Position numbers and translations under genes: made by a program. A stretch of 24,075 nucleotides of DNA, taken from Octopus sinensis. Lineage: Eukaryota. Where the stretch lies: assembly GCF_006345805.1 (NCBI RefSeq), contig NW_021836486.1, positions 1 through 24,075 of the forward strand, written 5' to 3'. Shown in pieces: positions 1-24,075 of this stretch. The number at the start of each line of letters is the position of its first letter. Within the stretch, counting starts at the first letter, position 1. The notes under the pieces were generated by a model. That model was not told the DNA's origin, did no database searches, and worked only from the letters and a program-made list of their open reading frames with translations.

Positions 1-930
1 AGTAGTCTTGATCTTGAAGTAGTATTGTCGATACGGACCCTTCCGCGTCGGCCAGTTAAGAAATTTTTCAACCACAGTTTGATGTTCGGATGTAAGTTCG
101 AATCAAATATCTTCCGCGTTAGGAGTTTTCCCCTCGGGACAGAATCAAAAGCCTTTTGTATATCAATAGTACTAAGGCCGTCCGTAGGTGTGTTCCCATG
201 TTAAAGCCCTCAGTGATAAACTGGGAGACAGAACACAAGTGGGTCGTTGTGGAACGGTCTGGTCTAAAACCGTGCTGGAATTCTGGCAGTTGTAGGACAG
301 GAGAGATTCGCATTAATACGAGCTTTTCCAGTACTTTCGATAAGATACAAGTTATTGAGATTGGGCGGTATGAAGAGGGGGCATCCTTTGGTTTCCCAGG
401 CTTTAGGATTGGCGTAATTAGGGAGTTTTTCCATATATTAGGTATCGTACGTAAGTTGATGGAGTCGTTATAATTCTTGATAGTACGGTCCGTGCCCGGG
501 GTCCCATTGTTTGAAGTGAATAGCACAAATCCCGTCGGGGCCACAAGAACGGGTGGGACGTAGGGATTTATAGCCTTGTCAACATCATCTGTGTGAAGAA
601 GGTGGAATACGGTTCTGGTCGTGGTCCGTGCGTTCAGTATGTGGAGTGCGAGAGAAGTTTTATGGCTGATCGATACATAATACTTCATAATCTTGTTTGC
701 AAGTTTGCGAGCGGGTTCCGAGGAATGTGGGCAACAGCCTCAGATTCTCTGTCCTCCTCGCGATAAGGCAATTGATCCTTCTTAGCGTTTTCCAAAAGGT
801 GGCGCAGGAATTTCTGTGACATAAACGTCCAACAAGACGACTCCACTTGATCCGTGATTAGTGCGGATCAGTTCAGAAATTTTGATATTCAAAGGACGTA
901 TGATGCGGATCCTCCATTATTATCGGTTCT
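1..930 (-). mobile_element. LINE (Jockey/I-like) ORF2 fragment: pre-RT linker and N-terminal half of the reverse transcriptase, frameshifted, runs off the window
   Basis: ORF 119..688 contains IPNIWKNSLITPILKPGKPKDAPSSYRPISITCILSKVLEK and QHGFRPDRSTTTHL. After a frameshift it continues DIQKAFDSV. The upstream frame gives KWSRLVGRLCHRNSCATFWKTLRRI, a typical LINE linker. The 5' boundary is approximate. Confidence 0.88.
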
Positions 931-1179
931 TAATGGATATAATGTTAGGAACTTGTAATTCAGAGTTATTAAATTATCGATGTTTAGCTTTTCTTTGCTA
1001 TTTATGTTATAGCTTGTCTTGTCTTCTTAAGGTTGTGCGAATGGAGACAGATGACCTTATTACGATTGTATAGATTGAAATGCAAAATCTCCAGTGACCC
1101 CACCAGAAGGGAAGGATGTCTTTATACTTTATGTTCCTCACATTGAACATCTTGTTTTTAACACTTCTTTAACTCTTGG

Positions 1180-1345
1180 TTGATAGGATCGAAGATCATG
1201 TCGAAAAAAACGATCGAAGAGACAAGCTGGCTTTTTCAGCAAATCTCGGTCGCTGTGCTCACCGGAAACTGTTATTCCATACGCAGCGCTGCGTCAAAGA
1301 GCTGACCCCTAGGCTTTTGACAGACAGCTTTTAGTCGTAGTTAGT
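1180..1345 (+). mobile_element. 3' tail of a CRE-like (REL-endonuclease) non-LTR retrotransposon
   Basis: Translates LIGSKIMSKKTIEETSWLFQQISVAVLTGNCYSIRSAASKS*(TGA 1303-1305), matching the CRE-type C-terminal motif F/LxQRISxAxxRGN. A T-rich tail follows. Confidence 0.7.
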
Positions 1346-1586
1346 TATTATTTACTTTCTTATTTTTTTTATATTATTGATTAAGAAAAAGTTTCACAGG
1401 TAAAGGGAATGCTTATTAGCGGATTGTCAGAACATTACCCCTGACTATACCTAGGAAGACTCACTCGGAAGATATCTGTTTTGCCAGTAACCCTTTTTAA
1501 AGGTTATCCGATTTTTTCCGAGTAGGCTACGAGTAAAAGATCCCTGTATTAAAGACGTTTTGACTGTCAGGAACAACACTCTACAG

Positions 1587-1630
1587 CAGGGGTATCAAAC
1601 TCATTTCGCTTCGAAGGCCGCATTTATAAT
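1587..1630 (+). mobile_element. Orphan terminus of a hAT (Charlie/SPIN-type) element
   Basis: CAGGGGTATCAAACTCA...GGCCGCAT resembles Charlie/SPIN TIR plus subterminal motif. It is preceded by CTCTACAG, a typical nTCTAnAn 8-bp target. No partner end was found. Confidence 0.5.
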
Positions 1631-1734
1631 ATGATTCACGAGCCTAGGGTGTTACCGAGCCGGACAGGTTACACTTGTGTGCTTGGAAAAAATTGATTTG
1701 GACAATAAAATTTATAAATTTATAAATTGACAAT

Positions 1735-1905
1735 TTTCGGGCTAAGACGCTTGCTCAACTCAAGAAACTTGGCCGCTTGTGCACCCACCGCTCCAGAGAT
1801 CCGAGGGAATTTATATTCCTTATTCAGAGGATCTCGCTGGCTGTTTTACACGGGAATTGTCTTTCAATCCTGCGAGCCAGTTCATAGTAGCTAGTTTTTT
1901 TTGTT
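1735..1905 (+). mobile_element. 3' tail of a second CRE-like retrotransposon
   Basis: Translates AKTLAQLKKLGRLCTHRSRDPREFIFLIQRISLAVLHGNCLSILRASS**(TAG TAG 1885-1890), followed by a T-run. Confidence 0.75.
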
Positions 1906-2104
1906 GATTTCTTATATAGTTTAGTATGTTAAAAAATTGACAAATATAGTAGGTGGTATGAATGAATTAAGTTTATTGTAAATTAACAGAGAAAGAGAAA
2001 GTTAACAGGAATTAAGGGCGGTGATAGGACGAGACTGATGCCAAGGCACTGAACTCTTATGAGCTTGCGTCCAATTCATCTGTCGTGAGCCAGAGTAGGT
2101 TCAT

Positions 2105-4575
2105 TAATTTTTGACGAGTGCAGAGAGTTACCGGTCGATAAACAGGTCGGTCACTTGGGATCTCCTTCGGAAAGACCGGATAGATTTCTCAATGACCTGT
2201 CGTATCTCCAGGGATCTGTCTCCACCCAGCTTGGGACGGGGCCTCGTGGGTCAAGCGTATAAGCTAGCTTCAGCGCGTAGCGTCGATTTTCTCGCATTTC
2301 CCGTAAATTTTCTCGAGATCTTCGAGTATTACCATGCTTCCATTCCGTACAGCAAGCTGGGTAGGATGGTTGCATGGAACACAAAGGAATGTCTTAGGAT
2401 CCAGATGCATGCTTCTTAAGAGGCGGAGAGCCGCAATGGCTTTCGCTCTCTTTTTCTTTACATGCAGACGGTAGCCCGAGTTAGCGTCGATCGTAAGCCC
2501 CAGGTAGCGTATGCAGCTGGGGCGCCCAATTTCGGCTAGGGGCCCAGAGCTCTGATCTGATGACTTTTTCGAGTTGATTGTAGGAAAGCGGATTTATCCA
2601 TTGCTAACGAGAGCTGTTTGCTGGCGCACACCACTCCTTTATTACCTCAATGTAGGTGAAAAGCCTCTTTTCTGAGGCCATCACATCTTTGAGGTGTCAA
2701 GGATAAGGACGTCATCAGCATAGAGAAGTAGATTTGTCCGAGGGTCCCGGGGCAAAGGGAAACTGCTCATAACCAAATTGAAAAGAAGTGGACTGAGGCA
2801 GGACCTCTGCGGAACCCCTCTGGGCCTCGAAAGCTTTTGAAATGTCCAGACATACAAGAGATAGAGTTTTTTTTTAAATTCCATTGCTCTCGAAATCATG
2901 GACTGTACCGTTATGAAACAGTCACTGCAGCTACGCCCAGAACGAAAATCCCATTGCTGCGTTAGCAGCACTCTCTTTCTTCGGAGTGGAAGTCAAGGCG
3001 CTTGGCCATGATTTTTTCCATCAGCCTTGAGATAGTTGTGATTAGGCTTATGGGACGATAGCTGCTAGCGAGGTTCACAGGCTTCGCAGGCTTTTTGATC
3101 ATCCGGACCTCTGAGATTTTCCATTTCCCGGCACATGGCCCCACTTGAGACTTGCCGTAAACAGATCCGCAAGGAACACATGTAGGTCTTCAGAGGCTTC
3201 CTTAACAGCCGCATCGGTATTTTGTCGTGGCCTGGTGCGTAGCCTTTGACGAACGGATGGCCCAGTCACCTCTGCAGTGGTGATCGGGTGATGTTCCGAC
3301 GACAGTGCGCGCAGCAGTGGCTCCGACTCCCTGCCTGCGCGTGTTGTATTGGATTGGCCTCCTGGATAATGGCCAGGTTTCTGCGAAATGTTCGGGATTT
3401 CCTGTGGCGAGGCGGGCATATCAAATTGGTTGCACAGCCTCGGGGGTGAGGATTTTCCTTCGAGGTTAGCCACTTTGCGGAAACAGTCCCAGAAATTTGG
3501 GTTTCTGTAGTCTAAGTTTTGACAAGCCTTCTGCCATTTCCTGCATTTCCAGCTTTGTCAGGACTTGAACTTCATAGCCAATTTTCGAGATCATGTTTTT
3601 AAGTCTACCCTGTCAGTGGGGTCAACACAGCGTTTGAGTTTGTTTCTCAGCCGCTTTCTCTCGTTGAGGAGAAGTTTCACCCTCGTGCTTAGAGTAGATC
3701 TTCGTAGGCGGTCAGCACATGGCACTGTTCCGTACGATTTTAGATAATGGCGCATGAAATTTGTTAGCTCATCGCTTGCATAGTCGATGTCGCTGGCAGT
3801 GTTGTAGTATGTAAGGTGAGTGTTCACAAGTAGGAATGCACTCATAGAGCTTCTATAGTGTGGCCAGTTGATTCTTGAAAGACTGTAGCCTGTGGATACG
3901 TGGTCTTGTTTAATAGAGCTAGAGTGAATTTTGATCTCCATAGGAAGGTGATCACTTCCGATATCGTCAAGCACTGTAGGCTTTTCCATAATGGTAGCGA
4001 TCGAGTGAGAACAGAATGCACAGGCATAGGTTGTCCTCGCCGTAGGGCGATTGGTGGTTCGGCACTTCAGATGTCCTGACGAAAACACCAAGTTTGTCAG
4101 TGATCGTCTTCAGTGTTTCGACCATCCTGGTTGCTTAATCGACATCCAAACGCCGTATGCTTCGAGTTTAGGTCTCCGATAAGAAGGCAGTGAGCGCTAT
4201 TTGAGAAGAAATCGTTAATCAGACTGGTGCAGGGAGGAAGATATTTGCAGTATTTCCACCGATTTTTAGCCAGAAAGATTCTGTTTTCACCTCAAGAGAT
4301 AGGAATTCACACAGTGTCCCCTCGATGATAGTGAGGTTACGACTTTGAGATTTTCGCTGTAAGAAGATGCTCGAACCAGTCCCAGGCGTAAAGCAGCTAC
4401 CACCATTTAAGATCCACTGACCGGTAGCCTGGGAGCTGGTAAGAGTCATCTTCCTTGAGCTTCGACTCGTTGACGACAATAATGTCTGGATGGCCGCTGT
4501 TCACCATCTCAACGAAGTCGTGATGCCATCTCTTGATAGAACGGGCATTCACAGCGATTATTTGATCGTGGCTAT
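2105..4575 (-). pseudogene. LINE ORF2 (apurinic endonuclease + reverse transcriptase), frameshifted, with an internal deletion
   Basis: APE motifs: IIAVNARSI..PDIIVVNESKL, LIGDLNSKH, DDIGSDHLPM. RT motifs: KPAKPVNLASSYRPISLITTISRLMEK, QWDFRSGRSC, DISKAF joined directly to GVPQRSCLSPLLFN (deletion near 2826), LLYADD, RYLGLTID. Confidence 0.88.
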
Positions 4576-4723
4576 GTTGGTGAATTGCTCCTTTCTAGCA
4601 GGAGCTCTTGCACCATATTCAAACTTACTCCAGCCTTGGTCAGGGTGTCTACCCAACGGCAGAAGGATTCCAGTAGGGAATCTCTGTTGTGTAGGTCCTC
4701 TCCCTTCTTATGGGGGAGAGCCG

Positions 4724-6079
4724 GGCGATATCGTGTTTTAGCGTCTTAAAATCACAAGGGATCAATTCTGATTAGAAATCGCAAATAAATTAATATTATT
4801 ATATTATTTTTTAAAAATTATTATAATTATTTATATGTACAATACTGTGGCAACCCTAAATTAAAATTTTTTTAAAACTACATTTTTACACAGCAACTTA
4901 GTAAAACATGAAAACAGTGAAAAAACTCGAATTATTAAGACAAAGGATACTGAGAATTAATAGTTATTAACATTTTAATAAATGCATTCCCGCCTCCACA
5001 GGGATACGTATCATTTCTCCACCGCCATTCAAATTCCGCCAGATAAGAATTAAAAAGAACACGGGATGTTCCATTCATCCTTTTAGCTTTTTCTTGGCGT
5101 GAGACCACAATGACTCGATTCCCTGCGTATGTGTGGAGCGATTGTTCTGGTCAACAAAATTGCGGCTGTGGTTGACTCTTAAATGATCGGCATATCCTAA
5201 CAATTCGATTCTATTGTAGGCTGGCCAATAATCCTACAGATAATCGATCCGGTCTGTACATGAGTTTGGATTATTGGAATCAGCCTGTCTCGACTCCGAT
5301 CAGGAACTTCGACCAGAAAAATATTCCTAGGGTTGCCCCTCTCTTTTCCACCAACAACCCAATGCCCTTCGTGCCAGGTACCTCTTGCGTATTTTCGATG
5401 AAAATATTTTGTTTCATCCACTTCTACGACAATTGGCAACATAGTTTCTGGTTTTCCATTCCACCGAGAGAACAAGGATGGTCCTCGACCCACTTTACAC
5501 ATACATCACGTAAAAAGTTGCCCCAATCAATTGATGTTTTTTTAAAGTCTGATCGAGATTCTTTGCTGCAGATAATCGTTTCTGAATTGAGTGCCCAAAA
5601 ATAGATATAGTCCAAAATTTTCTTCAATTCAAGATGACTATGTGAGAAAAAGCTGCCATCTCGAATCGATTTTGAGAAATTGCATGTTTTACATTTCCAC
5701 TTTAATTTGTCGAGTCGGGATTTGTCTGAAAGAAGACGGCAATCCGTGCTGCAGTTTTCGCATTTCATCGAATTTTTGATTAGCTGATATTGAGCCAACC
5801 AATTGCCGTATCTGCGTGGTCACTGTTATTTCCACAAAATCTCGGTGTTCAATTCAAATAGTAACAAATCATATGTTGGTTGAGTATTATTAACAATAAT
5901 AGTCGATGCAGACGGCCTTCCGCGAGACATCATTCAAAAATACTGTTAAAGCGTTGCAGATAATAATTATTTTGATAATTATAATAATTTTTAAAAAATA
6001 ATATAATAATATTATTTATTTGCGATTTCTAATCAGAATTGGTCCCTATGATTTTAAGACGCTAAAACACGATATCGCC
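4724..6079 (-). mobile_element. Merlin (IS1016/IS1595-ISXO2-like) DNA transposon, complete
   Basis: About 105-bp TIRs starting GGCGATATCGTGTTTTAGCGTCTTAAAATCA and ending TGATTTTAAGACGCTAAAACACGATATCGCC. Perfect 8-bp TSD GAGAGCCG at 4716-4723 and 6080-6087. Confidence 0.95.
4935..5933 (-). pseudogene. Merlin/ISXO2-like DDE transposase with N-terminal zinc ribbon, several 1-bp frameshifts
   Basis: Motifs CENC...WKCKTC, SIRDGSFF, VEVDETKYFHRKYARG..WVVGGKERG, VPDRSRDRLIPII, D(Y)WPAY, VNHS..FVD, HTQGIESLW and YLAEFEWR. Ends YPLS-TAA. Confidence 0.9.
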
Positions 6080-6467
6080 GAGAGCCGAGCGGACCACTTC
6101 TGAGTTATGGGACTCATTAGTGTTTGACTTCGAGCTTGTTTGAGACCTGGGGGCCGGCGACGTCTGAATAGAGACATCGACTTTCGACGGACTTTGGGGA
6201 GACCCTTTTGTCCAGACTGATTCCATCTGTTCGGCTTTTACCCAGCGTACTGGGCTTTTTGTCTGTGGGCTCTTCGCAGCCCTTAAGGCTGCTGTTGCTG
6301 CTTTGTTAAAAATACAATTAAATAGATAACGAATTATTCATTTAAAATTTTATTAGCATTAAAAATTTTGATTAAATATAAAAAAATAAAAAATAATTTT
6401 TTGTATTTTATAGCCATTAAATCAGACCGCACTTATGTTTGCCAAAGTACGCTGAAGGCCACACCTA

Positions 6468-7618
6468 CAGTATGGTCCAAAAATTATTACAGCCCTTGTT
6501 TTTTTTTTGAAAAAATCTTATATCTGTTAGAATAATACATCTATTTAATTATTTTTTTTTGAATTATACTATTTTAGTTTTTAATGGATTTTTCATTTGT
6601 AGAAAATTAAAATGAATTTAATTGTACATATATTTAAAAAAATTAATGAATTTCAAATGGTCCATAAATAGTACACCTTAGCAAATTCAACATCCGTTGT
6701 GCTTTAAAATTACCTAATAAAGTTTTATTTAATATAAAAAATATTTTTATTATTAGTTTATGTTTTTTTATTATTTTAAAGTAATTATTTAATTAAATAA
6801 TTATCTCTTTATCAAAATAATTACATGAACATTCGTGAAGTTGATCTCTTTCAGATATTAAAAATCGTATTCTTTCCTTACACGAGGACAACTATGGACA
6901 CAAAAAAATTGCCAAGAAACTTAAGATTAGCAAGAACACCGTTGCTAGGATTGTACAAAAATACCGAAAAAACGGAATAAACGGCATTTTAATGGAGAAA
7001 GAGGGAGACCGAAGAAGTTATCTATCAGATCTACAATAAAAAGGACACTACATGAATGCAATTTATATGGCCAAGTACCTCGAAGGAAACCATTATTGTC
7101 AAAAGGCAAAAAAAAACCGTTTACAATTTGCAAAAAAATAGTAAAACAAAATATGGATTTTTGGAATAGAATTCTGTGGTCAGATGAGACCAAAATCAAT
7201 TTGTTCGGATCAGATGGAATTCAGCATGTGTGGCGCAAAAATGCCGATGCACTAGTAGCTACAATGAAACATGGCGGCGGAAATATAAAGATATGGGGAT
7301 CTATGAGCTCGCAAGGACCTGGTGAACTTTATATCATAAATGGGATCATGAATGCAGACATGTACATTATATACTTGAGGAAAAAATGATTCCCTTTATC
7401 AACGATCATTCAGGAAATCAGATTTTCCAACAAGATAACGATCCGAAGCATACTGCAAAGAAGACTAAAAGTTTTTTGACTGAAAAAAAATCTTGCAAAT
7501 GGACTGGCCGAGCATGTCGCCAGATTTAAATCCAATTGAACACCTATGGTGCTATTTAAAAAGAAAAATTGAAACATTTGACGTCACAAATAAAAAAAAT
7601 CAGAAAATTTAATTATTG
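6468..7618 (+). mobile_element. Tc1-family (IR/DR type) transposon, left end plus transposase, right end lost
   Basis: Left end TA|CAGTATGGTCCAAAAATTATTACA. An inner direct repeat ATGGTCCATAAATAGTACA lies at about 6657-6675. The sequence is truncated where pogo sequence begins. Confidence 0.85.
6825..7612 (+). pseudogene. Tc1 DD34E transposase, frameshifted, internally deleted and 3'-truncated
   Basis: Paired-like HTH (KKIAKKLKISKNTVARIVQKY...GRPKKLS), then RKPLLS, WNRILWSDETKINLFGSDG, TMKHGGGNIKIWG, FQQDNDPKH and [15 protein letters not shown]. The D-to-E spacing is 34 residues if one A-run indel is corrected. Confidence 0.9.
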
Positions 7619-7627
7619 AACCCCGCC

Positions 7628-7760
7628 CCAACAAAAACCCCGCCTTGGGGCACCCTCGATTTTTGGGACACCCTCGGTTTTTGGGGCGATTTTATTTTTT
7701 AGTACATTTTTCAGCAATAATTTCCAAATTTGGAAATTATCAAAACCCCACTATGGGGCA
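7628..7760. repeat. Subterminal quasi-palindromic repeats of the pogo element (CCC(C/T)CG..TTTTGGGGCAC), probable transposase-binding sites
   Basis: Four to five copies on the left (CCCCGCCTTGGGGCACC, CCCTCGATTTTTGGGACACC, CCCTCGGTTTTTGGGGCG, CCCCACTATGGGGCAC). Further copies lie at about 9434-9470. Confidence 0.7.
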
Positions 7761-7843
7761 CTTTACTAATTTATTTTAATATTATTACATAATATTTTTT
7801 TGAATAATATTATTTTTGAACGTTTGATACTTATCTTTGTTTA

Positions 7844-9242
7844 ATGCCTTCCAAGATTTCTATTGAAAAAAAAATTAAATTTGCAAAGTGTCTACAAACT
7901 TCTTCTGAAATAGAAGTTGCAAAAAAATTCAAGATAAGCAAAGGCACTATTTCCCGAATAAAAAAAAACATTTCTTGTTTCATTAATACCGGATCAGTCA
8001 TTTCAAGATTAGTTCAAATAGATGAAGTTGAACAAGCTTCTAATGAAACAAATCAATTTGAAAAACTTAACGAATGAAAACTTTTCTATTTCGGGTACAT
8101 TAATCAAAGCCATCGCGAAAAAAAATATCGACAAAATTGGATTCTCGAACACCTTTTAAAGCCTCAAACGGTTGGCTAGACAGATTAAGAAGAGACATGA
8201 TCTGGTTTTTAAAACTATTTCTGGTGAAAAAAATTCAGCAGACAAAAGTAATTTGCAAATTTTTTCTTTCAATTTGATAATTTATTGAAAACCTATGGTC
8301 ATGAAAATATTTTTAATTGCGATGAACATTTTGTATGTTAAAAAATTTCCTTCAAGATCTTATGTCGAATCGATAGAAGCATGTCATGGTACGAAATTCA
8401 GTAAAGAAAGAGTAACAGTCCTCCTTTGCTGTAATGCAGCAGGAAAAAATTAAGACCTATTGTTATTGGAAAATACAAATCACCTCGTTGTATGAAAAGT
8501 TGGCTTAATTATATTTGAACATAGATTTTGATTGTGAAAAATTCGGTATTTTATATGCAGCGTCAAAAAATTCCTGGATGAACAGAGAAATTTTTCAAAT
8601 GTGGCTATCAAAGATTAACGACGACTTTCTCTCACAAGATTGAAAAATTATTTTTATAATGGATAATGCTACATGCCATTCTTTATTGGAATACTCAAAT
8701 GTTAAATTGTTTTTTCTTCCAAAAACACAACATCTTTGATTCAACCTCTAGACATGGGTATAATAAAATGTTTTTAAGGTATATTACACAAACTTTTTAA
8801 TGAACTTTATGTCGATTTGAAAAAAGATACAACAATTAATCCTAAATCTTTGAAAAATATAGATATGCGACAGATTATAATACTTGTTAGGAAGTTAAAG
8901 AAACAACAATAATTAATTGTTGGAAGAAAATTGAGGAAAAGAGAAGAATTAGTTGAAGATAAAAATTGCGGGGAAGAAGTCCTGGAAGAAATAATAACCG
9001 AAGTAATATCTGAAGAAAATGAAGATCTAGTCAAAAGTCGCGAATTTTATAATGGAACTGGGATAGAGGACAAAACAACGATATTAGAAACGTATGAAAT
9101 GATGGATAAGTTGGAAAATGTAGCGCAAAATACATCTTTCGAGACACTCCAAAAATATTACGAGTTTAGATTTCAACTTGGAAAAGATTTAAGAAATAAG
9201 AAAAATTTGAAATTGACTGATTATTTCAAAAAAATGTTTTAA
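7844..9242 (+). pseudogene. pogo/Tigger (CENP-B-like HTH + DDE_1, about DD29D) transposase with one 26-nt intron, frameshifted
   Basis: Motifs EVAKKFKISKGTISRIKKN, FKASNGWLDR, KTISGE, IFNCDE, KERVTVLLCCNAAG, VIGKYKSPRC, SWMNREIF, IMDNATCH, TTSLIQPLDMGII, TIINCWKK, and C-terminal KLTDYFKK. Confidence 0.9.
8499..8524 (+). other. 26-nt GT-AG intron in the pogo transposase
   Basis: GTTGGCTTAATTATATTTGAACATAG. Removing it restores PRCMKNFDCEKFGILYAASKNSWM in one frame with family-typical spacing. Confidence 0.75.
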
Positions 9243-9496
9243 AAATAATGACTTATTTTAATCAAAATCAAATTAAAAAACAGAATAGAAATCTATCAAA
9301 CTATAGAGCAAAAAAGCACAACTTATTGTATTATCGGCATATAAACACTTTGAGAGATGTGAAAGAGTTCTTTGTTCGCAAAGTAAACCAAAATTTAAGT
9401 TAAATAAACTATAATTCAATAGTTTGAACCAGACCCCTGTTTGGAAGGGTACCCCGCTTTTTGGGGCACTTTGGTGCCCCACCCCGGGTTAGACTG

Positions 9497-9900
9497 TATT
9501 TAGCGTATTTTCTTGCTTTTGACCTCTTTAGATAGGATTCCGGAACTTTCAAGTAATTCTCTTATGTTCTGGACGTTCCAAACCAGACAATTTTTCCATT
9601 GAAAGGAAAGGTCGTCATACTGTCTGGTCTTCTGCCGTTTTTGCAAAGATCAGGTTCAAGCTTTGTGTGGAATCCGGAATTACGGAGTAACGGGGAAAGC
9701 GTCCAATTCTGTGACAGAAAGAAGAGTGTTAATCAAGTTCATCGACATTTATGTTTGGGCGATACGGGTGAACCGAGAGGTAGGCAGATTCCAATCCTCA
9801 CAGTGGCAACCAGCTGCTTAAAAACATAAGATTTCGGCAAGCACGGCTCAGATTCAAATTACTCATTTTTAAGCATGCCAGCTAGCCCTAGTCTATGCGT
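9497..9900 (-). mobile_element. Degenerate CRE-like retrotransposon fragment (zinc-finger + REL endonuclease region)
   Basis: Pieces translate GICLPLGSPVSPKHKCR, GFHTKLEPDLCKNGRRPDSMTTFPFNGK and CLVWNV, similar to the CRE motif LEP..GKRPDGxTxxPxxxGxxLVWD. It ends SKKYAK at the pogo TA. Confidence 0.65.
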
Positions 9901-10057
9901 TCGTTCAATTTTTCTTATGCTTTGTCCTTGATGAATGATGTGCATTACAATTGGCGAGCTGTATTACATAAAATAAGCAGTCCCAATTTTTTCCAAATGG
10001 TAATGCTTTTAAAATTGTTTATTTATTTAATCTTTTTGGAATTTTGTACACACTTAT

Positions 10058-10332
10058 TTATTTATTTTTAGCAGTAATTATTCCTCTGAAAATCCCAATC
10101 ACTTGAAAGTGTTGCTCATTTCGATTACATCCACTGCGATTCCATCCTCCAAAGTGAGACTTCCGAGAATCATTTCTCCAATCTTGTTGGGTACTGAAAT
10201 AGCTGTGCATGTTGCTCTGTCTGTACATATCTGCTCCTGATTGTACTGTTTGAATCTCATACCTGAATTATCCTCGTTTTGGCAATTACATGGAATTCTC
10301 ATACAATTACAGTTTGGGTTAACTCCTGCCAT
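10058..10332 (-). CDS. Candidate small Cys-rich protein gene (77 aa unspliced, or about 82 aa with a 26-nt intron)
   Basis: Starts MAGVNPNCNCMRIPCNC. CCAAT and TATAAATA lie 35-50 nt upstream and AATAAA repeats lie downstream. No recognisable homology. Confidence 0.35.
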
Positions 10333-10365
10333 TTGTGTACGTCAAAGTCTAAATAATATCGGCAG

Positions 10366-10383
10366 TATTTATAGTCGGATTGG
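10366..10383 (-). promoter_or_regulatory. Putative CCAAT + TATA box upstream of the small ORF
   Basis: Minus strand reads CCAATCCGACTATAAATA, ending 33 nt before the ATG at 10332. Confidence 0.3.
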
Positions 10384-10534
10384 GGCGATTCGACTTAATA
10401 AAGTCGGCATTTCAAACAAAGTTTAGAATTTTCTTATCTTGAATGAAAATCAAAGGAACAAGACTGGCTTGACGGGTAATTTAATTTTATTGTAAGAAAA
10501 TATTTTTTTAATAATCTATTCTTATAAGAAGCTA

Positions 10535-11281
10535 CAGTGCACGACAAAAGTAACCGGACAAGCCGAAATTTCCATTATTTTAGCCAATTTTAATGCTTTT
10601 TTAAAAAAATAGCTTCTTATTAATTAAAATATTCATTAAATAATATATTTACTTTTTTAATTTCTTTTTTTTTGAATAATCCATTAAATTTAAAGCACAC
10701 TTATTAAATGTAGGTGACAAAAGTAACCGGACACTTTTCAGTTTTTCGCCAAAATTACATTTTTTTAACCTTTTTAGGGGTACACACATGTCAGATTTTG
10801 TTAAAGGACAAATAATTGCCTTTAAAATCAAGGAATCAAAGTTCTTTCATGGCCCGCCCAATTACCTGATCTCAATCCCATTGAGCACGTCTGGCATATA
10901 TCAAAAGAAAATAGATGAAAAAACCCCAACATGTCACAATGATCTAAAAGAGGAAATTATCCAAATTTGAAGATCAATCCCGATAGAGTTCATACAAAAA
11001 CTAATTTTATCAATGAAGGATAGAAGCTACGCAGTGTATAATGCCAAGGAGGCAATTCTAGATTTAATTTTTGATTATTTTTAACTGTCCGGTTTCTTTG
11101 TCGCACCTCGTATTATTTATGCTTTAAATTTAATGTACAATTGAAAAAAGATTAAATTAAAATGTAAAATTGTTTTTCGTGTAAATTAATGTACAAAGGG
11201 TGATTTATGTGAAAAAAAGTTTTAAAATGACTTAAAATAATGGAAATTTTGGCTTGTCCGGTTACTTTGTGTCGTGCACTG
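10535..11281 (+). mobile_element. Non-autonomous, internally deleted Tc1 element with about 200-bp IR/DR ends
   Basis: Ends TA|CAGTGCACGACAAAAGTAACCGGACAAGCC ... GGCTTGTCCGGTTACTTTGTGTCGTGCACTG|TA. Inner DRs lie at about 10714-10734 and 11087-11107. The remnant ORF fuses N-terminal MSDFVKGQIIAF to [15 protein letters not shown]...DLKEEIIQI..SIP..KLILSMKDR..AV...GG. Confidence 0.92.
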
Positions 11282-11509
11282 TATTTAACTAATATTATTT
11301 GACTTTAGTGAGAAAACTGGTGAATAAATAAACAAAAAAATTTTAGACTAAACTGATATAATAATTAAAGATTTTACAAAATAATAATAAATCTGATACT
11401 TTTACATCATAAAATCGAGTGTTTATATTATTATCATTATGCATTGGTCATCAAAAACACGGTTTTGATGTCTTAACGGTTTTGAGGTCTTAATTAGTTT
11501 TATAAGCAA

Positions 11510-12290
11510 ATCTGCCAAATTGGTGTTTTTGTGGAGACCATCGGAGTCTATCAACTTTCAGCACTTGTACAAGTGGTATTGACATAAAAAGATTCCGAGT
11601 CGTAGACAGGTACCAAGTCAAACTGACTCATCATCCAAGAGTAAACTGGCTGACGATAGTAGGGCGGAATTTAATCAGTCTTCTGAATGTGGTTCCGCAG
11701 CTGCGTTAATGGAGGCGAGTTTGATTGATCGGCCTTTTTTTCAAACATTCCACGATCTTTTTACTGCCAGCTCGTGGATGACCATACCAAATGCACTTCA
11801 AATTTCGTAGGCAGAAAAAAATTCAGTCAGTTTGAAATGTTCACAGAGGGAAAAGAACAGAATTGACAAAATAAGTCACACAAAGATAGTTTTTAGTGTG
11901 AAATAGCTCCACATATGCACCAAGTTCGGAGAATTGTTCCATGCTTAGAACTAACTCACGTTTCTTATCCGCAATAGCAGTGGAAATCCCTCGACCAAAG
12001 ATTGGCAAACCAAGGACAAACAGATCTTTTGGAGTTTTCAATCTGAGACCGGCAACCTTCTCAGAAAGGAATGCGAAAGCCTGGTCAAATAGAAAAAGCA
12101 TAGTGAACCCCGACTTGAACAATTGAGTGATAGACCGATTTGGCCAAAGTCCAAAATAATATCAACGTATGGATATCGTCAAGATACCAGAAATTGAGCG
12201 GGCTTGACAGCCATTGGGCAATATGGTCCATTGGGAAGGCAAATAGGAGAAATCCTAATGTATCCCTTTGCTGAACCCCAGACACTCAGT
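11510..12290 (-). mobile_element. Degenerate CRE-like retrotransposon fragment (RT motifs 4-7 and downstream region)
   Basis: Motifs GVQQRDTLGFLLFAFPMDHIAQWLSSPLNFWYLDD, AGLRL..LFVLGLPI, then AAAEPHSED*LN...LLDDESV*LGTCLRLGIFLCQYH. Confidence 0.75.
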
Positions 12291-12560
12291 CAAATATCTG
12301 CACTCTCAATGCATGTCCTATCTTCTTTATGTCCACCAAATAATCACTGCAAAGTTCTTATTTTCTCTCCGCTATTTTGTACAGCACCTTGTCCATCACC
12401 ATGCATGTTATTTCCCAGTCGTGCTACCACATGGTCCTCCTCTGTTCCTCCTCTGAAAATATGGCTTGATCCACCTACCTAATAGCTATTCACCAGGTGG
12501 GGTAATATGTACGACATGTACACACACAACACATAAATAGTCAACCTCTTTTCTCATCTG
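12290..12560 (-). mobile_element. Highly degenerate RT fragment of another non-LTR element
   Basis: Pieces in different frames read EEQRGG..GST and AV..VDIKK, resembling RT motifs 2-3. Confidence 0.3.
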
Positions 12561-12599
12561 AGTGTCTAAAAGAAAAAAACAAGGGTTCCCCTATTGAGT

Positions 12600-13115
12600 G
12601 TCTTAATTATTGTTGCCAGCCATACCATGTCTTGTCGGTCGTTCTTCAGTTCTGGACATAACAGGAGATTGCCCAAGCATATCTGGAGAAGCATGGACTC
12701 CGTTCCCACATTGAAGATTTCATCAACTTTATAGTGATGATCAAGCGCATTCGGACCAAGAGGGAAACTGCTGGTCCCCATCGACCAAGTGGACAACATC
12801 ACCGAATTGATACACCAAGTTTGTCTCAGTCAAGGAGTGGACCCCCAAATTCTTATTTCCTTATTTCCTTCAACTTCTAATGTACCTAGCGCTGTCAAGT
12901 CCAGACGGATATCTTCAAATCCTGGGACGACTATTTGATTGACTGTTAAAGAGACAAGAATGGGGCACAACCTCCCCAATTCATTCAGTACAGCTTCTTT
13001 AAGATCAACTGACCGCATTGCAGGAGCTCCTTGAGTGTATTCTGCACGACAATGGTCGCTCGAACGTTTACAGCTTTGTTCTTGATATCGACTCCGGAGT
13101 GATGAGTTAAACAAT
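12600..13115 (-). mobile_element. Possible degenerate LINE ORF1 (gag-like) fragment
   Basis: Pieces read YQFGDVV, LVRMRL, FNVG and GQSP, resembling the ORF1 pattern YGxV...RxVRMxL...IP....YxGQP. The sequence is GC-richer than its flanks. Confidence 0.3.
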
Positions 13116-13129
13116 TTTATGCATCACTA

Positions 13130-13690
13130 TCTATTCAAAGGACACAAAAGCGTCGGAAAAACGGTTTTCCAGTTACATTGAGGTGATAAAGTGGTGGTGC
13201 ATTAGTAAGCGGCTCTCGCTGGCCATTGACAAATCTGCCTACCACCAAATCAATTCAAGAAACTGACCGGATCAAAAACATCGCCAAATAATGGAAATTG
13301 CTCGCCTTAACTGTTTACGGTATCTGGGACTTACAATCGATGCTAACTCGGGCTACTACCTGCATGGGATAATCCTAATGAAATCGAAAAATACTGTGCT
13401 ATGCGCTGAAACTAGCCTATAGGCTAGATTCACGAAGCCCAGTTTCAAGCTGGGCGAGACTAAGTCCTCGGAGAAGAGGCAGACCATGAAGAATCTTTCC
13501 GGGGACGAATTCTGGTGACCGACTCATTTATGAGCGGGATCAATAACAGACTAACTTGCCTTCAGACAGAAAACCTGACGCCCCTCCAATGATCTCGATT
13601 ACCTCGATCAATTGTCTCGTTTATTTTTCCGACCTAATTGTTGTCATTCTCCTCTTTGTCTTACAATAAAAATTTTTCGTTTCGTTTTGT
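13130..13690 (+). mobile_element. 5'-truncated, internally deleted second copy of the LINE family at 1958-6305, opposite orientation
   Basis: Direct nucleotide similarity to the reverse complement of 1970-2680: TACATTGAGGTGATAAAG vs TACATTGAGGTAATAAAG, CTTACAATCGATGCTAACTCGGGCTAC vs CTTACGATCGACGCTAACTCGGGCTAC. Both copies end TTACAATAAA. Confidence 0.85.
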
Positions 13691-13695
13691 ACGAA

Positions 13696-14320
13696 TCAAT
13701 ATTTGAAAAATGGATACTTTACTATTAAATGATAAACATTAATGAATATAGCAATAAACCACGTAATAAAACCACTAATTAAATTTAGAACTATCTTCTT
13801 AAAGAAGGGTTTATTAAAAACTGAAATTAGTTTTATTATGACACACTTTCGTACTAATATAACTAAAAATTGAATCAATCTGCAAAAAAAATAATCAGTT
13901 TCCTTTTCCGATTTAAAATTAATTTTTAACAAATCTGAACTTTCTGAAGTTTGTCGAATATTCCGGTCTTTTAAATATCATAGCCATAATAACTGTTACT
14001 GAGAGCTACAATGTCCTCTAATTTACAGTCTCTTTAAGATAATCAAAGTAACTTACGGAGTTGATGCAAGTCGGCAATAAACTGTATCTTCATTTAGAGG
14101 AAGTTCTTTCTAGATGTGAAATAAAGATAAAAGAACCAGAAGGTCGGACTCAGTGAGTTGATTTTTCATATATTCAAAAACCTATTTAATGATGTTTGAG
14201 AATTCTAACTGTTTTAATTCCTCGTTGGAATCAGAATTTTGGCGTAATAATTTTAATATTTCCAAAAACACTTGGAATAAACCTGAACAGACATACAAGC
14301 GCGAATATATTCTTTTAATT
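13696..14320 (-). pseudogene. Probable host gene or gene remnant with several 25-34-nt introns, unknown product with hydrophobic C-terminal part
   Basis: GT-AG segments at 14182-14209, 14110-14136, 14032-14056 (GTAAGT donor) and 13821-13854 remove the in-frame stops. The model also needs 2-3 homopolymer indel corrections. Confidence 0.4.
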
Positions 14321-14529
14321 TAATTTTACACAAAATAATAATAATTTGAATAAATTGAAATTAAATATATTGTGTTATAAACTTTGGGAGACTCATTGAA
14401 AAATTTATAAGATACAGCAAAGCTATAAAAAGACAAACTATCTTTTCCCTTGATATTTCATGTGGAATAAAAAAAAATTTACAATTATAGTCTGCTAGAA
14501 ATCCAAGTTGGATTTTATGGGGTGACAGA

Positions 14530-14735
14530 TAATACGACTAGCTGTCGTATTTGTTCAAACGACAGTCATGAAACTACAGAAACAATTATTTTCACAGTAT
14601 TTAATTAGCAGCAGAGGATAATGGAATGGCAATTCCCACGCCAAGATGGATATTGATATGCGTGGAAAAGCCCGATGATCATTTCTCCTTCTGCTTGCTA
14701 GGTCGCCCAGTTTAATAAGGAATTTTTTAGTTATT
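14530..14735 (-). mobile_element. 3' tail of a further CRE-like retrotransposon
   Basis: Translates TKKFLIKLGDLASRRRNDHRAFPRISISIL/RGNCHSIILCC*(TAA at 14605-14607) with one frameshift. Confidence 0.65.
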
Positions 14736-15548
14736 TGACAGATAATTGTAAATAAGCGAATCTCAAAGTTAAAAGTGCAAAGCATCATGTAATAAGATAT
14801 TTTGAAATGTCAATTACAATTTATTTTTTATATGCCAATTCTATTAAATTATCTGTAAAAAATACAGAGAAACGTCTCAGTTACTAAAATTTATTGAATT
14901 TTATTTTTATTAGATCTAGAAAATAATTATTTAAGAAACTTTTCCTATGATTGGACCTTGTTGTTACAAAATACGGCTTTTAATAAAGTAATAATATTTT
15001 GTATTTTAGAGCCTTATTTCATGATGCATGAGATGCACAAGTACCGAAATCTTATCATAAAGATGCATTTTAAAATGAATTTTTTAAAACTTTTTTACAA
15101 AAAACGGATTCGCAAAATTTTAAAAATTTTCATATTTTATTGCTGTCAAAATTTATTTTGACTTTTAAAAAGTAAAAAACATTATCAATGTTCGGCTTTA
15201 TCATCTTCTACTTTAAGACGATTTCAATACTTTGACTTTAAATATACACGATGTGACTTGCCGTTTCACCGATATGTTGTATGAAATGGAATTAACTGAA
15301 TAATGGATATACAGTTCTTATTTCGCATCAGAATTCCATTAATGTACTGTTTTTAAACGATATCAGAGGACTTGTATGCATGCATGAATTATGCATGCAT
15401 GACTTGAGTGGTCAGTCGATCATGAATAGAAGTCACGCTGTCACAAACAGGAAATATAGATAAGAAACCTTGATTCTAATACCTGAGCAGGATCAAACGT
15501 CACTGAAAAGGGGAAAATTTGAAGAGAATTTGGTAGAATTGACTAATG

Positions 15549-16861
15549 CAGGCCTGGCCAACCCAAATCGCATCGCGGGCACTTTGTCCAAATGAATCCT
15601 TTCCGCGGGCCGCATATACATGTACATACTAAGGATAGATATCAAACAACACAGATAAGATTTATTTAGTAAAATAGCATTCAGTCCAATTATACGTATC
15701 AATGAGAAATCTGTTTTTCTTTATCTTCACTTAATTTTTTCAAATCAACTTCACAATTACTAGTTGCCCATCTTAATTGGTTTTCTAAGTTTTTATCTGT
15801 TAAAGAAGATCTATATCTACTTTTACTAAACTTTAATTTCGAAAAGAATGATTCACATACATTTTTTATGCTTCTTGACTCCATCTCATCCATTATTAGC
15901 TTTACAACTCCTTTATTTCTTCCAATCATAGCCGGCGCCCCATCTGTTGTCAATCCAGCAAGGTCTCTAATTCGCTCCATTGTCGGATAAACATTTCATA
16001 ACAGCTTGGAAAATATCTTCGCCCTTTGTAGTATCTTTCAAACTGACAAGGTTAAGCATTCTTGTTTCACTTGAAAAGATTCGGTAACTCCACGAATATA
16101 TACTACAAGTTGAGACGTTGTCTGATATATCCGTGCATTCGTCAAAGGCCAAAGAATAACTTTTGAAATATTTTATTTGATCACGCAAAGTCACCACAAT
16201 TTCATTTGAAATGTCATTAACCCTGCGACATATGGTTGACGTGACAAGCTAATGTTTGAAAACTTTTTAGTTTTATCTGGCAAAATGTCTTTCACGACAG
16301 CATCCAAACACTCTTTACGAATTCTCCATCCGAAATGATTTCATTCTCTTTGAAATTATCATTGCAACAGAGTAGCTTGCTTTAACAGTATCAGAAGAAG
16401 AGTGTATCGATGAATTTAATAGTCTTTGCGGATTTCTCAATTCAGATTTAAGCGAATCCAGTTTCCTTGTTTTCAATTCCTTACTAAATTCGCGTATTCG
16501 GAATGCTTGTTTTCATATGTCTTCTTACATTGTACTCTTTCACCACCGATACTTTCTCCTTGCAAATTAAACATGTTGGCTTGGAATTATGCATTATAAA
16601 AAAGTAATCTCTTCCCAATGATTGCTGAATTGCCTGTTTTCTTCAAAAATTTTCCTTTTCTTCATATTGATAACAGCTACAAAAATAGATAAACTTTAAA
16701 ATTTATTAAACTTATAAAATTTATCTTTATTTATTAAACTTAAGAAAAATTTATCTTGAATGTATTTATAGGTTAACTACATACAAAATTTCTCTCGGGG
16801 CCGCACCAAACTCCATCGCGGGCCGCATGCGGCCCGGCGGGCCTTGGGTTGGCCAGCCCTG
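15549..16861 (-). mobile_element. hAT transposon (SPIN/Charlie, GTF2IRD2/EPM2AIP1-like), internally deleted
   Basis: TIRs CAGGCCTGGCCAACCCAA / TTGGGTTGGCCAGCCCTG (one mismatch). Perfect 8-bp TSD GACTAATG at 15541-15548 and 16862-16869. Subterminal CGCGGGCCGCA repeats are present. Confidence 0.95.
15699..16665 (-). pseudogene. hAT transposase with in-frame internal deletion and frameshifts
   Basis: Motifs MKKRKIFEENRQFSNHWEE, PTCLICKEKVSVVKEYNVRRH, YSLAFDECTDISD, SLKDTTKGEDIF and TTDGAPAMIGRNKG. These are fused directly to CESFFSKLKFSKSRYRSSLTD...QISH*. Confidence 0.9.
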
Positions 16862-17164
16862 GACTAATGATTGACGAATAATTAAAATATTGGAGCAGAC
16901 TAAAACTGTCATTGATTAGCTTGTTTACTTAATAATTAAAGTAAAATACTTATGGCCATATGGATAGGAATTTATAAACCTGCTTTCATATGCTACTGTA
17001 AAATGCTACAGGCTAAAAAAGTCAGGTAATGAAACAAAAGAAACAAATAAGGGGGAGTTGTAGTAAATGCAACCCTCAGTGGTTGCATGGGGCATAAAAA
17101 GGAAACGCCTCTTTTTTACACAAAAAAAATTCAATTTTCATGGAAGTTCATTTTTCAACTTCAA

Positions 17165-17405
17165 CCGGACAGCTACCGCGTTACGGAAATCGCCCTGGAG
17201 ACCACTGGAGCTGCGGGAAAGGAGACTGACTCGTTTCTCAACGAGGTCGGGCAGTCCATTGGGAGGAGGCTCAAGGACACGAGAGAGGGCCTCTGGTTCC
17301 GCCAGCGCATCGGTCTGACCATTGTTCGGGGCAACGCACACTGCGTCCTTGCCGCTGGGACTTAACGATTTTCGTTGTTGATATTTAAGCTAAAAATAAA
17401 AAAAT
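17165..17405 (+). mobile_element. GC-rich 3' tail of a CRE-like retrotransposon
   Basis: Translates YRVTEIALETTGAAGKETDSFLNEVGQSIGRRLKDTREGLWFRQRIGLTIVRGNAHCVLAAGT*. An A-rich tail lies at about 17392-17404. Confidence 0.8.
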
Positions 17406-17511
17406 TAACCAGAAATAACTTTATTAACCTACAAACTAAAAAAATTAACTTGAAAATTTAACTTAACTAAACAGTAAAAACACAAATAATTTTTGTTACA
17501 CATACAAATTA

Positions 17512-17640
17512 CAAATCAAATCAAATCAAAATTTATTCCAAAGACCACCGTTAACCAAAAAAAAACTAACTAAGGTGATCCCGACGATTTGATCATTGCT
17601 CTCAGCTTCGCTCTGTGCTGCTCTCTTAAGCTCACACAAG
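17512..17640 (-). mobile_element. Short LINE 3' end with (GATTT)n tail
   Basis: Minus strand reads GGAATAAATTTTGATTTGATTTGATTTG, a polyA signal followed by a pentanucleotide tail, preceded by a short GC-richer stretch. Confidence 0.45.
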
Positions 17641-17706
17641 TTCTAAAATTTAGAATAATGAGAAAAAATCTAAATGCTTCATAATTTTAAAATGTCAAAA
17701 CAAGAA

Positions 17707-18046
17707 TTTTCTGAGGAGCAAGCCTGTCTGCACAGTTCATTTGTGATTAGAAGACCTAATTTTAGAGATTGAAACGAGAAATAGCAATGAGATCTGTCAA
17801 ATTATTACCCCCCTCACAACCTAAACCAAATTACCGTCCAGTATTCAATTGATTTTACTTTTTCTATTAAGATCTACTTATAAATTATTTTATGGGATTC
17901 AATGGAAAACTTTAGTTATTTCAATTTTAATTTTAAATAATGTTAAAATTTTAAATCATTTAATAAATATATTTGTTGATGACAGGCTTGTTAGATGTAA
18001 AAGTCGCGTCTAGCGCTCGGTCGCTCGCTGCGCTCGCGACATATTA
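17707..18046 (+). mobile_element. Possible non-autonomous Helentron-type (HINE/DINE-1-like) element
   Basis: A T-run is followed by subterminal IRs CAAGCCTGTC (17719-17728) and GACAGGCTTG (17981-17990), then a GC-rich hairpin at 18003-18040. No TSD. Confidence 0.4.
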
Positions 18047-19911
18047 AATAGGCCTTCAACAATTAAGGTTGTTTTAGAAATTGGTTGTGATTATCTTTGT
18101 TTTTGCAGTTAAGATGCACATATTCATATTATATCAATAATTCTATAATGTCAAAACCAATAATAAATTAATAGTTAATCAGAAACTAAGCAGATCTCAC
18201 TCCAGCTCGCTGATATCCACTCTCCTTCTCTTGGAAGAAGAGTCTACTTCCAGCTGCCTCTTACTCCCCCTACCACATCTGATTCAATCATTGCATCTTC
18301 TTTAGCATTCATTGGGTCGTCTTCATTTTTGCATGCCATCTCCACATACCGGTTGGAAGCAGAAGCGTATTCTTCACCAGATACCTTCATTCCGTGCTTG
18401 TGTTCGATCATCATACTCTCGAGCGTTCTTTCAGTACAACGGATTGGATGTATGTCCTCGTTCCTGCTTCATAGATAGTTTCTTCATATAATTTTTGAAG
18501 CATTTCGAGACAACTCCATCCCATGTCTAACCACACCACAGGAATTATTTTTACTTGACAGCTATACAGAAGCGAAAGCTCACTTGCAATAGGTCATACT
18601 TGTGACACTTTTCAACCTCCACTTGCTTGAGGCGATCCTGTGAAGTAATACCCACTTCAATTAGATTTATTTTTTCTGACTTTGTCGTGGACAAGATATC
18701 TGGCTTTTATATTCTACTTTTGTTTCGGTGAGGATTGTAGAATCAACCCGATTTCAACTTTTCCCGTCGACAGTGTTGACTGAACAGAATGTCCCTTCAA
18801 TCGTCTTGCTTTTTTGAGTCCATACATTCGGCACAAGTAAGGTGAATACACTTCACAACTTCGTTGTGTCTCCGGAGATAATCACTGTTGAGCATTTTAC
18901 CACACTGAGTAGCCATGTGGTCAACAGTTTTCTTGCTTTTCTTACAATGATTGCATAATGAGTCAGCGGATGCAAAGAACAAGTTTCGATCTTGCAAAAG
19001 ACAATACAATGCTTCGCTTCGTGGCCCATTATTTCCATTAGATAGCCATTCTGAGGATGCAGGTAATCAACATTAGGTTCATCCACACATTTGAAAAGCA
19101 CAGAATGTAGTGCTTTAGAACTAATTTTCTTTTGTAATATTGTATCTGACTGGACTTTAGAGACTCTATAGTAATACTCTTCTTATCAATAATTGCATAT
19201 TTGGAGGATAGAAATCCTGCGATCATAGCCAATGCCATTTATTCATTTTAATTACACGCAGAATCCCCGCCCTCCGTAAGCATATAGTTGACATATTTTC
19301 CAGACTCGTAAGGAACTGAAGAGAGCTTAGTTCACTTTTGAAAGTAACTGATGAAAGCCCTCTTCCAAGAGCCTTCCGGTTTAAATACAGTCTCTCTTTA
19401 TTTGCAGGTTTGAGATGTAATCTGAGCGACGTAAGCAATTGCCGTATTTGTCTGTCAATATCATCAAATTCAGAAGGTTCAATATTGATTAGCCCAATAT
19501 AATAATTATATAGTGACAATGCATATTCATTTATAGCACGAAACAGATTCACAGAGTTGAGTTTTGTTTTCGATAGCATAGTTATCCTCTTCTTAACATT
19601 CTCAAAGATAGAGTCCATAACTCTATTCTTAAGAACATTGCTTCCACCATCTTCAAGTACACCCAAATACCGATATCCATTGATTCCATCAATAGTCTTA
19701 CAACATGATAATGATTCCAAATTAGACGCTGATTTTTCTGAATCATCTCCAAACCAACAATTTTAAAAAATCCGTTAACAGCTTCCATCATTTTGAGTAA
19801 AGTGTCTTGTTTGAGAGCAAATATTTTTAATCGTCAATAATAGCAAATGATTAGTAGAATATGTGTGACAGTCCAATAAAATACACGCCGAATAATCTAC
19901 ACTTGTCACAA

Positions 19912-21351
19912 ATGGCTGAAAAATTAGAAATCTAAAAATTAGTATGAAAAAAATCAATAATTGATTATTTATTTTAGTAGAATCACATTATTTTTTATTT
20001 AAAAAGCGTGAAACATGCGTGTAGTGAGATATTTAAGGAAACACTGGACAAAATCAAAGAAATGAAAGACTCCAACTTTGATACATCGTCAATCGAGCGG
20101 CATGAGCGATACAGGCTCACAAATTTGGGAAAGAATTTCCATTTTGAAAATGGAAAAACATATTTTCGAAAAAATGGGCTTAAATTGCGTTTTTTCTGTG
20201 AAGATGAAATCGAATTAAAGCTTAAGTGCGTTGAGGTCCAACTTAATAAATAAAATTTAGGCGGAACATAACTATAACCACTTTGGGAGAGACCGGCTTT
20301 TTTCGAAATTAAGAAATCTCTATTGGGATTGAATAGAGAAGAAATCTCTAAGGTGATTTCGAATTGTGCTTTCTGTCAGGTAATAACTCCTTTTAGTAAA
20401 TATTCTTAGTCGAAAAAATTATTGTCTACGAAGCCTCCGATTACGCCAATCATTTCAAGGAGATGTAGGGACAGATACATTGCGGATTTAATTGACCTCA
20501 GAAGATATTCGGTTGAATGATGGCTTTAGCTGGGTATGAATTTAATGTTAATATAGATTTTGGTAATTGTGGATTCTTTTTCCAAATATGTAATGCTTGA
20601 ACTGTCGGTGACCAAATCTTCTGAAAAATCGCAGATTTATTCCAAAATTTTTTTATTATGTCGGGCCTCCGCTTATTCTACACACTGATAATGGAAGGGA
20701 ATTTTGCAATTCGCAAATGGATGCTCTATGTACGAAATATGGTATAAAACATGTACGTGGGAGGCCTCGTGCTCCTTGGGTACAAGGGCAAGTCGAAAGG
20801 TTAATGATTTAAAATCGATTTGTAGATTTAATCAAAGCATAAAACGCTGGATATCGTCGGCAAGTTCTTCTCAAAATTGTTTTGGACGATATCGCGAATG
20901 CATAAAGGACATCGTGTATGATTACAATAACAGCATTCATTCTTCGACAAAAAAATCCCTTTTTATATATTCATGGGTTGAAAATCCTGGAAGGATTGAT
21001 GAAGGGGGAATGGAGCAACTTTTAGCCTATGATTCAACTGGATTATCAGAGGCACGAGAAAGTGCATTAGAAAACTTAATTATTGCTGGCGAAAAAATGA
21101 TTGAAAAAAGAAAATGGAGATACGACGAAGAAAATATCAATGTCGGACGACTGTGCTTTTAAGGTCTTAAGCGTCAAATTATTTTTAGACAGGACAACGA
21201 TGCCAATGTTCGGCAGTATCCGCTGTACGATGGACTTGATGTTAATAAGTATATTGTTGTCGAGCGAAGAAATGATCTCTATGTTATCGAAAAGGAGGAC
21301 GGTGAGCGGTTACACGGAATTCATATTTCTCGATTAGCTAAAATTGATTAA
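19912..21351 (+). CDS. HHCC + DD35E integrase-like transposase, multi-exon, with a few 1-bp indels; start uncertain
   Basis: Spliced product contains EHNYNHFGRDR...CAFCQ, KPPITPII, RYIADLID, WILVIVDSFSKY, GPPLILHTDNGREFCN, GRPRAPWVQGQVERFNQSIK, YNNSIHSSTKKS and TVLLRQDND, ending ISRLAKID*. Confidence 0.85.
20236..20260 (+). other. 25-nt intron
   Basis: GTCCAACTTAATAAATAAAATTTAG joins CVE|AEHNYNH. Confidence 0.8.
20380..20409 (+). other. 30-nt intron
   Basis: GTAATAACTCCTTTTAGTAAATATTCTTAG ends in an in-frame TAG. Removal joins CAFCQ|SKKLLSTKPP. Confidence 0.8.
20534..20556 (+). other. 23-nt intron
   Basis: GTATGAATTTAATGTTAATATAG joins DGFSW|ILVIVDSFSKY. Confidence 0.85.
20800..20825 (+). 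other. 26-nt intron
   Basis: GTTAATGATTTAAAATCGATTTTGTAG region. Removal restores the conserved QGQVER|FNQ. Confidence 0.85.
21164..21188 (+). other. 25-nt intron
   Basis: GTCTTAAGCGTCAAATTATTTTTAG joins TVLLR|QDNDAN. Confidence 0.65.
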
Positions 21352-24075
21352 TTTTCATAAATCCATAATAAAAATAATTTTTTATTTAAATTAACGATAA
21401 ATTTTATATGAAAATTTATTAGATAACCTAAAATGGAATAACAATATTCAAACGTATAAGTTAACTGCGTAAATTGAGTGTGGTTGGTTTTTTATATAAA
21501 TTAGTAAAAAAGGTTAATGAATTTTACATTAAAAATCATATTTTAATAATAATTAACATTTTTTTTGTGTAAATTTTTAATTCAGTAAAATTAAAGAATG
21601 TAATTATTCGGCGTGTATTTTATTCGGACTGTGACAGAATATGTTAACATATTGGGATCTTCCTGGTTATTTCAAGTTTTGGAAACACGGAATTAAGGAT
21701 CCTGCTTAGAGGATCTAATACCATAACACAAATAGTAAAGGAGACAATGAGTCTCCCTGTAAAATTCCTCGGTTAACTAACTTCACTGATCCCATTCTTC
21801 TACCTTCCATATGCAGCTTTACTGCCCACTTCTTAACTACGCTCTTCCAAAGTTTACGATCCAAAGCGGGATTCCAGAACAATCCAAAACGTGAAACAAA
21901 AAATCATGATCAACTGAGTCATATGCTTTCTTCACATCGACCCAAGCAGAATAAAGGCCATTCCCGTACTCCTTGTTCAAACATTGGTTAATGAAAGCTT
22001 GCTCCTTGGCGCCTTGACAATACTTCCTCGTTCCAAGTTGTTTGTCTGAAATTAGGCCAAATGCCTCGACAAAATCAGCCAGTTTTACATTAACACATTT
22101 GGTGACAAGTTTATACATGTCGGCATACACGTTATAGGACGTAAGTCCTTCAGGGTCTCACAATCATCTTTTTTAGGAATCAAATATGTTATTCCAGTGT
22201 AAAACCAACTTTCAGGCATGTACTCTCCATTAATTATTCGGGTTATCTCGTGACACAGAATCCATGTAATGACTCCATCTTCTTAATGAAAAAGTTATCT
22301 ATCCCATCACATCCACATGCCTTCCAGTCAGGAAGATAGTTAATAACATTCCAAAACTCTTCCGTAAACTCTGGAAGCATATGTTCAGCACAAGTAGTTC
22401 GTTTTCCAACAACGTCATAAGATTGAGGCCTCTCATTTCTCTCGCTCCAGACTTTTTGCCAAAAAGAGACACATTCTTCATCATCAAATCCATACAGCGT
22501 CACTTCCTCTCTTTCTTTGTTAAGTCTCGATAGAATCTTTTTCGATTTAATTCAAAGCACTGATTATCCTTACGAAATTTCTTCTTCCTTGAATTATGAA
22601 CTTCTATTTTCTTATTGTTAATCCTAATCAGGTCTTGCAATAATATCTGAATCCTCGACAGCTCACCTTTCTTAGTTTTCTTATACCCATAGCGACAGAG
22701 AACATCCATTACCTTTTGCTTTTCAGATGGAGGTAGTGTTTGATTGGAATGGGAATTAACAATTTCCAATTCTGCAGATAATTTTGAAATTTTCTTTTCA
22801 ATATTTTCTACCCATGTGCTCTGTGCTTTGTCTCTCATGGTTAGAGATAAATACGCACATTGAGGCAGCATATAGAATATCAGAAATGCTATTGATATCA
22901 TTAGGATGATTATCTTTCGTAATATAATATATCGCCGAATTCAATCCTGTCAATATATCAGTTTTCAAATATTTATTTTGAATTTTTGGTTGGTTTACGT
23001 GAATCCCTTGGAATCGATTCAATATTCTTAATTTGTATATTCAACTCTTCTAGACACTTTCTAAAAGTGGAAATTTCTGAGCTCTCAAGAAATTGCTTCT
23101 GATGGCAATTGCTTCCATAATTATTATCCACTCTCATTGGTTTAACCATTCCTTTGAGTTGACTGAGACTTGCACTCTTCGAGAATTTTGAATTAAACTT
23201 CTCACGGATAAGGTTCCATCCACCTCTGGTATCCTCCCAATTCTTTGCTTCGTGCATAAACAATCTGAGGCACCCACTCAGCTTCAGAAACACAAATAGC
23301 ATCATCGATAATGGCCGAAAGGGAATGCAAGTTAGTTGGGATAGTAGGATTCCCCAGCAATTGGATTGTCATGATACTAGTCCTTGTGCTGTTATCCCCC
23401 CAGAGACGACACTCTCTGCACTTGTTATGTTATTTTTATCCTTTTTCGCAGGAAGGCCCCTAGGATTCGATTTCCTCATATCATTAGGAACGGACATGCA
23501 CAACACACAAACAACTTTTTTTTTTCATATTATATAAATAAATGACATTTTTTAAAAGTGTAATATAATAATTATTTGATTTTTTCAAATTGTGTTTCTA
23601 GGATAAAAATTAACACATTTTAAACTTTTATAAATTGACCTAAGTCAATTTTGTTGAATAGGAAATGGAACAATTTTCTTTATTTTTGTTTTTTCAAAAA
23701 ACTTAAATAGATGATTATTCTTTAACTCCAGTATCAGGGAATTTGTATAAAGAAAAGTCCACAACAAAGAAGAAAAATTGAAACTAGTAAAGATTGAACT
23801 TTTCCTTGAGAGAACGTTTAATATCGCTCTTTCTATTGGGTATGGTGAAGGTTTGCAATCTACTGTTATTAAATAATTGGAGAGAATTTTTTACGGAAGG
23901 TTGCTAAAAGAACTGACATCTCTATAAGGCTCAACCCAAATAAAATATTTTAAAAGAATGTCAATGTCCACTGAACGAATCACGCCGTTGAATGGACCAA
24001 TATAAAAATGTCATTTTAATCAATTCTATCCATATAAAATATGTTTTATTTTTTTCTAAATATGTCTTGAGTCCC

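Follow-up and report, generated by a model that had tools for sequence, protein, structure and literature searches.

Probable micro-introns within DNA transposon genes on an Octopus sinensis contig of likely dicyemid origin

Results

Transposons and a host-like gene fragment

The window analysed in this study, i.e. the whole 24,075-nt stretch of O. sinensis contig NW_021836486.1, contains DNA transposons of several types together with a host-like gene fragment; an Rfam search of it gave no match. An integrase DNA transposon of the Ginger2/KRBA2-like type was identified at 19864..21636 (+) inside a non-LTR element, with TG...CA ends, inverted repeats of ~33 bp and a 7-bp duplication (GAATATG), and the empty site is seen in a run X1 contig as a joint from 19829 to 21636. 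The TG...CA termini belong to the 7-bp register, and a 9-bp register with G...C ends is equally good. This 1,773-bp element carries a single gene with a Pfam rve match (E 3.5e-10) and neither reverse transcriptase nor RNase H, as in Ginger2. However, its inverted repeats and duplication fall outside the Ginger2 norms of 50-180 bp and 4-6 bp, thus it is filed only as Ginger2-like. Its relatives are named KRBA2/SCAND3-like by their source records, and among the named non-Octopus integrases listed the closest is microsporidian (Dictyocoela muelleri).

A pogo/Tigger-like element was found at 7620..9496 (+), with an ORF at ~7844-9242 and a TA after the right end, the left end being apparently truncated. 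The window fragment matches Pfam DDE_1 (E 2.8e-4) and aligns to the Tigger-like proteins P0014 and P0018 with scores of 756-887; P0014 itself carries DDE_1 (E 2.9e-39) and the Tc5-type helix-turn-helix domain HTH_Tnp_Tc5. The host-like exon at 13888..14031 (-), of which at least two copies exist, shares ~90% identity with residues 482-530 of P0011, a gene model that is probably a chimera of LRR and Myb-like parts; the annotation atlas gave generic LRR and Myb leads only for this fragment, all below 0.9.

Three further families lie in the window. The Merlin-type element at 4724..6079 (-) has long inverted repeats, an 8-bp duplication and a Pfam DDE_Tnp_IS1595 match (E 0.0054), and a homolog search for it found none. 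Two Tc1-type copies were identified, one at 6468..7620 (+), outside the range of the initial annotation, with Pfam HTH_Tnp_Tc3_2, and one at 10535..11281 (+) with inverted repeats, which lacks 745 internal nt, since a contig joint at 10827-10834 holds 745 letters in between. The element at 15549..16861 (-), presumably of the hAT type and with no Pfam hit, shows an 8-bp duplication and is internally deleted at ~15860. No micro-intron was seen in the retained part of this element, where contigs listed over 15549-16797 lose 0-1 nt, and no insert was found in the catalytic stretch of Tc1 copy 6468..7620 aligned to SB100X (query residues 41-144). Merlin, Tc1 and hAT families are usually intronless anyway. 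Relatives of the Tc1, hAT and integrase proteins were absent from the viral-contig scans.

Location of the inserts

By pattern, a GT is followed by an AG 23-34 nt downstream 567 times on the forward and 571 times on the reverse strand of the window, and with more than 1,100 such pairs, intron calls made from pattern alone in this AT-rich DNA were rejected. As GT...AG spacing alone proves nothing, the introns were settled by homology, i.e. by protein-to-DNA alignment to homologs with no bonus for splice signals.

The initial annotation had proposed five introns in the integrase; splice-blind alignment recovered four, and the fifth followed after one frame fix. Intron 1 (20236..20260 (+), 25 nt, donor GTCCAA, phase 0) appears as a 25-nt insert with three of four homologs and as 22 nt with the remaining one, shifted by at most 13 nt. 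Intron 2 (20380..20409 (+), 30 nt, GTAATA, phase 0), which ends in an in-frame stop, is a 30-nt insert with all five homologs that span the site. Intron 3 (20534..20556 (+), 23 nt, GTATGA, phase 0) is a 23-nt insert with six of seven homologs, the exception being P0001, which reads through with a 9-residue V...Q insert of its own. Intron 4 (20800..20825 (+), 26 nt, GTTAAT, phase 2) is a 26-nt insert with eight of ten, P0001 and P0010 being read-through; here P0001 again has an off-frame read-through, of eight residues and different sequence. Intron 5 (21164..21188 (+), 25 nt, GTCTTA, phase 2) is not one clean insert in the splice-blind alignment because of a 1-nt gap at ~21148, but once this is fixed, as the frame requires, the spliced junction fits L001, a metagenome relative of the integrase, without a gap.

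The 26-nt pogo intron that had been noted (donor GTTGGC, phase 1) was placed by splice-blind alignment exactly at 8499..8524 (+), with exact GT/AG borders against both P0014 and P0015 and then against a third homolog, P0018. Intron-bearing pogo elements are known, e.g. Drosophila pogo. In the host-like fragment, the 25-nt intron at 14032..14056 (-) with donor GTAAGT is supported by the net loss in one contig and by P0011, the match to which starts at the acceptor; a second candidate near 14182-14209 was dropped, as its removal did not restore the frame. Introns in host-gene remnants had been suggested earlier, and one such intron is thus supported, while "remnant" is doubtful, the frameshifts being likely assembly errors.

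Size and signals of the intron class

All seven inserts fall within 23-30 nt (median 25), so that of the 23-34-nt class first described the 23-30-nt part stands and no intron of 31-34 nt was confirmed. All seven have GT-AG ends and all seven donor hexamers differ; the six donors listed by the initial annotation (GTTGGC, GTCCAA, GTCTTA, GTTAAT, GTATGA and GTAAGT) each map to a GT...AG segment. AT content is 72-83% in the inserts versus 62% in the integrase exons. The chance that five inserts each find an equal-length GT-AG segment within 13 nt is ~3e-7, and an exonic AG precedes the GT at four of the five integrase donors versus one of 51 other GTs (p = 7e-5). A host that putatively defines introns largely by length is plausible. 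Within the window, the seven intron sequences are mutually unalike and form no repeated intron family, unlike Introners, of which many near-identical copies occupy unrelated sites.

Indirect contig evidence for removal

Contigs came from sequencing runs of which none is recorded as RNA (X2 is presumably DNA, and X3 has no recorded type). The analysis covered X1, X2, X3 and X8 rather than the small-share runs X4-X7, X9 and X10, and gaps in the contigs were available as net counts without junction positions. Among the 31 contig pieces listed, with a further 2,862 beyond the listing, eight span a candidate intron with at least 15 nt on each side; three of these eight, from runs not on record as RNA, show net losses of exactly the intron length, one loses 19 nt and four do not remove the intron, and one of the other 23 pieces listed loses at least 19 nt. 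The exact losses are 25 nt over integrase intron 1 (X2 record 13), 23 nt over intron 3 (X2 record 15) and 25 nt over the host-like intron (X3 record 17); the 19-nt loss, a mismatch, lies over intron 3 (X3 record 23). The host-like intron is kept in X8 record 26, intron 2 in the spanning contig listed, and intron 5 in X1 record 7 and X8 record 31. No spliced contig was found over integrase introns 2, 4 and 5 or the pogo intron among the entries listed, nor any 23-30-nt loss or joint among the best-supported entries listed of the two gap/joint tables, which have 224 and 54 further rows. X1 records 4-7 differ from the window by 0-2 substitutions but by 1-6 added bases per record, and errors in the long-read assembly are the likely source of the scattered 1-nt frameshifts; their reading as decay was rejected.

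Discussion

Probable host of the micro-introns

In this study, we propose that the seven inserts are, with high probability, micro-introns of the ordinary spliceosomal kind. They would belong to a dicyemid, likely Dicyema japonicum or another species of that genus, the DNA of which likely contaminates the O. sinensis assembly. Among the lineages that the initial annotation had named for introns this small, dicyemids, which are kidney parasites of octopus, fit best. D. japonicum lives in O. sinensis and agrees with the window in GC, in the size of its introns, in the weakness of their donors and in the classes of repeats, and a dicyemid host is likely on these circumstantial grounds. The D. japonicum sample came from the renal sac of O. 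sinensis; its GC is 36.7% versus 36.3% in the window, its mean exon 198 nt versus 201 nt here, and its introns per gene 6.2 versus 5 here. Intron lengths in D. japonicum have a median of 24 (Q10 22, Q90 32), and donors are reduced to 'GTa' and acceptors to 'AG' only (PMC13644364), thus the splice-signal reduction seen here is known rather than new, although A stands at donor +3 in only three of the seven inserts, fewer than the published logo suggests. The repeat-landscape legend of D. japonicum names CRE, Dong-R4, Jockey, RTE, TcMar, hAT and Ginger. The repeat set of the window is close to this, the LINE and hAT labels in the window being presumed ones.

Conserved reading frames of the transposases are broken by the inserts precisely at GT and AG, and net losses that agree with insert size occur in some of the contigs. 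A U2-type spliceosome of the host would pair a GT, often after an exonic AG, with an AG ~25 nt away, the branch site being putatively weak and A-rich. Splicing would be required to make transposase, since the one insert that keeps the frame, that of 30 nt, carries a stop and the other six shift it.

Origin of the introns

Superfamily-wide adoption of such introns, as proposed initially, is not supported by sister families. On small O. sinensis contigs, five models of a sister pogo family span the intron site and all appear uninterrupted, and so do other Ginger families (P0004, P0007) at the intron sites of the window; comparison with homologous transposases, which had been suggested as a check, thus confirmed the inserts and found no interruption in the models of the sister families. 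The introns were putatively acquired family by family in transposon lineages of micro-intron hosts. L001 falls in the same clade as the window integrase (support 100/100 in a tree of 11 fetched sequences only) and has four micro-introns at positions that differ from those of the window, within the literature searched a new lead, and these positions suggest that transposons of this clade gained introns more than once.

Alternatively, the introns might be ancestral to these transposon lineages, shrunk in this host and lost in the sister families rather than gained here, which seems unlikely. Ginger1 transposases have 1-4 introns, some of them position-conserved (PMC2836005), the window integrase and P0001 (66-69% identical) have two sites in common, and Dicyema host introns shrank at conserved positions. 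However, L001 has its four introns elsewhere and none at the five sites of the window, and eight outside proteins, compared as protein models and not as DNA, show no interruption at those sites that they cover. A far-reaching version of gain is that the Ginger2-like clade rapidly acquires new micro-introns in every micro-intron host that it enters (five dicyemid sites, four in L001), that such introns, being beyond the reach of a normal animal spliceosome, confine the families to the parasite and keep them from passing to the octopus, and that the uninterrupted sisters, nearer to microsporidian elements, are recent horizontal arrivals. We regard this as a tentative idea that is rather improbable as a whole; if true, the clade would offer many datable copies in which intron gain could be followed in animals.

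If the introns are real, their host might instead be a different parasite of octopus with micro-introns, such as a myxozoan, a microsporidian relative or a protist, which is quite improbable. Myxobolid introns have medians of 22-27 nt with equally reduced signals, the nearest named integrases are microsporidian, and L001 represents another organism with micro-introns in the same transposon clade; on the other hand, D. japonicum agrees in host species, GC and repeat classes. Kudoa is a myxozoan genus of octopus, but its introns are longer (K. neothunni median 50, minimum 28). Microsporidian introns are few with strict donors, and the frames of the window use the standard code, unlike Paramecium.

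While the many 1-nt breaks in the window frames, the abundance of GT-AG pairs of such spacing and the contig with a 19-nt rather than 23-nt loss would suit inserts that are decay products in dead copies, with shorter contigs as chance deletions, this is very doubtful in view of the exact GT/AG borders obtained without splice scoring, the three exact-length contig losses, the P0001 inserts of unrelated sequence at the same positions, and the deep DNA contigs that keep intron 5 and restore missing bases. Genuine octopus DNA, with an octopus spliceosome that copes with 23-30-nt introns, is hardly credible despite the O. sinensis label of the named records, as all of these lie on small contigs of 64 kb to 1.3 Mb, among them LOC115228165, an integrase model nearly identical to that of the window, and the proteins closest to the pogo and host-like ones. 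In addition, the inserts are read through in gene models P0001 and P0010, and among 51 animal genomes surveyed, introns of this kind were confined to myxobolids and D. japonicum (PMC13644364).

The later arrival of Merlin, Tc1 and hAT, proposed from their lack of introns, is unsupported, as sister families in pogo and Ginger appear uninterrupted at these sites; the second Tc1 copy and the hAT copy lack 745 nt and an internal part, respectively. Dating families by intron absence was rejected, and comparisons of intron status should be made between single families rather than used for dating superfamilies.

Significance and comparison with known systems

Because the intron class itself is already known from D. 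japonicum, the main value of our results is practical and comparative. Small O. sinensis reference contigs likely harbour a dicyemid genome with gene models that are in error through translation of introns below 30 nt, for which we found no report in the literature. Transposons with micro-introns at host density, placed differently in each lineage, could allow the gain and loss of introns to be measured in an animal with micro-introns.

Introners, introns generated by transposons, likewise link transposons with intron gain, whereas the introns here lie within transposase genes and have no common sequence. As in pogo/Tigger transposons, the window copy has a DDE_1 transposase and a TA at the intact end, and it differs in having a single intron, of 26 nt, whose donor GTTGGC is weak. 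The integrase element resembles Ginger1/Ginger2 and the KRBA2/SCAND3 clade (PMC2836005, PMC3575427) and GingerRoot (PMC6839031) in rve plus H2C2, TG...CA, inverted repeats and no internal reverse transcriptase. However, Ginger1 transposases are known with 1-4 introns versus five of 23-30 nt here, the inverted repeats of ~33 bp and the 7-bp duplication contrast with the 50-180 bp and 4-6 bp of Ginger2, and GingerRoot has a duplication of mostly 6 bp and TA ends. Myxobolid micro-introns (Thelohanellus, Myxobolus, Henneguya; PMC13644364) are alike in median length (22-27 nt) and reduced splice signals, but their bearers are fish and annelid parasites, and only the intron type here points to them. 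We found no report of micro-introns inside dicyemid DNA transposons, and the string 'transpos' does not occur in the main text of either PMC6736024 or PMC6543705. Dicyemid micro-introns (PMC6736024, PMC6543705, PMC13644364) are matched in length (23-30 nt, median 25 versus 24-27), GT-AG ends with weak donors, AT richness, ~5 introns per gene, mean exon of ~200 nt and GC of 36%, while the published ones are described for host genes; thus the micro-introns here are likely a mostly known trait in a new place, the genes of DNA transposons.

Homology support for the micro-introns

By pattern alone, GT is followed by AG 23-34 nt further on at 567 sites on one strand of the window and at 571 on the other, and the introns were therefore tested by homology, using a protein-to-DNA alignment written for this test, in which inserts of any length are allowed and splice signals are unrewarded. 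This splice-blind alignment placed the pogo insert exactly at 8499-8524 with three homologs (P0014, P0015 and P0018), and no further intron-sized insert was found over the span aligned to P0018. In the integrase, the first insert (20236-20260) measured 25 nt with three of four homologs and 22 nt with the remaining one, while a 30-nt insert (20380-20409) was recovered with all five homologs spanning the site, a 23-nt insert (20534-20556, site 3) with 6 of 7 and a 26-nt insert (20800-20825, site 4) with 8 of 10; the homologs without inserts were P0001 and P0010, gene models that read through them. Every homology-placed insert coincides with a GT-AG segment of its length (joint chance about 3e-7 at 13-nt tolerance). 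After a 1-nt frame fix, the spliced junction of the fifth integrase intron (21164-21188) is ungapped against L001, a metagenome locus related to the integrase.

The initial annotation described a 23-34-nt intron class in pogo, integrase and host-like sequence. Seven introns of 23-30 nt (median 25) are supported, and none of 31-34 nt was confirmed. The inserts are short, AT-rich and GT-AG, and interrupt conserved frames; six of the seven have lengths not divisible by three, and the 30-nt insert terminates in an in-frame stop. Ahead of the probable integrase start, a 36-nt AT-rich GT-AG segment (19942-19977) may represent an intron in the 5' untranslated region.

Contig evidence and splicing

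The window is partly represented in ten sequencing runs, none recorded as RNA, four of which were compared as contigs only (31 pieces listed, with 2,862 others beyond them). Among the listed pieces, eight extend at least 15 nt on each side of a candidate: three show exact-length losses and one a near loss, the rest being without exact removal, where losses are net values from span and gap counts. The exact losses are 25 nt at intron 1 (X2 record 13), 23 nt at intron 3 (X2 record 15) and 25 nt at the host-like intron, 14032-14056 on the reverse strand (X3 record 17). X3 record 23 (20475-20646) lost 19 nt rather than 23 at intron 3, which might reflect use of another splice site or a separate copy; X2 record 14 lost 10 nt with 11 substitutions, and X1 record 7 and X8 records 26, 30 and 31 retained the introns. 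Among listed pieces spanning no candidate, only one lost at least 19 nt, namely 60 nt net in a Dong/R4-like non-LTR element (X3 record 20, 18190-19275), probably a copy-specific deletion. These losses, being net counts per piece, are at most indirect evidence of splicing. Should X2 consist of DNA, its short contigs would represent copies that lack the introns, which would still imply past splicing. Deep X1 contigs differ from the window by 0-2 substitutions yet contain 1-6 bases more apiece, or about 1 per 100 nt, so the window's frameshifts are likely long-read assembly errors. The transposon families in the window look young.

In the integrase gene, four of the five donors are preceded by an exonic AG, whereas of the 51 remaining GTs only one is (p = 7e-5). 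By raw count, five of the seven introns have a YTRAY-like word, a weak signal in AT-rich DNA, 12-22 nt from their end. A U2-type spliceosome probably pairs GT and AG over about 25 nt with little further signal, in which case transposase expression would depend on micro-intron splicing by the host.

Transposon content

The 24-kb window (GC 36.3%) is a nest of transposons with the standard genetic code, and an Rfam scan of it gave no match. Pfam supports an rve integrase (E 3.5e-10) and a reverse transcriptase, together with a Tc1-type HTH, a DDE_1 fragment and, weakly, an IS1595/Merlin DDE. From their motifs we take other elements to be Jockey, CRE and Dong/R4, and one, from motifs and an 8-bp duplication, is presumably hAT. 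An 80-aa cysteine-rich open frame without Pfam match lies in a multi-copy stretch at 10102-10341 on the reverse strand. The integrase element (19864-21636; 1,773 bp) has inverted repeats of about 33 bp, TG...CA ends and a 7-bp duplication (19857-19863 and 21637-21643), with an alternative register of 9 bp and G...C ends; its unoccupied insertion site is present in run X1, and it is a cut-and-paste transposon, Ginger2-like.

That Merlin, Tc1 and hAT show no such introns is fair for the retained Tc1 and hAT parts, in that the Tc1 stretch that aligned has no insert and listed contigs over hAT lose 0-1 nt, but, relative to the run contigs, the window's second Tc1 copy is without 745 nt and its hAT copy is internally deleted, and for Merlin no homolog was found. 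The proposal that intronless superfamilies arrived later is not borne out: intron status varies within both pogo and Ginger, and absence of introns does not date arrival.

Origin of the introns

At sites 3 and 4, P0001 (66-69% identity to the protein of the window) has inserts that its model reads through and whose sequence is unrelated, suggesting, at the protein level, that these positions predate the split of the two families. P0004 and P0007, which lie on small contigs of Octopus sinensis, show no interruption and are placed among Dictyocoela-like proteins, and a sister pogo family has five models in which the pogo site is unbroken; since annotation left the introns of P0001 and P0010 unspliced, these families, as read from protein models, are probably intronless there. 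P0004 and P0007 resemble the microsporidian Dictyocoela integrases P0002 and P0003 (up to 62% over 186 aa) more closely than they do the family in the window (44%), which may point to transfer between parasites.

A metagenome scan gave one relative of the integrase, L001, among 77 candidate stretches. Its four GT-AG inserts, at 748-778, 1596-1623, 1793-1836 and 1870-1905 (31, 28, 44 and 36 nt), all have GTT donors, and the reading frame opens once they are removed; none is at the integrase's five sites, one sitting 8 nt from site 4. L001 has 30% GC and unusual composition, and within its integrase gene, at 955-1205, sits a MITE-like insertion of about 250 nt that contains a 52-nt hairpin pair. 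A midpoint-rooted tree of 11 rows unites the window, P0001 and L001 in one clade (100/100) with weak internal order (83/82). On this thin sampling, the findings speak for repeated intron gain or rapid turnover rather than simple shrinkage.

Host of the DNA

The closest proteins carry the O. sinensis label and come from contigs 64 kb to 1.3 Mb long: LOC115228165, which is the window's integrase, frame corrections aside, three more integrases, eight Tigger-like models and the host-like match P0011. The O. sinensis models P0001, P0010, P0011 and P0018 either translate across micro-introns or join pieces that do not belong together (an LRR to a Myb-like part; a non-LTR endonuclease to pogo), the kind of error that a mis-annotated contaminant would show. 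On circumstantial grounds, the host is very probably a dicyemid. According to the accessible text of the respective sources, Dicyema japonicum was obtained from the O. sinensis renal sac (PMC6736024), with CRE, Dong-R4, Jockey, RTE, TcMar, hAT and Ginger named in the legend of Fig. S2 (PMC6736024 supplement); the median intron of Dicyema sp. is 27 nt (PMC6543705); and among 51 animals sub-30-nt introns occur only in myxobolids and D. japonicum (length quantiles 22/24/32), with donor 'GTa' and acceptor 'AG' (PMC13644364).

Comparison with known systems

Both the micro-intron class and the presence of introns in Ginger transposases are already published, and the observation is real and largely explained. 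In the partly accessible literature searched, mainly outside subscription journals, we found no report of micro-introns in dicyemid transposons, of an L001-type comparison or of contigs from a dicyemid within the O. sinensis reference. KRBA2/SCAND3 have been linked to Ginger2 (PMC3575427, in the portion available). The integrase element differs from Ginger2 in lying outside the inverted-repeat and duplication lengths in the available parts of PMC2836005 and PMC6839031, its duplication of 7 or 9 bp being longer than the 4-6 bp reported. The accessible text on D. japonicum (PMC6736024) gives 36.7% GC, 49% repeats, 6.2 introns per gene and a mean exon of 198 nt, compared with five introns and a mean exon of 201 nt in the window's integrase.

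Follow-up and report, generated by a model that had tools for sequence, protein, structure and literature searches.

A recently spread, probably Ginger2/TDD-type integrase transposon with tiny introns and mostly 5-bp target site duplications on likely dicyemid contigs of the Octopus sinensis assembly

Ginger2/TDD transposons combine TGTNR termini, terminal inverted repeats (TIRs), and AT-rich targets with an H2C2 zinc finger and a DDE core, and have neither GPY/F nor YPYY (PMC2836005). Their autonomous families span 2.75-6.7 kb with TIRs of 45-297 bp (PMC2836005 Table 2), insect Ginger2 is listed with a TIR of 16 bp (PMC3845634 Table 1), and target site duplications (TSDs) of 5 bp have already been published for TDD-4/5 and Ginger2 (PMC2836005; PMC10045372), the published length for metazoan Ginger2 being 4 bp. 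KRBA2 and SCAND3 are domesticated forms of Ginger2 (PMC3575427). Ginger1 also has TGT termini and transposase genes with 1-4 GT-AG introns, some of them conserved, together with 4-bp CCGG/CCGT TSDs, both YPYY and GPY/F, and OTU/Ulp1 tails (PMC2836005). Integrase-like DDE cores and occasional off-length TSDs are likewise known from GingerRoot/IS3EU, which has mostly TA..TA ends, a 6-bp TSD, and no HHCC finger, and from IS481EU, with TSDs near 4, 15, or 25 bp and again no HHCC (PMC6839031, PMC10045372). Polinton/Maverick integrases, which the published tree places as sister to Ginger2, belong to large multi-gene elements with 6-bp TSDs and have no H2C2 finger (PMC2836005), and Gypsy elements carry LTRs, gag, and reverse transcriptase (RT).

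The window analyzed here, a stretch of 24,075 nucleotides (positions 1 to 24,075 of O. sinensis contig NW_021836486.1), contains a transposon of 1,773 bp at 19864-21636 with TGT...ACA termini, flanked by exact copies of GAATATG at 19857-19863 and 21637-21643, as originally predicted. A single transposase gene of the HHCC/DD35E class lies between 34-bp TIRs. The left TIR (19864-19896, plus strand) lacks one base in this copy, the right TIR occupies 21603-21636 on the minus strand, and the two have a fixed mismatch at position 4; the left end starts TGTGA and the right end TGTCA, fixed across copies. The transposon resembles Ginger2/TDD in its termini, TIRs, AT-rich targets, and H2C2 and DDE domains, as well as in a negative result for GPY/F and YPYY in a simple motif scan, and TDD-4/5 in a 5-bp TSD. 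It differs in its small size, in TIRs shorter than those of the tabulated autonomous families but longer than the insect example, in five introns of 25-30 nt, in a separate protein sub-lineage, and, compared with metazoan Ginger2, in making 5-bp TSDs in what is likely an animal. Unlike KRBA2/SCAND3, which share its integrase class, it is mobile and multicopy and lacks a KRAB or SCAN domain; none of the distinguishing features of Ginger1 is present; the TGT..ACA ends and HHCC finger set it apart from GingerRoot/IS3EU, the HHCC finger and a dominant 5-bp TSD (scored up to 10 bp) from IS481EU, and the H2C2 finger and single-gene, 1.8-kb organization from Polintons. We consider it well supported, on balance, that this is a recently mobile transposon, likely Ginger2/TDD, residing in a likely dicyemid that was co-assembled with the octopus, for which a 5-bp TSD is normal and the 7-bp duplication in the window rare.

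The exact left end has 25 matches in the genome, so that its copy number is at least 25, and the exact right end has 23, with none for reversed-pattern controls, and the bases flanking these ends differ from copy to copy. An alternative reading of the window copy, with G...C termini and a 9-bp TSD, is excluded by the recurrence of exact TGT/ACA ends and the variation of their flanks, and the initial preference for 7 bp at this copy was well founded. Five copies, each at its own site, are separated by 0-3 substitutions, and internally deleted derivatives are also flanked by TSDs. No gag or LTR was found in the transposon, and no RT or RNase H Pfam family matched any exon, in agreement with the original prediction. 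The transposon is thus a genuine, recently spread, 1.8-kb multicopy mobile DNA element. Two further candidates were rejected: a domesticated single-copy gene, as the element is mobile and multicopy, and an LTR-retrotransposon remnant, as there is neither LTR nor RT and Gypsy Pol sequences group apart.

The window copy interrupts a young non-LTR retroelement with a reverse transcriptase gene (minus strand, at least 18368-23407), and its target is present once in 14 of the 14 other copies of this host retroelement examined; 7 bp were therefore duplicated here. Across 22 insertion sites, however, the TSD is 5 bp at 14, 7 bp at 1, 4 bp at 1, and absent at 6, with none of 6 bp, the scoring having covered lengths up to 10 bp. 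Five-base matches occurred in 10 of 462 mismatched flank pairs used as a control versus 14 of the 22 true sites, and 67 of 70 TSD bases are A or T (sampled contig stretches have a GC content of 32-34%). Related families show a 5-bp TSD in 8 of 12 TIR-bounded copies and a 7-bp TSD in none of the 12. The 7-bp TSD of the window copy is thus genuine but an outlier from a family norm of 5 bp, and its proposal as the TSD of a lineage does not survive the mostly 5-bp duplications of the other copies. Occasional longer TSDs have precedent in GingerRoot, where 7 bp was reported in 5 of 77 copies (PMC6839031). It may be that the 7-bp repeat combines a normal 5-bp TSD with two bases derived from the donor site or from an assembly error, consistent with an inner five bases of the family length and an error-prone contig; this is improbable, if worth some consideration, as the two extra bases equal the target exactly and errors in the contig are mostly deletions. 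It bears only on the origin of the outlier. In the favored scenario, binding of the transposase to the 34-bp TIRs would be followed by cleavage at the terminal CA, and by cut-and-paste chemistry the ends would be joined to AT-rich DNA at positions normally 5 bp apart, giving 5-bp TSDs, while the window copy would have entered the young retroelement through an uncommon stagger of 7 bp.

The transposase gene is on the plus strand, with a predicted start codon at 20015 in exon 1 (20015-20235), followed by exon 2 (20261-20379) with the H2C2 (HHCC) zinc finger, exon 3 (20410-20533) with the first catalytic Asp (codon 20485-20487), exon 4 (20557-20799) with the rve core, the second Asp (20687-20689), and the Glu (20795-20797), exon 5 (20826-21163), and exon 6, which reaches the stop codon (21189-21351). 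The HHCC/DD35E assignment is borne out by Pfam matches to Integrase_H2C2 (E 2.2e-6, on the exon of copy L002 equivalent to exon 2) and rve (E 8.8e-16, also on an L002 exon) and by a catalytic D-E spacing of 35. Five segments with GT-AG borders are predicted to be spliceosomal-type introns: intron 1 (20236-20260, 25 nt, phase 0), intron 2 (20380-20409, 30 nt, phase 0, with an in-frame stop at its end), intron 3 (20534-20556, 23 nt, phase 0), intron 4 (20800-20825, 26 nt, phase 2), and intron 5 (21164-21188, 25 nt, phase 2). Blind spliced alignment of either of two independent homologs (P0146 or P0176) recovered all five exactly in copies L002 and L003, five shuffled guide proteins recovered none, and keeping any single one results in a frameshift or stop. 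The five sites first proposed are thereby confirmed, but introns 3 and 5 are shorter in the window copy than in most others: clean copies have 25/30/25/26/26 nt and most copies 25 and 26 nt at these two. A candidate sixth intron at 19942-19977 (plus strand) finds no support, since it lies upstream of the ATG at 20015, from which two homologs begin to align. A tiny-intron spliceosome would remove the five introns to give a predicted transposase of ~405 aa. Contrary to the original prediction, intron removal does not make the window copy readable: 13 stops remain, along with several frameshifts and 25 gap columns relative to other copies. Among 15 full-length copies, not one yields an entirely open frame once spliced; two come closest, short of one homopolymer base, and most frameshifts in the copies are probably sequencing errors.

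In the quick trees from which SH-aLRT supports were taken (58 and 28 of 148 rows), Gypsy Pol integrases are split off by a branch with 99% support, with the transposase on the other side together with KRBA2-type proteins. The transposase falls in a clade (97% SH-aLRT) that is marked by a distinctive motif close to the catalytic Glu, and in a compact sub-lineage that intermingles with microsporidian proteins, which include its nearest named relatives, and stands apart from KRBA2-type and Gypsy integrases. Database annotators label its close relatives KRBA2/SCAND3. Insect and sponge proteins with the KRBA2-type motif cluster apart from it; the quick tree does not fix the branching order of the transposase radiation, the KRBA2-type group, and a zinc-finger-less group. 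No relative was found in viral contigs, and the metagenome contigs searched held one related locus, where the TIR pair was not found. The transposon most likely represents a compact offshoot of Ginger2/TDD, a group already known, and this placement is drawn from features (termini, AT-rich targets, 5-bp TSD, and domains) rather than from the tree; the proposed kinship of a mobile integrase-type DNA transposon with the Ginger2/KRBA2 group is upheld. What stands of the undescribed lineage suggested earlier is a distinct compact protein sub-lineage, no description of which was found in the literature searched; the 7-bp TSD, the introns, and the short TIRs do not define it, the last being matched by the 16-bp insect example (PMC3845634). 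The supported clade outside the KRBA2-type group, Atlas look-alikes that include giant-virus and Preplasmiviricota integrases, and the 5-bp TSD in an animal could instead mark a superfamily of its own, placed between Ginger2 and the Polinton integrases and using the same cut-and-paste route. We regard this as unlikely, as the transposon agrees with Ginger2/TDD in every structural feature tested, retains the H2C2 finger missing from Polinton integrases, and Ginger2 itself is described as divergent (~30% minimum core identity).

All 48 exact matches to the ends fall outside the chromosome-scale contigs, which argues against the octopus as carrier. Many innexin genes, a marker of animals, are found on contigs that bear transposon copies, and on the small contigs of this set GT-AG introns of 24-30 nt occur in genes for actin and innexin, the innexin intron calls shifting when a second guide protein was used. 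A second SSU rRNA of 1,667 nt, on a contig without a transposon copy, is present alongside chromosomal ones of ~2,600 nt. The median dicyemid intron is 27 bp (PMC6543705), O. sinensis is the source of collected D. japonicum (PMC6736024), and among 51 animal genomes compared, such introns occur only in myxobolids and D. japonicum (PMC13644364). We infer that the small contigs likely derive from a dicyemid kidney parasite co-assembled with the octopus. A different tiny-intron symbiont (a myxozoan, protist, or microsporidian), or the octopus itself, would accord with the microsporidian affinity of the transposase and with the absence of any dicyemid name among the actin matches listed (120 of 134; best 83%), but it is quite unlikely given the innexin genes, the intron-dense actin genes, and the restricted occurrence of such introns among animals.

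Because actin and innexin genes have introns of the same size, tiny introns are a trait of the carrier organism and not special to the transposon. Introns 1-4 are common to sister families (50-64% protein identity), with position and phase kept and length and sequence diverged: the site of intron 1 is present in 6 of 6 sister loci covering the region, that of intron 2 in 5 of 7 and cleanly absent from 2, that of intron 3 in 7 of 7, and that of intron 4 in 6 of 7, while intron 5 is family-specific (0 of 4 covering sister loci). Sister families with no intron, or with one or two, occur on the same contigs, which, with the carrier genes, speaks against special adaptation of the element to a tiny-intron spliceosome. 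The window copy does have a real 7-bp duplication, introns that are supported and needed for the frame, and a place in a distinct protein sub-lineage; even so, a lineage not yet described, characterized by a 7-bp TSD and so adapted, is hardly credible, being refuted on TSD length by the site counts and undercut by the longer TSDs known from GingerRoot and by the introns of the carrier genes.

These results remove a false lead, that of a 7-bp-TSD lineage, and add a Ginger2-type family that is young and multicopy and makes 5-bp TSDs in a likely animal. The gain and loss of introns, as well as the exchange of transposons between parasites, could be studied on a compact scale in the related families of this one genome, which carry 0-5 tiny introns at family-specific sites. 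Tentatively, integrase transposons of a compact branch with 5-bp TSDs may have passed repeatedly between microsporidia and dicyemids, with the series in the dicyemid, from intronless families through those with one or two introns to those with 4-5, recording de novo intron gain. If so, the series would document how introns of 22-33 nt are gained while a transposon becomes established in an animal with tiny introns, and would constitute a natural experiment that can be dated. The public octopus assembly also appears to contain the long-read genome of a parasite with tiny introns, whose genes bear octopus names and are mis-spliced in the annotation (P0001, P0022).

The integrase-type DNA transposon at window 19864-21636 is genuine, has moved recently, and carries five tiny introns. 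The window copy is bounded by a left inverted repeat at 19864-19896 and a right one at 21603-21636, and the duplicated target, GAATATG, lies directly outside both ends. A genome search returned at least 83 matches (40 candidates scored of 250), near-full-length copies made up 15 of the 30 loci fetched, and exact 40-base end patterns were found for 25 left and 23 right ends (reversed controls, 0), none of these 25 + 23 on chromosome-scale contigs. Five copies (L002-L006) are 0-3 substitutions apart, each at a different site, and the spread of the element is therefore recent. The family further includes derivatives of 1.3-1.6 kb that have lost internal sequence (L024, L025, L028, and L029), several of them with target-site duplications (TSDs), and since L024 and L025 have the same breakpoints at different sites, they suggest a non-autonomous subfamily mobilised in trans.

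The window copy sits inside a young non-LTR retroelement, other copies of which have open frames of >1,000 codons, and its target is present once in all 14 of the other retroelement copies examined; 7 bp were therefore duplicated here, and the exact duplication described in the original prediction stands. A 9-bp reading is excluded, because the terminal bases of the element are constant between copies while the adjoining flank bases differ. The proposal that a 7-bp TSD marks the lineage did not survive tabulation of other copies. Of the 31 loci examined, 7 with one end missing or damaged were excluded and 2 were merged as duplicates; at the remaining 22 sites, 5 bp prevails (14/22, one a poly-T run), with 7 bp at one, only one other at 4 bp, and no TSD at six; mismatched flank pairs, used as a control, gave 5 bp in 10/462 and 7 bp in 1/462. 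The duplicated bases are A/T at 67 of 70. Among related families, a TGT-type TIR pair was found at 12 of 50 loci, with a 5-bp TSD in 8, none in 4, and 7 bp in 0. The TSD of the family is thus 5 bp, and the 7-bp duplication is an outlier of one copy, for which the 7 bp reported in 5 of 77 GingerRoot copies (PMC6839031) offers a precedent. By analogy with Ginger2 and retroviral integrases, the host spliceosome would yield the transposase mRNA, and the transposase would pair the TIRs, release terminal CA ends, and attack AT-rich DNA at positions staggered by 5 bp, so that repair of the gaps would create the TSD; the window copy would have arisen from a rarer 7-bp stagger. PMC2836005 states that the excision route of Ginger elements is unknown.

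All five introns lie on the window exactly where they had been predicted. Blind spliced alignment of two database proteins, P0146 (45% identical) and P0176 (36%), recovers each of them at exact coordinates in copies L002 and L003, starting at an ATG (window 20015), ending close to the stop codon, and spanning 404 aa with a single frameshift. Another two guide proteins, aligning only partially, recovered introns 2-4 and put the intron-1 donor 6 nt upstream, and five shuffled guides recovered 0 introns. Keeping any one of the five causes a frame shift or stop. At seven sister loci (50-64% protein identity), the sites are shared for intron 1 in 6/6 covering loci, intron 2 in 5/7, intron 3 in 7/7, intron 4 in 6/7, and intron 5 in 0/4, and the introns there are divergent in sequence and ~22-33 nt long. 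The candidate sixth intron, at 19942-19977, falls upstream of the supported start codon and is set aside. Against the intron model, an open spliced frame was found in 0 of the 15 full copies; the window copy has 13 stops in that frame, and its introns 3 and 5 are shortened through deletions. We infer that this damage would be long-read error, because the flanking retroelement shows ~20 gap bases per 1,470 relative to its best copies. The same contigs hold related transposase families with 0 (L101, L107, and L108), 1-2 (L105 and L110), or 3-5 (L145-L160) tiny introns, at family-specific sites.

The predicted HHCC/DD35E integrase is borne out, with Integrase_H2C2 matched by exon 2, rve by exon 4, and D140, D201, and E237 forming the D-35-E catalytic triad; a motif scan found neither GPY/F nor YPYY. 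The homolog P0146 has its best solved relatives in foamy-virus integrase (E 1e-17) and Ty3, and the named close relatives come from records labelled either as Octopus sinensis or as microsporidia (Dictyocoela, Nosema granulosis, Enteropsectra, Cucumispora, and Nematocida). A quick IQ-TREE tree with SH-aLRT support, built from 58 of the 148 rows, splits off Gypsy Pol integrases at 99%, groups the intron-rich families at 93%, and sets insect and sponge proteins bearing the KRBA2-type motif in a group of their own at 88%. The element lies on the non-Gypsy side of the 99% split together with the KRBA2-type proteins to which it had been likened, outside their own group, and in a second tree of 28 rows, where the wider sub-lineage has 97% support, microsporidian proteins interleave with this genome's families. 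Ten sequences from this genome, chosen as a group in the light of earlier trees, are rejected as monophyletic (p-AU 2e-68, LG+G4, 28 rows), because families with no intron or with one or two adjoin microsporidian proteins. This is a hint of transfer, given identities of only ~37-64% across that divide and microsporidian records taken as labelled (contamination, introns). Repeated microsporidian-dicyemid exchange, with tiny introns gained by degrees, is a doubtful extension. A relative from another source (metagenome contig L161:609-2135, ~41% identical) carries GT-AG introns of its own, 28 and 31 nt long, whose sites differ, and its zinc-finger region contains an insertion.

The element fits Ginger2/TDD in every structural feature tested. 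According to PMC2836005, members of that group have TGTNR ends, target AT-rich DNA, combine H2C2 with DDE domains, lack GPY/F and YPYY, and make a TSD of 4 bp (animals) or 5 bp (TDD-4/5), and Ginger1 genes carry 1-4 introns; the Ginger2 TSD is elsewhere given as "4 or 5 bp" (PMC10045372), and KRBA2 and SCAND3 are derived from Ginger2 (PMC3575427). The element differs in its small size, a 5-bp TSD in an animal, its own protein branch, and introns of host size. No description of this sub-lineage was found in the accessible literature on Ginger2 and microsporidia, dicyemid transposons, or O. sinensis with Dicyema contamination (Repbase and subscription journals lying outside the search), and Ginger is listed in one microsporidian on the rve domain only (PMC5751038).

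The host is probably a dicyemid co-assembled with the octopus, no marker having been matched by name, as judged from tiny-intron genes, an odd SSU gene, and published dicyemid data. Copies lie on small contigs, and the three actin genes analysed there, one of them from a contig that also bears a copy, have 24-29-nt GT-AG introns; innexins occur on several copy-bearing contigs, and a chromosomal guide gave a single 26-30-nt intron in 3 of the 4 analysed, calls differing with a second guide. The SSU gene on contig C1618 is 1,667 nt at 45% GC, and chromosomal copies are ~2,600 nt, with 64% GC in the one measured. The median dicyemid intron is 27 bp (PMC6543705), 16 dicyemid introns average 26.2 nt (PMC2222250), such tiny introns among 51 animal genomes are confined to myxobolids and D. 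japonicum (PMC13644364), and D. japonicum, sampled from O. sinensis, has a genome of 36.7% GC and 49% repeat (PMC6736024). The protein record P0011, Octopus sinensis by its source label, is identical to contig C1794 of the octopus assembly. Small contigs of that assembly, such as C8460, C9082, C12459-C12471, C12597-C12605, C1794, and C1618, appear to make up the complete genome of an animal with tiny introns, the innexin expansion on putative parasite contigs is large (dozens of matches), and the public predictions P0001 and P0022 have octopus names with intron sequence kept.

No gene of the host was recognised in the 24-kb window. At 4724-6079 lies a Merlin/ISXO2-like DNA transposon with a 31-bp TIR, an 8-bp TSD, and a weak DDE_Tnp_IS1595 match, and at ~10536-11281 a TA-flanked element of ~750 bp whose long inverted ends are imperfect; this element is probably non-autonomous and of Tc1/mariner type. 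Further repeats, all decayed, occupy 119-4109, 6949-7389, and 15699-16248; they comprise another non-LTR RT element, a Tc1-type transposase with HTH_Tnp_Tc3_2, and a hAT-like fragment recognised by eye alone.
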